Program-made: the position numbers and the translations under genes
In this document: one piece after another, positions 1-64,000 of the stretch
How positions within the stretch are numbered: the stretch's first letter is position 1
Layout of the letters: the number at the start of each line of letters is the position of its first letter
Notes under the pieces: generated by a model
Told to the model about the DNA's origin: nothing
What the model saw: the letters and a program-made list of their open reading frames with translations, nothing else
Database searches by the model: none
From: Escherichia coli
Lineage (GTDB): Bacteria; Pseudomonadota; Gammaproteobacteria; Enterobacterales; Enterobacteriaceae
Strand: one strand, 5' to 3'
NCBI RefSeq assembly: GCF_003018255.1
Contig: NZ_CP027440.1
Length of the DNA: 64,000 nucleotides

Positions 1-11067: not shown

Positions 11068-11206
11068 GGTCTGAACTACGACATCCGTGATGGAATTAAA
11101 AAAAGTGCCCTACTATAGCAAATGCACTACCGGCAGGCATCTGACTTTCCGCGTGACTTTGTTAACGTCATTTACAGAAATTGACACATCAGATGCCTGC
11201 TTTACG

Positions 11207-12295
11207 CTACTGCGCGGTGGTAATAAATGACTGTAATTGGGCTTCGGTTTGCAAACGTTGCTGCAAGGTACTGGCTTCGGCTTTGCTGGCGAATGGGCCA
11301 AGCTGGATCCGCCAGACCGCGCCATTTTGAGTTACGCGACCGGGGACGCCGAACTTCTGTCCCAGTTGCTGTTGGTACTGTTGCGCACGCGCCTGATCGC
11401 TTACGGCCCCAACTTGCACCATAAAGTTGCCGCTGGCGCTTTGCGAGGCGGCTTGCGGTGTCACCATTGCAGGCGAGGTTGCAGGCGTTGTCGACGGAGC
11501 TGTAACAACGGGCTGTGGCGCAGGTGTTGGTTCGCTGCCTTCCAGAACTCCAGGCGCTAAGGTCGTTGGTGCACCGAGGAAACCGCTGCTGGTTACCGGC
11601 GCGCCGGTCGGATCTTCGCTTTTTAGCGTCGAATTACTGACCGGAAGAATGTCACCCTGCGGGCCAGACACTGAACTTGTTCCCGCGCCACCGCTTAAAT
11701 CGGGAGGTGCAGGCAGGGCGTAAGTCTGTTTAGCAACTGTGGTACAGGCCATACCAGGACCAGAAAGCGAACCATCCTGGGCGACAATAATCGGATCGAT
11801 ACGAACTTTGGTGTTGTTTGACGTGTTAAGACGGTCAGCTGCCGCGCGAGAAAGCGAAATAACGCGGTCGTTGCCGTAAGGACCGCGATCATTAATGCGC
11901 ACCACGATCATTCGCCCGTTAGCCAGGTTAGTGATTCTGGCGTAGCTGGGGATCGGAAGCGTTGGATGGGCCGCCGTCAGCTGTGTCGGATCGAAAGCTT
12001 CGCCAGAGGCCGTCAGGTTACTGCCGGGTTCGGCATCATAGATTGCCGCCAGTCCCGCCTGGCTAAATCGAGACGGATCCTGCACGATTTTGTAGCTTTT
12101 ACCGTCGCGCTGGTAATCCTGATTTGCCGTCGCGTTCAGTGGTTCGAAACGCGGGTCCGCCCCGCTAATTTCAACTATGGGGCCGTTACATACCGCAGGC
12201 TGCGGTACACTTACCGTCTGTTGCTGACCATCATCGCTTGTACATGCCGCGAGCATTCCTGCCGCGATGCAGATCCCGAGCCACTGCTTACGCAT
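11207..12295 (-). CDS. rlpA: septal ring lytic transglycosylase RlpA (362 aa)
   Basis: ORF track; lipoprotein signal (LAACTS), Pro/Thr/Ser-rich linker, C-terminal SPOR-like region. Confidence 0.93.
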   Translation of the reverse strand: MRKQWLGICIAAGMLAACTSDDGQQQTVSVPQPAVCNGPIVEISGADPRFEPLNATANQDYQRDGKSYKIVQDPSRFSQAGLAAIYDAEPGSNLTASGEAFDPTQLTAAHPTLPIPSYARITNLANGRMIVVRINDRGPYGNDRVISLSRAAADRLNTSNNTKVRIDPIIVAQDGSLSGPGMACTTVAKQTYALPAPPDLSGGAGTSSVSGPQGDILPVSNSTLKSEDPTGAPVTSSGFLGAPTTLAPGVLEGSEPTPAPQPVVTAPSTTPATSPAMVTPQAASQSASGNFMVQVGAVSDQARAQQYQQQLGQKFGVPGRVTQNGAVWRIQLGPFASKAEASTLQQRLQTEAQLQSFITTAQ

Positions 12296-12305
12296 TGCGC
12301 ACCTC

Positions 12306-13418
12306 TTACACGCTTTTCGACAACATTTTCCTGTGGGTGTGGATTGACATTACAATCCCGAACCCAGCCATCAGCACAATTAGCGCCGATCCTCCATAAC
12401 TGACCAGTGGGAGCGGAACCCCTACAACCGGCAGAATACCGCTTACCATACCAATATTTACGAAGACATAAACGAATAATATCAGCATTAAGCCGCCAGC
12501 CATGACGCGACCAAAGGTGGTTTGCGCTCTGGCGGCTATCCACAGCCCGCGCATGATCAGCAGAATGTAGAGAGCGAGCAGAATCAAAATGCCCACTAAT
12601 CCCAGCTCTTCCGCCAGTACCGCGAAGATAAAGTCGGTATGGCGTTCGGGGAGAAATTCAAGTTGTGACTGAGTGCCGTGCAGCCAGCCTTTGCCGCGTA
12701 ATCCGCCGGAGCCAATAGCAATTTTAGACTGAATAATGTGATAGCCCGCGCCGAGTGGGTCTGATTCCGGGTCCAGGAGCATCATTACGCGCTGGCGCTG
12801 GTAATCATGCATCAGGAAGAACCACAGAATCGGAATGAACGCCGCTACCAGCACTACTGCGACGCCAATCAGACGCCAGCTAAGGCCAGAGAGGAACAGT
12901 ACAAACAGACCGGAAAGCGCAACGAGGATTGATGTTCCCAGGTCAGGCTGTGCAGCCACCAGCAGCGTGGGCATAAATATCAGCACCAGCGCGATGCCAG
13001 TGTTCTTCAACGATGGCGGGCAAACGTCGCGGTTGATAAAGCGCGCTACCATCAGTGGTACGGCTATTTTGGCAATTTCCGACGGCTGAAAACGAACGAT
13101 ACCGAGGTCCAGCCAGCGTTGAGCGCCTTTAGAGATGGCACCAAAAGCATCTACTGCCACCAGCAAAATAATACAGATGATATAGAGATAGGGGGCCCAG
13201 CCTTCATAAACGCGTGGAGGAATTTGCGCCATCACCACCATGATGACCAGACCCATCGCGATTTGGCCGATTTTACGCTCCATCATGCCAATATCCTGAC
13301 CGCTGGCGCTCCAGATAACCAGGGCGCTGTAAACCAGCAATGCCAGTAAGATCAGCAGCATTGTGGGATCGAGATGGACTTTATCCCAGAATGTTTTTTT
13401 ATTCGGATTATCCGTCAT
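12306..13418 (-). CDS. mrdB: peptidoglycan glycosyltransferase RodA/MrdB (370 aa)
   Basis: ORF track; SEDS-family membrane protein. Confidence 0.95.
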
Positions 13419-13420
13419 GA

Positions 13421-15322
13421 TTAATGGTCCTCCGCTGCGGCAACCGCTGGATTTTCCGCAGGCAGATCGGTGTTGTTATCACCCAGCATAATGTGGTCGA
13501 GGATCTGGCGCATCAGCGTACCAACCGCTGGACCCGCGCCACCGTTCTCCAGAATCATGGCGACAGCCACTTGCGGATTGTTGTATGGCGCAAAGGCAGT
13601 CATCAGTTTGTGGTCACGTAAACGCTCGGCAATTTTGTGCGCATTATAGGTTTCGTTCGCTTTCAGACCGAAGACCTGAGCTGTACCAGATTTCGCCGCA
13701 ATTTTGTACGGTGCGCTGGCAAAGTATTTATGCGCCGTACCGTTAGGGCGGTTAGCAACACCGTACATACCGTCTTTTGCTAGCTCCCAGTAACCGGAAT
13801 GAATATCGCCGACGGGCGGTTCATGCGGTTGTACCCATGGCACCTGTTTGCCGTCTTCGGCGGTGCTCATCAGCAAATGCGGAACCTTCACGATACCGTC
13901 ATTAATCAGGATCATCAGTGCCTTACTCATCTGGATTGGGGTCGCTGTCCAGTAACCCTGACCGATACCAACCGGAATGGTGTCACCCTGATACCACGGT
14001 TTTTTAAAGCGTTTCTGTTTCCATTCGCGGGTAGGCATGTTGCCGGAACGTTCTTCCGCCAGGTCGATACCGGTGTAATGACCATAACCGAATTTACCCA
14101 TCCATTCGGAGAGGCGATCGATCCCCATATCGTAGGCCACCTGATAGAAGAAGGTATCCGCAGATTCTTCCAGCGATCTTGTGACATTCAGACGCCCGTG
14201 GCCCCATTTTTTCCAGTCACGATAACGTTTTTCCGACCCTGGCAGTTGCCACCAGCCGGGGTCAAACAGCGTCGTATTGCGCGTGATCACCCCGGCACTC
14301 AATGCCGAAACCGCAACATAGGGTTTAACTGTAGACGCGGGAGGATAAACCCCCTGTGTGGCGCGGTTCACCAGCGGTGTATTCGGGTCGTTCAGCAAGG
14401 CGGAATAATCTTTGCTGGAGATACCGTCAACAAACAGGTTTGGGTCATAACTAGGCGTGGAAACCAGCGCCAACACCCCACCTGTACGCGGATCGGTGAC
14501 TACCACAGCTGCGCGGCTACCCGCCAGCAGCGTTTCAATATATTGCTGGAGTTTGAGATCCAGCGTCAGGTAAATATCGTGTCCGGCTTGCGGTGGTACT
14601 TCTTTTAACTGGCGGATAACACGCCCACGGTTGTTAACTTCAACCTCTTCATAACCGGTCTGACCGTGCAGCACGTCTTCATAGTAACGTTCAATGCCCA
14701 GCTTACCGATATCATGCGTTGCCGCATAGTTGGCCAGTTTGCCGTCATTATTCAGGCGTTCGACGTCTTTATCGTTGATTTTCGACACATAGCCGATGAC
14801 GTGGGTCAACGCCGAACCGTAAGGATAGTAACGACGTTTATAGCCTTTAACTTCAACACCCGGAAAACGGTACTGGTTGACGGCAAAGCGAGCTACTTGT
14901 ACTTCGGTCAGGTTAGTTTTCACCGGAATAGAGGTGAAACGGTGTGAACGTGCGCGCTCTTTTCGGAATGCCGCAATATCATCATCGGTCAGATCAACCA
15001 CGCTGCGCAAAGCGTCCAGCGTTTGCTGCACGTTATCGACTTTCTCCGGCATCATTTCTATCTGGTAGATAGTGCGGTTGAGAGCCAGAGGGATACCGTT
15101 ACGGTCGTAGATAATGCCGCGGCTGGGTGCGATAGGCACCAGCTTAATGCGGTTTTCATTAGAGCGGGTCTGGTAGTCGGTAAAGCGAACAATTTGCAGA
15201 TTATACAGGTTGGCGATAAGCACGCCGGTCAGCAGCAAAATCCCCAAAAAGGCGACCAGCGCCCGGCGCACAAACAGCGCGGACTCTGCCGTATAGTCGC
15301 GAAAAGAGTTCTGTAGTTTCAT
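13421..15322 (-). CDS. mrdA: penicillin-binding protein 2 MrdA (633 aa)
   Basis: ORF track; 4-nt ATGA overlap with rodA. Confidence 0.95.
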
Positions 15323-15352
15323 CCGCTGCGTTTTCTACTCAAAGCTCACTTA

Positions 15353-15820
15353 TCACTCACGGTGATAAGGATGGTTGGTGGTGATGCTCCACGCCCGGTA
15401 CAGACTCTCTGCGACCAGCACGCGAACCAGCGGATGGGGAAGGGTAAGTGCCGACAGCGACCAGCTCTGCTCCGCCGCCGCTTTACAGGCAGGCGACAAC
15501 CCTTCAGGCCCGCCAATCAGTAGACTGACGTCGCGACCATCCAGCTTCCAGCGTTCCAGCTCAGCGGCTAACTGCGGCGTATCCCAGGGCTTGCCTGGAA
15601 TATCGAGGGTGACAATGCGGTTTTTGCCTGCGGCCGCCAACATCTGCTCACCCTCTTTGTCGAGTATGCGCTTGATGTCCGCATTCTTGCCGCGTTTTCC
15701 GGCCGGAATTTCAATCAGCTCGAAGGGCATATCTTTCGGAAAACGACGCAGGTACTCGGTAAAACCGGTTTGTACCCAGTCCGGCATTTTCGTTCCCACG
15801 GCGACAAGTTGCAGCTTCAC
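15353..15820 (-). CDS. rlmH: 23S rRNA methyltransferase RlmH (155 aa)
   Basis: ORF track; recognised sequence. Confidence 0.93.
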
Positions 15821-15823
15821 GCA

Positions 15824-16159
<336 letters not shown>

Positions 16160-16400
16160 TCAAATAGATAAAAATGGTCTGTCAGTATACCTGAACCAGA
16201 GGCGATTTCGGGACAATTGTCGCCGAATCGGCTTTCGAAAGTGGGCTATCATCCCACCCCGCGCCGCAGATTGCATCGCCATTTTTGTAAAACAATTTCT
16301 ACAAAGTCGTGTCTGGCGGAAAAAGTCTGGCTGCGGAGAATATCAGCCTGCCCGGGGCTGTCAATGGTCGTTGCGGCTTACCCGTAAAAAAACAGAAAAG

Positions 16401-17012
16401 TCATGCATTCTCGACCCCGATGGCACGGCTATTGAGGACGCGTAGCGTCGCGAATTTTTGGTTGATATCAATGGCGCTCCAACACCCCTGGTCAACGCGG
16501 AAATGCCACATAGACTCGGCAGGCATGCCAATTAAACGAGCAATTAACAGACTCAGTACGCCCTGATGGCTGACGACTAAAATATTCTGATAGTGCTGAT
16601 ATTCACTAAGCCTTGCGATAAATCGTTCCACACGTTGCGAAAATGCCTGAAATCCTTCACCGTTCGTGGGGATAGCATGCTGCCAGTCATTGCACCACGC
16701 GCTATAGTTTTCGGCATCTTCTTGCATGAGGTCACGATGATGTCGCATCTCCCAGTCGCCAAAAAACATTTCATTGAGTTCAGGGATGATATGAACGGGG
16801 TGCTGGCGGTCACTAAGAACCAGTCGCGCGGTATGCTGTGCCCGTTCCAGTTCACTGCATAAAACCAGGTCAAAGGAAACATCATGTAGCAGCGTATGCA
16901 GATTTTGCGCTTGCTCAATACCGCGCGCGGTCAGGGGTGTGGGCGCATGACCGCTGTACAGACCATCGACATTCGCTTGCGTTTCACCATGACGAATTAA
17001 CCACAGTCGCAT
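16401..17012 (-). CDS. cobC: alpha-ribazole phosphatase CobC (203 aa)
   Basis: Track ORF starts MM; known protein begins at the second Met (MRLWLIRHGETQAN). Confidence 0.88.
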   Translation of the reverse strand: MRLWLIRHGETQANVDGLYSGHAPTPLTARGIEQAQNLHTLLHDVSFDLVLCSELERAQHTARLVLSDRQHPVHIIPELNEMFFGDWEMRHHRDLMQEDAENYSAWCNDWQHAIPTNGEGFQAFSQRVERFIARLSEYQHYQNILVVSHQGVLSLLIARLIGMPAESMWHFRVDQGCWSAIDINQKFATLRVLNSRAIGVENA

Positions 17013-17035
17013 CATGCCCTCCGTAACGACAGGTA

Positions 17036-17677
17036 TCAGCGATACAAGCCTTGTTGGTTAATGTAAGTCAGTACCGGTTCCGGTAATAAATCCTCACACG
17101 ATTCACCATTTTGCAAACGTTCGCGGATGATGGTCGCCGAGATGTTAAACCACGGCGTTTCAGCCAGATAAATTTTACCGGCAGGCTGAAGGTGAAGATC
17201 TTCCGGGTTATGTGTCAAATGATCCTCCAGCCATTGCTGATATTGTGGTTGTGCCATTTCAAGTGGGTAACCAGGACGCCGACAGACGATCAAATGTGCA
17301 TTGTCGAGTATCGTTTCGTATTCGTACCAGGTCGGAAAGGTCAGCAATGAATCCTGACCAATAATAAACGCCAGCGGCACGTCCGGTCCTTGCTCCTGCC
17401 GCCACTCTTTCAGTGTTTGCGCAGTGTAAGAGGGGGCATTGCGCTTTAGCTCGCGTTCATCAAGAGTAAATAATGGCTTGTCGGCAATCGCCAGTTCAAG
17501 CATGTGTTTACGCTGCATGCTGTTTGCTTCCGGCTGGGGACGATGCGGAGGAACATTATTAGGGATGATTGTGACCCGCGTCAGACCAATCAAATTCGCC
17601 AGCGTTTCCACGGGTTTAAGATGACCATAGTGCACCGGATCAAAGGTGCCGCCAAACAGAGCCTGTAAAGATTTCAT
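17036..17677 (-). CDS. nadD: nicotinate-mononucleotide adenylyltransferase NadD (213 aa)
   Basis: Track ORF is N-extended; known start [20 protein letters not shown] at 17677. Confidence 0.9.
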
Positions 17678-17678
17678 A

Positions 17679-18710
17679 TCAACCGTCGATAAATACGTCC
17701 GCCAGGGGTTTATGGCACAACAGAAGAGATAACCCTTCAAGCTCTGCCCACACTGACTGACCGTAATCTTGTTTGAGGGTGAGTTCCGTTCGTGTCAGGA
17801 GTTGCACGGCCTGACGTAACTGCGGATGGCTTAAGCGATTTAACGCCTCGCCCATCATGCCCCGGCGGTTCTGCCATACCCGATGCTTATCAAACAACGC
17901 ACGCAGTGGCATATGGGCAGACTGGCGTTTCAGGTTAACCAGTAACAACAGTTCACGTTGTAATGTGCGCAACAAAATAACCGGTTCGCTGCCTTCCAGA
18001 CGCAGTTGCTGAAGAATATGCAACGCGCGCTTACTTTTTCCCATCAACAAAGCATCAACCCAATGAAAAGGGGTGAAATGCGCGGCATCATTCACCGCCT
18101 GTTCAACGCGAGGTAATGTCAGTTTGCCGTCTGGCCAGAGTAGCGATAAACGCTCCAGTGCCTGAGCCAGCGCCAGCAGGTTACCTTCATAACAGTAGCA
18201 GAGCACCTGATTCGCCGCGTCATCCAGCTCTAAGTTGAGCTGTTTTGCGCGCACAGCAACCCAGCGGGGAAGCTGAGCCTGCTCCGGTGTCTGACAGGTC
18301 ACCTGCACGCTGCGATTCGCAAGAGCAGTAAACCAGGCGGCATTTTCTTGCGCTTTGCTTAATTTATTGCCGCGGACGATCAACAGCAGGTCGTCATGCA
18401 GAAGTCCGGTGAGTGTGAGAAGTTGTTCATTGATCGCCGCATTCGGTCCGTTTTCTGGTAACAACAGCAATAGCGTTTGTCGACTGGCAAACAGACTCAT
18501 GGCCTGGCATAACGAAAAGATCGCATTCCAGTCAGTGTTGGGATCAATGGAAAAAGTGTGGTGTTCTTCGAATCCTTGTACCGCAGCTACCTGACGAATA
18601 GCGTCCTGGCTTTCCTGCAATAACAGAGGATCGTTACCAAGTAAAAGATACGCCGCGCGCAGCCCTTCATTGAGCTGCGCGCGGAGTTGTTCCGGGTACA
18701 ACCGAATCAT
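17679..18710 (-). CDS. holA: DNA polymerase III delta subunit HolA (343 aa)
   Basis: ORF track; recognised sequence. Confidence 0.93.
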
Positions 18711-19291
18711 CAGTTACCCAGCGTGGTAGAGACGCGTGCAGGCGTTGCCGGAGTATCCGTTGTGGTCGACGTCTGTTCTTCGTCGGAACGAATATCCGCA
18801 GCACGGATGCTTGGCAGCTTACGAATCAGCTGTTCGGCAGCACGGTCGTACATCTCTTTTACGATCATGTCTTGTTCGTTATCTTTCGCTAACGCCATTT
18901 GCGGGTTATCGAAGAACGAACGGAAGACTTTGGCGCTAATCGGGTAGATGTCACGGCCGGGGATCAACACGGTCGCATTGACCGTCATGATCATCTGATA
19001 CTCTGCTGTTTGACCGTTACGGAATACCGATGCGGTATCTTTCGCGATGCTCACTTTACCCAAACGCAGGGATGGAACGTCCTTACGCGTGGTTTCTTTA
19101 TCAAGCAACTCGACACCATTTAGACGTAACTGGTTACGCACCGCACGGCTTAATGGCCCGTTCGGATCGCCTGAGTCCAGGATCATGACCTTCATAGTGG
19201 AAGGAACCTGCGTGGTATCACGCAGATGCCAGCCACACCCGGCGGTGATTAACACCGCCAGAGATAACAACAATGTTGCCAGATATCGCAC
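18710..19291 (-). CDS. lptE: LPS assembly lipoprotein LptE (193 aa)
   Basis: ORF track; lipobox LITAGCG; 1-nt overlap with holA start. Confidence 0.93.
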
Positions 19292-19305
19292 GCTTCCTCC
19301 CGCGC

Positions 19306-21888
19306 TTAGCCAACGACCAGATTGAGGAGTTTACCGGGTACGTAAATCACTTTACGCACGGTAACGCCATCAAGATATTTTGCTACCAGATGTTCCTGGC
19401 CAGCACGTTCGCGAACCTGTTCTTCCGTTGCGTCCACCGGAACGGTGATTTTTGCACGGACTTTACCGTTAACCTGCACCACGACCAGCGTGGAGTCTTC
19501 CACCATCGCTTTTTCGTCAGCAACCGGCCACGGCGCGTTGTCGATATCGCCTTCGCCTTTCAGTTCCTGCCACAGCGTGAAGCAGATGTGCGGGGTGAAC
19601 GGGTTAAGCATACGGACAACGGCCAGCAGTGCTTCCTGCATCAGGGCGCGGTCCTGCTCGCCATCGGTCGGTGCTTTCGCCAGTTTGTTCATCAGCTCCA
19701 TAATCGCCGCAATTGCGGTGTTGAAGGTCTGACGACGGCCGATATCATCGGTCACTTTAGCGATCGTTTTATGCACATCGCGACGCAGCGCTTTCTGATC
19801 TTCAGTCAGCGCATCAACGTTCAGTGCCGCAACATCACCTTTCGCTGTGTGCTCGTAAACCAGTTTCCAGACACGTTTCAGGAAGCGGTTAGCCCCTTCC
19901 ACGCCGGATTCCTGCCATTCGAGAGTCATATCAGCCGGAGAAGCAAACATCATAAACAGACGAACGGTGTCCGCGCCGTAACGTTCAACCATCACCTGCG
20001 GGTCGATACCGTTGTTCTTCGACTTGGACATTTTGCTCATGCCGGTATAAACCAGTTCATGGCCTGCCGCATCTTTCGCTTTCACGATACGGCCTTTCTC
20101 GTCACGTTCAACGATAGCATCAACCGGGGAAACCCAGTTACGTTCGCCGTTTTCGCCAACATAGTAGAAGGCATCTGCCAGCACCATACCCTGACACAGC
20201 AACTGTTTTGCTGGTTCGTCAGAGTTCACCATGCCTGCATCACGCATCAGTTTGTGGAAGAAGCGGAAGTAGAGCAGGTGCATAATGGCGTGTTCGATAC
20301 CACCAATGTAGATATCCACCGGCAGCCAGTAGTTAGCCGCTTTGGAATCCAGCATACCTTCTTTGTACTCCGGGCAAGTGTAGCGCGCATAGTACCAGGA
20401 GGACTCCATAAAGGTGTCGAAAGTGTCGGTTTCACGCAGCGCTGGCATACCGTTAACGGTAGTTTTTGCCCACTCCGGATCTGCTTTAATCGGGCTGGTA
20501 ATGCCGTCCATCACCACATCTTCCGGCAGGATCACCGGCAGCTGGTCGTCCGGGGTCGGCATTACGGTACCGTCTTCCAGCGTCACCATCGGAATCGGCG
20601 CGCCCCAGTAACGCTGACGAGAAACACCCCAGTCGCGCAGGCGGTAGTTCACTTTACGCTCGCCAACGCCCATCGCAGTCAGTTTATCGGCGATGGCGTT
20701 GAAGGCCGCTTCATGGTCAAGACCGTTGAACTCGCCAGAGTTGAACAGCACGCCTTTTTCAGTCAGGGCTTGCTGAGAAAGATCTGGCTCAGAGCCGTCA
20801 GCTGCCAGGATAACCGGTTTGATGTTCAGGCCGTATTTAGAGGCAAACTCGTAGTCGCGCTGGTCGTGACCCGGAACCGCCATAACTGCGCCCGTGCCGT
20901 ATTCCATCAATACGAAGTTTGCTGCCCAAACGGGAATTTCTTCGCCCGTTAATGGGTGAACCGCTTTAAAGCCAGTATCGACGCCTTTTTTCTCCATCGT
21001 CGCCATTTCAGCTTCGGCAACTTTGGTGTTACGGCATTCGTCAATAAAGGCGGCCAGTTCAGGATTATTTTCCGCCGCTTTCTGTGCCAGCGGATGACCC
21101 GCAGCCACCGCCAGGTAGGTACAACCCATAAAGGTGTCCGGGCGGGTAGTGTAAACGGTCAGCGTGTTGTCATAGTCGTTAACGTTGAAGGTGATTTCCA
21201 CGCCTTCGGAACGACCGATCCAGTTACGCTGCATGGTTTTAACGGTGTCTGGCCAGTGATCCAGTTTATCCAGATCGTTGAGCAGCTCGTCAGCGTAAGC
21301 GGTGATTTTGATAAACCATTGCGGGATCTCTTTACGCTCAACTTTGGTATCGCAGCGCCAGCAGCAGCCGTCGATAACTTGTTCGTTCGCCAGTACGGTC
21401 TGGTCGTTCGGGCACCAGTTGACTGCAGAAGTCTTCTTATATACCAGGCCTTTTTTATACAGCTCGGTGAAGAATTTCTGTTCCCAACGGTAGTATTCCG
21501 GCGTACAGGTTGCCAGCTCGCGGCTCCAGTCATAACCAAAGCCCAGCATTTTGAGCTGGTTTTTCATGTACGCGATGTTGTCGTACGTCCACGGTGCCGG
21601 TGCGGTGTTGTTTTTCACCGCCGCGCCTTCCGCAGGCAGACCAAACGCGTCCCAGCCGATCGGCTGCAGGACGTTTTTGCCCAGCATACGCTGGTAGCGG
21701 GCGATCACGTCACCGATGGTGTAGTTACGTACGTGGCCCATGTGTAGTCGACCAGAAGGATAGGGAAGCATAGACAGGCAGTAATACTTCTCTTTGCTCT
21801 CGTCTTCGGTTACTTCAAATGTGCGCTTCTCATCCCAATGAAGCTGTACTTTGGATTCTATCTCTTCCGGGCGGTATTGCTCTTGCAT
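19306..21888 (-). CDS. leuS: leucyl-tRNA synthetase LeuS (860 aa)
   Basis: Track ORF is N-extended (907 aa); known start [11 protein letters not shown] at 21888; HMGH and KMSKS motifs present. Confidence 0.95.
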
Positions 21889-22122
21889 GGCAGCCAGTGG
21901 TCCTGTTTTCAATACGGCTACAAATGTAGCGTTGAGGTGGTTTTTCAGATCCGCATAGCATAGCCCAAACGTCCGCGTCAAAACAGCCTTTCGCGCACTC
22001 GACGTTGAAATGATGCCCGGATTATTCATACATTAATTTACAGAGTTTGTGGGCGTATTAGCAAAGCAAGGAACAAAGAACGTCTATTATTATAGTCAGT
22101 TAACGACCCGGGAGATGAAACG

Positions 22123-22605
22123 ATGAACAAGGTTGCTCAATATTACCGTGAACTGGTCGCGTCACTGAGCGAACGCCTGCGCAATGGCGAACGTGATATC
22201 GACGCACTGGTGGAACAGGCGCGCGAGCGCGTAATAAAAACAGGGGAGTTAACGCGAACCGAGGTCGATGAGCTGACGCGAGCTGTCAGACGTGACCTGG
22301 AAGAGTTCGCCATGAGCTATGAAGAGAGCCTGAAAGAAGAATCTGACAGCGTCTTTATGCGGGTGATTAAAGAAAGCTTGTGGCAGGAGCTGGCAGACAT
22401 CACCGATAAAACGCAGCTTGAATGGCGCGAAGTTTTCCAGGACCTCAATCATCACGGGGTTTATCACAGCGGAGAAGTGGTAGGGCTGGGAAATCTGGTC
22501 TGCGAGAAATGTCACTTCCATCTCCCGATCTATACACCGGAAGTGCTGACGCTATGCCCGAAATGTGGTCATGATCAGTTCCAGAGACGTCCGTTCGAGC
22601 CGTAA
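22123..22605 (+). CDS. ybeL: DUF1451 protein YbeL (160 aa)
   Basis: ORF track; C-terminal paired CxxC motifs. Confidence 0.9.
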   Translation: MNKVAQYYRELVASLSERLRNGERDIDALVEQARERVIKTGELTRTEVDELTRAVRRDLEEFAMSYEESLKEESDSVFMRVIKESLWQELADITDKTQLEWREVFQDLNHHGVYHSGEVVGLGNLVCEKCHFHLPIYTPEVLTLCPKCGHDQFQRRPFEP

Positions 22606-22619
22606 TGAAATGAGTGGTG

Positions 22620-22642
22620 CCGGATGGCGTGATGTCATCCGG
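22620..22642. repeat. REP-like hairpin between convergent ybeL and rihA
   Basis: ccggatg (22620-22626) / catccgg (22636-22642) with 9-nt loop. Confidence 0.55.
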
Positions 22643-22649
22643 TGAGTGA

Positions 22650-23585
22650 TTAAGCGTAAAATTTCAGACGATCAGCCAGTAAATCAACAAAGCCCTGACG
22701 ATCAACATCGACCATTACGGTGGCATTCGGTTTATTGCCAGTCAGATAATAATAATCAACAACCGTCATACCCTGGGTATATTTCCCTTGTGTTTCCACG
22801 CCAACCCAGCGCTCAACAGTGGTAAACAACTCCGGTTTCAACAGCCAGGCGATGGTGCATGGGTCATGCAGTGGTGCGCCGACAAAGCCCCATTTTTCGT
22901 CTTTATGATATTCGAGGAAGAAATCCAGCAGTTCGGCAACAATGGTTGAAACAGGGTTGCCAATCGCGCGGAAACGCTCAGTGTCTTCAACGTGGATTTG
23001 TGCTTTGTGAGTAACATCCAGACCGGCCATCACCACCGGAATTCCTGACTGGAAGACAATTTCTGCCGCTTCCGGGTCAACGTAAATATTAAATTCAGCC
23101 GCAGGCGTCCAGTTACCAAGCCCCATTGCGCCGCCCATAATCACGATACGGGCAATTTTGCTATGCAGTTCCGGGTGGCTATTGAGCAGCAAGGCAACGT
23201 TAGTTTGCGGTCCGGTTGAAACAATGGTGATAGGTTCCTCACTTTCACACAGCGTTTTCGCCATCAGCTCCACCGCCGTACAGTTTTGCGGTGCGAACGT
23301 CGGTTCCGGTAATGCCGGGCCGTCGAGACCGCTTTCGCCGTGCACATTGTCCGCAATAATCAAATTACGCATTAACGGTTTTACCGCGCCGCCTGCTACC
23401 GGAATATCGGTGCGATTAAGCAAGGTCAGCATACGCAGAACATTGCGTAAGGTTTTTTCTGGTGTCTGGTTTCCGGCGGAAGACGTAATTGCTTTGACAT
23501 CAAGCTCTGGTGAGGCGAGGGCAAGAACTATTGCGATAGCGTCGTCATGACCTGGGTCGCAATCTAACAGAATTGGCAGTGCCAT
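22650..23585 (-). CDS. rihA: pyrimidine-specific ribonucleoside hydrolase RihA (311 aa)
   Basis: Track ORF is N-extended; known start [15 protein letters not shown] at 23585. Confidence 0.92.
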
Positions 23586-23702
23586 TGTTGCTCCTTGTTG
23601 TGTGCTTCTTTGCGACAAGGGTACCGCTAGGATGTAACAGATACGAGGAGCGAAACGATAAAGCGTGAGATGGCGCGCACTTGGGTATGCGCGCCAGAGT
23701 GA

Positions 23703-24428
23703 TTAATGCAGGATTTTCGCGAGGAAGTCTTTTGCGCGGTCCGATTTCGGATCATCGAAGAAAGCGTCTTTCGGCGAGTCTTCGACAATTTTACCCTCGT
23801 CCATAAAGATCACCCGATTCGCCACTTTACGGGCAAAGCCCATTTCGTGGGTCACCACCATCATGGTCATTCCTTCGTTCGCCAGTTCCACCATCACGTC
23901 CAGCACTTCGTTGATCATCTCCGGATCCAGCGCCGATGTCGGTTCGTCGAACAGCATGGCAATAGGATCCATACACAATGCGCGAGCGATCGCCACACGC
24001 TGCTGCTGACCGCCGGAAAGCTGCGCCGGAAACTTATTGGCATGTGCGGAAAGCCCGACGCGCTCCAGCAATTTCAATGCTTTTTCACGAGCCGGCGCTT
24101 TATCGCGTTTAAGCACTTTCACCTGCGCCAGGGTCAGGTTTTCGATAATCGACAGATGAGGGAACAGCTCGAAATGCTGGAATACCATCCCGACGCGGGA
24201 ACGCAGCTTTGCCAGATCGGTTTTCTTGTCGTTAACCACGATGCCATCGACGGTGATTTCACCTTGCTGCACCGGTTCGAGGCCGTTGACGGTTTTAATC
24301 AGCGTTGATTTGCCGGAACCAGACGGGCCGCAAACCACCACCACTTCGCCTTTTTTCACTTCGGTTGAGCAGTCGGTCAGCACCTGAAAGTGACCATACC
24401 ATTTTGAAACATTTTTCAGGGTAATCAT
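23703..24428 (-). CDS. gltL: glutamate/aspartate ABC transporter ATPase GltL (241 aa)
   Basis: ORF track; Walker [10 protein letters not shown]. Confidence 0.95.
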
Positions 24429-25102
24429 TATGCTGTCCTTCTTTTCAAGTAGCTGACCAACAACGACGCGCTAAGGCTAATAACGAAATAAACAAATCCG
24501 GCAAACAGGATCATCTCAACCTGCGTACCATCACGCTCACCAATGGTTGAAGCGGTACGGAAGAAATCGGCCAGAGATAACACATACACCAGCGAGGTAT
24601 CCTGGAACAGTACGATGCCCTGAGTGAGCAGCAGCGGCACCATCGCGCGGAAAGCCTGCGGCAGAATAATCAGTTTCATCGACTGCCAGTGAGTCATCCC
24701 CAACGCCAGCGCGGCGCTCGACTGACCACGGGAAATACTTTGAATACCGGCACGGATAATCTCTGAATAGTAGGCCGCTTCAAACATCGAAAACGCCACC
24801 ATTGCCGAAATTAAACGGATATCATTTTTTGGCGATAATCCCAGCACGTTTTGCAGAAATCCCGGCACAATCAGGTAAAACCACAGCAAAACCATGACTA
24901 AAGGAATCGAGCGGAATACGTTAACATAGGCTTTGGCAAACCACGCAACAGGCGCAAAGCTGGACAAGCGCATCACCGCCAGCATGGTGCCCCACAAAAT
25001 ACCAATCACCACTGCCGTGACGGTGATTTTCAGCGTGATCACCAGCCCGTCGAGCAGATATGGCAGGGAAGGAACAATGGAACTCCAGTCAAACTCGTAC
25101 AT
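24428..25102 (-). CDS. gltK: glutamate/aspartate ABC transporter permease GltK (224 aa)
   Basis: ORF track; 1-nt overlap with gltL. Confidence 0.94.
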
Positions 25103-25842
25103 TATTTGCCCCCCATGTTGCCGGGCAGACGAACTTTACGTTCAACCAGCGTCATCACCAGCATGATAAAAGCGTTAATCAATACATACGCCAGCGTGAT
25201 GGCGGTAAACGACTCCCAGGCGTGGGCCGAGTAATCGAGCAATTTACCCGCCTGCGCCGCCATATCCACCAGACCGATAGTCGAGGCGATGGCGGAGTTT
25301 TTCACCAGGTTCATCATCTCTGAGGTCATCGGCGGGACGATAACGCGATAAGCATTAGGCAGCAGTACGTAGCGGTAAGCCTGCGGTAGCGTCAGACCCA
25401 TCGCCAGCGCGGCATTTTTTTGCCCACGCGGCAGCGACTGAATAGCGGCGCGTACCTGTTCGCAAACACGGGCGGCGGTAAACAGCCCCAGGCAGAGCAT
25501 GGATGAAAGGAAAAACTGAATATTGGGATCCAGCTCTGCCTTAAACCACATGCCGATTTTCTCTGGCAGCAGCTCCGGGATCACCAGGTACCAGGTAAAG
25601 AATTGCACAATCAACGGCACGTTGCGGAACAGTTCGACATACAACGTACCCAGACCGGAGAGAAAACGGTTTGGAACGGTACGTAAAATGCCGAAAAATG
25701 AACCGACGAGGAAAGCGATAATCCAGGCGCAGATCGACAAAGCGATCGTCACCTGAAAACCACTCCAGATCCAACCAAGATAGGTGGTGTTGCCGAACGG
25801 GGCTTGTTGTAAAAAAATACCCCAGTTCCAGTCTATAGACAT
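25102..25842 (-). CDS. gltJ: glutamate/aspartate ABC transporter permease GltJ (246 aa)
   Basis: ORF track; SD GGAG 7 nt upstream. Confidence 0.94.
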
Positions 25843-25854
25843 AAATCTACTCCA

Positions 25855-25889
25855 GAAAAAAGAGGGTAGCAGCGTTAACTGCTACCCTC
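25855..25889 (-). terminator. intrinsic terminator in the gltI-gltJ spacer (SroC 3' end)
   Basis: 11-bp stem gagggtagcag / ctgctaccctc (25862-25889), loop cgttaa, U6 on the minus strand (plus A-run 25856-25861) running into the gltJ SD. Confidence 0.8.
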
Positions 25890-26015
25890 GAAGATTGTTA
25901 CCCAGCGTATTGCGGTTTTCAGGCCCGATGGGGAACGACCACCAGGCGTATAGTCTGTCCGTGCTACGTAACAATCGAGAGGGCTGGAATTTCCGCCCCT
26001 GGTTCTTGTAATTAG
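25855..26015 (-). ncRNA. sroC: SroC sRNA region (processed from the gltI-gltJ spacer); ends approximate
   Basis: gltI-gltJ spacer ending in a minus-strand intrinsic terminator; SroC is known to derive from this spacer. Confidence 0.55.
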
Positions 26016-26920
26016 TTCAGTGCCTTGTCATTCGGTTCTTTGAACAGTGCTTTCATTTCGTCTGACAGTTCGAAATTCATGTTCAGGTTTTTCGGCGGAA
26101 TTGGATTTTTGAACCACTTATCAAACCATTTTTCCGCTTCACCGGAGGTCTGCACCTGAGCGATGGTATCATCCATCAGCTTTTTGAACTGCGGATCGTC
26201 TTTACGCAACATGCAACCATAGGCTTCCTGAGACTGCGGCTTGCCGACGATTTCCCAGTTGTCTGGTTTCTTCGCTTTCGCACGTTCACCGGCCAGCAGA
26301 GCATCATCCATCATAAAGGCAACGGCACGACCGCTTTCCAGGGTACGGAAAGAGTCACCGTGATCTTTGGCGCTGATGATGCGCATATTCATTTTTTGCT
26401 CTTCATTCAGTTTGTTGAGCAAAACTTCAGAGGTGGTGCCGGAAGTGACGACTACGGCTTTGCCTTTCAGGTCGGCAAAATCTTTGATATCGCCGCCCTT
26501 TTTGGTCAGCAGGCGCGTACCGACCACGAAAATAGTGTCAGAGAAAGCCGCCTGTTTTTGGCGTTCGGCATTGTTGGTGGTAGAACCGCATTCAAAATCG
26601 AAAGTGCCGTTTTGCAGCAGTGGAATACGGTTTTGTGAGGTGATCGGAATCAATTTCACCTGTAAGTCTGGTTTGTTGAGTTTCTTTTTCACTGCTTCAA
26701 CAATGGCGTTGGAGTAATCCTGCGAGTAGCCCACCACTTTTTGCTGATTGTCGTAATAAGAGAAAGGTACTGAAGATTCACGGTGACCGACGACAATCAC
26801 GCCGTTTTTGGCGATTTTGTCCAGCGTACTGCCTGCTGCCGGGGCGGCGTCATCTGCCTGTGCCAGTCCTGCGGAAAGCGCCAGGGCCAGGATTGCTGTG
26901 GCAGGTTTACGTAATTGCAT
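26012..26920 (-). CDS. gltI: glutamate/aspartate periplasmic binding protein GltI (302 aa)
   Basis: Track ORF is N-extended; known start MQLRKPATAILALALSAGLAQA at 26920 with SD AAGGAG. Confidence 0.93.
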   Translation of the reverse strand: MQLRKPATAILALALSAGLAQADDAAPAAGSTLDKIAKNGVIVVGHRESSVPFSYYDNQQKVVGYSQDYSNAIVEAVKKKLNKPDLQVKLIPITSQNRIPLLQNGTFDFECGSTTNNAERQKQAAFSDTIFVVGTRLLTKKGGDIKDFADLKGKAVVVTSGTTSEVLLNKLNEEQKMNMRIISAKDHGDSFRTLESGRAVAFMMDDALLAGERAKAKKPDNWEIVGKPQSQEAYGCMLRKDDPQFKKLMDDTIAQVQTSGEAEKWFDKWFKNPIPPKNLNMNFELSDEMKALFKEPNDKALN

Positions 26921-26963
26921 ATCCAACTCCTTTATCTTCTGCGTTAAGAACGCATGGATACCC

Positions 26964-26984
26964 GTTGTGAGTGTTTGTGTTGTT
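26964..26984 (-). promoter_or_regulatory. C/A-rich element in the gltI 5' UTR, candidate GcvB pairing site
   Basis: mRNA sense AACAACACAAACACUCACAAC about 45-65 nt upstream of the gltI AUG. Confidence 0.5.
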
Positions 26985-27374
26985 ATCATCTGCAACTTTA
27001 TTGTGCAGTGTTGTGCTTGTTAGGTAACATTTAGTTTGGCTAAATGTAAAGATATTGCTGTTTTATTGTTTGTTTTTGCGAGATGCGCCGCACCATTCCG
27101 AAGCAAAATTCTTAAATCGCACCTTTTTGGTGCTACCGCTGATTTGTGGTGGTGCAACCCGGTTGCGTCGCGGCTGATTTCATTGCTTACACAGTAAATA
27201 AAGCAACTTACATGCCAAAAAATACTTATAGGTGAATTAATTACGATTGTAATGTTAGGCTGAAATAGTCATATTTCGGACAGGGTTATCTTTTCGGCAT
27301 GGGACGTTTGCCGGGATGATAACTGCACACGGGAAAAATGCTTTTTACCTGTCTTTTCAAGGAAGAATCACCTT

Positions 27375-29252
27375 ATGTCTGCATCTTCGGTTAAGCCGTT
27401 AAATGTTCAATTACCCGCAATAACCCTTATCCTTTTTGCGCTCTGTGTTGGGATATTTTGTTACCTCGCACAATGGATGAGTTATGAAGAAGTCGATCAA
27501 TCCGCACTTATCCATCTCGGTGCTAACGTTGCTTCTCTCACGTTGTCGGGTGAATCCTGGCGCTTATTGAGCAGTGTCTTTCTGCACAGCAGTGTTTCTC
27601 ATTTGCTGATGAATATGTTTGCACTCCTGGTGGTGGGGGGAGCGGTGGAACGTATTCTGGGGAAATGGCGACTCCTGATTATCTTGTTATTCTCCGGCAT
27701 CTTTGGTGGGCTGATCAGCGCCTGTTATGCGTTACGCGAAAGTGAGCAGATAGTCATCAGCGTTGGGGCATCCGGGGCAATTATGGGAATAGCGGGCGCT
27801 GCGATAGCAACACAGCTTTCTTCAGGTGCGGGTACACACCATAAAAACCAGCGGCGAGTATTTTCTCTGTTGGGTATGGTGGCGCTGACACTGTTGTATG
27901 GTGCCCGGCAAGCAGGAATAGATAACGCTTGCCACATTGGCGGCCTGATTGCGGGGGGCGCGTTGGGTTGGCTGAGTGCGCGTTTAGTTGGGCAAAATCG
28001 GCTCGTTACGGAAGGCGGGATTATTGTTGCGGTCACTCTTCTTCTGACCGGGACTATCTGGTTTGTGCAGCAGCAGATTGATGAATCAGTTTTACAGGTC
28101 AGGCAAAGCCTGCGTGAAGCGTTTTATCCGCAGGAGATTGAACAAGAGCGACGACAAAAAAAGCAGCAGTTAGTGGAGGAGCGCAACGCCCTCAGGGAAA
28201 CATTATCCGCTCCGGTAAGTCGTGAGCAGGCCAGTGGTGATTTACTCGCTGAGATTGCCGATATCCATGATATGGCGATCAGTCGGGATGGTAATACGTT
28301 GTATGCCGCAATTGAAAACACCAACAGCATTGTTGTTTTCGACCTCGGACAAAAGAAAATCCTGCATACCTTTACAGCGCCCATAGCGAAAGAAAAGTCA
28401 GTCAAACATTGTGGTGGCTGTAAAGATCAGGGCGTCAGATCGCTGGCATTAAGCCTGGATGAAAAGTTGATTTATGCGACTTCATTTGAAGCGAATGCAG
28501 TATCGGTCATTAACGTGGCGACGGGGGAGATTATTCAGTCGATTACCACCGGCGCCCATCCTGACAGCCTTATCCTCTCGCGTGATGGCACAAAAGCCTG
28601 GGTGATGAATCGCACCAGTAATAGTGTGTCAGCCATTGATCTGGTGACTTATCAGCATGTGACGGATATCCCGCTGGAGAAATACGACGGGACGGGGACG
28701 AGCGGTAAACCAGGCGCCTGGGTTATGGCACTTTCCCCGGATGAAAAAACATTGTTGATACCCGGTATGGTCAGAGGCGACATTGTACGCATCAATACCA
28801 TCACGCATCAGAAAGAAGACTTTCCCACAGGTGATGCGCGTGGTATCGTTTCTGCGATGGGATTCCGACCAAAAAATGGCGAGATTATTTTTGCCGATAG
28901 CCAGGGGATTTCACGTATAAGCGTAGGGGATCAACAAGCCAGCATTATGACGCAATGGTGTAGCAGGAGCGTTTATTCCGTTGAGGGTATTAGCCCGGAC
29001 GGTCAATATTTAGCGTTGGTGTCATATGGCCTGCAAGGTTATGTCATCCTGCTCAATATTAATGCCGGGCAGATTATTGGCGTTTATCCTGCCAGCTACG
29101 TTAATCACCTTCGTTTTTCAGCGGATGGTAGAAAGATATTTGTTATGGCGAAGAACAGGTTAATCCAAATGGACAGGACGCGCTCGCTTGATCCGCAGGC
29201 AATTATTCGGCATCCCCAATATGGCGATGTGGCTTGTATCCCTGAACCGTAA
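27375..29252 (+). CDS. rhomboid-family intramembrane serine protease fused to a C-terminal beta-propeller-like repeat domain (625 aa); accessory gene
   Basis: ATG 27375; GlpG-like TM2 H71/H76/N80 then GGAVE; GASG with Ser133 (nt 27771-27773); CHIGG with His187 (nt 27933-27935); predicted 7th TM helix; C-terminal [L/I/F]S-x-DG-type repeats. Confidence 0.8.
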   Translation: MSASSVKPLNVQLPAITLILFALCVGIFCYLAQWMSYEEVDQSALIHLGANVASLTLSGESWRLLSSVFLHSSVSHLLMNMFALLVVGGAVERILGKWRLLIILLFSGIFGGLISACYALRESEQIVISVGASGAIMGIAGAAIATQLSSGAGTHHKNQRRVFSLLGMVALTLLYGARQAGIDNACHIGGLIAGGALGWLSARLVGQNRLVTEGGIIVAVTLLLTGTIWFVQQQIDESVLQVRQSLREAFYPQEIEQERRQKKQQLVEERNALRETLSAPVSREQASGDLLAEIADIHDMAISRDGNTLYAAIENTNSIVVFDLGQKKILHTFTAPIAKEKSVKHCGGCKDQGVRSLALSLDEKLIYATSFEANAVSVINVATGEIIQSITTGAHPDSLILSRDGTKAWVMNRTSNSVSAIDLVTYQHVTDIPLEKYDGTGTSGKPGAWVMALSPDEKTLLIPGMVRGDIVRINTITHQKEDFPTGDARGIVSAMGFRPKNGEIIFADSQGISRISVGDQQASIMTQWCSRSVYSVEGISPDGQYLALVSYGLQGYVILLNINAGQIIGVYPASYVNHLRFSADGRKIFVMAKNRLIQMDRTRSLDPQAIIRHPQYGDVACIPEP

Positions 29253-29253
29253 G

Positions 29254-29278
29254 AAAAAAGGGCATGATAATCATGCCC
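29254..29278 (-). terminator. intrinsic terminator of lnt (ybeZ-ybeY-corC-lnt operon end)
   Basis: palindrome gggcatgat-aa-tcatgccc (29260-29278) followed on the minus strand by U6 (plus A-run 29254-29259). Confidence 0.75.
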
Positions 29279-29329
29279 CACAACTCAATGAGAAAGTATG
29301 TTTTGTTCATGCCGGATACATCAGGCACA

Positions 29330-30868
29330 TTAATGTTTACGTGCTCGCAGACTCATCAGCACAGCTGCAAAACCAAACAGTGCCGTCAGCACCCACAGCG
29401 GCCAGTTGCCGGTACGTGCGTACGGTGTGAGTCCGGTAGTCGGCGTCACGTTAGTGGTTAACACCTCGCGGGTGAACTGCGGGATCATCGCCTGAATCTC
29501 ACCCTGCGGGCCAATCACCGCCGTAATGCCGTTGTTGGTGCTGCGCAACAGTGGGCGCGCCAGCTCCAGCGCACGCATTCGCGCCATCTGGAAGTGCTGC
29601 CATGGACCAATAGACTTACCAAACCACGCATCGTTGGAGATAGTCAGCAGATAGTCGGTATCCGGGCGGAAGTTATCGCGCACTTGCTCGCCGAGAATGA
29701 TTTCGTAGCAAATGGCCGCAGTAAGTTGAATGCCATTCAACGACAGCGGTGGCTGAATATATGGTCCGCGGCTGAATGAAGACATCGGCAAATCAAAGAA
29801 CGGTGCTAACGGACGCAGTATCGACTCCAGTGGGACAAACTCGCCAAACGGCACCAGATGGTTTTTGTTATAGCGATCGGCTGATTCATAGCTGTACGGT
29901 GCGCCTTTACCCAGTGTGATGATGGTGTTGTAGGTATCGTAGCGGTTCTGTTTATTGAGACGCGCGTCGACAATCCCGGTGACCAGCGAGCTCCCTTTAT
30001 CGCGCAACTCACCGTCCAGAGCTTTGAGGAACGGTTGCTGATTAATTTCCAGATCGGTTATCGCCGACTCCGGCCAGATAATCAACGATGATTTGCCCAT
30101 CAGCGGTGCCGTTGCGTTGTAGTATATCTTCAGCGTATTAAGTAGCTGGTCTCCGTCCCATTTCAGCGATTGCGGAATATCGCCCTGAACCATCGAAACC
30201 TGAATAGTTTTTTCCGGTTGCGGGGTAAACCACTGGATGTAACGCAGCGGGAAGGGAAGGGCAAACAGCACGACGGCCACCACCAGCGGACGCCAGTTGC
30301 GTTTGACCAACGCCAGTGCCAGCAGGCCGCTAACCATCATCAGCAGGAAGTTAATGGCTTCCACGCCCATTATCGGTGCCAGCCCTTTTAACGGGCCATC
30401 AATCTGGCTATAGCCGAACTGTAACCACGGGAAGCCTGTTAGTACCCAACCGCGCAGAAACTCGGTCACTTGCCAGAGAGCAGGGGCGGCAATCGCCACG
30501 CGCAGCCAGGTGGTTTTCGGCCACAGACGCGACAGCACGCCAGCAAACAGTCCGGTATACAGCGACAAATACGCCGCCAGCAGTACCACCAGGAAGATGT
30601 TAACCGGGCCAGGCATTCCGCCAAAGGTCGCGATGCTGACATAGACCCAGTTAATACCGCTGCCAAAGAGGCCAAATCCCCAGCAAAAGCCAATAGCGGC
30701 AGACTGGAGTGGACGGCGGTTAAAGGTCAACGCCTGAAGCCCCATCAGCGAAATAATCGCCGCAGGCCAGACGTCGTAAGGAGAGAAGGCCAGCGTTCCG
30801 CAGGCACCGAATAATAACGCCAGCAGCAGGCGAATGCGCTGGCGTTCAATTAATGAGGCAAAAGCCAT
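29330..30868 (-). CDS. lnt: apolipoprotein N-acyltransferase Lnt (512 aa)
   Basis: ORF track; recognised sequence. Confidence 0.95.
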
Positions 30869-30892
30869 GTAGTTATCTATCCAGTTTCGGTT

Positions 30893-31771
30893 TTATTCAT
30901 CCAGCTTCGGCTGGGGTGAGTCATCCGGGATTTTGACATGAACCTGAATAATACGCCGACTGTCGGCCATCGCCACTTTGAACTGGTAACCGTCGATGTC
31001 GATGGTTTCGCCACGCGCCGGAAGATGCCCAAATGCCTGCATCACCAGACCACCGATAGTGTCAACCTCTTCATCGCTAAAGTGGGTGCCGAACGCTTCG
31101 TTGAAGTCTTCAATAGAAGCCAGTGCGCGCACGGTCCAGGTATGACGACTCAGCTGACGGAAGTCGATATCATCTTCTTCGTCATACTCGTCTTCAATCT
31201 CACCAACAATCAGTTCCAGGATGTCTTCAATGGTCACCAGACCGGAAACCCCACCGAATTCGTCAATGACGATCGCCATGTGGTAACGCTGAGAGCGAAA
31301 CTCTTTCAGCATCCGGTCTACGCGCTTACTTTCAGGAACGACAACCGCCTGACGTAACACTTTGTCCATGCTGAAGGCTTCAGCATCGCTGCGCATAAAC
31401 GGCAGCAAGTCTTTCGCCATCAGAATCCCTTCAATGTGATCTTTGTCTTCGCTAATCACCGGGAAACGTGAGTGGGCGGACTCGATGATGACATCAAGGC
31501 ATTCGTCCAGCGTCTGGTTGCGTTTCAGGGTAATCATCTGGGAGCGGGGGATCATGATGTCGCGAACGCGTTGGTCTGCGATGTCCATCACCCCTTCGAG
31601 CATATCGCGCGTATCTTCGTCGATAAGGTCGTTCTGCCCGGAATCACGGATCAGCGCCAGCAGTTCGTCACGGTTTTTCGGTTCACCGTGGAAAAGTTGG
31701 CTGAGTAACAGGGAGAAAAATCCCTTCTTGTTGCTTATCGTGTCACTACTGTGTGAATTGTCGTCGCTCAT
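30893..31771 (-). CDS. corC: Mg/Co efflux-associated CBS-domain protein CorC/YbeX (292 aa)
   Basis: ORF track; recognised sequence. Confidence 0.93.
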
Positions 31772-31860
31772 GGCGTCGTATGGGTTCTCATGTTAGTTAA
31801 TCAAAACGCCGTCGTTAATCACCAACGGCGGGGACGTCTGCCAGTCAAATGCCTGGCAAA

Positions 31861-32328
31861 TTATTCTTTCTCGGCAATGTACGGATCCTCATAGCCCAGA
31901 GCAAGCATAATCTCTGTTTCGATGGCTTCCATTTCTTCTGCTTCGTCATCTTCGATGTGATCGTAACCTAACAAATGCAGACTGCCGTGCACCACCATAT
32001 GCGCCCAGTGCGCCTCCAGTGGTTTGCCTTGCTCCTGAGCTTCCTTCTCAACCACCTGACGGCAGATAACCAGATCGCCCAGTAGCGACATTTCCATGCC
32101 AGGCGGTACTTCAAACGGGAAGGAGAGCACGTTGGTCGGCTTATCCTTACCGCGATAGGTCAGATTCAGACTGTGGCTTTCGGCGGTATCGACCACGCGA
32201 ATAGTCACTTCCGATTCTTCCTGAAACTGCGGGATCACCGCATTCAGCCATGTCTGAAACTGGCTCTCTTCCGGTAACCCGGAATTATCTTCACATGCCA
32301 GTTGTAAATCGAGGATCACCTGACTCAT
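31861..32328 (-). CDS. ybeY: endoribonuclease YbeY (155 aa)
   Basis: ORF track; HxxxHxxxH metal motif ([11 protein letters not shown]). Confidence 0.95.
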
Positions 32329-33365
32329 TTTTGTTCCTGTTCTTCGCGCTTGCGTTCTGCTGCCAGCGCCGCTTTACGTTTTTGTTCGGCTTCTTCCCAG
32401 GCTTCATAGGCGTTAACGATACGCGCCACCACCGGGTGACGAACCACGTCTTCGCTGTGGAAGAAGTTAAAGCTGATCTCTTCGACATCAGCCAGTACTT
32501 CGATGGCATGACGCAAACCAGACTTGGTATTACGCGGCAGGTCGATCTGTGTGACGTCGCCGGTGATAACCGCTTTTGAGTTAAAACCGATACGGGTCAG
32601 GAACATCTTCATCTGTTCGATGGTGGTGTTCTGGCTCTCATCAAGAATGATAAACGCGTCGTTCAGCGTACGACCACGCATATAGGCCAGCGGTGCGACT
32701 TCAATAACGTTGCGCTCAATCAGTTTCTCGACTTTCTCAAAGCCCAGCATTTCAAACAGCGCGTCGTACAGCGGGCGCAGATACGGGTCTACTTTCTGGC
32801 TTAAATCGCCAGGCAGGAAGCCCAGTTTCTCACCGGCTTCTACTGCCGGACGAGTCAGCAGAATACGGCGAATTTCCTGACGCTCCAGGGCATCAACTGC
32901 CGCAGCCACTGCCAGGTAGGTTTTACCCGTACCCGCCGGGCCAACGCCGAAGGTAATGTCATGGTCGAGAATATTGGCGATGTACTGCGCCTGGTTTGGC
33001 GTGCGCGGCTTAATTACGCCGCGTTTGGTTTTGATATTGACCGCTTTGCCGTACTCCGGCACGCTCTCCGCGCTTTGCTCCAGTACCCGCGCTTCTTTAA
33101 TCGCAAGGTGGATCTGTTCCGGTTCGATATCCTGAATCTGACCGCGCATCGGGGCAGTATCGACATACAGGCTACGCAGAATGTCTGCCGCAGCGGTGAC
33201 GCAAATCGGACGGCCGGTCAGTTTAAAGTGGTTATCGCGGCGATTGATTTCGATGCCGAGACGGCGTTCGAGTTGTTTGATGTTGTCATCAAACGGGCCG
33301 CACAGGCTCAACAGACGCGCATTGTCTGCTGGCTCCAGGGTGATTTCGCGAGTGTCTATGTTCAA
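32325..33365 (-). CDS. ybeZ: PhoH-like ATPase YbeZ (346 aa), TTG start
   Basis: Track ORF starts at ATG 33404 with no SD; TTG at 33363-33365 has SD AAGAGGA 5 nt upstream; Walker A GPAGTGKT. Confidence 0.8.
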
Positions 33366-33517
33366 ACCGTTCCTCTTATCTGTATGCCGCCGGAAGCTGA
33401 ACATTCACCGGCCTATAAGGAAATTATTCACGCCACAGGAAAAAGGCGCAAGCATTGCGATAAAGATGGGGATAAAGAGAGAAAAAACAAGGCCCACCGG
33501 AACGGCGGGCCTGAGAA

Positions 33518-34942
33518 TTACGGCTGATAATAACCCACGCCAAGGTCGTTTTCTTTGCGGGTACGGGCAATCACCGATTCCGGTGTTTCTGCCACGCGCA
33601 GACCCATTTCATCTTCAGTTCGCACCACTTTACCGCGCAGAGAGTTCGGGTAGACGTCGGTAATTTCTACATCGACGAATTTACCGATCATATCCGGCGT
33701 ACCTTCGAAGTTGACGACGCGGTTATTTTCAGTACGGCCGGAAAGCTCCATGATGCTCTTACGCGATGTACCTTCTACCAGAATACGCTGGGTGGTACCG
33801 AGCATCCGGCGGCTCCATGCCATTGCTTGCTGATTGATACGTTCTTGTAGAATATACAGGCGCTGCTTCTTCTCTTCTTCCGGAACATCATCAACCATAT
33901 CGGCGGCTGGTGTACCTGGACGAGCGGAGAAGATAAAGCTGTAGCTCATGTCGAAATTGACGTCGGCAATCAGCTTCATCGTTTTCTCGAAGTCTTCGGT
34001 GGTTTCGCCAGGGAAGCCAACGATGAAGTCAGAACTGATCTGAATATCCGGACGCGCCGCACGCAGCTTACGGATGATCGCTTTGTACTCCAGCGCTGTA
34101 TGGGTACGTCCCATCAGGTTCAGAATGCGATCGGAACCGCTCTGTACCGGCAGATGCAGGAAGCTCACCAGCTCCGGCGTGTCGCGGTACACTTCGATGA
34201 TATCGTCGGTGAATTCGATCGGATGGCTGGTGGTAAAGCGAATACGATCGATCCCGTCGATCGCCGCAACCAGACGCAGCAGATCGGCAAACGATCCGGT
34301 GGTGCCGTCGTAGTTCTCACCGCGCCAGGCGTTCACGTTCTGGCCGAGCAGGTTAACTTCACGCACGCCCTGAGCAGCAAGCTGGGCAATCTCAAACAGA
34401 ATATCGTCGGACGGACGGCTTACCTCTTCACCACGGGTGTAAGGCACTACGCAGTAGGTGCAATATTTATTGCAGCCTTCCATGATGGAGACAAACGCGG
34501 TCGGCCCTTCGGCGCGCGGTTCCGGCAGACGGTCAAACTTCTCGATTTCCGGGAAGCTGATATCTACAACCGGGCTGCGGTCGCCGCGCACGGAGTTGAT
34601 CATCTCCGGCAGACGGTGCAGCGTTTGCGGCCCAAAAATAATATCGACATAGTGGGCGCGCTGGCGAATGTGCTCGCCTTCTTGCGATGCCACGCAGCCG
34701 CCGACGCCGATAATCAGGTCTGGATTCTTCTCTTTTAACAGTTTCCAGCGACCCAACTGATGGAAGACTTTTTCCTGAGCCTTCTCGCGGATTGAGCAGG
34801 TGTTCAGCAGCAGCACATCCGCTTCTTCCGCCACGTCGGTCAGTTGATAGCCGTGGGTGGCATCCAGCAGATCGGCCATCTTCGATGAATCGTACTCGTT
34901 CATCTGACAGCCCCAGGTTTTAATATGGAGTTTTTTGGTCAT
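33518..34942 (-). CDS. miaB: tRNA methylthiotransferase MiaB (474 aa)
   Basis: ORF track; radical-SAM CxxxCxxC. Confidence 0.95.
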
Positions 34943-35087
34943 CGACTTGCTCTTGCGAAATAGTAGCCAGGAATGCAGGGCGCATAGTGTAATGCTTTGC
35001 TGCCGTTGTGACCAGTATGAGCGTTATCAGCCCTTGGGGGTAAAAATCCTGTAAACTTAAAGCATATTGCTAACAGGATGATTGACC

Positions 35088-36263
35088 ATGACAAATCAAC
35101 CAACGGAAATTGCCATTGTCGGCGGAGGAATGGTCGGCGGCGCACTGGCGCTGGGACTGGCTCAGCACGGATTTTCGGTAATGGTTATCGAACATGCCCA
35201 ACCTGCACCGTTTGTCGCTGACAGCCAGCCGGACGTGCGGATCTCGGCGATTAGTGCGGCTTCGGTATCATTGCTTAAAGGGTTAGGGGTCTGGGATGCA
35301 GTACAGGCTATGCGTTGCCATCCTTACCGCAGACTGGAAACGTGGGAGTGGGAAACGGCGCATGTGGTGTTTGACGCCGCTGAACTTAAGCTACCGTTGC
35401 TTGGCTACATGGTGGAAAACACTGTCCTGCAACAGGCGTTGTGGCAGGCGCTGGAAGCGCATCCGAAAGTAACGTTACGTGTGCCAACCTCGCTGATTGC
35501 ACTGCATCGCCATAATGATCTTCAGGAGCTGGAACTGAAGGGCGGTGAAACGATCCTCGCGAAGCTGGTGATTGGTGCCGACGGCGCAAATTCGCAGGTG
35601 CGACAGATGGCGGGAATTGGCGTTCATGCCTGGCAGTATGCGCAGTCGTGTATGTTGATTAGCGTACAGTGTGAGAACGATCCCGGCGACAGCACCTGGC
35701 AGCAATTTACCCCGGACGGACCGCGTGCGTTTCTGCCGTTGTTTGATAACTGGGCATCGCTGGTGTGGTATGACTCTCCGGCGCGCATTCGCCAGTTGCA
35801 GAATATGAATATGGCGCAGCTACAGGCGGAAATCGCGAAGCATTTCCCGTCGCGTCTGGGTTACGTGACACCGCTTGCCGCTGGTGCGTTTCCGCTGATA
35901 CGTCGCCATGCGTTGCAGTATGTGCAACCAGGGCTTGCTCTGGTGGGCGATGCCGCGCATACCATCCATCCGCTGGCGGGGCAGGGGGTGAATCTTGGTT
36001 ATCGTGATGTCGATGCCCTGATTGACGTTCTGGTGAACGCCCGCAGCTACGGCGAAGCGTGGGCCAGTTATCCTGTGCTCAAGCGTTACCAGATGCGGCG
36101 TATGGCGGATAACTTTATGATGCAAAGTGGTATGGATCTGTTTTATGCCGGATTCAGCAATAATCTGCCACCGCTGCGTTTTGTGCGTAATCTTGGTTTG
36201 ATGGCGGCGGAGCGTGCTGGCGTGTTGAAACGTAAGGCGCTGAAATATGCGTTAGGGTTGTAG
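35088..36263 (+). CDS. ubiF: ubiquinone biosynthesis hydroxylase UbiF (391 aa)
   Basis: Track ORF starts MTMTNQ; known start MTNQPTEIAIVGGGMVGG (FAD-binding GxGxxG). Confidence 0.9.
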   Translation: MTNQPTEIAIVGGGMVGGALALGLAQHGFSVMVIEHAQPAPFVADSQPDVRISAISAASVSLLKGLGVWDAVQAMRCHPYRRLETWEWETAHVVFDAAELKLPLLGYMVENTVLQQALWQALEAHPKVTLRVPTSLIALHRHNDLQELELKGGETILAKLVIGADGANSQVRQMAGIGVHAWQYAQSCMLISVQCENDPGDSTWQQFTPDGPRAFLPLFDNWASLVWYDSPARIRQLQNMNMAQLQAEIAKHFPSRLGYVTPLAAGAFPLIRRHALQYVQPGLALVGDAAHTIHPLAGQGVNLGYRDVDALIDVLVNARSYGEAWASYPVLKRYQMRRMADNFMMQSGMDLFYAGFSNNLPPLRFVRNLGLMAAERAGVLKRKALKYALGL

Positions 36264-36293
36264 CCTCACAACATTGCTGGATGCATGCCAACC

Positions 36294-36364
36294 GTAGGTC
36301 GGATAAGACGCGGCAGCGTCGCATCCGACTTTGAAGGATAAGACGAGTCAACATCGCATTCGGC
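36294..36364. repeat. REP/BIME-like cluster downstream of ubiF
   Basis: gtaggtcggataagacgcggcagcgtcgcatccgac (36294-36329) resembles the REP consensus; second partial unit 36336-36364. Confidence 0.7.
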
Positions 36365-36385
36365 ATTGAATATACGCAGAAAAGC

Positions 36386-36412
36386 AAAAAGCTCGCCGAG
36401 GCGAGCTTTTTT
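36386..36412. terminator. intrinsic terminator at the tRNA operon 3' end, convergent with ubiF
   Basis: agctcgcc (36390-36397) gag ggcgagct (36401-36408), T6 on plus and U-tract on minus. Confidence 0.8.
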
Positions 36413-36416
36413 AATG

Positions 36417-36491
36417 TGGCTGGGGTACGAGGATTCGAACCTCGGAATGCCGGAATCAGAATCCGGTGCCTTACCGCTTGGCGATACCCCA
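36417..36491 (-). tRNA. glnX: tRNA-Gln (anticodon CUG), 75 nt
   Basis: Full match to the tRNA-Gln cloverleaf with CCA end; anticodon loop UUCUGAU. Confidence 0.95.
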
Positions 36492-36528
36492 ACTGGGTGC
36501 ACTTACAAGGTAAGCGTCTTGAATAAAT

Positions 36529-36603
36529 TGGCTGGGGTACGAGGATTCGAACCTCGGAATGCCGGAATCAGAATCCGGTGCCTTACCGCTTGGCGATACC
36601 CCA
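36529..36603 (-). tRNA. glnV: tRNA-Gln (anticodon CUG), 75 nt
   Basis: Identical copy of the preceding tRNA-Gln(CUG). Confidence 0.95.
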
Positions 36604-36651
36604 ACAAATTGGTTTTTGAATTTGCCGAACATATTCGACACATTCAGAATT

Positions 36652-36728
36652 TGGTGGCTACGACGGGATTCGAACCTGTGACCCCATCATTATGAGTGAT
36701 GTGCTCTAACCAACTGAGCTACGTAGCC
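36652..36728 (-). tRNA. metU: tRNA-Met elongator (anticodon CAU), 77 nt
   Basis: Match to GGCUACGUAGCUCAGUUGGUUAGAGC...CCA, anticodon loop CUCAUAA. Confidence 0.95.
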
Positions 36729-36743
36729 AGATTGTTTCTTCGA

Positions 36744-36818
36744 TGGCTGGGGTACCTGGATTCGAACCAGGGAATGCCGGTATCAAAAACCGGTGCCTTA
36801 CCGCTTGGCGATACCCCA
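36744..36818 (-). tRNA. glnW: tRNA-Gln (anticodon UUG), 75 nt
   Basis: tRNA-Gln body with anticodon loop UUUUGAU. Confidence 0.95.
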
Positions 36819-36852
36819 ATAACCGGGCGGTGAACCGCTTATTCGAAGAATA

Positions 36853-36927
36853 TGGCTGGGGTACCTGGATTCGAACCAGGGAATGCCGGTATCAAAAACC
36901 GGTGCCTTACCGCTTGGCGATACCCCA
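36853..36927 (-). tRNA. glnU: tRNA-Gln (anticodon UUG), 75 nt
   Basis: Identical copy of the preceding tRNA-Gln(UUG). Confidence 0.95.
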
Positions 36928-36950
36928 TCCGTACAACGCTTTCTGGTGAA

Positions 36951-37035
36951 TGGTGCGGGAGGCGAGACTTGAACTCGCACACCTTGCGGCGCCAGAACCT
37001 AAATCTGGTGCGTCTACCAATTTCGCCACTCCCGC
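36951..37035 (-). tRNA. leuW: tRNA-Leu (anticodon UAG), 85 nt
   Basis: Long-variable-arm class II tRNA, anticodon loop AUUUAGG, CCA end. Confidence 0.95.
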
Positions 37036-37043
37036 AAAAAAGA

Positions 37044-37120
37044 TGGTGGCTACGACGGGATTCGAACCTGTGACCCCATCATTATGAGTGATGTGCTCTA
37101 ACCAACTGAGCTACGTAGCC
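37044..37120 (-). tRNA. metT: tRNA-Met elongator (anticodon CAU), 77 nt
   Basis: Identical to metU; first tRNA of the operon. Confidence 0.95.
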
Positions 37121-37153
37121 ATCTTTTTTTTCGCGATACCTTATCGGCGTTGC

Positions 37154-37195
37154 GGGGCGCATTATGCGTATAGAGCCTTGCAGCGTCAACCTCTT
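37154..37195 (-). promoter_or_regulatory. candidate sigma70 promoter of the metT tRNA operon
   Basis: Minus-strand -35 TTGACG (37184-37189), 17-nt spacer, -10 CATAAT (37161-37166), GC-rich discriminator GCGCCCCGC, A/T-rich upstream. Confidence 0.55.
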
Positions 37196-37465
37196 TTTCA
37201 AGGAAAATTGCTCGAAAGTGACTGTTTGGTTAGGTTGCGAACAGCATGGCGCTATATTCGTCAATTATTGTTTACTTTGTGTTTTTTCCCCACCCTACAG
37301 CCATTCTTTTGTCATACAGGATGAAATTCGGAATTCAACAATAGTGGTGGGAAATTAATCTATGAAATACTGGCCTACAGTAATGAGTTGTCAAACAGCG
37401 ATGTGGCAAACCCGGAACATTTCCTTACTGCATATCAGAATCAACAAGCGCCCCAGTAACTGAAA

Positions 37466-37490
37466 TTGCCCCGGATTTCTCCGGGGCAAT
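37466..37490 (-). terminator. terminator-like hairpin just downstream of asnB
   Basis: gccccgga (37468-37475) tttc tccggggc (37480-37487); flanking U-tract is weak. Confidence 0.55.
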
Positions 37491-37500
37491 ATTACACGTC

Positions 37501-39165
37501 TTATTTATATGCCGACTGGTGAACGCCAACCGCGCGACCAGACGGATCGTCCATTTTCTTGAACGCTTCATCCCACTCAATCGCTTTAGCGGAAGAACAA
37601 GCGACGGAAGGACCGCCCGGCACGCACTCAGCGGCGCTCGGAAGCGGGAACAATTCTTCAAAGATCTCCCGGTACAGATACGCTTCTTTTGAGGTCGGCG
37701 TGTTGTACGGGAAGCGGAAGCGGGCAGTTTCCAGCTGTTGATCAGACACCTGCTGCGCTGCCACTTCTTTCAGGGTGTCGATCCAACTGTAACCGACGCC
37801 ATCGGAGAACTGCTCTTTTTGCCGCCAGGCCACGCTTGCAGGCAGATACGCTTCAAAACATTCACGCAGGATGTGTTTTTCCATTTTGCCGTTACCGCAC
37901 ATTTTATCCTGTGGGTTAATGCGCATCGCCACATCAAGGAATTTTTTGTCGAGGAACGGAACGCGTGCTTCCACGCCCCAGGCTGACATCGCTTTGTTGG
38001 CACGCGCGCAGTCATACATATGCAGGGCCAGCAGTTTACGCACCGTCTCTTCATGCAACTCTTTAGCGTTCGGCGCTTTGTGGAAGTATAGATAACCGCC
38101 AAACACTTCGTCAGAACCTTCACCGGACAGCACCATTTTAATGCCCATCGCCTTGATCTTACGCGACATTAAATACATCGGTGTTGAAGCGCGAATAGTG
38201 GTCACATCATAAGTTTCGATGTGGTAAATCACGTCGCGGATGGCATCCAGACCTTCCTGTACAGTGAAGTGAATTTCGTGATGCACCGTGCCCAGATGGT
38301 TTGCCACTTCCTGGGCTGCTTTCAGATCCGGTGAGCCCGGCAGACCTACAGCAAAGGAGTGCAACTGCGGCCACCAGGCTTCAGAGCGTTCCTGATCTTC
38401 CACGCGACGGGCGGCGTATTTCTTGGTGATAGCGGAAATAATTGAGGAATCCAGACCACCAGAAAGCAGCACACCGTAAGGCACATCAGACATCAGATGG
38501 CTTTTAACGGAATCTTCCAGTGCCTGACGCAGCTCGTTTTTGTCGGTCACGTTATCTTTCACCGCATCGTAGTCGAACCAGTCGCGATGATAATAAGAAC
38601 GGATTTCGCCGTCCTGACTCCACAAATAGCTCCCCGCCGGAAACTCTTTAATCGTGCGGCAAACTGGCACGAGGGCTTTCATTTCTGAGGCCACATACAG
38701 CTGACCGTGTTCGTCATAGCCCATATACAGTGGGATGATCCCCAGATGGTCGCGACCAATCAGATATGCATCTTTTTCGCTGTCGTACAGGGCAAAGGCA
38801 AACATGCCCTGCAAGTCGTCGAGAAATTCCGGCCCTTTTTCCTGATACAGCGCGAGGATCACTTCACAGTCAGACCCGGTCTGGAACTGGTAACGATCGC
38901 CATATTCAGCGCGCAATGCCTGGTGGTTGTAGATTTCACCGTTTACTGCCAGCACATGAGTTTTTTGTTGGTTGTAGAGAGGTTGCGCCCCCGCGTTAAC
39001 GTCAACAATTGACAGACGTTCGTGGGCGAGGATGGCGTTATCGCTGGCATAAATACCGGACCAGTCCGGGCCACGATGACGCATCAGGCGTGACAGCTCG
39101 AGTGCTTTCTTACGCAGCTCAACTGCGTCTGTTTTGATATCGAATACGCCAAAAATTGAACACAT
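37501..39165 (-). CDS. asnB: asparagine synthetase B (554 aa)
   Basis: ORF track; N-terminal MCSIFGV (Cys2 glutaminase nucleophile). Confidence 0.96.
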   Translation of the reverse strand: MCSIFGVFDIKTDAVELRKKALELSRLMRHRGPDWSGIYASDNAILAHERLSIVDVNAGAQPLYNQQKTHVLAVNGEIYNHQALRAEYGDRYQFQTGSDCEVILALYQEKGPEFLDDLQGMFAFALYDSEKDAYLIGRDHLGIIPLYMGYDEHGQLYVASEMKALVPVCRTIKEFPAGSYLWSQDGEIRSYYHRDWFDYDAVKDNVTDKNELRQALEDSVKSHLMSDVPYGVLLSGGLDSSIISAITKKYAARRVEDQERSEAWWPQLHSFAVGLPGSPDLKAAQEVANHLGTVHHEIHFTVQEGLDAIRDVIYHIETYDVTTIRASTPMYLMSRKIKAMGIKMVLSGEGSDEVFGGYLYFHKAPNAKELHEETVRKLLALHMYDCARANKAMSAWGVEARVPFLDKKFLDVAMRINPQDKMCGNGKMEKHILRECFEAYLPASVAWRQKEQFSDGVGYSWIDTLKEVAAQQVSDQQLETARFRFPYNTPTSKEAYLYREIFEELFPLPSAAECVPGGPSVACSSAKAIEWDEAFKKMDDPSGRAVGVHQSAYK

Positions 39166-39383
39166 AACCTTCTCCGTTAACCTGGTGTTTACTGCGTGTT
39201 GTGTTTACTTGTTAAAAAAATGCCGCAAAGCAGCACGGTGCGCAAGCGATTTGGCAGTGGAAAAATAAAAAACGTAATGGCGATTGCTGATTGATGAAAA
39301 AGGGGAGGGCTTTTGGGTATATTTATTGATGGATCGATAATTTTTGACGGGTTTTATTGAATGGGGTGATTTTAATGATGGGT

Positions 39384-39415
39384 AAAAATAAGAAACCACG
39401 CCCTGAGGCGTGGTT
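39384..39415 (-). terminator. intrinsic terminator downstream of nagD
   Basis: aaccacgc (39394-39401) / gcgtggtt (39408-39415), U-rich tract on the minus strand (plus 39384-39393). Confidence 0.7.
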
Positions 39416-39420
39416 GCTAT

Positions 39421-40173
39421 TCAGATAACGTCGATTTCAGCGACCGATGGGTAAATCCAACTTGGGCGGAACGGCATACTGTCGATATCGTCGAGTGACG
39501 AAACACCAGAAAGCACCAGAATCGTCTCCAGACCGGCCTGGAAGCCCGCCAGAATATCGGTACGCAAGTTATCGCCGACAATCACCGTTTCTTCCGAATG
39601 CGCCTGCATTTTGTTTAATGCCGCGCGGATGATCCACGGACTCGGCTTTCCAACATAGAACGGTTTGCGCCCGGAGATTTTCTCGATCCCTGCACACAAC
39701 GCGCCACAGGCGGGATAAAAACCGCGCCCGTGGGTGTCCGGGTTGGTGGCGATAAAGCGTGCGCCGTTAGCGACGAAATAGGCTGCTTTATGCATCATGT
39801 CCCAGTTGTAGGAACGCGTTTCGCCAACAATCACAAAATCAGGGTTCACATCGGTAATAGTGAAACCGGCTTTGTACAGTTCATGAATCAGTGCGCCTTC
39901 GCCCACCACATACGCTTTCTTGCCTTCCTGGCGACGCAGGAAATCGGCGGTCGCCATCGCGGAGGTATAAAACACGCTATCCGGTACATCGACACCGGCA
40001 GTGGCAAAGCGATTCGCCAGATCTTGCCCGGTCTGCGAAGGATAGTTGGTCAGCAACACCAGCGGCAGGCCTTTATCCATAATCCCGTGCAAAAATTCCG
40101 CTGCACCCGGTACGGCGACGTTATCGTGCATCAGCACGCCGTCGATATCGCAAATTACATTTTTAATGGTCAT
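39421..40173 (-). CDS. nagD: UMP phosphatase NagD/UmpH (250 aa)
   Basis: ORF track; HAD motif DIDGVL. Confidence 0.93.
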   Translation of the reverse strand: MTIKNVICDIDGVLMHDNVAVPGAAEFLHGIMDKGLPLVLLTNYPSQTGQDLANRFATAGVDVPDSVFYTSAMATADFLRRQEGKKAYVVGEGALIHELYKAGFTITDVNPDFVIVGETRSYNWDMMHKAAYFVANGARFIATNPDTHGRGFYPACGALCAGIEKISGRKPFYVGKPSPWIIRAALNKMQAHSEETVIVGDNLRTDILAGFQAGLETILVLSGVSSLDDIDSMPFRPSWIYPSVAEIDVI

Positions 40174-40220
40174 GGACTACCCAGAATATTGACAACAATA
40201 AGCGCCACTATAAAAGCACA

Positions 40221-41441
40221 TTAATTTTCCAGCAAATGCTGGAGCAAAATACCGTTGAGCATGGCGCGTTTTACCAGCGCAAAAGCGCCGATTGCTGAGC
40301 GGTGATCCAACTCAGAACGTACCACCGGTAGATTAGTACGAAACGCCTTCAGCGCCTGGGTATTAATGCAGCTTTCAATAGCAGGGAGCAGCACTTTATC
40401 GGCTTCGGTGATTTCTCCAGCAATAACAATTTTTTGCGGATTAAATAAGTTGATAGCAATGGCGATGGTTTTACCCAGATGACGACCGACATATTCAATC
40501 ACTTCCGAGGCCAGGCTATCGCCTTTGTTCGCGGCTTTGCAGATAGTTTTGATGGTGCAGTCGTCCAGTGGCACACGGCTCTGGTAGCCCTGCTTTAACA
40601 GATTCAACACCCGTTGTTCAATGGCAGCATTGGCGGCGATAGTTTCCAGGCAGCCAAAGTTGCCGCAGTGGCAGCGTTCACCCAGCGGTTCGACCTGAAT
40701 ATGGCCAATTTCACCGACGTTGCCGTTGCGCCCGATAAAAATTCGCCCGTTAGAGATAATCCCGGCCCCGGTTCCGCGATGGACACGCACCAGAATGGAG
40801 TCTTCGCAATCCTGACTTGCACCGAAGTAGTGCTCTGCCAGCGCCAGACTGCGGATATCGTGGCCGACAAAACAGGTCACTTTAAAACGCTCTTCCAGTG
40901 CTTCAACCAGCCCCCAGTTTTCTACCTGAATATGCGGCATGTAATGAATTTTGCCGCTGTCCGGGTCTACAAGCCCTGGCAGGATCACCGAAATCGCGAT
41001 CAGCTCGCGTAGCTTGCGCTGGTAGCTATCAATAAACTGAGCAATGGCATTCAGCAGGGCATGTTCCAGCGTCTGCTGGGTACGTTCCGGCAGCGGGTAA
41101 TGTTCTTCTGCCAGCACTTTGCTGCTGAGATCAAACAAGGTGATGGTGGCGTCGTGACGACCAAGCCGTACGCCGATTGCGTGGAAATTGCGGGTTTCGG
41201 TGACGATGGAGATAGCGCGGCGGCCCCCGGTGGAGGCCTGCTGATCAACTTCTTTGATCAGCCCGCGTTCGATAAGCTGACGCGTAATTTTGGTTACGCT
41301 GGCGGGGGCAAGCTGACTTTGCTCGGCAATCTGAATCCGCGAGATTGGCCCGTACTGGTCAATCAGGCGATAAACCGCCGCGCTGTTAAGCTGTTTTACG
41401 AGATCAACATTACCTATCTGAGCTTGTCCGCCTGGTGTCAT
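40221..41441 (-). CDS. nagC: N-acetylglucosamine repressor NagC (406 aa)
   Basis: ORF track; ROK-family protein with N-terminal HTH. Confidence 0.95.
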   Translation of the reverse strand: MTPGGQAQIGNVDLVKQLNSAAVYRLIDQYGPISRIQIAEQSQLAPASVTKITRQLIERGLIKEVDQQASTGGRRAISIVTETRNFHAIGVRLGRHDATITLFDLSSKVLAEEHYPLPERTQQTLEHALLNAIAQFIDSYQRKLRELIAISVILPGLVDPDSGKIHYMPHIQVENWGLVEALEERFKVTCFVGHDIRSLALAEHYFGASQDCEDSILVRVHRGTGAGIISNGRIFIGRNGNVGEIGHIQVEPLGERCHCGNFGCLETIAANAAIEQRVLNLLKQGYQSRVPLDDCTIKTICKAANKGDSLASEVIEYVGRHLGKTIAIAINLFNPQKIVIAGEITEADKVLLPAIESCINTQALKAFRTNLPVVRSELDHRSAIGAFALVKRAMLNGILLQHLLEN

Positions 41442-41449
41442 ACTTTCTC

Positions 41450-43458
<2,009 letters not shown>

Positions 43459-43614
43459 TATTCACCTCAATAAGTAAAATGTAAGCCGTTGGCGGATTAG
43501 GCATCTTTAAGCGTAACCTGGATTTGCGCAGACAGGCGTCAATCCGACCTGATTTTTTGAATGATAAAATAAGTTTTCTGGTTTAGCCAGTAAAAGGGAG
43601 TGATGATAACGATA

Positions 43615-43636
43615 TTTGGTGACAAAACTCACAAAA
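43615..43636. promoter_or_regulatory. candidate CRP site in the nagB-nagE divergent control region
   Basis: GGTGA-caaaac-TCACA (43618-43633), 6-nt spacer. Confidence 0.5.
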
Positions 43637-43644
43637 GACACGCG

Positions 43645-43667
43645 TTTAATTTGCGATACGAATTAAA
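43645..43667. promoter_or_regulatory. candidate NagC operator (nagE-proximal)
   Basis: AT-rich 23-bp palindrome tttaatt-tgcgatacg-aattaaa, 124 bp upstream of the nagE ATG. Confidence 0.5.
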
Positions 43668-43790
43668 TTTTCACACACTCTGTAGCAGATGATCTAACAA
43701 TCTGATTACAGAACATCGGCAGTACAATTTGCAGCAAAATAAAAATACGGCTTTAAACGAGCCAAATAGGGTTCTCGTAGGGGGAATAAG

Positions 43791-45737
43791 ATGAATATTT
43801 TAGGTTTTTTCCAGCGACTAGGTAGGGCGTTACAGCTCCCTATCGCGGTGCTGCCGGTGGCGGCGCTGTTGCTGCGATTCGGTCAGCCAGATTTACTTAA
43901 CGTTGCGTTTATTGCCCAGGCGGGCGGTGCGATTTTTGATAACCTCGCATTAATCTTCGCCATCGGCGTGGCATCCAGCTGGTCGAAAGACAGCGCAGGT
44001 GCGGCGGCACTGGCGGGTGCGGTAGGTTACTTTGTGTTAACCAAAGCGATGGTGACCATCAACCCAGAAATTAACATGGGTGTACTGGCGGGTATCATTA
44101 CCGGTCTGGTCGGTGGTGCAGCCTATAACCGTTGGTCCGATATTAAACTGCCGGACTTCCTGAGCTTCTTCGGCGGCAAACGCTTTGTGCCGATTGCCAC
44201 CGGCTTCTTCTGCCTGGTGCTGGCGGCCATTTTTGGTTACGTCTGGCCGCCGGTACAGCACGCTATCCATGCAGGCGGCGAGTGGATCGTTTCTGCGGGC
44301 GCGCTGGGTTCCGGTATCTTTGGTTTCATCAACCGTCTGCTGATCCCAACCGGTCTGCATCAGGTACTGAACACCATCGCCTGGTTCCAGATTGGTGAAT
44401 TCACCAACGCGGCGGGTACGGTTTTCCACGGCGACATTAACCGCTTCTATGCCGGTGACGGCACCGCGGGGATGTTCATGTCCGGCTTCTTCCCGATCAT
44501 GATGTTCGGTCTGCCGGGTGCGGCGCTGGCGATGTACTTTGCAGCACCGAAAGAGCGTCGTCCGATGGTTGGCGGTATGCTGCTTTCTGTTGCTGTTACT
44601 GCGTTCCTGACCGGTGTGACTGAGCCGCTGGAATTCCTGTTCATGTTCCTTGCGCCGCTGCTGTACCTCCTGCACGCACTGCTGACCGGTATCAGCCTGT
44701 TTGTGGCAACGCTGCTGGGTATCCACGCGGGCTTCTCCTTCTCTGCGGGGGCTATCGACTACGCGTTGATGTATAACCTGCCGGCCGCCAGCCAGAACGT
44801 CTGGATGCTGCTGGTGATGGGTGTTGTCTTCTTCGCTATCTACTTCGTGGTGTTCAGTTTGGTTATCCGCATGTTCAACCTGAAAACGCCGGGCCGTGAA
44901 GATAAAGAAGACGAGATCGTTACTGAAGAAGCCAACAGCAACACGGAAGAAGGTCTCAATCAACTGGCAACCAACTATATTGCTGCGGTTGGCGGTACTG
45001 ACAACCTGAAAGCCATTGACGCCTGTATTACTCGTCTGCGCCTTACCGTGGTTGACTCAGCTCGCGTCAACGATGTGATGTGTAAACGTCTGGGGGCTTC
45101 TGGGGTAGTAAAACTGAACAAACAGACTATTCAGGTGATTGTGGGCGCGAAAGCAGAATCCATCGGCGATGCGATGAAGAAAGTCGTTGCCCGTGGTCCG
45201 GTAGCCGCTGCGTCAGCTGAAACTGCGCCTGCAACTGCCGCGCCTGTAGCAAAACCGCAGGCTGTACCAAACGCGGTGTCTATCGCGGAGCTGGTATCGC
45301 CGATTACCGGTGATGTTGTGGCACTGGATCAGGTTCCTGACGAAGCATTCGCCAGCAAAGCGGTGGGTGACGGTGTGGCGGTGAAACCGACAGATAAAAT
45401 CGTCGTATCACCAGCCGCAGGGACAATCGTGAAAATCTTCAACACCAACCACGCGTTCTGTCTGGAAACCGAAAAAGGCGCGGAGATCGTCGTCCATATG
45501 GGTATCGACACCGTAGCGCTGGAAGGTAAAGGCTTTAAACGTCTGGTGGAAGAGGGCGCGCAGGTAAGCGCAGGACAACCGATTCTGGAAATGGATCTGG
45601 ATTACCTGAACGCTAACGCCCGCTCGATGATTAGCCCGGTGGTTTGCAGCAATATCGACGATTTCAGCGGCCTGATCATTAAAGCTCAGGGCCATGTTGT
45701 GGCGGGTCAAACACCGCTGTATGAAATCAAAAAGTAA
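43791..45737 (+). CDS. nagE: PTS N-acetylglucosamine transporter EIICBA NagE (648 aa)
   Basis: ORF track; recognised sequence. Confidence 0.95.
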   Translation: MNILGFFQRLGRALQLPIAVLPVAALLLRFGQPDLLNVAFIAQAGGAIFDNLALIFAIGVASSWSKDSAGAAALAGAVGYFVLTKAMVTINPEINMGVLAGIITGLVGGAAYNRWSDIKLPDFLSFFGGKRFVPIATGFFCLVLAAIFGYVWPPVQHAIHAGGEWIVSAGALGSGIFGFINRLLIPTGLHQVLNTIAWFQIGEFTNAAGTVFHGDINRFYAGDGTAGMFMSGFFPIMMFGLPGAALAMYFAAPKERRPMVGGMLLSVAVTAFLTGVTEPLEFLFMFLAPLLYLLHALLTGISLFVATLLGIHAGFSFSAGAIDYALMYNLPAASQNVWMLLVMGVVFFAIYFVVFSLVIRMFNLKTPGREDKEDEIVTEEANSNTEEGLNQLATNYIAAVGGTDNLKAIDACITRLRLTVVDSARVNDVMCKRLGASGVVKLNKQTIQVIVGAKAESIGDAMKKVVARGPVAAASAETAPATAAPVAKPQAVPNAVSIAELVSPITGDVVALDQVPDEAFASKAVGDGVAVKPTDKIVVSPAAGTIVKIFNTNHAFCLETEKGAEIVVHMGIDTVALEGKGFKRLVEEGAQVSAGQPILEMDLDYLNANARSMISPVVCSNIDDFSGLIIKAQGHVVAGQTPLYEIKK

Positions 45738-45747
45738 TCTGCTTTAT

Positions 45748-45776
45748 GCCTGATGCGACGCTTGAGCGTCGCATCC
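45748..45776. repeat. REP-like palindromic unit downstream of nagE
   Basis: gatgcgacgc (45752-45761) ttga gcgtcgcatc (45766-45775). Confidence 0.6.
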
Positions 45777-45785
45777 AACAATGAC

Positions 45786-45819
45786 AAGCGGTGGAGATCT
45801 TCTCTGCCGCTTTTTTTTT
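45786..45819 (+). terminator. terminator downstream of nagE
   Basis: aagcgg (45786-45791) / ccgctt (45807-45812) then a T9 run to 45819. Confidence 0.6.
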
Positions 45820-45939
45820 CATCAATCATCCCCATAATCTCAGTGAGATTTTCGATTTTCACTAACTAACAGTTGTCAGCCTGTCCCGCTTATAAGATCA
45901 TACGCCGTTATACGTTGTTTACGCTTTGAGGAATCCACG

Positions 45940-47604
45940 ATGAGTGAGGCAGAAGCCCGCCCGACTAACTTTATTCGTCAGATCATCGATGAAGATCTGG
46001 CCAGTGGTAAGCACACCACAGTACACACCCGTTTCCCGCCGGAGCCGAATGGCTATCTGCATATTGGCCATGCGAAATCTATCTGCCTGAACTTCGGGAT
46101 CGCCCAGGACTATAAAGGCCAGTGCAACCTGCGTTTCGACGACACTAACCCGGTAAAAGAAGATATCGAGTATGTTGAGTCGATCAAAAACGACGTTGAG
46201 TGGTTAGGTTTTCACTGGTCTGGTAACGTCCGTTACTCCTCCGATTATTTTGATCAGCTCCACGCCTATGCGATCGAACTGATCAATAAAGGCCTGGCGT
46301 ACGTTGATGAACTGACACCGGAACAGATCCGCGAATACCGCGGCACCCTGACGCAGCCGGGTAAAAACAGCCCGTACCGCGACCGCAGCGTTGAAGAGAA
46401 CCTGGCGCTGTTCGAAAAAATGCGTACCGGTAGTTTTGAAGAAGGTAAAGCCTGCCTGCGTGCGAAAATCGACATGGCGTCGCCATTTATCGTAATGCGC
46501 GATCCGGTGCTGTACCGCATTAAATTTGCTGAACACCACCAGACTGGCAACAAGTGGTGCATCTACCCGATGTACGACTTCACCCACTGCATCAGCGATG
46601 CGCTGGAAGGTATTACGCACTCTCTGTGTACGCTTGAGTTCCAGGACAACCGCCGTCTGTACGACTGGGTACTGGACAACATCACCATTCCTGTTCACCC
46701 GCGCCAGTACGAATTCTCGCGCCTGAATCTGGAATACACTGTGATGTCCAAGCGTAAGCTGAACCTGCTGGTGACCGATAAGCACGTTGAAGGCTGGGAT
46801 GACCCGCGTATGCCGACCATTTCTGGTCTGCGTCGTCGTGGTTACACTGCGGCTTCTATTCGTGAGTTCTGCAAACGCATTGGTGTGACCAAGCAGGACA
46901 ACACCATTGAGATGGCGTCACTGGAATCCTGCATCCGTGAAGATCTCAACGAAAATGCCCCGCGCGCAATGGCGGTTATCGATCCGGTGAAACTGGTTAT
47001 CGAAAACTACCAGGGCGAAGGCGAAATGGTCACCATGCCGAACCATCCGAACAAACCGGAAATGGGTAGCCGTCAGGTGCCGTTTAGCTGTGAGATTTGG
47101 ATCGATCGCGCCGATTTCCGCGAAGAAGCTAACAAGCAGTACAAACGTCTGGTGTTGGGTAAAGAAGTGCGTCTGCGTAATGCTTACGTGATTAAGGCAG
47201 AACGCGTCGAGAAAGATGCCGAAGGTAATATCACCACCATCTTCTGTACTTATGACGCCGACACCTTAAGCAAAGATCCGGCAGATGGTCGTAAAGTGAA
47301 AGGTGTTATTCACTGGGTGAGCGCGGCACATGCGCTGCCGGTTGAAATCCGTTTGTATGACCGTCTGTTCAGCGTGCCTAACCCAGGTGCTGCGGATGAT
47401 TTCCTGTCGGTGATTAACCCGGAATCGCTGGTGATCAAACAGGGTTTCGCTGAACCGTCGCTGAAAGACGCGGTAGCGGGTAAAGCATTCCAGTTTGAGC
47501 GTGAAGGTTATTTCTGCCTCGACAGCCGCCATTCCACTGCCGAAAAACCGGTATTTAACCGCACCGTAGGGCTGCGTGATACCTGGGCGAAAGTAGGCGA
47601 GTAG
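45940..47604 (+). CDS. glnS: glutaminyl-tRNA synthetase GlnS (554 aa)
   Basis: ORF track; HIGH motif (PNGYLHIGH) and VMSKR. Confidence 0.96.
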
Positions 47605-47619
47605 TTTTAAGTTCTACCA

Positions 47620-47650
47620 GGCCGGGTGAGGCATTTACGCCACATCCGGC
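47620..47650. repeat. REP element downstream of glnS
   Basis: Minus-strand gccggatgtggcgtaaatgcctcacccggcc closely matches the REP consensus. Confidence 0.7.
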
Positions 47651-47671
47651 AAGAAATATGCAAACAATCCC

Positions 47672-47699
47672 AAACGCCGCGCTCTGCGGCGTTTTTTTT
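47672..47699 (+). terminator. intrinsic terminator of glnS
   Basis: acgccgc (47674-47680) gctct gcggcgt (47686-47692) then T8. Confidence 0.8.
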
Positions 47700-48033
47700 C
47701 TGCTTTTCTTCGCGAATTAATTCCGCTTCGCAATTTATCCATAAAACAAATTTAAAATCACAAACCATAATTAAATAAAATGTAACCGTTTTCATCTTAC
47801 TGGAAATTCACGCTTTTATTCTTCTGCAAGCCTTTCAACTGCAAACTTAAGCCTTGTAACAAAAATCATCAAAATATGTGCGGTTGCTCATGTTCTTACA
47901 TTCTGGTTACAGAAAGAGATTGATAATTCGCGTCGCGAAAAATAGTCTGTTCCTGTAGTCAGCGAGACTTTTCTCAACGCTACTTTTTTAATTTTTATTT
48001 TTTTCGCTGTTCACCTTTGGTGCAGCAATTTAT

Positions 48034-48046
48034 ACGTCAAAGAGGA
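48034..48046 (+). promoter_or_regulatory. ChiX sRNA pairing site at the chiP ribosome-binding region
   Basis: ACGTCAAAGAGGA 8 nt upstream of the chiP ATG, complementary to the CCUCUUUGACG segment of ChiX as I recall it. Confidence 0.55.
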
Positions 48047-48053
48047 TTAACCC

Positions 48054-49460
48054 ATGCGTACGTTTAGTGGCAAACGTAGTACGCTGGCGCTGGCTATCGC
48101 CGGTGTTACAGCAATGTCGGGCTTTATGGCAATGCCGGAGGCTCGCGCCGAAGGATTCATCGACGATTCAACCTTAACCGGCGGTATCTATTACTGGCAG
48201 CGTGAACGCGACCGTAAAGATGTTACCGACGGCGACAAATACAAAACCAACCTTTCTCACTCCACCTGGAATGCCAACCTCGATTTTCAGTCCGGTTATG
48301 CTGCTGATATGTTCGGCCTTGATATTGCTGCGTTTACGGCGATTGAAATGGCGGAAAACGGTGACAGCTCTCACCCGAACGAAATCGCGTTTTCAAAAAG
48401 CAATAAAGCCTATGACGAAGACTGGTCCGGCGACAAAAGCGGTATAAGCCTGTATAAAGCAGCGGCCAAATTTAAATACGGTCCGGTGTGGGCGAGGGCA
48501 GGTTACATTCAGCCAACTGGTCAGACGCTGTTAGCGCCGCACTGGAGCTTTATGCCGGGTACTTATCAGGGGGCGGAAGCCGGGGCGAATTTTGATTACG
48601 GCGATGCTGGTGCGTTGAGTTTCTCCTACATGTGGACCAACGAATACAAAGCACCGTGGCATCTCGAAATGGATGAGTTTTATCAGAACGATAAAACTAC
48701 CAAAGTTGATTATCTGCACTCCATCGGTGCGAAGTACGACTTCAAAAATAACTTTGTACTGGAAGCGGCATTTGGTCAGGCGGAAGGGTATATAGATCAA
48801 TATTTTGCCAAAGCCAGCTACAAATTTGATATCGCCGGTAGCCCGTTAACCACCAGCTACCAGTTCTACGGTACGCGCGATAAAGTTGACGATCGCAGCG
48901 TCAACGACATTTACGACGGCACTGCCTGGCTGCAAGCGTTGACCTTTGGTTACCGGGCGGCTGATGTAGTGGATTTGCGTCTGGAAGGCACCTGGGTTAA
49001 AGCCGACGGTCAGCAGGGATACTTCCTGCAACGTATGACTCCAACCTACGCTTCCTCGAACGGTCGCCTGGATATCTGGTGGGATAACCGTTCTGACTTC
49101 AACGCCAACGGCGAAAAAGCGGTCTTCTTCGGTGCGATGTATGACCTGAAAAACTGGAATCTTCCAGGCTTCGCCATCGGCGCTTCCTACGTTTACGCAT
49201 GGGATGCTAAACCTGCGACCTGGCAGAGCAATCCGGATGCGTACTACGACAAAAACCGGACTATTGAAGAGTCTGCCTACAGCCTGGATGCGGTGTACAC
49301 CATTCAGGACGGTCGCGCCAAAGGCACGATGTTCAAACTGCACTTCACCGAATACGACAACCACTCCGACATCCCAAGCTGGGGCGGCGGTTACGGTAAC
49401 ATCTTCCAGGATGAGCGCGACGTGAAATTTATGGTAATCGCACCATTCACCATCTTCTGA
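48054..49460 (+). CDS. chiP: chitoporin ChiP/YbfM (468 aa)
   Basis: ORF track; signal peptide, OprD-like outer-membrane porin. Confidence 0.93.
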
Positions 49461-49509
49461 TGCCCGACGCGGCAGGTTTTGTGCCTGCCGCACATTTGAG
49501 GAATTTGCT

Positions 49510-49836
49510 ATGAAAAAACTGATTCTCATCGCCATGATGGCATCGGGGCTGGTAGCTTGTGCGCAATCAACCGCACCGCAGGAAGACAGTCGTCTGAAAG
49601 AGGCTTACAGCGCCTGTATCAACACCGCGCAAGGTTCGCCGGAAAAAATTGAAGCCTGCCAGAGCGTGTTAAACGTGCTGAAGAAAGAGAAACAACATCA
49701 GCAGTTTGCCGAGCAGGAAAGTGTCCGCGTACTGGATTATCAGCAGTGTATTCAGGCAACGCAAACCGGAAATGATCAGGCGGTGAAAGCCGATTGTGAT
49801 AAGGTCTGGCAGGAAATTCGCAGTAATAACAAATAA
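49510..49836 (+). CDS. chiQ: lipoprotein ChiQ/YbfN (108 aa)
   Basis: ORF track; lipobox LVAC. Confidence 0.9.
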   Translation: MKKLILIAMMASGLVACAQSTAPQEDSRLKEAYSACINTAQGSPEKIEACQSVLNVLKKEKQHQQFAEQESVRVLDYQQCIQATQTGNDQAVKADCDKVWQEIRSNNK

Positions 49837-49876
49837 GTGAGAGCTGTAACTCTCGCTTTTCTTATTTCCCTTGTAT

Positions 49877-49904
49877 AAAAAAGCCAACCTGCAGGTTGGC
49901 TTTT
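49877..49904. terminator. intrinsic terminator between convergent chiQ and fur
   Basis: Perfect 20-nt palindrome agccaacctgcaggttggct (49882-49901) flanked by an A-run and a T-run. Confidence 0.8.
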
Positions 49905-49919
49905 CTCGTTCAGGCTGGC

Positions 49920-50366
49920 TTATTTGCCTTCGTGCGCGTGCTCATCTTCGCGGCAATCGCCTTCGGCACAGTGACCGTAAAGATAGAGACTGTGGTTAGT
50001 CAGGCGAATGCCATGTTTTGCGGCGATTTCACGCTGACGCGCTTCGATGGAATCATCACTAAATTCGATAACCTTGCCGCAGTCGAGGCAGATCAGGTGA
50101 TCGTGGTGATGTTGCTGTGTCAGTTCAAATACGGATTTACCGCCTTCAAAATTGTGGCGGGTGACGATACCAGCATCGTCAAACTGGTTCAGTACGCGAT
50201 ATACCGTAGCCAGACCAATTTCTTCACCCATATCGATCAGACGTTTGTATAAATCTTCCGCACTGACGTGATGGTTGTCCGGCTCCTGAAGAACTTCCAG
50301 GATTTTTAAACGAGGAAGCGTTACTTTCAGGCCAGCTTTCTTTAGGGCGGTATTGTTATCAGTCAT
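49920..50366 (-). CDS. fur: ferric uptake regulator Fur (148 aa)
   Basis: ORF track; MTDNNTALKKAGLKVTLPRLKILEVL. Confidence 0.97.
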   Translation of the reverse strand: MTDNNTALKKAGLKVTLPRLKILEVLQEPDNHHVSAEDLYKRLIDMGEEIGLATVYRVLNQFDDAGIVTRHNFEGGKSVFELTQQHHHDHLICLDCGKVIEFSDDSIEARQREIAAKHGIRLTNHSLYLYGHCAEGDCREDEHAHEGK

Positions 50367-50445
50367 GCGGAATCTGTCCTGTTACTAAGCGGTTCACTTC
50401 ATTAGGAGAAGTGACAGAATTTGCTCTTGAGATAATGCGTATCAT
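50359..50445 (-). CDS. uof: uof, 28-codon leader ORF translationally coupled to fur
   Basis: MIRIISRANSVTSPNEVNRLVTGQIPHD; its stop TGA overlaps the fur ATG (ATGACTGA). Confidence 0.75.
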   Translation of the reverse strand: MIRIISRANSVTSPNEVNRLVTGQIPHD

Positions 50446-50448
50446 TAT
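50431..50448. promoter_or_regulatory. Fur-box-like palindrome overlapping the uof start
   Basis: gataatgcgtatcattat; mRNA sense ATAATGATACGCATTATC versus consensus GATAATGATAATCATTATC. Confidence 0.55.
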
Positions 50449-50624
50449 AGAATTGCCACGCCTAAATGAAAACCACAAGTCCCTGGCAAATATTGTTAAT
50501 AAAAACGTGGCACAGCTTACATTTACAACGGCAAGGCCACTTGAACACCGGGACATTGTACAGGTACAACAGCAAAAGTTACAAATTTGTAGCAATTATT
50601 TTGATTGGCATTATCTATTAATAC

Positions 50625-50646
50625 GGCGTAGACATGAGTCTACGCC
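50625..50646 (-). other. stem-loop just downstream of fldA
   Basis: ggcgtagac atga gtctacgcc, 9-bp stem, no clear U-tract. Confidence 0.5.
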
Positions 50647-50654
50647 GCATCACA

Positions 50655-51185
50655 TCAGGCATTGAGAATTTCGTCGAGATGCAGCTCTTCAGAAATTTGT
50701 TTAACCCATTTTTCTACACGTTCAGCAGTCAGTTCCGGCTGACGATCTTCGTCGATAGCCAGACCGACAAAGTGGTCATCATCAGCCAGACCTTTTGACG
50801 CTTCGAAGTGGTAGCCCGCGGTTGGCCAGTGACCAACGATAGTTGCGCCGCGCGGTTCAATGATGTCGCGGATGGTGCCTAATGCATCGCAGAAGTATTC
50901 TGCGTAATCTTCCTGGTCGCCACAACCAAACAGCGCAACCAGTTTACCATTGAAATCAATCTCTTCGAGAGTCGGGAAGAAGTCATCCCAGTCACACTGC
51001 GCTTCGCCGTAATACCAGGTTGGGATGCCCAGCAGCAGAATGTCATATGCTTCCAGATCTTCTTTGCTGCTTTTTGCAATGTCATGGACATCGGCAACGT
51101 CTTTACCAAGCTGTTTTTGAATCATTTTTGCGATATTTTCGGTATTACCGGTGTCGCTGCCGAAAAAGATGCCAGTGATAGCCAT
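50655..51185 (-). CDS. fldA: flavodoxin 1 FldA (176 aa)
   Basis: Track ORF is N-extended; known start [16 protein letters not shown] at 51185. Confidence 0.95.
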
Positions 51186-51324
51186 GAGTGAAATAACCTC
51201 TTGAAACTTATTGAAATGGGGGTGGAAAATTGCCCACGGATAAAGGCAATCATAGCAGAACAGGCAGTCTTGCGGAATCAGCAAACGAGCAGGACTGCAC
51301 ACTGTGCTACATGAAAGTGGAAAT

Positions 51325-51618
51325 TTAAACGATGCCCTGACTACGCAGCGCCGCCAGTTGCTGCATTAACATCTCTTCGATCAGCTCGCTACGGCTCATA
51401 TTGCGCGATTCCGCCAGCTCGTTCAGTGCCTCGACAGCTTCCGCGTTCAGCTTCAGTTCGACACGCTTAAGGCCACGTACTTTGTCGCGTTTTAGTTGGT
51501 TGCGTTTATTAATACGCAGCTGCTCATCGCGCGAAAGCGGATTAGTTTTCGGTCGTCCCGGTCGACGCTCGTGCGCGAACAGATCTAATGTCGTACGGTC
51601 CGTTTGTTCTTTGGCCAT
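51325..51618 (-). CDS. ybfE: YbfE (97 aa); start uncertain
   Basis: Known protein begins [14 protein letters not shown]; an in-frame ATG at 51687 would give 120 aa; neither start has a good SD. Confidence 0.7.
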
Positions 51619-51757
51619 GATCTTGGTGACTTCGGGGGAAACAATCAGCCAGGCGCCTGCCCGGATGGATAGCGCGCCATAATACATCAGCGCGATGAGT
51701 CACGCCAACGTCCACGCGCGGAAAGCGACGCGGACGCTGGGTTTTTAATCAGTTGCG

Positions 51758-52522
51758 TTAATCATTGAGATAGCGACGGATAGCGCGTAATACCGCATCC
51801 GGTTTTTCAGCATGGACCCAGTGACCCGCGCCTGCAATCACATGCGCCCGAGCCTGTGGAAATTGTGCCAGTAAATCATCACGGTACTGCTCGCTAACAT
51901 ACGGAGAATTGCCGCCAGGGATAAACAGGGTAGGATGATCCCATGCCGGGATTTTCTCCCAACCCACAATATGCGGATACTGATCCCACAATACTGGCAC
52001 GTTAAAGCGCCACTCCCCGTCAACAAAAGATTTCAACAGAAACTGAATCACCCCTTCTTCATTAAGATGCTGGCGCATTATTGCCGCTGCTTGCTGGCGT
52101 GTTTGTGCGTCTGATTCACTGACTGCGTTGATGGCCGCGAAAATCTCATCATGACGGCGAACGTGATAATCGACCGGCGCAATATCAATCGCCACCAGCT
52201 TGTCAATGCGATCGGGGGCTAGTGCAGTAAGAGCCATTACCGCTTTACCGCCCATGGAGTGACCGATAAATGTTGCTTTGTCGATCTGCTGTGCATCCAG
52301 GGTATCAACAAGATCCTGCGCCATCGCCGGGTAATTCATTACCGGATCTCTCGGTGAAAGACCGTGGTTACGCATATCAACCTGGATGATATTGTGATCG
52401 TTTACCAGATCGCGAGCCAGTACGCCAAGGTTGTCGAGGCTGCCAAACAGACCATGGACAAGAACGATGGGAGAATTATTGTGCTGGTTTTGTGCAGTTT
52501 GCGCGCGGATATTCAATTTCAT
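51758..52522 (-). CDS. ybfF: esterase YbfF (254 aa)
   Basis: ORF track; alpha/beta-hydrolase GHSMGG. Confidence 0.93.
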   Translation of the reverse strand: MKLNIRAQTAQNQHNNSPIVLVHGLFGSLDNLGVLARDLVNDHNIIQVDMRNHGLSPRDPVMNYPAMAQDLVDTLDAQQIDKATFIGHSMGGKAVMALTALAPDRIDKLVAIDIAPVDYHVRRHDEIFAAINAVSESDAQTRQQAAAIMRQHLNEEGVIQFLLKSFVDGEWRFNVPVLWDQYPHIVGWEKIPAWDHPTLFIPGGNSPYVSEQYRDDLLAQFPQARAHVIAGAGHWVHAEKPDAVLRAIRRYLND

Positions 52523-52706
52523 GGCAAAGTTCTTTTTTTCGCGTTGTCGGGTTAGGGTATTATGTTGACCATTGTGCCACAGGGCTGCAACAAATAAGGT
52601 TTATTCCGAGTTTTTCTGCAAGCCAGGCTTGACGCTATCCGCTGCCGGGATTTATTCATATACTCCTGGCGACTTGTATTCAGCTAAGACACTGCACTGG
52701 ATTAAG

Positions 52707-53252
52707 ATGAAAACGATTGAAGTTGATGATGAACTCTACAGCTATATTGCCAGCCACACTAAGCATATCGGCGAGAGCGCATCCGACATTTTACGGCGTA
52801 TGTTGAAATTTTCCGCCGCATCACAGCCTGCTGCTCCGGTGACGAAAGAGGTTCGCGTTGCGTCACCTGCTATCGTCGAAGCGAAGCCGGTCAAAACGAT
52901 TAAAGACAAGGTTCGCGCAATGCGTGAACTTCTGCTTTCGGACGAATACGCAGAGCAAAAGCGAGCGGTCAATCGCTTTATGCTGCTGTTGTCTACACTA
53001 TATTCTCTTGACGCCCAGGCGTTTGCCGAAGCAACGGAATCGTTGCACGGTCGTACACGCGTTTACTTTGCGGCAGATGAACAAACGCTGCTGAAAAATG
53101 GTAATCAGACCAAGCCGAAACATGTGCCTGGTACGCCGTATTGGGTGATCACCAACACCAACACCGGCCGTAAATGCAGCATGATCGAACACATCATGCA
53201 GTCGATGCAATTCCCGGCGGAATTGATTGAGAAGGTTTGCGGAACTATCTAA
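52707..53252 (+). CDS. seqA: replication-initiation negative modulator SeqA (181 aa)
   Basis: Track ORF is N-extended; known start [33 protein letters not shown] at 52707. Confidence 0.95.
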
Positions 53253-53277
53253 AACGTTGCAGACAAAGGACAAAGCA

Positions 53278-54918
53278 ATGGCAATCCACAATCGTGCAGG
53301 CCAACCTGCACAACAGAGTGATTTGATTAACGTCGCCCAACTGACGGCGCAATATTATGTACTGAAACCAGAAGCAGGGAATGCGGAGCACGCGGTGAAA
53401 TTCGGTACTTCCGGTCACCGTGGCAGTGCAGCGCGCCACAGCTTTAACGAGCCGCACATTCTGGCGATCGCTCAGGCAATTGCTGAAGAACGTGCGAAAA
53501 ACGGCATCACTGGCCCTTGCTATGTGGGTAAAGATACTCACGCCCTGTCCGAGCCTGCGTTCATTTCCGTACTGGAAGTGCTGGCAGCGAACGGCGTTGA
53601 TGTCATTGTGCAGGAAAACAATGGCTTCACTCCGACACCTGCCATTTCCAATGCCATTCTGGTTCACAATAAAAAAGGTGGCCCACTGGCAGACGGTATC
53701 GTGATTACACCGTCCCATAACCCGCCGGAAGATGGTGGTATCAAGTACAATCCGCCAAATGGTGGCCCGGCTGATACCAACGTCACTAAAGTGGTGGAAG
53801 ACAGAGCCAACGCACTGCTGGCTGATGGCCTGAAAGGCGTGAAGCGTATCTCCCTCGACGAAGCGATGGCATCCGGTCATGTGAAAGAGCAGGATCTGGT
53901 GCAGCCGTTTGTGGAAGGGCTGGCCGATATCGTTGATATGGCGGCGATTCAGAAAGCGGGCCTGACGCTGGGCGTTGATCCGCTGGGTGGTTCCGGTATC
54001 GAATACTGGAAGCGCATTGGCGAGTATTACAACCTCAACCTGACCATCGTTAACGATCAGGTCGATCAAACCTTCCGCTTTATGCACCTCGATAAAGACG
54101 GTGCGATCCGTATGGACTGCTCCTCCGAGTGTGCGATGGCGGGCCTGCTGGCACTGCGTGATAAGTTCGATCTGGCGTTTGCTAACGACCCGGATTATGA
54201 CCGTCACGGTATCGTCACTCCGGCAGGTTTGATGAATCCGAACCACTACCTGGCGGTGGCGATCAACTACCTGTTCCAGCATCGTCCGCAGTGGGGCAAA
54301 GATGTTGCTGTCGGTAAAACGCTGGTTTCATCTGCGATGATCGACCGTGTGGTCAATGATTTGGGCCGTAAGCTGGTAGAAGTACCGGTAGGTTTCAAAT
54401 GGTTTGTTGATGGTTTGTTCGATGGCAGCTTCGGCTTTGGCGGCGAAGAGAGTGCAGGCGCTTCCTTCCTGCGTTTCGACGGCACGCCGTGGTCCACCGA
54501 TAAAGACGGTATCATTATGTGTCTGCTGGCGGCGGAAATCACCGCTGTCACCGGTAAGAACCCGCAGGAACACTATAACGAACTGGCAAAACGCTTTGGT
54601 GCGCCGAGCTATAACCGTTTGCAGGCAGCAGCGACTTCCGCACAAAAAGCGGCGTTGTCTAAGCTGTCTCCGGAAATGGTGAGCGCCAGCACCCTGGCAG
54701 GTGACCCGATCACCGCGCGTCTGACGGCGGCACCGGGTAATGGCGCTTCTATCGGCGGTCTGAAAGTGATGACTGACAACGGCTGGTTCGCCGCGCGTCC
54801 GTCAGGCACGGAAGACGCATATAAGATCTACTGCGAAAGCTTCCTTGGTGAAGAACATCGCAAGCAGATTGAGAAAGAAGCGGTTGAGATTGTTAGCGAA
54901 GTTCTGAAAAACGCGTAA
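53278..54918 (+). CDS. pgm: phosphoglucomutase Pgm (546 aa)
   Basis: Track ORF is N-extended; known start [16 protein letters not shown]; active-site TSGHRG (TPSHNPP). Confidence 0.95.
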
Positions 54919-54932
54919 ACATATCAAATAAG

Positions 54933-54963
54933 AAAAAGGGCGGTCGGAAGATCGCCCTTTTTT
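54933..54963. terminator. intrinsic terminator between convergent pgm and potE
   Basis: aagggcg (54936-54942) / cgccctt (54953-54959), T-run 54958-54963, A-run 54933-54937. Confidence 0.8.
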
Positions 54964-54974
54964 GCTTTGCTTAA

Positions 54975-56294
54975 TTAACCGTGTTTATTTTTCAGTTCAA
55001 AGCGTGGTGAGACCAGACCATACAGTGTCCAACCGAGGAAGGTCACGATGGAACCGTATAGCATGGCTTCTTCCCCGGATGAGTACAGCGCATAAAAGCT
55101 GTACATCGCGCCAACAAAAGCAACAAAGTTTGCAACTTTCGCTTTTGAGGGGGGCACATTAGCGACCTTCTGAATAATGACTAATGCCGCCATTGACAGA
55201 ATATACGGAATGATATTGGTCACCACGGCCAGGTTAACCAGCACGTTGAACTGACTGTTCAGCGACGGGCTAATGGTCATCAGTGATAATCCGCTCTGGA
55301 TGATGACAATGGTCAGCATTCCCTGTACTGGTGCATCGACTTTGCTCACACGGGAGAAAATTTTCGGGAAGTACCCTTCATCGGCAGAAGATTTAAACAC
55401 CTGGGCAATGGTGAACTGCCAGCCAAGCAGCGAACCGCAGCAGGACATCACCATCAGCGCCATAATGACTTTACCCACTTCCGGCGTGAACATCTGCGCG
55501 AAGGCCAGACCAAATGGTGCCGTTGAATTTGCCAGCTCCATATTTGGCACAATCCCGGCAATCACGTTGGTGGAGACGATATAAATCACCGCCGCACCTA
55601 ACGTACCGCCAAGAACTGCAATCGGCACGTTACGTTCCGGGTTTTCAACTACTTCGGCGTTGGCACAGGCTGACTCCAGACCGAGGAAAGCCCACAACGT
55701 CATGGCGATGGAAGAACCTACAGCGCTAAAGAACGGCACATGGTGCGGGTTCCATGAGTTAGCGTATAGCGTCGGGCTAAACCAGAACCAGCCGATAATG
55801 CACAGACCGACGACCGGAATAATGACCCCCCACACAGTAATGCTACTGATTTGCCCGGTAATGCGCGCACCACCAAAGTTAGCCACGGTACAAATCCACA
55901 GCACTCCGATGGTCGCAAGACCAATCTGCACTGGCGACAAACTCGCGCCGAGCAGTTCGGTGCCGTAACCAACCGCCGAAATAGCAATCGCGACGTTAGC
56001 AATCAGCAGCGAGACACCGTAGGTGTAGTTCGCCATAAAGTTCCCGGATTTACCGAAAGCATACTCCGCATAACCGCCCATACCGCCTGATTTACGGCTG
56101 AACATACCGCATTTTGCGAATGCCCATGCCAGTGCCATTGAGCCTACGGCTGTCACCAGCCAGGAGATAATTGAGATTGTCCCAACTTCGGCAAGCTTTG
56201 TCGGCAGCATGATGATACCGGAGCCCATCATGTTGACCATCGTCAGTATGGTTAACTGAACGACGCCCATCTTATTCGATTTAGCCTGACTCAT
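54975..56294 (-). CDS. potE: putrescine-ornithine antiporter PotE (439 aa)
   Basis: ORF track; APC-family transporter. Confidence 0.95.
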   Translation of the reverse strand: MSQAKSNKMGVVQLTILTMVNMMGSGIIMLPTKLAEVGTISIISWLVTAVGSMALAWAFAKCGMFSRKSGGMGGYAEYAFGKSGNFMANYTYGVSLLIANVAIAISAVGYGTELLGASLSPVQIGLATIGVLWICTVANFGGARITGQISSITVWGVIIPVVGLCIIGWFWFSPTLYANSWNPHHVPFFSAVGSSIAMTLWAFLGLESACANAEVVENPERNVPIAVLGGTLGAAVIYIVSTNVIAGIVPNMELANSTAPFGLAFAQMFTPEVGKVIMALMVMSCCGSLLGWQFTIAQVFKSSADEGYFPKIFSRVSKVDAPVQGMLTIVIIQSGLSLMTISPSLNSQFNVLVNLAVVTNIIPYILSMAALVIIQKVANVPPSKAKVANFVAFVGAMYSFYALYSSGEEAMLYGSIVTFLGWTLYGLVSPRFELKNKHG

Positions 56295-58489
56295 AATTTT
56301 TCCCCTTTCAACAGGGTGCTTTGCGCATCACGAGGCTTGATGACATAGCACCAAACTTGCTTACGACCATCATGTTCTTCGATATAGACACCCTGCAGCT
56401 CTGGTGCAAAACCTGGCAGCAGGTTGATCCCTTCTTCCAGAGCGCTGAAGTAACGCAGAACAGCACCACCCCAGATTTCACCCGGAACAACACACAGCAC
56501 ACCCGGAGGATAAGGAAGCGCACCTTCGGCAGCGATACGGCCTTCTGCATCCGGCAGACGAACCAGCTCCACTTCATCGCGTAAATAGGCGTAGTTGGCT
56601 TCTTGTGGATTCATGCTTACGCGTGGGAAGTGTTCCTTACGGAACATCTCTTTTTGCAGTTGTTTCACGTTGTGACGGGCATACAAATCATGCATTTCCT
56701 GACACAACTGACGCAGGGTATAACCGGTGTAGCGCTCTTCATGCTGTTTGTAGATGGAAGGCAGTACTTCTGATAATGGCGCGTCGGACTCAAGCAGTTT
56801 TTCGAAGCGTACCAGCAGAGCAACAAGTTGCTGAAGTTTGGCCATATCTTCTGCCGGAGTCAGCAGAAAGAGGATGGAGTTAAGATCGCATTTTTCCGGC
56901 ACTACGCCATTTTCGCGCAGGAAGTTAGCAAGAATCGTCGCGGGTACACCGAACGCTTCATATTCGCCGTTACGTGCATCAATACCTGGGGTTGTCAGCA
57001 ACAGTTTGCACGGATCGACAAAGTATTGATTCTCTGCATAGCCTTCAAAAGAATGCCAGTGCTCACCTGGTACAAACTGGAAGAAGCGCAGATCAACCGC
57101 AATTTGCGCCGTTTCATACGACTGCCAGGGTTTACCATCCACCAGTTCAGGTACGAATGGACGAATATGCTGACAGTTATCGAGGATTAGTTTGCGGGCA
57201 TTAATGCCATTTACCACACAATCCATCCACATATTACGACCGCTGACACCTTCATGCATTTTGGCGTTGATATCCAGTGCGGCAAACAGCGGATAGAACG
57301 GGCTGGTGGAGGCATGCATCATAAAGGCGTTGTTCATGCGTTTGTGCGGTACATAACGCTGTTGCCCTTTGATATGGCTGTCTTTTTTATGGATTTGTGA
57401 AGTCTGGGAAAAACCAGCCTGCTGTTTATGCACAGATTGCGTAACCAGAATACCCGGATCGTTCTCATTAAGATCCAGCAACAGTGGTGAACAGTCCGCC
57501 ATCATCGGGATAAACTGCTCATAGCCGACCCATGCGGAGTCAAAGAGGATGTAGTCACACAGATGACCAATTTTATCCACCACCTGACGGGCGTTATAAA
57601 TCGTACCGTCGTAAGTGCCTAGCTGAATAACGGCGAGGCGGAAAGGACGAGCCTCTTTTGCCCGCTGCGGTGCGAATTCCGCGATCAGTTCACGCAGGTA
57701 ACTTTCTTCAAAACAGTGAGCGTCAATACCACCGATAAAACCATACGGGTTACGTGCGGTTTCCAGATAAACCGGTGTCGCGCCAGCCTGTAGCAACGCT
57801 CCGTGGTGGTTAGATTTGTGGTTATTGCGGTCAAACAGCACCAGATCACCCGGTGTCAGCAGGGCGTTTAAAACCACTTTGTTAGAAGATGAAGTGCCAT
57901 TTAAAACGAAGTATGTTTTATCGGCATTAAACACTTTTGCCGCATGTTGCTGTGCAATGCATGGCGCGCCTTCGTGAATCAGCAGATCGCCCATCGCTAC
58001 GTCGGCGTTGCACAAGTCAGCACGGAACAGCGCCTCACCAAAGTATTCCACAAACTGATTCCCCGCGGGATGGCGACGGAAAAATTCGCCGCCCTGATGA
58101 CCGGGGCAATCAAACGCGCTGTTACCCTGATTGACATAATCGACCAGTGCGCGGAAGAAGGGCGGGCGCAGTTGCGTTTCATAATGGCTGGCTGCGGTTT
58201 CTAACTGACGACCATAAAATTCTCGTCGCGATTCGCAATTCTCAAAGACACCCGAAATACGGGGCAAATACTCTGCGGGTACACGTTCTTGATTTTCAGT
58301 AGCAATAAATACCGGGATGCCATAACCCGTGGCATCGATTTCATCGAGTTTTCCGCGTGTAACATCGTTGAGCGATAAAACTATTGCCGCCACATCGATA
58401 TTACTGTTTTCATTAATATAGATACATTCTCGCTGCGTGGTAAAACAGTCCGGGCAAGAATCACTAACCGCAATTTTTAATTTTGACAT
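56291..58489 (-). CDS. speF: inducible ornithine decarboxylase SpeF (732 aa)
   Basis: Track ORF is N-extended; known start MSKLKIAVSDSCPDCF at 58489. Confidence 0.95.
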   Translation of the reverse strand: MSKLKIAVSDSCPDCFTTQRECIYINENSNIDVAAIVLSLNDVTRGKLDEIDATGYGIPVFIATENQERVPAEYLPRISGVFENCESRREFYGRQLETAASHYETQLRPPFFRALVDYVNQGNSAFDCPGHQGGEFFRRHPAGNQFVEYFGEALFRADLCNADVAMGDLLIHEGAPCIAQQHAAKVFNADKTYFVLNGTSSSNKVVLNALLTPGDLVLFDRNNHKSNHHGALLQAGATPVYLETARNPYGFIGGIDAHCFEESYLRELIAEFAPQRAKEARPFRLAVIQLGTYDGTIYNARQVVDKIGHLCDYILFDSAWVGYEQFIPMMADCSPLLLDLNENDPGILVTQSVHKQQAGFSQTSQIHKKDSHIKGQQRYVPHKRMNNAFMMHASTSPFYPLFAALDINAKMHEGVSGRNMWMDCVVNGINARKLILDNCQHIRPFVPELVDGKPWQSYETAQIAVDLRFFQFVPGEHWHSFEGYAENQYFVDPCKLLLTTPGIDARNGEYEAFGVPATILANFLRENGVVPEKCDLNSILFLLTPAEDMAKLQQLVALLVRFEKLLESDAPLSEVLPSIYKQHEERYTGYTLRQLCQEMHDLYARHNVKQLQKEMFRKEHFPRVSMNPQEANYAYLRDEVELVRLPDAEGRIAAEGALPYPPGVLCVVPGEIWGGAVLRYFSALEEGINLLPGFAPELQGVYIEEHDGRKQVWCYVIKPRDAQSTLLKGEKL

Positions 58490-58746
58490 TTTCCATCTCT
58501 TTATTTTGGGTAATAGCAGGTCCTCAATTTCTCGAATGAGAAATCGATCGTGCCGGAAAAAAAGCAAAGTTACCCCGCTGATAAATTAATCAGAAGTTTG
58601 CTTTTTTCAGAATGCAGAAACCCTTATCAGTCCGGTGGCTGATAATACAAGGGTTAACAGAGAATGAGCACTGCGGAATACAGGCATATGCCTGTAATAC
58701 AGAGAGTCAGGAAGACCTGTACGCTGAAGTGCCCTTAGTCGGTAGA

Positions 58747-58851
58747 CTAACGGGCATTGAAGAAGTGAAAGTCGAAGCTATTGCGATGAGCAAACTTCAT
58801 AATATGAGTTGTCCGCCTTATATGGGGCATAGTGCGGCTGTTATTTTCCAT
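58747..58851 (-). CDS. speFL: SpeFL, 34-codon ornithine-sensing leader peptide of speF
   Basis: Translation MENNSRTMPHIRRTTHIMKFAHRNSFDFHFFNAR; SD AGGAAAGG about 8 nt upstream; 257-nt leader before speF; not in the ORF track (below its length cutoff). Confidence 0.8.
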   Translation of the reverse strand: MENNSRTMPHIRRTTHIMKFAHRNSFDFHFFNAR

Positions 58852-59019
58852 TTAATTTACCTTTCCTGATGTGAATGAAGGTGAAGGTATTCTATCCAGG
58901 AAATACGGTTGAACTGTGAAGGTGATCAATAAAAAATGATCAATCTTAATTTATTTAATGATGAGCTTTTTACTCAGTAATATAAAATATTGAATTGTTA
59001 TTTTTGTGTGTTGTTTAAG

Positions 59020-59049
59020 ATAAAAAGCCGTATTTATTATTACGGCTTT
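59020..59049 (-). terminator. intrinsic terminator downstream of kdpE
   Basis: aaagccgta (59024-59032) / tacggcttt (59041-49), U-rich tract on the minus strand. Confidence 0.65.
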
Positions 59050-59084
59050 AATTAATAAAAGGCAGGATGTATTGAAATTAATAT

Positions 59085-59762
59085 TCAAAGCATAAACCGA
59101 TACCCAATACCGGTTTCAGTAATGAAATGGCGAGGCCGGGCCGGGTCCTGTTCCAGTTTTTGTCGCAGATGCCCCATATAAATACGCAAATAATGACTGT
59201 GTTCGACCGCGTTTGGCCCCCACACCTGGTTAAGGAGCTGGCGCTGGGTGAGCACTTTTCCCGCATTATTAAGCAACACTGCCAGCAGGCGGAACTCAAT
59301 CGGGGTGAGATGCACCTCTTCCTCGCCCCGATGGATCACACGAGCTGCTAAATCGACGGTAACATCGGAAAATTTCACCAGCGGATCGGGCGCGGCGGTG
59401 GCGGAGTGGCGACGTAAAGCGACGCGCAGACGGGCCTGCAATTCGCCAATGCCAAACGGCTTACTCAGATAATCATCCGCTCCGGCATCCAGCGCGGCGA
59501 TTTTGTCGCTCTCTTCGCTACGTGCGGAAAGCACAATCACCGGCACCGCGCTCCACTGGCGCAGGTCGCGGATAAACTCAATCCCATCACCATCGGGCAG
59601 GCCGAGATCGAGAATAATCAAATCTGGCTTACGGGTAGCCGCTTCCAGCAAGCCGCGTTGCAGCGTTTCGGCCTCAAAGACGCGCATACCGTCGCCTTCC
59701 AGCGCCGTGCGCAGAAAGCGACGAATAGCCTGTTCATCTTCAACAATCAGAACGTTTGTCAC
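59085..59762 (-). CDS. kdpE: response regulator KdpE (225 aa)
   Basis: ORF track; receiver domain [10 protein letters not shown]. Confidence 0.96.
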   Translation of the reverse strand: MTNVLIVEDEQAIRRFLRTALEGDGMRVFEAETLQRGLLEAATRKPDLIILDLGLPDGDGIEFIRDLRQWSAVPVIVLSARSEESDKIAALDAGADDYLSKPFGIGELQARLRVALRRHSATAAPDPLVKFSDVTVDLAARVIHRGEEEVHLTPIEFRLLAVLLNNAGKVLTQRQLLNQVWGPNAVEHSHYLRIYMGHLRQKLEQDPARPRHFITETGIGYRFML

Positions 59763-62443
59763 ATATCCTCATGAAATTCTTCAAGTTCAGGAGCGGTTTG
59801 CTGGGGAAGTGTAACACGAAAACAGGCACCACCTTCCGGTCGGTTGAACGCGGTAATGGTGCCGCCGTGTACATCCACAATCGCCCGACAAATTGCCAGC
59901 CCAAGCCCTACACCCGGTACCGCCGACTCTTTATTCCCGCGAGCAAACTTATCAAATATCGTCTGCTCCTGGCCTGGCGGAAGACCGGGGCCGTTATCCC
60001 AGACATCCAGTTGTAGCTTCTCGCCCTCAACGTGGGCATCGATACCAATTTCGGCCTGCGCACCCGCGTATTTCACCGCGTTCTCCAGCAGATTAATCAG
60101 CACCCGTTCAAAGAGCGGCCCGTCAACGTGGATTAAGGTCAGCGGTTCTGGCAGAGAAAGATTGATAGGCGACGATAAACCCGGTTCCAGCATTTGCAGC
60201 GCGCTGCCGACCACTTCTTCCAGCGTTAACCACTCTTTCTTCAAATTAAAGCCGCCGGACTGAATTCGCGCCATATCGAGCAGATTATTCACCAGTCGGG
60301 TCGTGTTCAGCACATGCTGACGAATCTCGCTGGCCTGGCGGGCGTGGGGCGATCCTTCGCTTGCCAGATCGAGCGTTAAGATTTCTGCCTGACCGAACAG
60401 CACCGTGAGCGGCGTGCGTAAATCATGCGAAAGCGCCGCCAGCAGAGCGTTGCGGATCTGTTCACGTTCGCTTGCCATCCGCGCCTGTTCTTCGCTGGCG
60501 GTCAGCGTCAGCCGCTCAAGCGCATTGGCGACTAACAGCGTAAACGTCTCCAGCAGGCGCTGCTGTTCCGGGATCATCAACTGGCGCAGATTCCCCGGTT
60601 CCACCACCACCAGTCCGTAGGTTTTCTCGCCGCTTTTTAGCGGCAAAATCTGGTACGGTACACCGGGTAACGTGTCGGTGCCCGCGCCCGCAGGCAGACC
60701 TTTATCAAAACTCCACTGCGCGATGGCATCGTCCCACGGCGTCATTCCTTGCGGATGTGTTAACGGCTGCAATTTACCGTTGTCATCAGGCAGCAACACC
60801 TGGCTACGGGCATGAAACGTGGAGGCAATAAACTGTTCGCTGGTGGCGGCGATATCCTGCGAACTGCGGCCCACAGCCAGAGCTTTGGACATTTCATATA
60901 AGTGCCGTGTGCGTTGTTCGCGGTAACGGGCTACCCGCGCCTGATAACGCACGCCAGCAGTAAGGTTCCCGATCACCAGCCCGACGGTTAACATCACCGC
61001 GAAGGTCAGCAGATATTGCACATCAGAGACGGCGAGCGTGCCGCGTGGGGCGATAAAAAAGAGATCGAAACTCACCACATTAATGACGGTAGCAACCACC
61101 GAAGGCCAGCGTCCATAAAATAGCGCCACCACCACCACGCCAAGTAGATACAGCATCACCAGGTTGGCGGCATCAAACGCCATCAGCCACTGCATGGCAA
61201 TTAAGGTGATAACGGCGCATAACGCGGCGGCAACCACGCATCCCTGAATCTGTACCCGCCACTTGTCTTTAAAAGAGCGGCTATCCGGCGCGTTGTTAAT
61301 CGTGCGGGCGGGTGGTTCATCAAGCGCGACCAGCACCTGATCGAGATCGGGGGCGATGCGCGCCAGTCGGTCAGCAAACGTTTCCCGACGCCACCAGCGG
61401 CGCGAGGCTGGGCGACCGAGAATAATCTTGCCGAGATTATGCTCACGGGCGTAACGCACTACCGCTTTCTCTTCCGCTGGATTAGAAAGTGTTGCCGTCT
61501 CCGCGCCCAGCTCCTGCGCCAGACGTAAGGCGCTGAGAATTGCCCGACGTTTTTTCTCCGGTAAGCGATGCAGGGCAGGGGTTTCAACATACACCGCGTG
61601 CCAGACGCTACCCAGCCGTGACGCCAGCCGCGCCGCCGCGCGGACCAGTTTCTCACTACCAGTGTTATGGCCGATGCATAAAAGGATCGCGTCGCGCGTG
61701 TGCCAGACTTTCTCTTCGCCAGGATGCCCCCGCCAGGCGCGCATTTGCTCATCTACGCGATCGGCAGTACGGCGCAGTGCCAGTTCGCGCAGGGCGATCA
61801 GATTGCCTTTGCGGAAAAAATGTTCAATGGCGCGCTCCGCCTGCCCGGCAATATAGACTTTGCCTTCTTTCAGTCGCTGGCGCAGATCGTCCGGGGGCAA
61901 GTCCACCAGCACTACGTCGTCGGCGGCATCAAAAAAAGGATCGGGCACGGTTTCCCGAACCTGAATTCCGGTGACGCCGCTGACCACATCATTCAGGCTT
62001 TCCAGATGTTGAACGTTGACGGTAGTGAAAACATCAATGCCAGCTTCCAGCAGCTCTTCGATGTCCTGCCAGCGTTTGGGATGACGAGAACCTGGCGCAT
62101 TACTGTGCGCCAGTTCGTCCATTAAGATCAGTGCCGGACGGCGGGCGAGGGCGGCATCGAGATCAAACTCGCTGATGTGCCGCCCACGGTACGCCTGGCG
62201 TTTTAACGGCAGAACAGCCAGCCCTTCCAGCATTGCGGCGGTATCTTTCCGCCCGTGGGTTTCTACCACGCCAACCACAATATCCAGCCCTTGCGCCCGC
62301 AGTCGCTGGGCTTCTGCCAGCATTGCCCAGGTCTTGCCGACGCCTGCGCAGGCACCGAAGAAAACTTTCAGCTTCCCCCGATGCGGCGCGGCAGTTTGTT
62401 CCAGCAGACGATCGGGGTCGGGACGTAAGGGTTCGTTATTCAT
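59759..62443 (-). CDS. kdpD: sensor kinase KdpD (894 aa)
   Basis: Track ORF is N-extended; known start [14 protein letters not shown] at 62443; 4-nt overlap with kdpE. Confidence 0.95.
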
Positions 62444-63008
62444 CAAGCTTATCCAGCGCCAGATTGAGTTCGACAATGTTGACGACCGGCTGGCCGATAT
62501 ATTTCACCAGCGGTTGTTGGCTATATTTTGCGATCAGCTGCGTGAGCTGTTCAACGCTGAGATTACGCGCTTTCGCCACGCGTGGGATCTGCCAGGCCGC
62601 CGCTTGCGGGGTGATGTTATTGTCCAGCCCGCTTGCCGACGCCGTCACCAGTTCAACCGGAACGTTCGCGCTGGCATCCGGGTTAGCGGCCCGTAATGCG
62701 GCAACGCGTGCAGCGATTTGTTTATCCAGCTCCGGGTTACTAACCGCCAGATTGCTCCCGCCAGAAGCCTGTGGATTATAGGGCATTTCTGCCGTTGCCG
62801 ACGGGCGACCATGAAAATAGCCGTTGCCAGTAAAATTCTGCCCGATCAATGCCGAGCCGCGCACCGTATCACCTTCGCGAATCAACGAACCGTTGGCCTG
62901 CCAGGGAAACCACCATTGCCCCAGCGCGGTGGTCAGCAGCGGGTAAACACCGCCAGTAATCAGTAACAAAAAGAGAAATGTTGATAATGCCGGACGTAAT
63001 CCACGCAT
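62436..63008 (-). CDS. kdpC: K+-transporting ATPase subunit KdpC (190 aa)
   Basis: Track ORF is N-extended; start placed at [11 protein letters not shown]; 8-nt overlap with kdpD. Confidence 0.9.
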
Positions 63009-63016
63009 GGTAAACC

Positions 63017-64000
63017 TCACACCAGACCGCAAACGGTCAGCAGTAAATCAATGACTTTGATACCAATAAACGGCACCAGCAGCCCACCCAGACCGTAAAT
63101 CCATAAGTTACGGCGCAACATGGCAGAAGCGGTAAGCGGTTTATAACTCACGCCTTTTAACGCCAGGGGAATCAAAAAGACGATAATCAAGGCGTTGAAA
63201 ATGACCGCACTGAGAATGGCGGAGTCGGGCGAATGCAGGCGCATGATGTTCAGCGCATTTAACTGCGGATACGTTGCCGCGAACGCCGCCGGAATAATGG
63301 CGAAGTATTTCGCCACATCGTTGGCAATGCTGAAGGTGGTCAGCGAGCCACGGGTCATCAGCATCTGTTTGCCAATATGCACCACCTCGATCAACTTGGT
63401 CGGGTTAGAGTCGAGATCCACCATATTGCCCGCTTCTTTCGCCGCCTGAGTACCGGAGTTCATCGCTACCGCGACATCTGCCTGCGCCAGCGCCGGAGCA
63501 TCATTGGTGCCGTCGCCGGTCATCGCCACCAAACGGCCTTCCGCCTGATACTGACGAATTAACGCCAGCTTGGCCTCCGGTGTCGCTTCGGCGAGAAAAT
63601 CATCGACACCCGCTTCCGCAGCAATGGCGGCGGCAGTCAGACGGTTATCGCCGGTAATCATCACCGTTTTAATGCCCATTTTGCGCAGCTGGGCGAAGCG
63701 CTCTTTAATACCGCCTTTGACGATATCTTTCAGCGCAATAACGCCCAGCACACGAGAACCTTCCACCACCACCAGCGGCGTGGCCCCCTGACGCGCAACC
63801 TGATCGACTTTTTGATCAACATCGACAGGGAAGTGACCACCGTTAGCCTCAACATGGCGGCGAATGGCATCGACAGAACCTTTACGGATCATGCGGTTGT
63901 CGATATTGATCCCGCTCATTCGACTTTGCGCAGTAAACGGTACAAAAGTGGCGTGAAGCGACTGCACATCGCGCTCGCGCAGGTTAAAGCGCTGCTTGGC
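63017..64000 (-). CDS. kdpB: K+-transporting P-type ATPase subunit KdpB, C-terminal part (5' end beyond window)
   Basis: ORF 63017..63967 continues in frame to the window edge; P-type ATPase motifs MITGDN and [10 protein letters not shown]. Confidence 0.93.

What the first reader, a model, noticed from the sequence alone, without database searches (positions are those of the whole stretch)
43459..43790. nagB-nagE divergent control region: NagC-type operator palindrome and CRP site
The 332-bp spacer contains an AT-rich 23-bp palindrome tttaatt-tgcgatacg-aattaaa (43645-43667) of the NagC operator type and, 12 bp away, a CRP-like site GGTGA-N6-TCACA (43618-43633). This matches the known architecture in which NagC operators flank a central CRP site and repress both promoters by looping. 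The second, nagB-proximal operator is expected near 43540-43580 but is not confidently placed.
Basis: partly seen in the sequence, partly recalled or inferred. Interest (0 to 1): 0.35.

Follow-up and report, generated by a model that had tools for sequence, protein, structure and literature searches.

The report
Known E. coli nagE-nagB control region

Summary
The window is E. coli chromosome. The 332-bp spacer 43459-43790 lies between nagB (minus strand, followed by nagA, nagC and nagD) and nagE (plus strand). A NagC matrix built only from sites outside this window ranks these two sites 2nd and 3rd of 63,978 positions. The CRP-like site at 43618-43633 (22-mer 43615-43636) is real. Its core alone is not significant across the whole window. 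However, in 52 of 59 related species it sits exactly 30.5 bp from the nagE operator, its GTGA/TCAC cores are nearly invariant, and published start sites place it at -61.5 (nagE) and -72.5 (nagB). The two operators are 93-94 bp apart in 57 of 59 species, about nine helical turns, which fits the published NagC loop. K-12 differs at two spacer bases only, both outside the sites. Verdict: observation confirmed, interpretation supported, already known, low interest. Side observation: the membrane domain of nagE occurs in two forms about 45% identical downstream of the same control module.

The parts
43459..43790 (.). nagB-nagE divergent intergenic control region (332 bp)
   Evidence: ORF coordinates, sequence, annotated nagB/nagE in E. 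coli genomes. Differs from K-12 MG1655 at 43605 and 43754 only.
43551..43573 (-). NagC operator O_B (nagB-proximal, strong): CTTATTTTATCATTCAAAAAATC on the minus strand. Centre 43562 = -9 of the nagB promoter; spans -20 to +3.
   Evidence: Exact match to the nagB site in the FITBAR table of known NagC operators. 14.1 bits, rank 3 of 63,978 with an independent matrix. TT/AA at +-5,6 invariant in 40 species. C/G at both +-11 positions in 50 of 57 species.
43615..43636 (.). cAMP-CRP site TTTGGTGACAAAACTCACAAAA (core 43618-43633). Centre 43625.5 = -61.5 for nagE and -72.5 for nagB.
   Evidence: Core has 1 mismatch. It is the only core with 2 or fewer mismatches in the spacer. It lies 30.5 bp from O_E in 52 of 59 species. 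The GTGA/TCAC columns carry 1.98 bits against 0.74 for the N6 spacer. nagB and nagE are CRP genomic-SELEX targets.
43645..43667 (+). NagC operator O_E (nagE-proximal, weak/hybrid): TTTAATTTGCGATACGAATTAAA. Centre 43656 = -31 of the nagE promoter; spans -42 to -20.
   Evidence: Exact match to the published nagE operator. Perfect 7-nt arms. 17.3 bits, rank 2. A/T at both +-11 positions in 57 of 57 species. Described as dependent on looping to the nagB operator.
43651..43656 (+). nagE promoter -35 element TTGCGA (inside O_E)
   Evidence: Inferred: 17-nt spacer to CACACT, and position -36..-31 relative to the Cappable-seq start at 43687. Columns nearly invariant, although that could be due to the operator alone.
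43674..43679 (+). nagE promoter -10 element CACACT
   Evidence: Inferred: -13..-8 relative to the start at 43687. ACACTC is invariant among E. coli, Enterobacter and Serratia.
43687..43687 (+). nagE transcription start
   Evidence: Cappable-seq TSS at U00096.2 703063, plus strand. Mapped with offset 659376, derived from nagB coordinates and verified by the exact match of published upstream strings.
43584..43589 (-). nagB promoter -35 element TGGCTA
   Evidence: Inferred: 17-nt spacer to TATCAT. Its T, G, C and A columns form a small conserved island.
43561..43566 (-). nagB promoter -10 element TATCAT (inside O_B)
   Evidence: 5 of 6 match to TATAAT, at -13..-8 relative to the mapped start.
43553..43553 (-). 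nagB transcription start (main)
   Evidence: Kim et al. 2012 TSS table: NC_000913.2 position 702929, minus strand, 95-nt leader. Its 51-nt upstream string equals the reverse complement of window 43553-43603.
40221..41441 (-). nagC, the repressor that binds O_E and O_B, encoded in the regulated nagBACD operon
   Evidence: NF047937 TransRegNagC equivalog, 719 bits against a cut-off of 650.
42658..43458 (-). nagB (glucosamine-6-phosphate deaminase), first gene of nagBACD
   Evidence: NF001685 equivalog, 627 bits against a cut-off of 513.
43791..45737 (+). nagE (GlcNAc-specific PTS EIICBA)
   Evidence: NF007608 equivalog, 1446 bits against a cut-off of 1010.

Best explanation
This is the nagE-nagBACD divergent control region of E. 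coli. Without N-acetylglucosamine, NagC (encoded by the third gene of the same operon) binds the strong operator O_B (43551-43573), which covers the nagB -10 element and start point. It also binds the weak operator O_E (43645-43667), which covers the nagE -35 element. The operator centres are 94 bp apart, about nine helical turns, so both lie on the same face of the DNA. NagC molecules bound at the two sites interact, loop out the intervening DNA and block both promoters. O_E on its own is too weak to repress, because it has A/T pairs at +-11. The inducer GlcNAc-6-phosphate releases NagC. A single cAMP-CRP dimer bound at 43615-43636, inside the loop, then activates both weak promoters from class I positions: -61.5 for nagE and -72.5 for nagB. 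Shown here: sequence identity of both operators to published sites, their statistical rank, conservation of the sites and their spacing, and the positions of the sites relative to published start points. Taken from the literature: NagC and CRP binding, the need for looping, the inducer, and the stronger CRP dependence of nagE. Inferred: the -35 and -10 assignments and the class I mechanism.
For: Gene identities. Both operators are letter-identical to the published NagC operators. They rank 2 and 3 of 63,978 positions with a matrix trained only on sites from elsewhere; rank 1 is the validated chiP operator. PMC4288165 states that TT/AA at +-5,6 is invariant in NagC/Mlc sites, that the nagE operator has A/T at +-11, and that it relies on cooperative binding with the strong nagB operator through a DNA loop. 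K-12 differs at only 2 of 332 spacer positions, both outside the sites. In 59 species with divergent nagB-nagE, operator spacing is 93/94 bp in 57 (sd 0.36), while distances to the start codons vary (sd 34 and 19). The CRP core is 30.5 bp from O_E in 52 of the 59. Information content peaks on O_B (1.56 bits per column), CRP (1.39; cores 1.98) and O_E (1.63), against 0.2-0.7 in the flanks. Published starts lie at window 43553 (nagB) and 43687 (nagE). CRP activation is stronger for nagE, matching the weaker nagE hexamers (7 of 12 against 8 of 12). CRP genomic SELEX recovered nagB and nagE.
Against: No binding or expression data exist for this strain. The primary footprinting papers (Plumbridge & Kolb 1991, 1993, 1998; Plumbridge 2001) are not held, so the exact CAP footprint could not be read and rests on conservation, position and my recollection. 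The CRP core alone is not enriched window-wide. The nagE start is a low-signal Cappable-seq peak from non-inducing conditions, and Kim et al. did not detect it. A simple sigma-70 scan did not call either promoter. Looping cannot be demonstrated by computation. Part of the spacing conservation among close relatives reflects shared ancestry.
Confidence: 0.95

Rival explanations
1. The 43645-43667 palindrome is mainly an Mlc operator, so glucose signalling through Mlc rather than GlcNAc signalling through NagC controls nagE.
For: [quoted passage not shown] This A/T state is conserved in 57 of 57 species.
Against: PMC4288165 reports no cross-regulation between the two regulons at physiological protein levels. 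It also reports that the nagE operator, when the nagB operator is present, is preferentially regulated by NagC. The partner site O_B has the NagC-type C/G at +-11. nagC is encoded in the regulated operon.
Confidence: 0.03
2. The motifs are chance features of an AT-rich spacer and have no regulatory role.
For: The spacer is 62% A+T. The CRP core is not enriched window-wide. A fourth NagC-like hit elsewhere in the window is compatible with chance.
Against: The operators are exactly identical to published ones. P = 0.0002 for two such sites in AT-rich null sequences. There is a sharp conservation footprint and indel-free spacing across three orders of bacteria. The sites are correctly positioned relative to mapped start points.
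Confidence: 0.01
3. The GGTGA-N6-TCACA element is bound by a regulator other than CRP, such as another CRP/FNR-family protein, or serves only as a bend that helps the loop, with no activating role.
For: The left core is never the consensus T in 52 species (G in 44, A in 8), a conserved departure from the ideal CRP site. The position inside the loop is phase-locked to O_E.
Against: The core matches CRP at 9 of 10 positions, not the FNR pattern TTGAT-N4-ATCAA. The centre lies at classic class I distances from both mapped starts. CRP genomic SELEX and the literature report CRP binding and activation here. A structural role in the loop is compatible with the main explanation and adds to it.
Confidence: 0.02

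Closest known systems
E. coli K-12 nagE-nagBACD regulatory region (Plumbridge & Kolb 1991, 1993, 1998; Plumbridge 2001)
   Same: It is the same locus. 330 of 332 spacer bases are identical, and both NagC operators, the CRP site and both promoters are identical.
   Different: There are two SNPs (43605 G against A, 43754 T against G), both outside all sites. The strain background matches E. coli 536 and other non-K-12 strains.
Other NagC-controlled promoters with paired operators: glmUS, chbBCARFG, fimB (and manXYZ, which has NagC and Mlc sites)
   Same: [quoted passage not shown]
   Different: Operator distances and outcomes differ. NagC activates glmUS. chb needs ChbR as well, according to the title cited. 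Here the two operators each sit on one of two divergent promoters.
araC-araBAD divergent region and the gal operon (GalR O_E/O_I loop); comparison from my own knowledge
   Same: Repression works by a protein-bridged DNA loop between two phased operators, with a cAMP-CRP site in the control region.
   Different: The repressor families differ (AraC and LacI/GalR against the ROK family). The gal loop needs HU and encloses the promoters. The ara loop uses a distant O2 site. Here one CRP dimer serves both promoters from within a 94-bp loop.
Mlc operators (ptsG, ptsHI, manXYZ, malT, mlc)
   Same: The sequence logo is almost indistinguishable, and A/T at +-11 is present as in O_E.
   Different: Mlc does not regulate nagE at physiological levels, and O_E works with the NagC-type O_B.

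Membership tests
NagC operator | 23-bp quasi-palindrome with invariant TT at -6,-5 and AA at +5,+6 | tested here: met
   O_E: T43650 T43651 / A43661 A43662. O_B: the same pattern around centre 43562. These four columns are invariant (2.0 bits) in 40 species for both sites.
NagC operator | Sequence identity to an experimentally defined NagC site | tested here: met
   Both sites are exact matches to the nagE and nagB entries in the FITBAR table of known NagC operators.
NagC operator | High score with a NagC matrix not trained on the site itself | tested here: met
   Ranks 2 and 3 of 63,978 window positions. P = 0.0002 for the pair in AT-rich null sequences.
NagC operator | C or G at +-11 (feature of high-affinity, NagC-specific sites) | tested here: met
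   Met for O_B (C at both ends of CTTATTTTATCATTCAAAAAATC). Not met for O_E (T and A), which is the published reason O_E is weak and loop-dependent. This feature defines strength and specificity, not membership.
NagC operator | Cognate NagC regulator encoded in the genome | tested here: met
   nagC at 40221-41441 passes the TransRegNagC equivalog model (719 bits against 650).
NagC operator | Physical binding of NagC to these sites in this strain | not testable with these tools
   Needs EMSA, footprinting or ChIP. The literature reports nagE-nagB used as a positive control for NagC footprints and EMSA in EHEC.
Loop-repressed divergent nag control region | Two operators on the same face of the helix, an integral number of turns apart | tested here: met
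   Centres are 94 bp apart, which is 8.95-9.04 turns. Spacing is 93/94 bp in 57 of 59 species while the flanking lengths vary.
Loop-repressed divergent nag control region | Each operator overlaps a core promoter element | tested here: met
   O_E spans -42..-20 of the nagE start at 43687. O_B spans -20..+3 of the nagB start at 43553. Arithmetic. The hexamer assignments are inferred.
Loop-repressed divergent nag control region | Repression requires both operators and correct phasing | not testable with these tools
   Stated in the literature (and the titles cited). Needs spacing-mutant reporter assays.
Class I cAMP-CRP activator site | TGTGA-N6-TCACA core | tested here: met
   9 of 10 core positions match. 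It is the only such core in the spacer.
Class I cAMP-CRP activator site | Centre near -61.5, -71.5/-72.5, -82.5 or -92.5 from the start point | tested here: met
   -61.5 from the nagE start at 43687 and -72.5 from the nagB start at 43553. Each start rests on one high-throughput dataset.
Class I cAMP-CRP activator site | Half-sites conserved and the N6 spacer free to vary | tested here: met
   1.98 bits on GTGA/TCAC against 0.74 bits on N6 across 40 species.
Class I cAMP-CRP activator site | CRP binding and CRP-dependent activation | not testable with these tools
   Literature only: genomic SELEX recovered nagB and nagE, and CRP activates both, nagE more strongly.

The most novel reading that the evidence does not exclude
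The O_B-CRP-O_E unit is a rigid module. The 93-94 bp and 30.5 bp spacings have no indels, and the strong nagB / weak nagE operator asymmetry is kept in 50-57 of 57 species across Enterobacterales, Vibrionaceae and Aeromonas. The module has stayed fixed while the gene segment just downstream of the nagE -10 element (the leader plus the IIC membrane domain of NagE) exists in two forms about 45% identical. The E. coli K-12 form is the minority, patchily distributed one. I found neither point in the literature held here, but both may already be described in comparative-genomics work I could not reach.
Probability: 0.25. Interest if true: 0.3.

Novelty: already known. Interest (0 to 1): 0.08.

Why it matters
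It matters little as a discovery. This is one of the classic examples of repression by DNA looping combined with CRP activation at divergent promoters, and the window carries the K-12 sites unchanged. The check is useful mainly as validation. It shows that all published K-12 results carry over to this strain. The cross-species result gives quantitative support to the view that loop geometry and the dependence of nagE repression on the nagB operator are under selection. That result is invariant spacing, a conserved strong/weak operator pair and a phase-locked CRP site.

Tried and rejected
(1) I tried to read the primary papers (PMC29661, PMC2446801, PMC147383, PMC177988). None is held, so the exact CAP footprint could not be quoted.

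(2) A full-text search for the CRP-site string found only unrelated antibody and vector papers. One SELEX-term search was wasted, and one call failed on term length.

(3) The consensus sigma-70 scan found neither real promoter, because both fall below its 9-of-12 threshold. The single site it did call (minus strand, 43485 to 43457) has no support from TSS data, so I rejected it.

(4) The CRP core pattern is not significant window-wide, so I relied on position and conservation instead.

(5) I looked for a second CRP site, because Shimada et al. mention multiple sites. The next best core has 3 mismatches and overlaps O_E, so I rejected it.

(6) The fourth-ranked NagC-like hit at 49861-49883 is compatible with chance, with 0.79 expected per 64 kb.

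(7) My first extraction of nagE starts across species picked what looked like spurious low-identity alignments. Re-selecting by bit score gave the same values, and inspecting L002 showed that the low identity is a real second form of nagE.

(8) The Cappable-seq minus-strand list was truncated in storage, so it gave no second confirmation of the nagB start.

(9) The alternative nagE segment was not found in any complete E. coli genome.

(10) My first guess at K-12 coordinates was wrong, and I corrected it.

Full report
**Locus**

The 651 bases around the finding are 100% identical to many E. coli chromosomes, for example strain 536. They occur in 5,424 of 5,426 complete E. coli genomes, where they are annotated nagB/nagE. 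The ORFs on either side pass NCBIfam equivalog cut-offs:
- NagB, 42658-43458, minus strand
- NagA, 41450-42598, minus strand
- NagC, 40221-41441, minus strand
- NagD-type HAD hydrolase, 39421-40173, minus strand
- NagE, 43791-45737, plus strand
- GlnS, 45940-47604, plus strand

K-12 MG1655 differs from the window at two spacer positions only, 43605 and 43754.

**Observation**

The palindrome is at the stated coordinates. Its arms, TTTAATT and AATTAAA, are 100% complementary with 9 nt between them, at 43645-43667. GGTGA-N6-TCACA is at 43618-43633, with one mismatch to the CRP core. Eleven bases separate the two motifs.

**NagC operators**

The FITBAR paper (PMC3098098, Table 1) lists known NagC operators compiled from El Qaidi & Plumbridge 2008 and a personal communication from J. 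Plumbridge.
- Its nagE entry, TTTAATTTGCGATACGAATTAAA, equals window 43645-43667.

To avoid circularity I built a symmetrised matrix from the seven listed sites that lie outside this window. The top three of 63,978 window positions were:
- the chiP (ybfM) operator at 47922-47944, 20.7 bits
- O_E, 17.3 bits
- O_B, 14.1 bits

In 5,000 AT-rich 332-bp null sequences, two sites this good occurred with frequency 0.0002.

PMC4288165 states that TT/AA at +-5,6 are the only totally conserved operator positions. It also states that strong NagC sites have C/G at +-11, and that the wild-type nagE operator has A/T there. [quoted passage not shown] The window sequence shows all of this: TT/AA at +-5,6 in both sites, T and A at +-11 of O_E, and C and C at +-11 of O_B.

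**CRP site**

The core alone is not significant window-wide: 2 matches with at most 1 mismatch against 1.73 expected. Only about 0.009 would be expected in 332 bp, and no other core in the spacer has fewer than 3 mismatches. The literature held here says cAMP-CRP activates the nag operons, nagE more than nagB. It also lists nagB and nagE among known CRP targets recovered by genomic SELEX. The papers with the CAP footprint are not held, so the exact placement rests on the next two lines of evidence.

**Cross-species footprint**

A scan of one genome per species with NagB returned 80 loci. A nagE-like gene lies divergently within 700 bp in 59 of them. The loci include Enterobacterales, Vibrionaceae, Aeromonas and others.
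- The two best NagC-matrix hits are 94 bp apart in 48 loci and 93 bp apart in 9 (sd 0.36).
- By contrast, the distances from the operators to the start codons vary with sd 34 and 19 bp.
- The best CRP core is centred 30.5 bp from the nagE-side operator in 52 of 59 loci, and 62.5-63.5 bp from the nagB-side operator in 55 of 59.

Forty slices under 85% pairwise identity were aligned without gaps on the O_E centre, and information content was measured per column:
- O_B: 1.56 bits
- the CRP 22-mer: 1.39 bits, with 1.98 on GTGA/TCAC and 0.74 on the N6 spacer
- O_E: 1.63 bits
- between the sites: 0.48-0.67 bits
- outside the sites: 0.19-0.32 bits

The strong/weak asymmetry is conserved as well. O_E has A/T at both +-11 positions in 57 of 57 loci, and O_B has C/G at both in 50 of 57. 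The exceptions to the geometry are L059 (Bisgaardia) and L070 (Moritella). In three Aeromonas loci the best core falls elsewhere.

**Promoters**

From the sequence I predicted two promoters:
- nagE: -35 TTGCGA (43651-43656), 17 nt, -10 CACACT (43674-43679)
- nagB, minus strand: -35 TGGCTA (43589 to 43584), 17 nt, -10 TATCAT (43566 to 43561)

Published genome-wide data agree with both.
- Kim et al. 2012 (PMC3415461, supplementary file 2) list a nagB start at NC_000913.2 position 702929. Its 51-nt upstream string is the reverse complement of window 43553-43603.
- Ettwiller et al. 2016 (PMC4782308, supplementary file 1) list a plus-strand start at U00096.2 position 703063, which is window 43687.

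These starts give the following positions:
- CRP centre (43625.5): -61.5 for nagE and -72.5 for nagB, both class I distances
- O_E: -42 to -20 of nagE, overlapping the -35 element
- O_B: -20 to +3 of nagB, overlapping the -10 element and the start

In helical turns, 94 bp is 8.95-9.04, 30.5 bp is 2.9 and 63.5 bp is 6.05-6.1. The three proteins therefore bind roughly the same face of the DNA. The hexamers match the consensus at 7 of 12 positions for nagE and 8 of 12 for nagB. This explains why the simple scan missed them and fits the stronger CRP dependence of nagE.

**Mechanism**

NagC bound at O_B and O_E loops out 94 bp of DNA, which contains the CRP site, and blocks both promoters. GlcNAc-6-P releases NagC. 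cAMP-CRP then activates both promoters from class I positions.
- Shown here: site identities, statistics, conservation, and positions relative to published start points.
- From the literature: binding, the need for looping, the inducer, and CRP activation.
- Inferred: the hexamer assignments and the class I mechanism.
- From my own recollection, not verified here: Plumbridge & Kolb reported that CAP stabilises the loop and that the region is intrinsically bent at the CAP site. The phase-locked CRP position found here is consistent with that.

**Rivals**

An Mlc-centred reading, a chance reading and a non-CRP reading of the central site are each contradicted by the evidence above. Together I give them about 5%.

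**Novelty**

This is already known. It is the textbook nagE-B control region, and the sites are identical to those of K-12.

**Side observations**

The main side observation concerns nagE itself. In 46 of the 57 loci with canonical geometry, the divergent gene's N-terminal (IIC membrane) domain is only about 45% identical to the window's NagE, while its C-terminal part is 50-90% identical to both forms. Homology to the window breaks exactly at 43680, between the nagE -10 element and the start, and resumes inside nagE at 44484-44976. The alternative protein still passes the GlcNAc-specific IIBC model TIGR01998. The alternative form is the widespread one. The K-12 form is patchy: E. coli, E. albertii, Citrobacter, E. 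cloacae, Kluyvera, Rahnella bruchi and Budvicia have it, but E. asburiae does not. No complete E. coli genome carries the alternative segment. The remaining side observations are listed separately.

Noticed in passing
window 43680 to about 44484-44976 (nagE leader and IIC domain); loci L002, L007 and 44 others: The N-terminal membrane (IIC) domain of NagE exists in two forms about 45% identical, downstream of the same NagC/CRP control module. Homology breaks exactly at 43680, between the nagE -10 element and the start, and resumes inside nagE. The non-K-12 form is the widespread one (46 of 57 species). The K-12 form is patchy and is 85-99% identical even in Rahnella and Budvicia, where NagB is only 80-84% identical. 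No complete E. coli genome has the alternative segment.
   Followed up: partly
window 47922-47944: GATAATTCGCGTCGCGAAAAATA upstream of the 468-aa ORF at 48054-49460 is the published NagC operator of ybfM/chiP. It is the best NagC-matrix hit in the window at 20.7 bits.
   Followed up: partly
window 49861-49883: The fourth-ranked NagC-like site, CTTATTTCCCTTGTATAAAAAAG (13.8 bits, TT/AA at +-5,6, C/G at +-11), lies between the convergent 3' ends of the ORFs at 49510-49836 (+) and 49920-50366 (-), next to a terminator-like hairpin. I take these ORFs to be chiQ and fur, from my own knowledge. The null model expects 0.79 such hits per 64 kb, so the hit is compatible with chance.
   Followed up: partly
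window 43502 (-) and 43708 (+): Published TSS tables list a second nagB 5' end at 43502 (15 reads, 44-nt leader) and a weak second plus-strand start at 43708. Neither has a convincing -35/-10 pair at the right distance, so they may be processing sites or minor promoters.
   Followed up: no
window 43618; 52 related loci: The first base of the left CRP half-site is never the consensus T (G in 44 loci, A in 8). This is a conserved departure from the ideal CRP site, which may keep CRP affinity sub-maximal.
   Followed up: no
window 43748-43764: A small hairpin, GGCT-TTAAACG-AGCC, lies in the nagE leader. The scan called it terminator-like on the minus strand. One of the two K-12/window SNPs (43754) falls in its loop. 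It is not obviously conserved in the alternative leader.
   Followed up: no
window 43629-43656: An imperfect 17-nt palindrome (76% complementary) centred on ACGCGT bridges the right CRP half-site and the left arm of O_E. Conservation at 43637-43644 is low (0.48 bits), so it is probably chance.
   Followed up: partly
window 25854-26016 (-), 4602-5050 (+), 36420-37120 (-): Rfam gathering-threshold matches: the sRNA sroC, a cspA-type thermoregulator leader, and a cluster of seven tRNA genes.
   Followed up: no
literature (PMC4288165) against window 43645 and 43667: The paper describes the nagE operator as '-11A,+11T'. The sequence reads T at -11 and A at +11 on either strand. This is a strand-naming discrepancy only, since the base pairs are A/T in both cases.
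   Followed up: yes

Follow-up and report, generated by a model that had tools for sequence, protein, structure and literature searches.

The leader of the chiP mRNA in a 64-kb stretch of Escherichia coli DNA (hereafter the window, in whose numbering positions are given unless K-12 is named) very probably carries a target site for the small RNA ChiX at 48035–48046, a reading to which we assign a probability of roughly 96%. It draws upon the complementarity between the two RNAs, their accessibility, the uniqueness of the site in the window, its conservation among related genera, and the identity of the surrounding leader with its K-12 counterpart, all observed in the present analysis. An initial annotation, made from the raw sequence, had proposed the segment 48034–48046 as the place where ChiX silences chiP; the observation is confirmed, and the interpretation put upon it is supported. 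The ChiX–chiP site found here has already been described in detail. The pair formed by ChiX (also MicM, SroB or RybC) and chiP (ybfM) in K-12 and Salmonella shares with it the gene, the 12-nt site, the position on the Shine-Dalgarno and the sRNA sequence (as found in the closest genome), and no functional difference is apparent, the leader U-run being one U longer (7 vs 6). Starting from sequence alone, the case thus arrives again at an sRNA–mRNA pair that ranks among the best characterised in E. coli, and its value is that of a positive control in which the ChiX sequence given by the initial annotation proved right and the coordinates exact. The analysis also adds chiZ, the chiP promoter and the mapped 3' end of chiPQ to the annotation of the window (Table 1).

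The ChiX pairing site

The segment initially singled out, ACGTCAAAGAGGA, occupies 48034–48046 on the plus strand, ahead of the chiP ATG at 48054–48056. Its last 12 bases, CGTCAAAGAGGA (48035–48046), are the exact reverse complement of ChiX nucleotides 45–56 (UCCUCUUUGACG; 12/12), and A48034 stands opposite ChiX G57 without pairing. Twelve of the 13 quoted bases therefore pair (48035–48046 with ChiX 56–45), and the 13-nt complementarity first claimed holds for these and fails for A48034. The Shine-Dalgarno sequence GAGGA (48042–48046) lies inside the site and is separated from the ATG by a 7-nt spacer (48047–48053), in agreement with the earlier statement that the match spans the chiP Shine-Dalgarno 8 nt before the start codon. 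Equally, the ChiX segment cited by the initial annotation, CCUCUUUGACG, is real and corresponds to ChiX nt 46–56 in both E. coli O157 and strain JNE112863.

The ChiX gene itself (RF00368) was absent from the 64-kb window in an Rfam scan. A ChiX query sequence had its match in the interval from ybaK to ybaP in 5,422 of the 5,426 complete E. coli genomes, and the copies taken from O157 (L001 401–484) and JNE112863 (L003 36193–36276) are identical in sequence, both scoring 82.1 bits as Rfam RF00368 sroB against a gathering score of 44. Two genomes share the highest identity to the window, 99.9% across the 2.8 kb that was aligned, and JNE112863 is one of them; the presence of ChiX together with this window rests upon this closest complete genome, in which chiX lies ~188 kb from chiP. 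Within the sRNA, nt 58–75 form the terminator hairpin, and the pairing segment (nt 45–56) is single-stranded and located just 5' of it.

Local duplex prediction assigns the 12-bp ChiX–chiP helix an energy of -18.6 kcal/mol, or -21.0 kcal/mol with dangling ends. Co-folding of ChiX with the leader (transcription start to +60) produced exactly 12 intermolecular pairs, 48035–48046 with ChiX 56–45, at a ddG of -19.4 kcal/mol. Opening energies indicate that both partners are accessible at the site, at a cost of 0.94 kcal/mol for ChiX 45–56 and, depending on which of three leader contexts is folded, 1.9–2.6 kcal/mol for the target. Whole-molecule duplex prediction, applied to ChiX and 180 nt of leader, yielded an implausible duplex of 76 nt and was set aside in favour of local duplexes, opening energies and the co-fold.

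Specificity was assessed by scanning ChiX nt 23–57 against 25,584 overlapping 40-nt windows from both strands of the 64 kb, whereupon the chiP site emerged as the sole best (-21.0 kcal/mol vs a mean of -7.1, sd 2.5); it was likewise the unique best with ChiX nt 41–56. Among 105 ORF starts the chiP start region ranked first, the next reaching -14.8 kcal/mol, and none of 2000 shuffles attained its score. When pairing was extended to ChiX nt 57–60, which belong to the terminator stem, the window offered 12 further G+C-rich places with an equal or better raw duplex energy, so duplex energy alone is not specific; these places, found with ChiX nt 37–60 and relying upon GGGCC pairing, are judged an artefact because nt 58–75 constitute the ChiX terminator hairpin. 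The 12-mer CGTCAAAGAGGA has a single copy in the window, and two matches (0.23 expected) when up to one mismatch is tolerated; the one-mismatch copy AGTCAAAGAGGA at 57538–57549 (+) was rejected, as it lies antisense within a 758-aa minus-strand ORF and bears no functional sign. Complements of 12 nt to any part of ChiX number two in 128 kb against ~0.56 expected, which makes the bare 12-mer count weak evidence when taken alone, and the second of the two, a 12-nt match to ChiX nt 26–37 at 3501 (-), was dismissed as a low-complexity A/T run.

The start of chiQ, the second gene of the operon, was also considered as a ChiX target. Its Shine-Dalgarno region GAGGAATTT holds a 9-nt complement, GAGGAAUUU (49498–49506), of ChiX nt 41–49, which at -14.2 kcal/mol ranks fourth of the 105 start regions. 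Among 71 sequences in which chiQ was located this complement is present only in the window, and chiQ was rejected as a second target, the match probably having arisen by chance.

Conservation was examined in 80 Enterobacteriaceae chiP loci (83–99% amino-acid identity) collected by a protein-anchored scan of species-representative genomes, 79 of which had enough upstream sequence for a leader comparison. The core GTCAAAGAGGA is kept in 73 of the 79 leaders and the full 12-mer in 49, and the 7-nt spacing between site and ATG recurs in 73 of the 80 leaders compared, window included. In the leader alignment, positions 48036–48046 are at least 90% identical, with flanks mostly at 20–70%. A deviant core was seen in six of the 79 leaders. 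Five, from Kosakonia and related genomes (L048, L049, L057, L058, L064), read CGTC[C/T]AGAAGGA ~20 nt before the chiP ATG, and the sixth, from a Leclercia MAG (L051), has CGTCAATGAGGA at the ChiX site. With canonical ChiX these deviant leaders are predicted to reach only -13 to -15 kcal/mol, vs -21, so that the Kosakonia-type variant predicts either a co-varying ChiX seed or a weakened or lost ChiX control. A metagenome scan for a correspondingly compensated ChiX (AATTCCTNNTRGACNGGCC) hit at least 120 unrelated stretches, with no ChiX-like terminator among the matches listed.

Table 1. Features of the chiP–chiQ locus, in window coordinates
Feature	Position	Strand	Evidence
ChiX pairing site CGTCAAAGAGGA, including Shine-Dalgarno GAGGA	48035..48046	+	12-nt complement, co-fold, accessibility, best site in window, conservation
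chiP/chiZ promoter: -35 TTGATA 47920–47925, 17-nt spacer, -10 TAGTCT 47943–47948	47920..47948	+	Sequence, published 5' end
chiP 5' UTR, equivalent to sRNA ChiZ, a ChiX sponge	47955..48053	+	99 nt here vs 98 nt in K-12 b4808
U/A-rich tract UUUUUUAAUUUUUAUUUUUUU, candidate Hfq rim-binding site	47984..48004	+	21 nt, unpaired in all predicted folds
chiP CDS, 468 aa, chitoporin	48054..49460	+	ORF; RefSeq annotation of 99.9% identical genome
Hairpin ACGUUU-AGUGGC-AAACGU (6-bp stem), chiP codons 3–8	48060..48077	+	Appears in predicted folds
C-rich, G-poor stretch in chiP, candidate rut region	48190..48344	+	GC skew -0.20 to -0.35 over 48190–48329
chiQ, 108-aa lipoprotein, second gene of operon	49510..49836	+	ORF and annotation
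First hairpin after chiQ, terminator-like: 9-bp stem 49835–49858, then UUCUUAUUU	49835..49867	+	Terminator pattern scan, fold
Palindromic terminator common to chiPQ (+) and fur (-)	49877..49907	both	Fold, K-12 Term-seq

The leader, ChiZ and the mode of silencing

From 47900 to 48090, a segment including the chiP promoter and the chiZ/chiP leader, the window equals K-12 MG1655 except for one extra T, located in the leader U-run (47998–48004), which has seven T here and six in both K-12 and Salmonella. The silencing of chiP by ChiX, which the initial annotation invoked as known, applies to a documented pairing site within a leader that departs from K-12 by this single T, and the leader also matches the chiP RNA used in an in vitro annealing study in which Hfq catalysed the ChiX–chiP association (PMC5606850). 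The published 5' end GUAGUCAGC places the transcription start at G47955. Upstream of it, the promoter block exceeds the rest of the region in conservation among 75 distinct orthologous leaders, and its spacer contains a perfect palindrome, TTCGCG-T-CGCGAA (TTCGCGTCGCGAA, 47927–47939), a candidate NagC operator. Further upstream, a 10-bp G+C-rich hairpin resembling a glnS terminator, AAACGCCGCG-CTC-TGCGGCGTTT followed by T7 (47672–47694, ~70 nt past the glnS stop), separates glnS from the chiP promoter.

The ChiX site lies within a stretch corresponding to the annotated sRNA ChiZ (47955–48053), which the initial annotation overlooked. In K-12 RefSeq the ncRNA chiZ (b4808) occupies 708236–708333, directly before chiP, and aligns to these positions with one inserted T. 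ChiZ was described by Adams et al. 2021 as a 5' UTR-derived, Hfq-dependent RNA of ~90 nt which carries the ChiX site and sponges ChiX, and its 3' end was mapped by Term-seq to K-12 position 708334, the A of the chiP ATG, equivalent to 48054 here (PMC7815308). The window stretch is orthologous and contains the ChiX site, whereas the ChiZ 3' end and its Rho dependence were measured, by northern blots and Term-seq, in K-12 only. As class II sRNA targets bind the Hfq rim and ChiX is a class II sRNA (PMC5606850), the U/A-rich tract in the middle of the leader is a plausible rim-binding site.

In the mechanism proposed for this locus, ChiX, an 84-nt, Hfq-dependent, constitutive sRNA encoded ~188 kb away between ybaK and ybaP, would pair through UCCUCUUUGACG with leader CGUCAAAGAGGA to form a 12-bp helix over the chiP Shine-Dalgarno. 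This helix would block binding of the 30S subunit, leaving chiP untranslated and its mRNA prone to degradation, as reported for ChiX bound at the ribosome-binding site, where translation is inhibited and chiP mRNA decay triggered (PMC6582626). With no ribosomes behind the polymerase, Rho would load onto the naked early coding region and terminate within chiP, so that chiQ would be switched off as well; according to the summary of Bossi 2012 given in PMC6582626, ribosome loss indeed exposes an intragenic rut site and Rho polarity silences chiQ. The leader, released as the ~98-nt ChiZ, would then present the same site in trans and titrate ChiX, as would the chitobiose-induced chbBC transcript, and NagC would repress the promoter. 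The induced chb transcript has been characterised as a decoy leading to the destruction of ChiX, and NagC as a repressor of chiP transcription (PMC4098024). That this locus is subject to translational block, mRNA decay, Rho-dependent polarity, sponging of ChiX and control by NagC is carried over from published work on sequences identical to it or nearly so. For the U-rich tract, the C-rich patch and the promoter palindrome, on the other hand, we infer roles from sequence.

The chbBC intergenic decoy, located outside this window, titrates ChiX by means of a complementary site that imitates the one on chiP, but it promotes ChiX decay, whereas the chiP site is itself silenced. In the Spot 42–galK and MicA–ompA pairs the sRNA also pairs at or near the ribosome-binding site, as ChiX does, and Spot 42 shares the Rho-dependent polarity; these are nonetheless other sRNAs with other targets, whereas ChiX is a class II, constitutive and decoy-controlled sRNA.

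Two alternative views of the site deserve consideration. The match might be a by-product of the anti-Shine-Dalgarno-like CCUC in ChiX, with which every strong Shine-Dalgarno would form some pairs, the block being kept merely as a ribosome-binding site, and the non-conserved 9-nt complement at the chiQ start shows that partial matches centred on a Shine-Dalgarno do arise by chance. The window also holds 23 matches of 10 nt to one part or another of ChiX, against ~9 expected. Yet the chiP site comprises 12 contiguous pairs reaching 7 nt upstream of GAGGA, its non-Shine-Dalgarno half GTCAAA (48036–48041) is more than 90% conserved between flanks that both vary, and its energy surpasses that of every other start region by 6 kcal/mol. 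Furthermore, according to the text of PMC7815308 in which Figueroa-Bossi 2009 and Overgaard 2009 are cited, ChiX–chiP pairing on this sequence was proved by compensatory mutations in both K-12 and Salmonella. Hfq-dependent repression in vivo, lost when the site is mutated and regained with compensatory changes in ChiX, is reported for these two organisms (PMC7815308, PMC6582626). Loss of ChiX repression upon changing GTCAAA while keeping GAGGA has already been reported in model strains. The length of the helix, the conservation outside the Shine-Dalgarno, the 6 kcal/mol gap and the published compensatory mutations together exclude a chance or Shine-Dalgarno-only match, and we consider this explanation extremely improbable.

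Alternatively, the site might act mainly in trans, with the ChiZ sponge setting ChiX levels and the silencing of chiP a secondary effect. The K-12 annotation includes ChiZ, which spans the ChiX site, ChiZ overexpression raises chiP mRNA and lowers ChiX (PMC7815308), and an Hfq-bound fragment of the chiP ribosome-binding site builds up in the absence of PNPase (PMC7145675). However, deletion of chiX strongly increases ChiZ (PMC7815308), identifying ChiZ as a product of the unrepressed state, and the effect in cis is large, chiP being essentially silent when ChiX is present (PMC6582626, PMC4098024). The two roles are moreover compatible and both are published, and a site acting chiefly as a sponge is given next to no weight here; direct targeting of the chiP leader by ChiX remains the preferred reading.

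The coding region downstream of the site

The 2.8 kb surrounding the site matched 5,424 of the 5,426 complete E. coli genomes, where it is annotated as glnS, chiP (chitoporin), chiQ, fur and uof. Only four of these 5,424 are at least 99% identical to the window over 47600–50400, the others falling at 95–99% (~98% among the matches listed), which indicates that the window derives from a sparsely sampled E. coli lineage; its closest relatives over this interval are strains JNE23-011 and JNE112863, both 99.9% identical.

Synonymous positions at the beginning of chiP are unusually constant. Third-position identity among 79 distinct sequences is 0.84–1.00 in codons 2–14 (codon 4: 0.71), against 0.14–0.82 in codons 15–45, and these near-invariant synonymous sites suggest that constraint acts on the RNA immediately past the 3' end of ChiZ. 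An RNA element in these first codons could act by fixing the 3' end of ChiZ at the ATG, by adjusting the initiation of translation or by governing the entry of Rho. The two-part proposition that 48054–48095, with its hairpin, is an undescribed RNA element and that the Kosakonia-type variant reflects a co-evolved ChiX seed or lost ChiX control is, taken as a whole, rather doubtful. Further into chiP, the C-rich, G-poor patch may act as the rut region. The K-12 region of Rho termination peaks at 708624 (Rho score 4.4, p 1e-11; PMC7815308 supplementary file 2), 290 nt into the chiP ORF and equivalent to 48344 here; the C-rich patch precedes this peak, a position that would fit the polarity mechanism. 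A strong 8-bp hairpin, GCGGCAGG-UUUUGUG-CCUGCCGC (49469–49491), occupies the 49-nt chiP–chiQ spacer just before the chiQ Shine-Dalgarno, and its CCTGCCGC arm recurs in many orthologues.

Hairpins after chiQ

The initial annotation had further described chiP–chiQ as ending with two terminators, and both structures exist: a 7-bp stem with one G-U pair (GTGAGAG/CTCTCGC at 49837–49856, followed by TTCTTATTT) and, at 49877–49904, the bidirectional palindrome AAAAAAGCCAACCTGCAGGTTGGCTTTT. Of the two, the palindrome alone matches a Term-seq 3' end listed for K-12, so the hairpins stand as described but the designation of both as terminators does so only in part. The first hairpin, whose stem extends to 9 bp at 49835–49858, folds at -11.6 kcal/mol (z -4.0), with four G-C pairs and an interrupted U-run. 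The palindrome folds at -15.6 kcal/mol on the plus strand and -17.9 kcal/mol on the minus strand (z about -5), and consists of a 7-bp GC-rich stem with an A-U extension, followed by UUUUCUC on the plus strand and by UUUUUU on the minus strand, where it ends fur. The chiQ–fur spacer differs from K-12 by two single bases, at 49874 and at 49890 in the palindrome loop; the latter, a C in K-12 and a T here, creates a perfect 18-nt palindrome, GCCAACCTGCAGGTTGGC.

In K-12 a plus-strand Term-seq 3' end at 710187, listed in two entries which we take to be two growth conditions, corresponds to 49907, past the palindrome. The portion of the K-12 table text available to us lists no Term-seq 3' end at 710130–710169, the interval of the first hairpin, whose sequence is identical in K-12. 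Taken together, the end at 49907 and the lack of a listed end at the first hairpin identify the palindrome as the mapped end of chiPQ, and the first hairpin may be a leaky terminator or a stabiliser. The converse arrangement, in which chiPQ truly terminates at the first hairpin and the palindrome acts for fur alone, gains some credence from the fact that this hairpin matches the terminator pattern and folds well, and from the occurrence of a hairpin directly after chiQ in most orthologues. Of 68 loci folded, 14 orthologue tails were inspected; the two-hairpin layout recurs among them, and the first hairpin is often stronger there, forming a strong canonical terminator in Citrobacter and a longer stem in E. 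albertii and E. whittamii. The converse arrangement is nevertheless unlikely, given the weak stem and interrupted U-run of the first hairpin and, in K-12, a mapped end past the palindrome together with the lack of a listed one at the identical first hairpin; the palindrome is accordingly retained as the chiPQ end.

Elsewhere in the window, Rfam models matched SroC at 25854–26016 (-; 172.6 bits), a cspA-type thermoregulator leader at 4602–5050 (+; 136.1 bits) and a cluster of seven tRNA genes at 36420–37120 (-).

Follow-up and report, generated by a model that had tools for sequence, protein, structure and literature searches.

The start codon of uof, the short open reading frame (ORF) that precedes fur in Escherichia coli, is built into the promoter of the fur-only mRNA, and the mapped start of that mRNA lies downstream of the codon. 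In enterobacteria, iron metabolism has Fur as its master regulator, and uof-fur serves as a standard example of sRNA control through an upstream ORF. We consider it probable that Fur occludes the fur-proximal promoter Pfur, that the Pfur mRNA is devoid of the uof AUG, and that coupling of fur to uof translation takes place only on read-through transcripts and in those lineages that have kept the frame. The value that remains lies in the tension between the uof model and the position of the transcription start site (TSS), which leaves the main fur mRNA without the uof start codon.

The DNA analyzed here, a stretch of 64,000 nt (hereafter the window), is E. coli, with 100% identity to E. coli chromosomes upon genome comparison. 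The 801 bases around the fur leader were found in 5424 of 5426 complete E. coli genomes, in many of them at 100% identity, and the labels given by RefSeq in matching genomes are fldA, "uof: fur leader peptide" and fur, with uof annotated in every sampled row. The region is the well-characterised fldA-uof-fur control region of E. coli, a system already known to which this identification adds nothing new. The minus strand from 50445 to 50359 (ATGATACGCATTATCTCAAGAGCAAATTCTGTCACTTCTCCTAATGAAGTGAACCGCTTAGTAACAGGACAGATTCCGCATGACTGA) reads ATG ATA CGC ... CAT GAC TGA and is translated as MIRIISRANSVTSPNEVNRLVTGQIPHD followed by a stop, the same translation as in the sequence-only reading, which had taken this 28-codon ORF to be uof. 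The identification was borne out by the RefSeq annotation and by the NCBIfam equivalog model NF011344, which the peptide matched over its full length (1-28 of 28) with 81.3 bits against a cutoff of 71; Enterobacter uof (55.6) and Kluyvera uof (34.5) score below that cutoff. The proposed overlap with fur was found as well, in that the uof stop (TGA, 50361..50359), 5 nt into fur, is inside ATGACTGA (50366..50359), whose ATG starts fur. In MG1655 the ORF is b4637 at 710639..710725, "RyhB-regulated fur leader peptide" (window coordinates are those of NC_000913.3 minus 660280, a mapping checked on the MG1655 record). The MG1655 and window ORFs share the locus, the 28 codons, the ATGACTGA overlap with fur and 27 of 28 residues. 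The single substitution is at codon 14 (50404-50406, minus strand), which is CCT (Pro) in the window. MG1655 and E. albertii have TCT (Ser) and another E. coli (L002) has TTT (Phe), so that Escherichia has three residues at this position, each located in the loop of hairpin 1 described below.

Features of the fldA-uof-fur control region in the window (coordinates are window positions)
Feature	Position	Strand	Description
fur CDS	49920..50366	-	148 aa; annotated; pN/pS 0.03, strong purifying selection
uof ORF, 'fur leader peptide'	50359..50445	-	28 codons + TGA; RefSeq; NCBIfam NF011344 above cutoff
fur translation-initiation block AACAGGACAGATTCCGCATGACTGA	50359..50383	-	invariant columns, 60 distinct leaders
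Leader hairpin 1, UCACUUC-UCCUAAU-GAAGUGA	50394..50414	-	MFE and centroid fold; within uof codons 11-18; arms 50414..50408 and 50400..50394
Candidate RyhB pairing site GAGCAAAUUCUGUCA	50412..50426	-	sliding duplex scan, -12.1 kcal/mol; predicted to pair with RyhB nt 37-48, including G44/C45
Fur box / operator TATAATGATACGCATTATC	50431..50449	.	16/19 to consensus; spans -13 to +6 of Pfur
TSS of fur-only mRNA	50436	-	an A; 7 nt past the -10 and 9 nt past the A of the uof ATG
Pfur, fur-proximal sigma-70 promoter	50444..50472	-	-35 TTTTCA 50472..50467, 17-nt spacer, -10 TATAAT 50449..50444
Puof, upstream sigma-70 promoter	50555..50584	-	TTGTAA-18-TACAAT; promoter scan; transcripts would contain the uof AUG
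fldA intrinsic terminator hairpin GCGGCGTAGAC-TCAT-GTCTACGCCGT	50623..50648	-	sequence; RNA 3´ end at 50617

The uof ATG (50445..50443) is located inside a palindrome, ATAATGATACGCATTATC (50448..50431), which the sequence-only reading had described as resembling a Fur box. Extended by one base (50449..50431), this sequence, TATAATGATACGCATTATC, matches the Fur consensus GATAATGATAATCATTATC at 16 of 19 positions and is the sole match with three or fewer mismatches in the window, where 0.00 matches were expected based on 100 dinucleotide-preserving shuffles. It corresponds to the known Fur box of the fur promoter, which overlaps the -10 of Pfur-a (PMC7867234); the same paper credits fur autoregulation to de Lorenzo 1988. 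In a promoter scan, TTTTCA-17-TATAAT was the best sigma-70 match in the region (10/12), with -35 and -10 blocks that hardly vary among 68 Enterobacterales loci. The Pfur -10 hexamer ends with the A and T of the uof ATG (positions -8 and -7), and the uof ATG exists because TATAAT is followed by G. The uof start codon being physically part of both the Pfur -10 and the Fur operator, caution is warranted: only changes at G50443 spare the -10 hexamer, since substituting either of the first two bases of the ATG harms promoter and operator as well.

Because TATAATGATACGCATTATC holds the -10 hexamer as well as the start site A50436, the Fur box extends across the core of Pfur. Fur-Fe2+ bound to this operator would occlude RNA polymerase, by which Fur would repress its own promoter; we infer occlusion by iron-loaded Fur from the fact that both promoter elements are covered. 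The arrangement is that of the Fur-autoregulated E. coli fur promoter (de Lorenzo 1988; EcoCyc Pfur-a/Pfur-b as given in PMC7867234), with the Fur box over the -10 and start sites inside uof. Our scan and the TSS determined by SMRT-Cappable-seq agree with the published promoter, and with one of its start sites compared, no difference was detected. The fur promoter of Yersinia enterocolitica (PMC7867234) also has the TATAATGAGACGCA core, a Fur box over the -10 and fldA upstream. Unlike the window, however, it is not followed by uof, as its ATG opens only a 4-codon ORF (ATG AGA CGC AAT TGA), which shows that this ATG is kept as promoter sequence, independent of a leader ORF.

The start of the fur-only mRNA is taken from SMRT-Cappable-seq, a method that reports full-length primary transcripts. 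In this dataset, a unit with b0683 but without b4637/uof has its TSS at 710716 on the reverse strand, corresponding to window position 50436, and on the MG1655 record the A at 710716 follows TATAAT-GATACGC. A Cappable-seq supplement had no entries close to the locus, and the basis for this position is one genome-wide dataset together with database-derived statements in two papers; Pfur has been placed inside uof, with Puof upstream (PMC6191717, PMC7867234). With a 17-nt spacer and a mapped TSS 7 nt downstream, Pfur is within the 16-18 nt and 6-8 nt, respectively, by which we recognized a sigma-70 promoter. Since the start lies 9 nt after the A of the uof ATG, the fur-only mRNA cannot encode uof. 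The sequence-only reading had proposed that the TSS be compared with 50445 and had regarded a start downstream of 50431 as contrary to its model. That limit was not literally crossed, given that 50436 is inside the palindrome, yet the objection it stood for applies, as the transcript is without the uof start codon.

Three promoters feed ybfE-fldA-uof-fur, and the uof-containing units detected by SMRT-Cappable-seq start only at 711521 (PfldA) and 711951 (PybfE). The TTGTAA/TACAAT hexamers of Puof are listed as a constitutive 'uof-fur' promoter (Shimada 2014), and Sinha 2018 uses the name Puof for it; SMRT-Cappable-seq called no TSS there. Read-through into uof is partial, because fldA has its own terminator with a strong 3´ end detected by Term-seq (MG1655 710897, window 50617; terminator score 19.7; Adams 2021 supplement). 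We thus envisage two kinds of fur message. On the longer read-through transcripts, from Puof, PfldA or PybfE, and only on these, uof could be translated, and ribosomes that finish uof at its TGA could reinitiate at the fur AUG; such reinitiation is the translational coupling reported by Vecerek 2007, according to the papers that cite it. The Pfur mRNA, by comparison, would carry a RyhB-responsive region and a conserved hairpin, with fur translated from its own conserved ribosome-binding site (RBS).

The sequence-only reading had also suggested that about 20 nt are common to Fur autoregulation, the uof RBS and the reported RyhB target. At the DNA level, the Fur box and the uof ATG do physically overlap, and this part of the suggestion holds. 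A model in which a single segment of ~20 nt acts as Fur operator, as uof ribosome-binding site and as RyhB target, all on the same nucleotides of the fur message, could draw further on the folding of long transcripts, where the palindrome forms a weak RNA hairpin (-2.1 kcal/mol), due to which the uof AUG is mostly paired (probability of being unpaired, 0.08). We nevertheless regard this model as very unlikely. It is already largely refuted by the position of the Pfur TSS, which takes the AUG out of the fur-only mRNA. Nor can the uof RBS be counted as part of the shared segment, since its AUG is absent from the main mRNA and uof is almost without a Shine-Dalgarno (SD) sequence (best anti-SD pairing of -3.0 kcal/mol with a bulge, compared to -6.5 kcal/mol for fldA).

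The RyhB target, too, would lie off the palindrome. In published northern blots, RyhB lowered the levels of the short mRNA from Pfur, a promoter described as "located within the uof ORF", in a manner dependent on G44/C45, while the long uof-fur mRNA was not lowered, even though the site is the same on both (Sinha 2018). Because the RyhB-sensitive species is the short Pfur mRNA, the RyhB site should be downstream of 50436, a region that contains neither the uof AUG nor the left half of the palindrome. We scanned the leader with the RyhB sequence, confirmed from the MG1655 annotation. Windows starting at 50452-50440 gave values of -4.9 to -8.6 kcal/mol, with no pairing on 50449..50431. The only candidate in the leader scan to use G44/C45 was GAGCAAAUUCUGUCA, which is beyond the palindrome and is no better than chance, but whose position fits RyhB acting on the Pfur mRNA as described in Sinha 2018. 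In this candidate, G50424 and C50423, within GAGCAA, are predicted to pair with RyhB C45 and G44. The best RyhB duplex anywhere in the leader was -12.8 kcal/mol compared to a shuffle mean of -14.6, and RyhB pairing potential was not conserved across 60 orthologous leaders (mean z -0.39). The authors of PETcofold similarly found the published RyhB-uof model not to be predictable, in agreement with our scan. The northern blots point to RyhB pairing downstream of the Pfur start, inside the uof frame but off the palindrome, and acting on the short mRNA. An unrestricted RNAduplex run of RyhB against the whole leader was discarded, as it returned unrealistic duplexes with huge internal loops.

A related arrangement is that of GcvB on thrL, where the sRNA, as cited in PMC7534054, reportedly prevents initiation at a short upstream ORF and thereby represses the gene downstream. 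In uof-fur, by contrast, the sRNA-responsive transcript on northern blots is without the start codon of the leader ORF, and there is no attenuator terminator between uof and fur. We also considered an attenuator of the trpL/thrL type for the fur leader itself. This was rejected given that no terminator-like site was found in 50445-50366, hairpin 1 has no U-tract, and no Rfam leader family matched.

Constraint on the uof peptide was assessed in related genomes. For this comparison we used 80 Enterobacterales fur loci (81 sequences in the counts), which represent 60 distinct leaders. The motif TATAATGAnACGCATT was present in 68 of the 81 sequences, but the fate of the ORF that opens with its ATG varied. 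It ends at the TGA at +5 in 32 of the 60 distinct leaders (Escherichia, most Citrobacter, Enterobacter, Kosakonia and Kluyvera) and, in the other frame, at the TGA at +1 in seven (Mangrovibacter, Cedecea and one Buttiauxella). In 16 leaders it is cut short by a premature stop (S. arizonae, C. sedlakii, Klebsiella/Raoultella, Atlantibacter and Pantoea, the last with 4 codons), and in the remaining five it passes the fur ATG without a stop. Several of the premature stops result from independent 1-nt deletions in otherwise near-identical leaders, and frame-breaking 1-nt deletions were seen in at least six lineages (Salmonella arizonae, C. sedlakii, Citrobacter Awk4, Enterobacter Bisph1, Klebsiella/Raoultella and a Pluralibacter MAG). 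Yersinia is reported to be without uof (PMC7867234). Even where the ORF is intact, we observed no codon periodicity (entropy of 0.38/0.30/0.40 by codon position), and the pN/pS values of 0.70 for the 28-codon group and 1.01 for the 29-codon group are in the range of the off-frames. For fur from the same taxa, the corresponding values were 0.07/0.03/0.79 and 0.03. The UCA codon at codon 6, invoked for MiaB-dependent decoding, is found in only 12 of the 32 intact leaders. The tables of an acid-stress Ribo-seq study contain no entry for uof. Beyond a subset of Enterobacteriaceae, we conclude, uof has not been maintained as a coding sequence.

The five leaders without a stop were of two kinds. In Enterobacter asburiae (L043:1417-1521), the sequence is ATGACAGAC, in which the +5 TGA is lost (ACA codon) and from which the upstream ORF would run out of frame into fur. 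In Enterobacter sp. R1, Buttiauxella izardii, Buttiauxella agrestis and Dryocola (L054, L055, L057 and L060), the ATG of TATAATG is in the fur frame with no stop between, and, if transcribed and used, would add ~23 residues to the N-terminus of Fur. The tolerance of an in-frame ATG in these four leaders suggests that the ATG is rarely translated there.

The fur gene starts with ATGACTGA in 78 of the 81 sequences, and, because ATGACTGA has TGA in both off-frames, any off-frame upstream ORF ends on the fur start automatically. In an alternative reading, uof would be a nonfunctional, accidental ORF generated by two independently constrained sequences, TATAAT+G of the promoter and ATGACTGA of the fur start. 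The regulatory content of the Pfur transcript would then lie at the RNA level, in a hairpin plus a site for sRNA/Hfq. This would be in line with the lack of purifying selection on the peptide, the recurrent frame-breaking deletions, the in-frame ATG of the four leaders above, the four codons in Pantoea and reported absence in Yersinia, the missing SD and downstream TSS, the scarcity of the UCA codon, and the occurrence of S, P and F at codon 14 within the hairpin loop of Escherichia strains. We still hold it to be unlikely. It conflicts with published experiments, known to us through citing papers, according to which Vecerek 2007 reported translation of uof and a dependence of fur translation on it. 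In addition, 5381 of 5424 E. coli genomes have a leader of >=99% identity, and ORFs ending at either TGA of ATGACTGA recur in separate lineages. The ATG frame also stays open as far as fur in more of the 60 leaders than the +2 frame does (44 compared to 24, a difference confounded by shared ancestry), which could reflect some selection for an open upstream ORF.

We noted that codon 2 of fur is ACT in 78 of the 81 sequences, which keeps ATGACTGA even in genera without uof. ACT is not a preferred Thr codon in E. coli. The T of this codon may alternatively be maintained because it pairs with the A of the ACAGGA SD block, as in the invariant CAG/CUG pairs returned by RNAalifold (below), or because of constraints on the initiation region.

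What is conserved in the leader are three near-invariant blocks, namely the -35 region, TCTATAATGAGACGCA and AACAGGACAGATTCCGCATGACTGA, the last of which holds the fur SD (AGGA, 50380..50377), the fur ATG (50366..50364) and a TGA in both off-frames (+1 and +5). Per-sequence folding further revealed, in ~50 of the 60 distinct leaders, a hairpin whose distance from the invariant ACAGGA is the same, with stems that differ between them and show compensatory changes, for example CACUUC/GAAGUG, UACUUCC/GGAAGUA, UUGCUCC/GGAGCGA and GCCC/GGGC. In a covariance-model alignment of hairpin 1, 90.3% of cells were paired, and five of the eight pairs had changed on both sides (19 cells). The covariation score was 0.200, compared to 0.126 +/- 0.012 for shuffles (0 of 500 reached it) and <=0.065 when the 3´ partners were slid; this alignment was fitted to the model, and the alignment-free folding of individual sequences supports the hairpin independently. 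RNAalifold on a MAFFT alignment did not recover hairpin 1, since leaders of different length classes have the 5´ arm out of register; its output was limited to three invariant pairs (CAG/CUG) near the fur SD that are uninformative as to covariation. A search against Rfam returned no family in the fur leader and two sub-threshold chance matches elsewhere. The possibility that the fur SD is more hidden on long transcripts was rejected, as its probability of being unpaired was 0.28-0.29 in all three transcript forms. Selection in Enterobacterales has kept the promoter/operator DNA, the leader hairpin (50414..50394) and the fur ribosome-binding block, and not the uof peptide or its frame.

Term-seq data for MG1655 (Adams 2021 supplement) contain a very abundant RNA 3´ end at window position 50365 on the minus strand, the U of the fur AUG (MG1655 710645; scores of 137086 and 180817 in two conditions). 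It exceeds the 3´ end at the fldA terminator (47785), was scored as neither a Rho-dependent nor an intrinsic terminator, and is flagged 'uORF', though it is not discussed in the text of that paper. Together, the TSS at 50436 and this 3´ end would define a 5´ UTR fragment of ~72 nt. A more radical interpretation, which we put forward as doubtful, is that the dominant fur mRNA, starting inside uof and lacking its AUG, is the target of RyhB, that the hairpin near the presumed RyhB/Hfq site is conserved rather than the ORF, and that the textbook model of an sRNA acting through an upstream ORF is largely beside the point in vivo. The ~72-nt fragment (50436..50365), presumably stable, could then act in its own right, for instance as a RyhB decoy, although this last part is pure speculation.

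At the other end of fur (49877-49900, minus strand, and 49829-49910, plus strand), its terminator (GCCAACC-TGCA-GGTTGGC followed by a T-run) was missed by the consensus terminator scan. It appears to be common, back-to-back, to fur and the convergent chiQ, and a plus-strand Term-seq 3´ end, listed as antisense to fur, is found near it at MG1655 710187. A sub-threshold Rfam match to the sRNA STnc370 at the fur terminator (27.9 bits compared to a gathering threshold of 54; E 0.37) is probably due to chance.

Follow-up and report, generated by a model that had tools for sequence, protein, structure and literature searches.

The pgm-potE Locus and Its Spacer

The window, i.e., the whole 64,000-nucleotide stretch of Escherichia coli DNA analysed here (assembly GCF_003018255.1, contig NZ_CP027440.1), contains a convergent gene pair, pgm and potE, whose stop codons are separated by a very short spacer (Table 1). 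The pgm gene is annotated as such in NZ_CP116067, a record identical to the window, and potE ends the speFL-speF-potE operon. The sequence of the spacer is ACATATCAAATAAG-AAAAA-GGGCGGTC-GGAA-GATCGCCC-TTTTTT-GCTTTGCTTAA, and its sole feature is one GC hairpin between an A-run and a T-run. The original prediction that pgm and potE are separated only by a hairpin spacer, made up of a GC stem with mirrored A- and T-runs at 54933-54963, thus agrees with the extended stem delineated here at 54932-54963. A scan of the whole 64-kb window with Rfam at gathering scores returned no RNA family match in 54919-54974. Outside the spacer, the same scan returned the sroC sRNA (25854-26016, minus strand), a cspA-type thermoregulator (4602-5050, plus strand) and a cluster of seven tRNA genes (36420-37120, minus strand).

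Table 1. Features of the pgm-potE region, in coordinates of the window
Feature	Position	Strand	Basis or remark
pgm (phosphoglucomutase)	53278-54918	+	TIGR01132 equivalog, 1074 bits; tblastn coordinates; 3' end faces the spacer
Convergent intergenic spacer pgm/potE	54919-54974		56 bp between the two stop codons
Putative terminator hairpin (extended stem)	54932-54963	both	Fold energies; terminator scan (+ strand)
A-run of the hairpin	54933-54937		
GC core of the hairpin	54938-54945 / 54950-54957		
Loop of the hairpin	54946-54949		GGAA
T-run of the hairpin	54958-54963		
K-12 junction	54935-54963		29 nt matching the K-12 extra segment at either end (blastn)
potE (putrescine-ornithine antiporter)	54975-56294	-	NF007938, 856 bits; TIGR04299, 845 bits
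speF (inducible ornithine decarboxylase)	56291-58489	-	TIGR04301, 1430 bits; tblastn
speFL leader peptide ORF, 34 aa	58747-58851	-	ORF MENNSRTMPHIRRTTHIMKFAHRNSFDFHFFNAR; relative position equals that of annotated MG1655 speFL

Folding of the Spacer on Both Strands

The core of the hairpin spans positions 54938-54957, and it lies 19 nt past the pgm stop codon and 17 nt past the potE stop codon. Judged by its make-up, the plus strand element reads as a textbook intrinsic terminator, with an 8-bp GC stem that A:U pairs extend to 14 pairs, a 4-nt loop, and six U residues (UUUUUU) directly 3' of the stem. When folded as RNA, the spacer reaches -22.9 kcal/mol on the plus strand (z -4.3; 1 of 200 shuffles equally good) and -17.2 kcal/mol on the minus strand (z -3.2; 2 of 200 shuffles equally good), and the energies of the core stem are -14.4 and -9.4 kcal/mol, respectively. 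At the site of a G.U pair of the plus strand, the minus strand stem has a C.A mismatch, and the U-tract that directly follows this stem, UUUUUCUUAUUU, is interrupted, with 7 U among its first 8 residues. A consensus terminator scan called the plus strand site and did not call the minus strand site; since it found one site against 1.2 expected in shuffles, which is not above chance alone, the scan is not counted here as evidence by itself.

The K-12 Segment and Its Two Hairpins

In MG1655 (NC_000913.3) the gene order is pgm (b0688), ybfP (b0689, a lipoprotein), ybfG (b0691, a pseudogene), ybfI (b4636, a pseudogene) and potE (b0692), and the small ORFs that the original prediction placed between pgm and potE in K-12 are therefore indeed annotated there. 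The K-12 spacer is 1,747 bp long, with an extra segment of ~1.69 kb. The products annotated in a K-12-like record are a lipoprotein, a DUF2625 protein whose frame is interrupted by a stop, and a winged-helix fragment that lacks its N-terminus. A Pfam search of YbfP returned no family. The ybfI pseudogene corresponds to 147 bp from the 3' part of kdpE; the identity is 84% for amino acids by tblastn and 91% for nucleotides, in agreement with the RefSeq note. No tblastn match to YbfP or DUF2625 was found anywhere in the 64-kb window, so the K-12 accessory genes are absent from it, as had been predicted.

A blastn alignment of the window with a K-12-like record gives two blocks with flank identities of 95.8-97.3%; the left one extends to 54963 and the right one begins at 54935, which defines the junction given in Table 1. 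The potE/speF side of this alignment (95.8% in 54935-57000) is more diverged than the pgm side (97.3%), and a similar observation can be made among Escherichia species, where potE/speF are 87-88% identical and thus far more diverged than pgm (93-95%).

The extra segment of K-12 is bracketed by two related hairpins: T, located past pgm, is AAAGGGCGGTCGCAAGATCGCCCTTTTTTAC, and T', located past potE, is AAAGGGCGATCATTCAATCGCCCTTTTTTAC. The two constitute a 31-nt direct repeat that is 81% identical, with 1692 bp between the copies. The pgm strand gives the best pairing for T, and the potE strand a slightly better one for T'. The DNA that separates the two hairpins carries two REP elements, ybfP, ybfG, ybfI and an additional REP fragment. 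The REPs were recognised by their dispersal: each genome has 11-55 places that match positions 5-158 of the K-12 insert. There is no REP in the spacer of the window, and the REP-bearing part of K-12 (about 5567-5664 of the K-12-like locus) has no counterpart in the window alignment.

Several observations concern the segment and its surroundings in other strains. In KN12-1 (4686-5336 of its locus) the DUF2625 gene that is the pseudogene ybfG in K-12 is intact (216 aa; PF10946, 290 bits), which indicates that other lineages carry the K-12 segment in an allele that is diverged (95%) and has decayed less. An IS200C element lies directly past hairpin T in E. coli E06 (3424-3882 of its locus), and IS1A is found within the ybfP-ybfI segment in one MG1655 assembly. 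A potE match on plasmid NZ_CP182310.1 of E. coli EC100 was set aside as irrelevant to the junction, being only a 360-bp fragment between IS26 copies (6001-6360 of its locus, 89% identical); it adjoins a class 1 integron with dfrA14 and is probably chromosomal debris captured by IS26. A literature search on ybfP and potE was dominated by the human POTE genes and returned nothing on the pgm-potE junction.

Distribution of the Short Spacer in Escherichia coli

A 1,056-bp query with the spacer at its centre showed that pgm and potE adjoin each other in 3,196 of the 5,426 complete genomes of E. coli (59%), so the compact spacer is not the oddity that the original prediction implied. In all seven short-form genomes sampled (93.8-98% identity to the window) the annotated pgm-potE gap is 55-56 bp. 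ST131 MB1341, PBP5 and DETEC-S792 share the spacer sequence of the window exactly, and a 76-nt query (the spacer with 10 nt per side) matched ~1,039 genomes at at least 99% identity. The same 56-bp spacer is, in other words, present in reference genomes, which the original prediction had named as a finding that would speak against it. The K-12 insert is present at a coverage of at least 80% in 1,851 of the 5,426 genomes. The K-12 form is the minority state and the short form is the majority state of the species, and a convergent pgm/potE spacer with a shared hairpin is an already known, ordinary architecture that is annotated in thousands of public records.

As T and T' are direct repeats with 81% identity, it is conceivable that two similar hairpins were merged during assembly and that the short spacer is an artefact. 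This explanation was rejected and its probability is practically negligible: the repeats are 31 nt long, far shorter than reads, the short form occurs in 3,196 independently finished genomes and has lineage-specific spacer variants, and the spacer is short in E. albertii and in other genera, too.

A third layout, in which pgm is followed by hairpin T, a REP, a ybfP-like gene and directly by kdpE, was observed in ST70 O7:H15, S1-ESP-03-A and AF39. These strains lack speFL-speF-potE and hence the inducible ornithine decarboxylase and the antiporter. The third layout accounts for roughly 360 of the 5,426 genomes, a figure estimated arithmetically from place counts and not obtained by a direct count.

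The Locus in Other Genera and in Relatives of Escherichia coli

Outgroups were sampled as one genome per species using a degenerate pattern for the PotE peptide GWQFTIAQVFK, which yielded at least 120 loci that were classified by tblastn; the outgroup matches listed include no Salmonella, E. fergusonii, E. marmotae, E. ruysiae or named cryptic clades. The order seqA-pgm followed by convergent potE-speF-kdpE was found by tblastn in E. albertii and in Citrobacter, Cedecea, Enterobacter, Lelliottia, Atlantibacter, Trabulsiella, Raoultella, Kluyvera (including K. georgiana), Phytobacter and Pluralibacter. Overall, the convergent layout of pgm and potE is present in E. albertii and at least 12 other enterobacterial genera, many of which have a hairpin composed of an A-run, a stem and a T-run. 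A homologue of YbfP or DUF2625 was detected by tblastn at none of the 120 outgroup loci listed.

Hairpins with a GC stem between an A-run and a T-run were found in E. albertii, Citrobacter FP75, three species of Cedecea, Atlantibacter, Kluyvera georgiana, Enterobacter ENT03 and Trabulsiella. The stem is GGGAGCGA/TCGCTCCC in Cedecea, GGAGCC/GGCTCC in Citrobacter FP75, GGGAGCC/GGCTCCC in both Atlantibacter and Kluyvera georgiana, and GCCTCCC/GGGAGGC in Enterobacter ENT03. The structure of the hairpin is thus kept while the sequence of its stem changes across genera.

Closer to E. coli, all eight places sampled in E. albertii have a 57-bp spacer with a single perfect hairpin, GGGCGATC-ATTC-GATCGCCC. 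The strain deposited as 'E. coli' E69 (CP089930) belongs to a separate Escherichia lineage, with pgm 95-96% and potE/speF 87-88% identical to those of E. coli. Its spacer is 222 bp long and consists of T, two REPs, ~30 nt and T', with no genes, and the same arrangement is found in all eight contigs of the lineage. The K-12 spacer equals the E69 spacer with ~1.5 kb inserted just before T'.

Other cargo occurs elsewhere in the family. In Kluyvera spp. and Citrobacter sp. Res13 (4689-5530 and 2545-3030 of two of these loci) a Pyridox_ox_2 (PNPOx-like) gene is located between pgm and potE, and Kluyvera has a DUF1294 gene there as well. The presence of different cargo in other genera indicates that the same convergent spacer was filled independently more than once.

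A Probable Shared Bidirectional Terminator

Intrinsic termination is brought about by pausing of RNA polymerase on a U-tract and formation of a hairpin, upon which the transcript is released. In the mechanism that we propose, two convergent units, seqA-pgm on the plus strand and speFL-speF-potE on the minus strand, would both end at one GC stem-loop, the U-tract being supplied by the T-run for pgm and by the complement of the A-run for potE. RNA polymerase arriving from the pgm side would pause at the U-tract encoded by 54958-54963, the GGGCGGUC/GAUCGCCC hairpin would form, and the transcript would be released. The polymerase arriving from the potE side would meet the complement of this element, i.e., the stem GGGCGAUC/GACCGCCC with its single C.A mismatch followed by the minus strand U-tract, the A:U extension of the stem being common to both directions.

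The stronger argument that the hairpin would function as a terminator, and the one that rises above chance, comes from its position in a convergent spacer and from the occurrence of the same architecture with different stems in other genera. The mirrored A-run is kept across genera and would be needed only if the hairpin also acts on the potE strand. We therefore infer that termination takes place at this hairpin in vivo and that it is bidirectional, with a weaker effect in the potE direction. Given the C.A mismatch, the interrupted U-tract and the absence of a minus strand call in the terminator scan, termination of potE transcripts may be leaky or may depend on collision of polymerases.

The same weakness of the minus strand stem and U-tract could be taken to mean that the hairpin is mainly a 3' stabiliser of both mRNAs or a site of pausing and collision, with potE transcription being terminated by collision or by Rho. 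Head-on collisions of polymerases have been proposed to add to termination at convergent pairs (bioRxiv 10.1101/2022.10.23.513370), which is in line with such a role. Since the plus strand would form a textbook terminator and since the conserved A-run would have a use only in minus strand function, we consider this explanation improbable. We prefer the reading in which both units share the spacer as one bidirectional intrinsic (Rho-independent) terminator, the compact layout being the majority state in E. coli and general in Enterobacteriaceae and the K-12 segment being strain-variable, and we assign to it a probability of roughly 0.88. The term 'bidirectional terminator' used in the original prediction is thus apt as far as the architecture is concerned, and both strands fold better than shuffled sequences; for the potE direction it applies in a weaker sense and is deduced from sequence. 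Bidirectional terminators between convergent pairs are described as prevalent in E. coli (bioRxiv 10.1101/2022.10.23.513370), and a number of 306 bidirectional sites among 704 convergent pairs is cited in a recent preprint (bioRxiv 10.64898/2026.03.23.713779).

Origin of the Short Form

At the family level, the compact convergent layout is ancestral, as no outgroup locus listed carries a homologue of YbfP or DUF2625. For the short form of E. coli itself, we find it reasonably probable that it arose by a collapse between T and T' rather than by descent from an ancestor that was never interrupted. According to this scenario, T' would be the conserved orthologue of the ancestral terminator and T would be a copy that originated when the REPs were inserted in a common ancestor shared by E. 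coli and the E69 lineage. Either recombination between T and T' or slippage during replication, in the 17 nt ATCGCCCTTTTTTACTT common to both, would then remove the intervening DNA and restore the compact layout.

The E. albertii hairpin is identical to T' of E69 at 20 of 20 positions and to T' of K-12 at 19 of 20, and to T at 15 of 20. All nine short-form spacers compared (the window and eight genomes) combine a T-type stem with the right flank of T', a combination that is explained most simply by a T/T' collapse; the loops of these T-type hairpins are GGAA, GCAA or AGAA. No short form with the hairpin of T' or E. albertii was found in complete genomes, and the best match to a synthetic construct of this kind (96%) is of the T type. 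The flanks of short and long forms can be nearly identical: O91:H21 (short) and K-12 (long) have 2 differences per 500 positions in pgm and 6 per 500 in potE, and TCM3e1 and E06 have 6 per 500 in potE. The polymorphism therefore cuts across allele lineages, as would be expected of a repeatable loss or of recombinational exchange.

Alternatively, the short form may never have been interrupted. T would then be orthologous to the E. albertii hairpin and have simply diverged from it, and the K-12 segment would have been inserted later, bringing or duplicating T'. Such a history agrees with the ancestral short layout of the family, in which no listed outgroup has ybfP or DUF2625, with the 59% of genomes that are short, and with the left flank of T (AATAAGAAAAAGGGCG), which resembles that of the E. 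albertii hairpin. It is less probable, however, because it is T', not T, that matches the E. albertii hairpin, although potE is only ~88% identical between these lineages, and because T and T' occur together already in E69, an Escherichia lineage outside E. coli. The polymorphism across flank alleles also fits recurrent loss between repeats better than repeated identical insertion. The origin of T from the E. albertii hairpin by inversion of the loop was considered as well and set aside, the count of 3 versus 5 differences being not decisive. A collapse between T and T' remains the scenario that we favour.

The cargo found between T and T' consists of REPs alone in the E69 lineage and of REPs with ybfP, DUF2625 and the kdpE fragment in K-12-like strains. 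A tentative proposal, which we deem rather unlikely, is that the terminator hairpin is the recombination substrate of a small hot spot, where a duplication of ~33 nt brackets inserts, recurrent collapse regenerates the compact form, and the resulting chimeric hairpin is tuned to pgm over potE. If true, this would make terminators built-in excision sites that ease the loss of accessory cargo between convergent genes.

Implications and Comparison with Known Systems

The significance of the locus is small, since its difference from K-12 is a matter of ordinary accessory-genome variation. What is new here, and mildly interesting, is the pair of related hairpins that brackets the K-12 segment, together with the probably chimeric origin of the short-form hairpin. 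As K-12 is atypical at pgm-potE, K-12 maps of 3' ends for pgm and potE are not directly transferable to most E. coli. In short-form strains the acid-inducible speF-potE genes and pgm share one asymmetric hairpin, and read-through from either unit could yield RNA antisense to the other; as the hairpin is predicted to be less strong for potE, a part of the speF-potE transcripts may extend into pgm in antisense orientation.

A class of bidirectional intrinsic terminators between convergent E. coli gene pairs was reportedly described with SEnd-seq by Ju and colleagues in 2019, as cited in bioRxiv 10.1101/2022.10.23.513370. The pgm/potE element shares with this class a palindromic GC stem-loop, a short convergent spacer and an A-run and a T-run on the two sides. 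The difference is that the SEnd-seq mapping was done in K-12, where pgm and potE are not adjacent and each has a hairpin of its own (T and T'). Another point of comparison is the intergenic variation due to REP and BIME elements: the positions of REPs reportedly vary between strains and favour convergent spacers (bioRxiv 10.64898/2026.03.23.713779), and REPs are carried by the spacers of K-12 and E69 but not by that of the window. Compared with K-12 MG1655 (b0688-b0692), the window has the same flanking genes, and its hairpin differs from T by a single base in the loop, which is GGAA in the window and GCAA in K-12, while the 1,747 bp with two REPs, ybfP, ybfG, ybfI and T' in K-12 stand against 56 bp in the window. 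The closest counterpart in another species is that of E. albertii, with a spacer of 57 versus 56 bp, just one hairpin and the same outer bases of the stem (GGGCG/CGCCC); its stem is a perfect palindrome with -14.2 on both strands, whereas that of the window, with a G in place of an A in the stem and a different loop, is asymmetric.

Follow-up and report, generated by a model that had tools for sequence, protein, structure and literature searches.

The leader peptide ORF speFL and the structured leader RNA of the speF-potE operon in an Escherichia coli genome

A 34-codon minus-strand ORF at positions 58747-58851 of the window (the 64,000-nt stretch of Escherichia coli DNA analysed here) is almost certainly speFL, the leader ORF of the speF-potE operon, and is followed by a structured 257-nt leader RNA. 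The element is already characterised, annotated and structurally solved, and nothing in its identification is new. The evidence for this assignment is laid out below, together with a comparison of the leader RNA across genera and a description of two versions of the control region found among E. coli genomes.

Identity and conservation of the leader ORF

The features on which the identification rests are as follows.

speFL, 58747-58851, minus strand: CDS of 34 codons plus UAG stop, assigned by identity to K-12 b4803 and to the solved SpeFL chain
Shine-Dalgarno-like AGGAAAGG of speFL, 58860-58867, minus strand: assigned from the sequence, with AAAGG kept at the same distance in other genera
Codons 10-16 of speFL, 58804-58824, minus strand: HIRRTTH ornithine-recognition motif, from the codon list and conservation, with its role taken from 10.1101/604074
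Rare Arg codons AGG-CGG (codons 12-13), 58818-58813, minus strand: from the codon list
speF, 56291-58489, minus strand: inducible ornithine decarboxylase and target of the regulation (TIGR04301, 1430 bits; equivalog cutoff 1310)
potE, 54975-56294, minus strand: putrescine-ornithine antiporter, following speF in the operon (NF007938, 856 bits; equivalog cutoff 409)
Antisense ORF, 58612-58869, plus strand: 85 aa, spurious, with no family match and a frame broken in 31 of 78 distinct relatives

The leader ORF begins with ATG, appears in a mechanical list of ORFs, and translates to the 34-aa peptide MENNSRTMPHIRRTTHIMKFAHRNSFDFHFFNAR followed by TAG, exactly where an earlier note made from the letters alone had placed it. 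That note described the gene as missed by the ORF track; it is indeed absent there, but only through a length cut-off, and RefSeq E. coli genomes do list the gene, as "leader peptide SpeFL". A length of 34 codons has no significance by itself, because the 8 kb around speFL contain 103 ORFs of at least 25 aa. What lifts this ORF above chance is its identity to a solved and characterised peptide, together with its pattern of conservation. The 105-nt CDS is nucleotide-identical to E. coli K-12 speFL (b4803), including the AGG-CGG pair and the UAG stop codon, and the peptide is identical at 34/34 residues to the SpeFL chain of PDB entries 6TBV and 6TC3. The comparison with published SpeFL that the earlier note had proposed, at the HIRRxxH motif and the C-terminal residues, therefore yields no difference. 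An NCBIfam scan of the 34-aa peptide matched no model, and membership was therefore judged by identity to the PDB and K-12 sequences and not by a profile.

The known hallmarks of SpeFL are all found in the window. The 34-codon ORF lies in the 5' leader of speF, on the same strand and directly upstream of it. Residues 10-16 read HIRRTTH, in agreement with the HIRRXXH motif as defined in 10.1101/604074 (which also assigns the roles of the motif and of the rare codons), with both R12 and R13 present and encoded by the rare Arg codons AGG and CGG side by side. The five phenylalanines that form the hydrophobic core of the effector domain (F20, F26, F28, F30 and F31; 10.1101/604074) are all present, and the C-terminus reads N32-A33-R34-stop. 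A purine-rich AGGAAAGG at 58867-58860, 8 nt ahead of the ATG, is a plausible Shine-Dalgarno sequence for speFL; the earlier note had called it good, and we would rate it as moderate and not strong. The Shine-Dalgarno sequence of the homologous Salmonella orf34 is given as AGGA (PMC6386406).

The genomic context is equally familiar. The gap between speFL and the speF start codon (ATG at 58489) is exactly 257 nt, as the earlier note had given it and as the RefSeq annotation also has it. The order kdpD-kdpE-speFL-speF-potE is common to the window, to one 100%-identical strain, and to K-12 MG1655. An 801-nt region around speFL has high-identity matches in 1,709 complete E. coli genomes, where the corresponding feature is "speFL: leader peptide SpeFL", and at least 80% of this region is carried by 1,696 genomes. 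Over 701 nt (58400-59100), K-12 and the window differ at 16 positions, 10 of which fall in the 257-nt leader and include two 1-nt indels; none of these differences disrupts a conserved helix, and the stop-codon hairpin described below is the same in both.

To assess conservation of the frame more broadly, one genome per species was scanned, giving 104 relatives, from which 80 loci in Enterobacterales were kept. The ORF is 34 codons long in 80/80 of these loci, and a recognisable speF follows in 79; the remaining locus stops before speF. Variation by codon position was counted over 78 distinct nucleotide sequences, and third positions vary at 30 of the 34 codons, as against 13 first and 10 second positions. 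The residues M1, E2, N3, N4, P9, H10, I11, R12, R13, T15 and H16 are invariant in all 78 sequences, as are M18, R23, F26, D27, F28, H29, F31 and N32. The arginines at positions 12-13 are encoded by AGG and then CGG or CGA in 63 of the 78.

The one ORF that the track does show here, the plus-strand ORF at 58612-58869, exists as the earlier note had described it, antisense to speFL. Were it the real gene, the 34-codon ORF on the minus strand would be incidental. It is the longer of the two, has an ATG start, and is intact in K-12. Against this, it matches no NCBIfam family and is unannotated in the RefSeq records checked; of 78 distinct relatives, 31 have its frame interrupted and none has a break in that of SpeFL; and the majority E. 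coli allele of this locus (described in the last section) places an in-frame stop in it and keeps 20/33 of its residues, versus 32/34 for SpeFL. We see practically no chance that it is a gene, and its dismissal as spurious by the earlier note stands. Separately, a 26-aa minus-strand ORF inside the leader (58607-58687) was considered and dismissed; its ATG lies in the loop of the palindrome described below, and the other E. coli allele lacks that ATG.

Conserved structure of the leader RNA

The helices of the leader downstream of the speFL stop-codon hairpin, all on the minus strand, are listed here from the speFL side toward speF.

Helix 4, 58708-58719, minus strand: CAGG-UCUU-CCUG, with 89% of cells paired, a conserved sequence and 0 compensatory changes
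Helix 5, 58679-58696, minus strand: the palindrome noted earlier, UACAGGC-AUAU-GCCUGUA, from the fold and the 52-leader alignment
Helices 6 and 7, 58619-58655, minus strand: an outer AACCCUU/AAGGGUU helix and an inner hairpin with an invariant ACCGG loop, from covariation
Helices 9 and 10, 58553-58607, minus strand: an A/U-rich stem AAAAAAGCAAA/UUUGCUUUUUU around a CUGA/UCAG hairpin, with a U-run and UCCGG; terminator-like
Helix 11, 58524-58547, minus strand: UCGAUUUCUC-AUUC-GAGAAAUUGA, shortly before the speF ribosome-binding site, from covariation
speF Shine-Dalgarno region, 58491-58501, minus strand: AAGAGAUGGAA, predicted from the fold to pair with speFL codons 28-31 (58770-58760)

The leader of the window was aligned with 51 comparably long leaders of other genera (52 in total). 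Used without guidance, RNAalifold recovered five elements from this alignment, namely the stop hairpin, the palindrome hairpin, the ACCGG-loop hairpin, the CUGA/UCAG hairpin and the helix preceding the speF ribosome-binding site (RBS). A fuller structure, specified by hand, was tested against controls in which the pairing partners were slid by 1-3 columns and against 500 shuffles. In the specified register 91.5% of cells were paired, as compared with 38-49% in the slid controls; 31 pairs were changed on both sides (9-14 in the controls), as were 205 individual cells (18-53 in the controls), and these values were reached by 0/500 shuffles. Besides the palindrome and the stop hairpin, the leader contains at least five further conserved helices, three of them with strong covariation.

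The palindrome had been noted earlier as a hairpin at 58681-58694, where CAGGCATATGCCTG forms a perfect 14-nt palindrome. With its flanking bases it makes a 7-bp stem, UACAGGC/GCCUGUA (58696-58679; -10.6 kcal/mol, z = -4.1), which is paired in 94% of cells across the 52 leaders and shows a double change at 4/7 pairs; additionally, the other E. coli allele carries a C-G to U-A compensatory change in it. The hairpin is real and conserved across Enterobacteriaceae, but the pause hairpin of the published work, which the earlier note does not mention, is a different one around the stop codon at 58730-58756. In Salmonella, where the leader is 379 nt long, about 120 nt are inserted between the strands that form the window's compact hairpin, and these separated strands lie inside the deletions named for the proximal and distal strands of "hairpin a" (PMC6386406). 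The palindrome hairpin is thus most likely the compact E. coli form of Salmonella "hairpin a".

Covariation is strong in helices 6 and 7, with double-sided changes at 12/12 pairs and in up to 27/52 sequences at one pair; within the ACCGG loop, C158, G159 and G160 are invariant. Helix 9 is 87% paired with double changes at 7/11 pairs, while helix 10 (CUGA/UCAG) is invariant and the UCCGG after the U-run is near-invariant. Helix 11 also covaries strongly; it is 97% paired and interchanges AU (27) with GC (22) at one pair and UA (23) with CG (17) at another. The ACCGG loop and the UCCGG about 75 nt downstream may, as a weaker and speculative possibility, form a pseudoknot or mark a factor-binding site and so add a regulatory layer not yet described; as both segments hardly vary, covariation carries no information on a pseudoknot.

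The MFE and centroid folds of the window each contain a long-range helix that joins speFL codons 28-31 to the speF Shine-Dalgarno region. In a duplex-energy test this pairing scored -8.4 kcal/mol, and 130/500 shuffles did as well, so by this measure it is not better than shuffled sequence. Its register in the window is unlike that in the majority E. coli allele and in Salmonella, and for Salmonella the homologous pairing that sequesters the RBS was validated by compensatory mutations (PMC6386406). Taken together, we consider sequestration of the speF RBS by such a helix in the window to be moderately supported.

The Salmonella locus otherwise resembles that of the window closely. Its orf34 also has 34 codons, the HIRRxxH motif, the AGG-CGG pair, a stop-codon hairpin and a DS region, although its peptide differs from the window's SpeFL at 4 residues, and its leader likewise has the ACCGG-loop hairpin, the CUGA/UCAG hairpin, the pre-RBS helix and the pairing of the ORF 3' end with the speF Shine-Dalgarno sequence. 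Aligned to Salmonella numbering, helix 4 of the window lies in the counterpart of the DS hairpin region (C154-U189). A scan of the 4,227 families of Rfam 15 found nothing at E <= 1 within the speFL-leader interval, and this enterobacterial leader RNA thus lacks an Rfam 15 family; the sole hit in the stretch scanned was a chance-level one to BcKCsr2 inside speF (19 bits against a gathering threshold of 40, E = 0.13).

Expected regulation and competing explanations

Regulation of speF-potE is expected to involve four further features around speFL.

Probable speF operon promoter, 58889-58920, minus strand: -10-like TAGAAT (58894-58889) and a TTCACAG box (58920-58914), from conservation
Stop-codon (RNA polymerase pause) hairpin, 58730-58756, minus strand: UGCCC(G)UUAGUC-UACC-GACUAAGGGCA, from the fold and RNAalifold
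Predicted pausing and Rho-dependent premature termination site, 58723-58726, minus strand: from alignment and the pause consensus
Candidate rut site, 58740-58790, minus strand: the C-rich, G-poor 3' end of speFL, with approximate boundaries, from composition and published work

From genus to genus, the TAGAAT and TTCACAG boxes recur at an unchanged distance. A generic sigma-70 promoter scan did not call this site. Because the mapped Salmonella transcription start lies 31 nt before the orf34 AUG (PMC6386406), we infer a start at about 58882 for the window. The hairpin at 58756-58730 encloses the 3' end of the ORF and its UAG (-15.2 kcal/mol, z = -4.1), shows covariation at its closing pair (CG 20, UG 17, UA 14), and corresponds to the hairpin around the speFL stop codon to which a role in polymerase pausing has been assigned (10.1101/604074; PMC6386406). 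The 3' end of the prematurely terminated Salmonella transcript (nt 157) aligns without indels to position 58726, and the pause consensus G-11 G-10 ... C-1 G+1 (10.1101/604074) fits mRNA nt 150-161 with a 3' end at 58723, which would place premature termination at about 58726-58723. Toward its 3' end speFL contains 28-32% C and 12-20% G in 40-nt windows; a CU-rich sequence ahead of the stop codon has been proposed for Rho (PMC6386406), and rut has been drawn overlapping speFL (10.1101/604074).

The mechanism worded in the earlier note, in which ornithine-dependent stalling prevents Rho-dependent termination before speF, is the published one (Herrero del Valle et al., bioRxiv 10.1101/604074; Ben-Zvi et al. 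2019, PMC6386406). Ornithine-dependent toeprints, a cryo-EM structure, mutants of the HIRRXXH motif and mutants of the rare codons have been reported for a K-12/DH5alpha sequence identical to that of the window, and bicyclomycin was reported to make speF expression constitutive (10.1101/604074); stalling and Rho dependence in the window would carry over from that identical sequence. Transcription would thus begin about 31 nt before the speFL AUG, RNA polymerase would pause at the hairpin enclosing the stop codon, and the first ribosome on speFL would melt this hairpin. When ornithine is scarce, the ribosome would terminate and leave, exposing the C-rich rut that overlaps the end of speFL, and Rho would then terminate transcription about 20-25 nt beyond the stop codon. 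When ornithine is abundant, one L-ornithine would be trapped between 23S rRNA and the HIRRxxH loop of the nascent peptide, as seen for residues 10-16 in the published work, where the C-terminal effector domain then blocks release-factor action (10.1101/604074). The C-terminal part of SpeFL would accordingly be expected to compact and block release at UAG, the stalled and queuing ribosomes would cover rut so that Rho cannot load, and speF-potE would be transcribed. The AGG-CGG codons would slow following ribosomes and keep rut exposed when there is no stall, in line with the reported finding that the rare R12-R13 codons stop following ribosomes from covering it (10.1101/604074).

Work on Salmonella suggests a further layer. 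There, translation of orf34 prevents Rho termination at nt 157 and opens the long-range helix that hides the speF RBS, and decay by RNase G responds to arginine under the control of the DS hairpin and a "ring-like" structure (PMC6386406). By conservation and by analogy with Salmonella, translation of speFL in the window may likewise open the helix over the speF RBS, and the downstream helices, the palindrome among them, may take part in alternative folds that affect mRNA stability. We would like to note that roles for helices 5-11 in E. coli can be proposed only by transfer from a leader of 379 nt to one of 257 nt.

The rare codons could also serve a second purpose. In Salmonella they have been shown to sense arginine supply (PMC6386406), and in the window they might do so alongside ornithine sensing without replacing it; low arginine would then cause a pause at AGG-CGG that lets the DS hairpin form and yields a stable, translatable mRNA, while with high arginine, uninterrupted translation would give a fold degraded by RNase G. 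AGG-CGG is present in the window, as are the sequence of the DS region and hairpins homologous to a, b and c, and rare Arg codons at 12-13 are widespread among relatives. However, the E. coli study (10.1101/604074) explains the same codons by slow ribosomes that keep rut exposed, the E. coli leader is without the roughly 120-nt insertion that forms much of the Salmonella "ring", and helix 4, in the DS position, has no compensatory changes to its credit. We regard this additional layer as possible but somewhat doubtful. Much less probable is an RNA switch that acts mainly without the peptide, be it a riboswitch or an attenuator whose intrinsic terminator is the hairpin and U-run at 58579-58558, and to which translation of speFL would be secondary. 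Such a switch would suit a highly structured leader with strong covariation, in which the ACCGG loop never varies and a terminator-like hairpin, with U7 behind it, is kept roughly 70 nt ahead of speF. Nevertheless, the terminator-like site (58579-58563) is putative and its hairpin weak, with three G-U pairs, the leader has no Rfam match as described above, and the authors of the Salmonella work report no intrinsic terminator in the 5' UTR (PMC6386406). In that study, loss of orf34 translation lowered transcription about 100-fold and bicyclomycin relieved this effect, which points to Rho and not to an intrinsic terminator; we therefore give an RNA switch very little credence.

Attenuation of the trpL/hisL type calls for a run of regulatory codons and for alternative terminator and antiterminator hairpins that end in an intrinsic terminator. 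The window has two Arg codons and a weak hairpin of terminator-like form with U7; however, termination in Salmonella is Rho-dependent and occurs far upstream of the position matching this hairpin (PMC6386406), and we do not file the element under the classical amino-acid attenuation leaders. TnaC of the tnaCAB operon is alike in principle, in that a free amino acid in the exit tunnel leads to a stall at the stop codon, with rut masked and Rho blocked (10.1101/604074). In contrast, there is no sequence relationship between the two peptides, the ligand of TnaC is Trp and not ornithine, and the binding sites differ; SpeFL does not belong to the TnaC family. Nowhere does the sequence argue against reading the element as speFL.

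Two versions of the control region in E. coli

In a sensitive search, E. coli genomes fell into two groups by the form of their speFL-leader stretch, with about 1,700 genomes at least 95% identical to the form in the window and about 3,300 matching it at only about 73%. The counts, out of 5,426 genomes, were 1,709 for the window form and 3,347 for the other form, the latter from a search of its own. The window and K-12 thus carry the minority form, found in about 31% of complete genomes. When the window was compared base by base with strain D6 (NZ_CP010148.1), which carries the majority form, the flanks were 95-100% identical, while a sharply bounded block of about 1.4 kb (about 59200-57800) was only 63-89% identical. 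It runs from the end of kdpE through the promoter region, speFL and the leader into speF, of which it takes in the first ~700 nt.

The majority allele occupies the same locus between kdpE and speF. Its SpeFL (WP_001312672.1) is the same at 32/34 residues, differing by S5N and T7L, and 11 other codons differ silently. Its leader is 310 nt long, with a 51-nt insertion that forms an extra hairpin nested in helix 6; it keeps all of the leader helices, while the promoter-proximal sequence differs from that of the window. The majority form resembles E. albertii, with 84% identity over the leader and an E. albertii leader of 307 nt, and the leader of the window and K-12 is closest to those of Citrobacter and Phytobacter (79-81%). 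A recent import of the K-12-type block from Citrobacter was considered and rejected, as speF itself, over its first 700 nt, is nearer to Escherichia (84-86%) than to Citrobacter (77-79%).

Mosaicism of speF is known in outline since 2006, when the gene was listed among E. coli mosaic genes (Mau et al. 2006; PMC1779527); a targeted literature search found no paper describing the regulatory dimorphism. The K-12 version might be a minority, anciently diverged haplotype, and the two haplotypes might set different thresholds or amplitudes of speF-potE induction, since they differ in promoter-proximal sequence, in two SpeFL residues, in the 51-nt hairpin and in the register and strength of the RBS helix. 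We offer this as an unlikely proposal.

As a textbook-level metabolite-sensing nascent peptide, solved at 2.7 A and annotated in RefSeq, speFL makes the finding itself of little consequence. The locus does illustrate that short leader ORFs fall under the length cut-offs of ORF tracks and that antisense "shadow" ORFs can pass for genes. What interest remains lies solely in the two-haplotype control region and in a covariation-supported leader architecture without an Rfam family; the covariation-backed map of the roughly 255-nt leader could seed the RNA family that is missing from Rfam. Mechanistic work has throughout used the allele that about one in three sequenced E. coli carry, and if the two haplotypes did differ in their induction thresholds or amplitudes, the K-12 model would not describe most E. 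coli quantitatively.

Two forms of the speF control block in E. coli

A block of about 1.4 kb (window ~57800-59200) was found to occur in two forms within E. coli, as seen when the window was compared with strain D6 (NZ_CP010148.1). It reaches from the 3' end of kdpE across the promoter of speF, the leader ORF speFL and the leader itself to ~700 nt into speF. Within the block the two forms share 63-89% identity, against 95-100% in its flanks. The form in the window, shared with K-12, is carried by 1,709 of the 5,426 complete E. coli genomes, and the other form (hereafter allele 2) by 3,347 of the 5,426. Allele 2 has a leader of 310 nt and a SpeFL bearing the S5N and T7L differences. Mosaicism of speF has already been recorded by Mau et al. 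2006 (PMC1779527).

A 10-bp helix that sequesters the RBS is found in allele 2 and in Salmonella. The window's speFL carries two silent differences, CAC for CAU at His29 and UUC for UUU at Phe31, and because of these the 10-bp helix is broken in the window. Folding predicts that 58760-58770 would instead pair with 58491-58501 in a shifted register, using the window's extra G in GAUGGAAA.

Length classes and conserved elements of the leader

Across the 80 related loci of the species-level scan (L006-L085), the distance between speFL and speF falls mainly into three length classes, the window's own leader occupying 58490-58746. Most genera have a leader of ~242-262 nt. Escherichia allele 2, E. 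albertii, Edwardsiella and Hafnia make up a class of ~304-330 nt, and Salmonella, together with some Citrobacter and Kluyvera, one of ~357-381 nt. Two extra leader segments were mapped, each to a discrete point: that of Escherichia allele 2 lies within helix 6, the outer stem of the hairpin with the ACCGG loop, and that of Salmonella lies between the two strands of the palindrome hairpin.

The ACCGG loop itself (58631-58635) is invariant and sits in a strongly covarying hairpin. About 75 nt downstream of it, directly after a U-run, is a nearly invariant UCCGG (58553-58557), and the CCGG of each element could pair with the other as a putative pseudoknot. Also conserved is an A/U-rich hairpin followed by U7 (58558-58607; scan match 58563-58579), ~70 nt before speF, which looks like a weak intrinsic terminator. 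For the Salmonella 5' UTR, an intrinsic terminator has been reported to be absent (PMC6386406).

Annotation of the locus in public databases

RefSeq annotates a 44-aa "hypothetical protein" overlapping the speFL start in the allele 2 genomes (L003, strain D6, 5921-6055; L004 and L005, 5902-6036). This ORF is named "TonB-dependent receptor" in some records, and looks like a spurious call. No HMM detecting SpeFL (window 58747-58851) was found in NCBIfam release 20, although PGAP names SpeFL, and the enterobacterial speF leader RNA is not represented by any Rfam 15 family. A 2.2-kb contig of a "Collinsella sp." MAG (L006, JAIJJM010000551.1) carries an E. coli K-12-type speFL-speF at 97-100% identity, and an enterobacterial speFL locus lies on a 647-kb contig that bears the label "Chryseobacterium sp. 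18061" (L020, CACSKA010000002.1). Each of the two looks like a case of a contaminated or mislabelled public assembly.

Neighbouring genes

Past the kdpE stop by 36 nt is a clean intrinsic-terminator-like hairpin (59024-59049, minus strand) with a 9-bp stem and a T-rich tail, presumably the terminator of the kdpFABCDE operon, insulating the speF promoter. At the potE-pgm junction (54919-54974), convergent pgm directly follows potE in the window, as in strain D6, whereas K-12 has ybfI', ybfG' and ybfP between the two genes. Strain 200164, which matches the window at 100% identity over the 801 nt surrounding speFL, carries an IS200C transposase at this junction. Within potE, window 55200-55400 and 55600-55800 show just 85-91% identity to both K-12 and strain D6, and the adjoining bins 97-99%; this pattern of sequence identity suggests that the two stretches may be further small recombination patches.

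Follow-up and report, generated by a model that had tools for sequence, protein, structure and literature searches.

The promoter-proximal copy of an 8-bp direct repeat upstream of the speFL-speF-potE operon of Escherichia coli appears to be half of a Class II activator site, most likely one for cAMP–CRP, a reading that we hold to be probable if by no means secure. The window in which it lies is the whole stretch of E. coli DNA that was analysed, 64,000 nucleotides in length. A preliminary description had rightly placed the repeat within the speFL-speF-potE promoter and had suggested that its two copies might bind an acid- or anaerobiosis-responsive regulator. To our knowledge, speF-potE is the least understood of the inducible amino acid decarboxylase systems for acid resistance. 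Its control after transcription start, by way of Rho, RNases and the SpeFL leader peptide, is known in detail. A CRP-type Class II site found from Escherichia to Yersinia and Proteus offers a concrete hypothesis for what drives speF-potE transcription, and one that is cheap to test; the 8-bp repeat as a unit would be the wrong target for mutagenesis.

The gene speF lies downstream of speFL on the minus strand, upstream of speFL thus meaning higher window coordinates. The kdpE-speF intergenic region is 100% identical to that of strain 200164 and 98.3% identical to that of K-12. Its features, in window coordinates, are as follows.

59085–59762, minus strand: kdpE, as found in the E. coli window.
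59024–59049, minus strand: intrinsic terminator hairpin of kdpE, the upstream limit of the promoter region.
58937–58944, minus strand: distal repeat copy, ATTGATCA, at −62 to −55, with GATC at 58938–58941; only its TGATC core is conserved.
58931–58936, minus strand: T6 tract between the copies, at −54 to −49, flanking the CRP-type site (column identity 0.73).
58923–58930, minus strand: proximal repeat copy, reading ATTGATCA along the gene strand and forming the promoter-distal half-site of the palindrome, with GATC at 58924–58927.
58915–58930, minus strand (as a 22-mer, 58912–58933): CRP-family 16-mer TGTGAAGGTGATCAAT, on the gene strand ATTGATCACCTTCACA, with a CRP matrix score of 12.2 bits.
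58889–58894, minus strand: −10 hexamer TAGAAT (column identity 0.97), which is TAAAAT in most genera.
58882, minus strand: putative +1, an A placed by homology with Salmonella, 31 nt ahead of the speFL ATG.
58747–58851, minus strand: speFL leader-peptide gene (34 amino acids, MENNSRTMPHIRRTTHIMKFAHRNSFDFHFFNAR), the first gene of the transcript.

In Salmonella, primer extension gave a single start site with the AUG of orf34 (speFL) at +32, and the promoter is on in aerobic LB and insensitive to ornithine or arginine (PMC6386406). The −10 hexamer, TAGAAT in E. coli and TAAAAT in Salmonella, stands 37 nt from the speFL ATG in both the window and S. arizonae, and from this identical spacing together with the Salmonella start we infer that E. 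coli transcription begins at 58882. At spacers of 16–18 bp upstream of the hexamer, no more than 0–1 of the 6 positions match TTGACA, and scanning the region for consensus promoters returned no sigma-70 promoter, which fits activator dependence without locating the promoter. TTGATC was considered as the −35 element of alternative promoters on either strand and was rejected, there being no usable −10 hexamer to go with it. No dedicated regulator gene adjoins the operon, its upstream neighbour being kdpE in Enterobacteriaceae and unrelated genes elsewhere, and no Rfam family matches within 58300–59150.

Three observations concern the locus outside its promoter. The speFL-speF leader contains, at 58563–58579 (minus strand), a terminator-like hairpin that leads into a run of seven T and stands about 75 nt upstream of the speF ATG; for the Salmonella leader, a Rho-independent terminator was reported absent (PMC6386406). 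E. coli KL53 carries an IS1 element and a DUF2625 gene downstream of kdpE, at the position that speFL-speF-potE holds in the window (locus L003, 4086–5474). Residue 19 of SpeFL (58795–58797 in the window) is Lys in Edaphovirga and in Escherichia (E. albertii as well as the two E. coli haplotypes) and Met in the remaining sampled genera (HIMKF versus HIMMF; loci L004–L052 and L084).

Both exact copies of TGATCAAT were verified on the plus strand at 58923–58930 and 58937–58944, 14 bp apart and 72–93 bp before the speFL ATG; read on the gene strand they give ATTGATCA-TTTTTT-ATTGATCA. TGATCA being palindromic, the copies can be read just as well as an inverted repeat, TGATCA-N8-TGATCA. The 8-mer occurs three times in the 64-kb window against 2.86 expected. 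Exact direct repeats of 8 bp or more, with offsets of 8–30 bp, number 42 in the window versus 19 in Markov-1 simulations, and at least one such repeat turns up in 18% of simulated 233-bp regions at 26% G+C (Markov-1). TGATC-N9-TGATC is found at one locus in the window, with 0.13 expected. As a repeat, then, the TGATCAAT pair is no more than chance. The view of the pair as a functional unit was not borne out: its frequency is at chance level, it is not found in the other common E. coli haplotype, its distal GATC is absent from E. albertii and E. coli E69, and its distal columns have an identity of 0.80 versus 0.96–0.99 for the CRP half-sites. Nor does the pair resemble an operator of the OmpR/PhoB type, with a conserved pair at a spacing of 10–11 bp: the copies are 14 bp apart (13 bp in R. 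ornithinolytica), and the distal one is lost in several close relatives.

The arrangement TGTGA-aggtga-TCAAT, which the preliminary description had pointed out as overlapping the first copy, is indeed found at 58915–58930, and it is this CRP-like element that emerges as the key feature, being a high-scoring CRP-type site, in a putative Class II position, that is conserved across Enterobacterales. For scoring we used a CRP matrix trained on 150 CRP boxes taken from Shimada et al. 2011 (genomic SELEX table, PMC3105977), which are motif-selected and therefore yield approximate scores, and an FNR matrix trained on the 63 sites that Myers et al. 2013 associated with ChIP-seq (PMC3688515). The proposal to check the arrangement against CRP and FNR matrices thus gave a divided answer, with 12.2 bits in support of CRP and a poor 4.2 bits for FNR. 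The CRP score of the 16-mer ranks third of some 64,000 positions in the window and falls at the 60th percentile of the 150 SELEX boxes (median 11.1 bits); the known nagB/nagE CRP site at 43618–43633 (GGTGACAAAACTCACA), a positive control that is itself part of the training set, scores 12.7 bits. Besides nagB/nagE, one match to the CRP matrix in the window outscores the speF 16-mer, at 31577–31592 (TGCGATGTCCATCACC, 12.9 bits).

Set against the TGTGA-N6-TCACA cores, ATTGA-TCACCT-TCACA agrees at three of five plus five of five positions, the promoter-proximal half being a perfect TCACA and the promoter-distal half reading TTGA in place of GTGA. The TGA core within the proximal repeat copy has a column identity of 0.99 among 28 Enterobacteriaceae. 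From the end of the 16-mer to the −10 hexamer is 20 nt, and its centre is at about −40.5 if +1 is 58882, a start placed by homology. A palindrome 20 bp upstream of TAGAAT with no −35 element would correspond to the architecture of a Class II activator-dependent promoter, where a dimer bound to the palindrome would overlap the −35 region and recruit RNA polymerase directly.

We compared the region across Enterobacterales by searching one genome per species with SpeF as the query, which gave 80 loci, 52 of them, from Escherichia to Shewanella, with speFL (found by motif) upstream. Upstream of speFL, the best CRP match within 200 nt (10.3–16.8 bits) ends exactly 20 nt before TAnnnT in 47 of 48 Enterobacterales, and in shuffled controls at least 10 bits is reached in 2.8%, and 10 bits together with the 20-nt rule in 0.15%. 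Columns with at least 90% identity across the 48 sequences, which include Escherichia, Hafnia, Serratia, Yersinia and Proteus, are those of the palindrome (TGA and TCAC) and the −10 hexamer. Within the 28 Enterobacteriaceae, column identity amounts to 0.96–0.99 for the CRP half-sites and 0.97 for the −10 hexamer, with 0.67–0.69 in neighbouring non-coding sequence. This pattern is a strong phylogenetic footprint of what, judged by its sequence, would be a Class II activator site. Motif conservation in enterobacterial speF promoters had been named at the outset as the test that could refute the proposed site; the CRP-like palindrome is conserved there and the 8-mer repeat is not. Decarboxylase paralogue loci without speFL reach 10 bits in one of 22 cases, and that locus has the same promoter. 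An ornithine decarboxylase paralogue of Escherichia sp. ESNIH1, 80% identical to SpeF, is preceded by TTTTTATTGATCAACCTCACGG, 20 nt and TAAAAT (locus L073, 1850–2003); it is without the speFL leader peptide and has a leader of just ~100 nt.

The distal copy has a different history. Of the 28 Enterobacteriaceae, 22 have GATC here, and the distal TGATC columns have a mean identity of 0.80 versus a background of 0.67–0.69. The distal GATC is missing from E. albertii, E. coli E69, Pluralibacter, C. freundii, Cedecea and one Enterobacter, and from every more distant genus sampled (Hafnia, Serratia, Yersinia, Proteus and others), although these genera keep the promoter. The distal copy holds no CRP site, its best CRP score being −2.8 bits. 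A second site there, the weak FNR-like TTAAGATTGATCAT (7.9 bits), was rejected: it is not conserved, and its centre at −60.5 is only 20 bp away from that of the proximal site. The E. coli speF region (56291–59084) exists as two deep haplotypes (loci L084–L086 and L005). Among 5426 complete E. coli genomes, 5125 contain speF-coding DNA, which is 90–95% identical in 2611 of them, and only 1706 genomes have the kdpE-speFL intergenic region of the K-12/window type. In the other haplotype, examined in ST131, TUM18781 and strain 112, this region is about 45 bp longer and largely different; the haplotype reads TATGATCGTTTTTTGTTGATCTTCTTCACAG, with the GATC pair kept at 14 bp and the 8-mer identity lost. 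Outside the K-12-like haplotype, that is, in the other common E. coli haplotype and in other genera, the copies share TGATC only, and the 8-bp identity is, on the sequences compared, a coincidence of the K-12-like haplotype.

Immediately beyond the CRP footprint on its upstream side, the distal copy would occupy the place expected for the alpha C-terminal domain of RNA polymerase or for an accessory factor. Its TGATC may be a minor element, whether for docking of the alpha C-terminal domain, as an accessory-factor site or as a Dam target, and may equally be slowly decaying sequence. Farther upstream of the distal GATC, at about −63 to −100 from the speFL start site, a conserved block ATATGCATAA-N-CGACTAATTATTTCTGA was observed (loci L006–L034; in L010 at about 1400–1440). 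It is present in Citrobacter, Salmonella, Kosakonia, Enterobacter, Yokenella, Mangrovibacter and Cedecea and has diverged in the window haplotype. ArgR, ArcA, Fis and NsrR were considered as readers of the block and discarded, their resemblance by eye being weak.

The assignment of the palindrome to cAMP–CRP is favoured by its perfect TCACA proximal half and by the CRP-type G found there, at the position that tells CRP from FNR sites, in 47 of 48 orthologues, this half never reading TCAA in any of the 48. The activity of the Salmonella promoter in aerobic LB likewise fits CRP and not FNR. Counting against CRP is the promoter-distal half, which has the FNR-type T in 24 of the 48 orthologues versus 14% of the CRP training half-sites. 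Also, the SpeF-dependent growth and survival phenotypes of Salmonella were obtained in glucose media under anoxia (PMC3143133), and phenotypes with glucose would not be expected of a promoter strictly dependent on cAMP. No peak at the speF promoter is given in the genomic SELEX table for CRP, where the 'kdpE' entry is located inside kdpD at 723360 (PMC3105977), and speF is absent from the portion of the CRP ChIP-exo supplements covered here (PMC5957442) and from the supplements of a Salmonella crp study. Published ChIP data for CRP and FNR come from minimal media at neutral pH. In the tables of Myers et al., the interval 719.8–720.4 kb has no H-NS or FNR peak and none among the sigma-70 peaks listed, and speF/potE is not in the list of operons whose expression differs when aerobic and anaerobic cultures in glucose minimal medium are compared (PMC3688515); both absences would be consistent with a promoter silent on glucose. 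The same palindrome could instead be an FNR site or a CRP/FNR hybrid at about −40.5, with FNR supplying the anaerobic induction of speF-potE and the G-to-T change adapting the promoter-distal half to recognition by FNR. In the window, as in 23 of 48 orthologues, the promoter-distal TTGAT matches the FNR half-site perfectly, the position agrees with that of FNR-activated promoters, 19 of 23 of which have their site at −41.5 ± 4 (PMC3688515), and SpeF is of benefit under anoxia with glucose present (PMC3143133). Scores within the FNR training range are reached in Proteus (17.5 bits), Mangrovibacter and Shimwellia (14.5 bits each) and Kluyvera (14.1 bits), and overlapping CRP/FNR sites have been reported at guaB, ptsH and uxaB (Myers et al. 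2013). Yet the 4.2 bits that TTGAT-CACC-TTCAC obtains is below every one of the 63 ChIP-seq FNR sites (minimum 11.8 bits), and the promoter-proximal half contributes −3 to −5 FNR bits in Escherichia, Salmonella and Citrobacter and is TCAA in 0 of 48. The site is also missing from the ChIP-seq peaks for FNR, the predicted sites and the peaks seen in the hns/stpA mutant only, the peak data covering glucose minimal medium at neutral pH; speF and potE stand outside the aerobic-versus-anaerobic operon list for glucose minimal medium; and the Salmonella promoter works in aerobic LB (PMC6386406). We regard FNR, alone or shared with CRP, as an unlikely occupant. With this poor FNR fit and the negative FNR lists, nothing was found that links the element to acid or anaerobic sensing, and the original idea of a site for an acid/anaerobic regulator finds no support here. 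A broader scheme, in which a conserved asymmetric CRP/FNR hybrid together with the flanking TGATC would integrate carbon (through CRP), oxygen (through FNR) and a third input on the GATC pair, which may be an acid-responsive factor or Dam methylation, seems to us speculative and improbable; if true, it would be the missing transcriptional logic of ornithine-dependent acid resistance.

Other explanations centre on the GATC pair itself. TGATC-N9-TGATC might be one operator of a separate regulator, possibly acid- or anaerobiosis-responsive, that modulates the CRP-type site by overlap with its promoter-distal half. Of 28 Enterobacteriaceae, 22 retain the 14-bp pair, as do the two E. coli haplotypes; the distal TGATC forms a local conservation peak (0.80 versus ~0.68) at the edge of the larger conserved upstream block; and the literature searched contains no established promoter-level regulator of speF, weak NtrC binding having been called the first potential direct link (PMC5217608). 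However, the proximal GATC is already accounted for by GTGATC in the CRP consensus, the distal one is lost in six Enterobacteriaceae and in all more distant genera sampled, the spacing changes to 13 bp in R. ornithinolytica, and a spacing of 14 bp would place the copies on different faces of the helix, which argues against a single operator. We find such an operator improbable, and we know of no direct-repeat or palindromic motif, among those compared, that the GATC pair fits. Less probable still is that the two GATC act as Dam targets, with methylation state or protection by the activator tuning the promoter. Here the two sites (58924–58927 and 58938–58941) do lie within and beside the activator site, the pair is conserved in Dam-positive Enterobacteriaceae, and CRP-bound GATC sites are among the under-methylated sites of E. 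coli; against this, no paper was found on speF and GATC methylation, the more distant genera sampled are without the distal GATC, and a GATC within a CRP site is what the CRP consensus would give anyway. Least of all do we believe that neither copy is functional and that the AT-rich intergenic region holds a chance short repeat. Although the chance estimate of 0.18 and the lack of enrichment of the 8-mer would allow this, and the distal copy may be a product of chance, no non-coding columns of the region are more conserved from Escherichia to Proteus than those that hold the proximal copy, which contradicts chance for that copy.

The literature searched (curation in RegulonDB and EcoCyc falling outside its scope) contained no transcription factor site at the speFL promoter, and combining speF with CRP, FNR, cAMP, Dam or GATC brought up no promoter-bound regulator besides weak NtrC, described in 2017 (PMC5217608). 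In Haemophilus, speF is activated by ArcA, and in Shewanella speF expression falls in an arcA mutant, with no ArcA motif listed for speF. ArcA was nevertheless rejected as a reader of the 14-bp repeat and the upstream block, which by eye match TGTTA repeats spaced by 11 bp poorly, and ArgR, IHF, Fis, NsrR and LysR-type proteins (T-N11-A) gave no convincing match to block or repeat when their consensus sequences were compared by eye. Class II CRP-family sites are elements of a common sort, and the candidate at this promoter is apparently undocumented.

Among known systems, the Dam-sensitive clusters of pap and agn43 likewise have GATC inside or beside a transcription-factor site; unlike these, speFL has two GATC only, one of which comes from the CRP consensus, and resembles them in sequence. 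With Class II FNR promoters (TTGAT-N4-ATCAA at −41.5 ± 4), the speFL promoter would share the position of the site; it shares a perfect TTGAT distal half and the anoxic expression of its operon, and differs in that its proximal half, TTCAC, scores against FNR. The hybrid CRP/FNR sites of guaB, ptsH and uxaB likewise have features of both consensus sequences in one palindrome, whereas the asymmetry at speFL appears to be systematic, with the proximal half of CRP type in 47 of 48 and the distal half of FNR type in 24 of 48 orthologues. Compared with Class II cAMP–CRP promoters such as galP1 and melR, with their site centred at −41.5, the speFL distal half has T for G, the CRP site is a predicted one that is absent from the SELEX and ChIP-exo lists examined, and the speF-potE operon is known for acid and anaerobic induction rather than catabolite control. 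What speFL would have in common with these promoters is the two-fold symmetric site over the −35 region, the lack of a usable −35 element, a good −10 hexamer, a site centre at about −40.5 and a score within the SELEX-derived CRP range.
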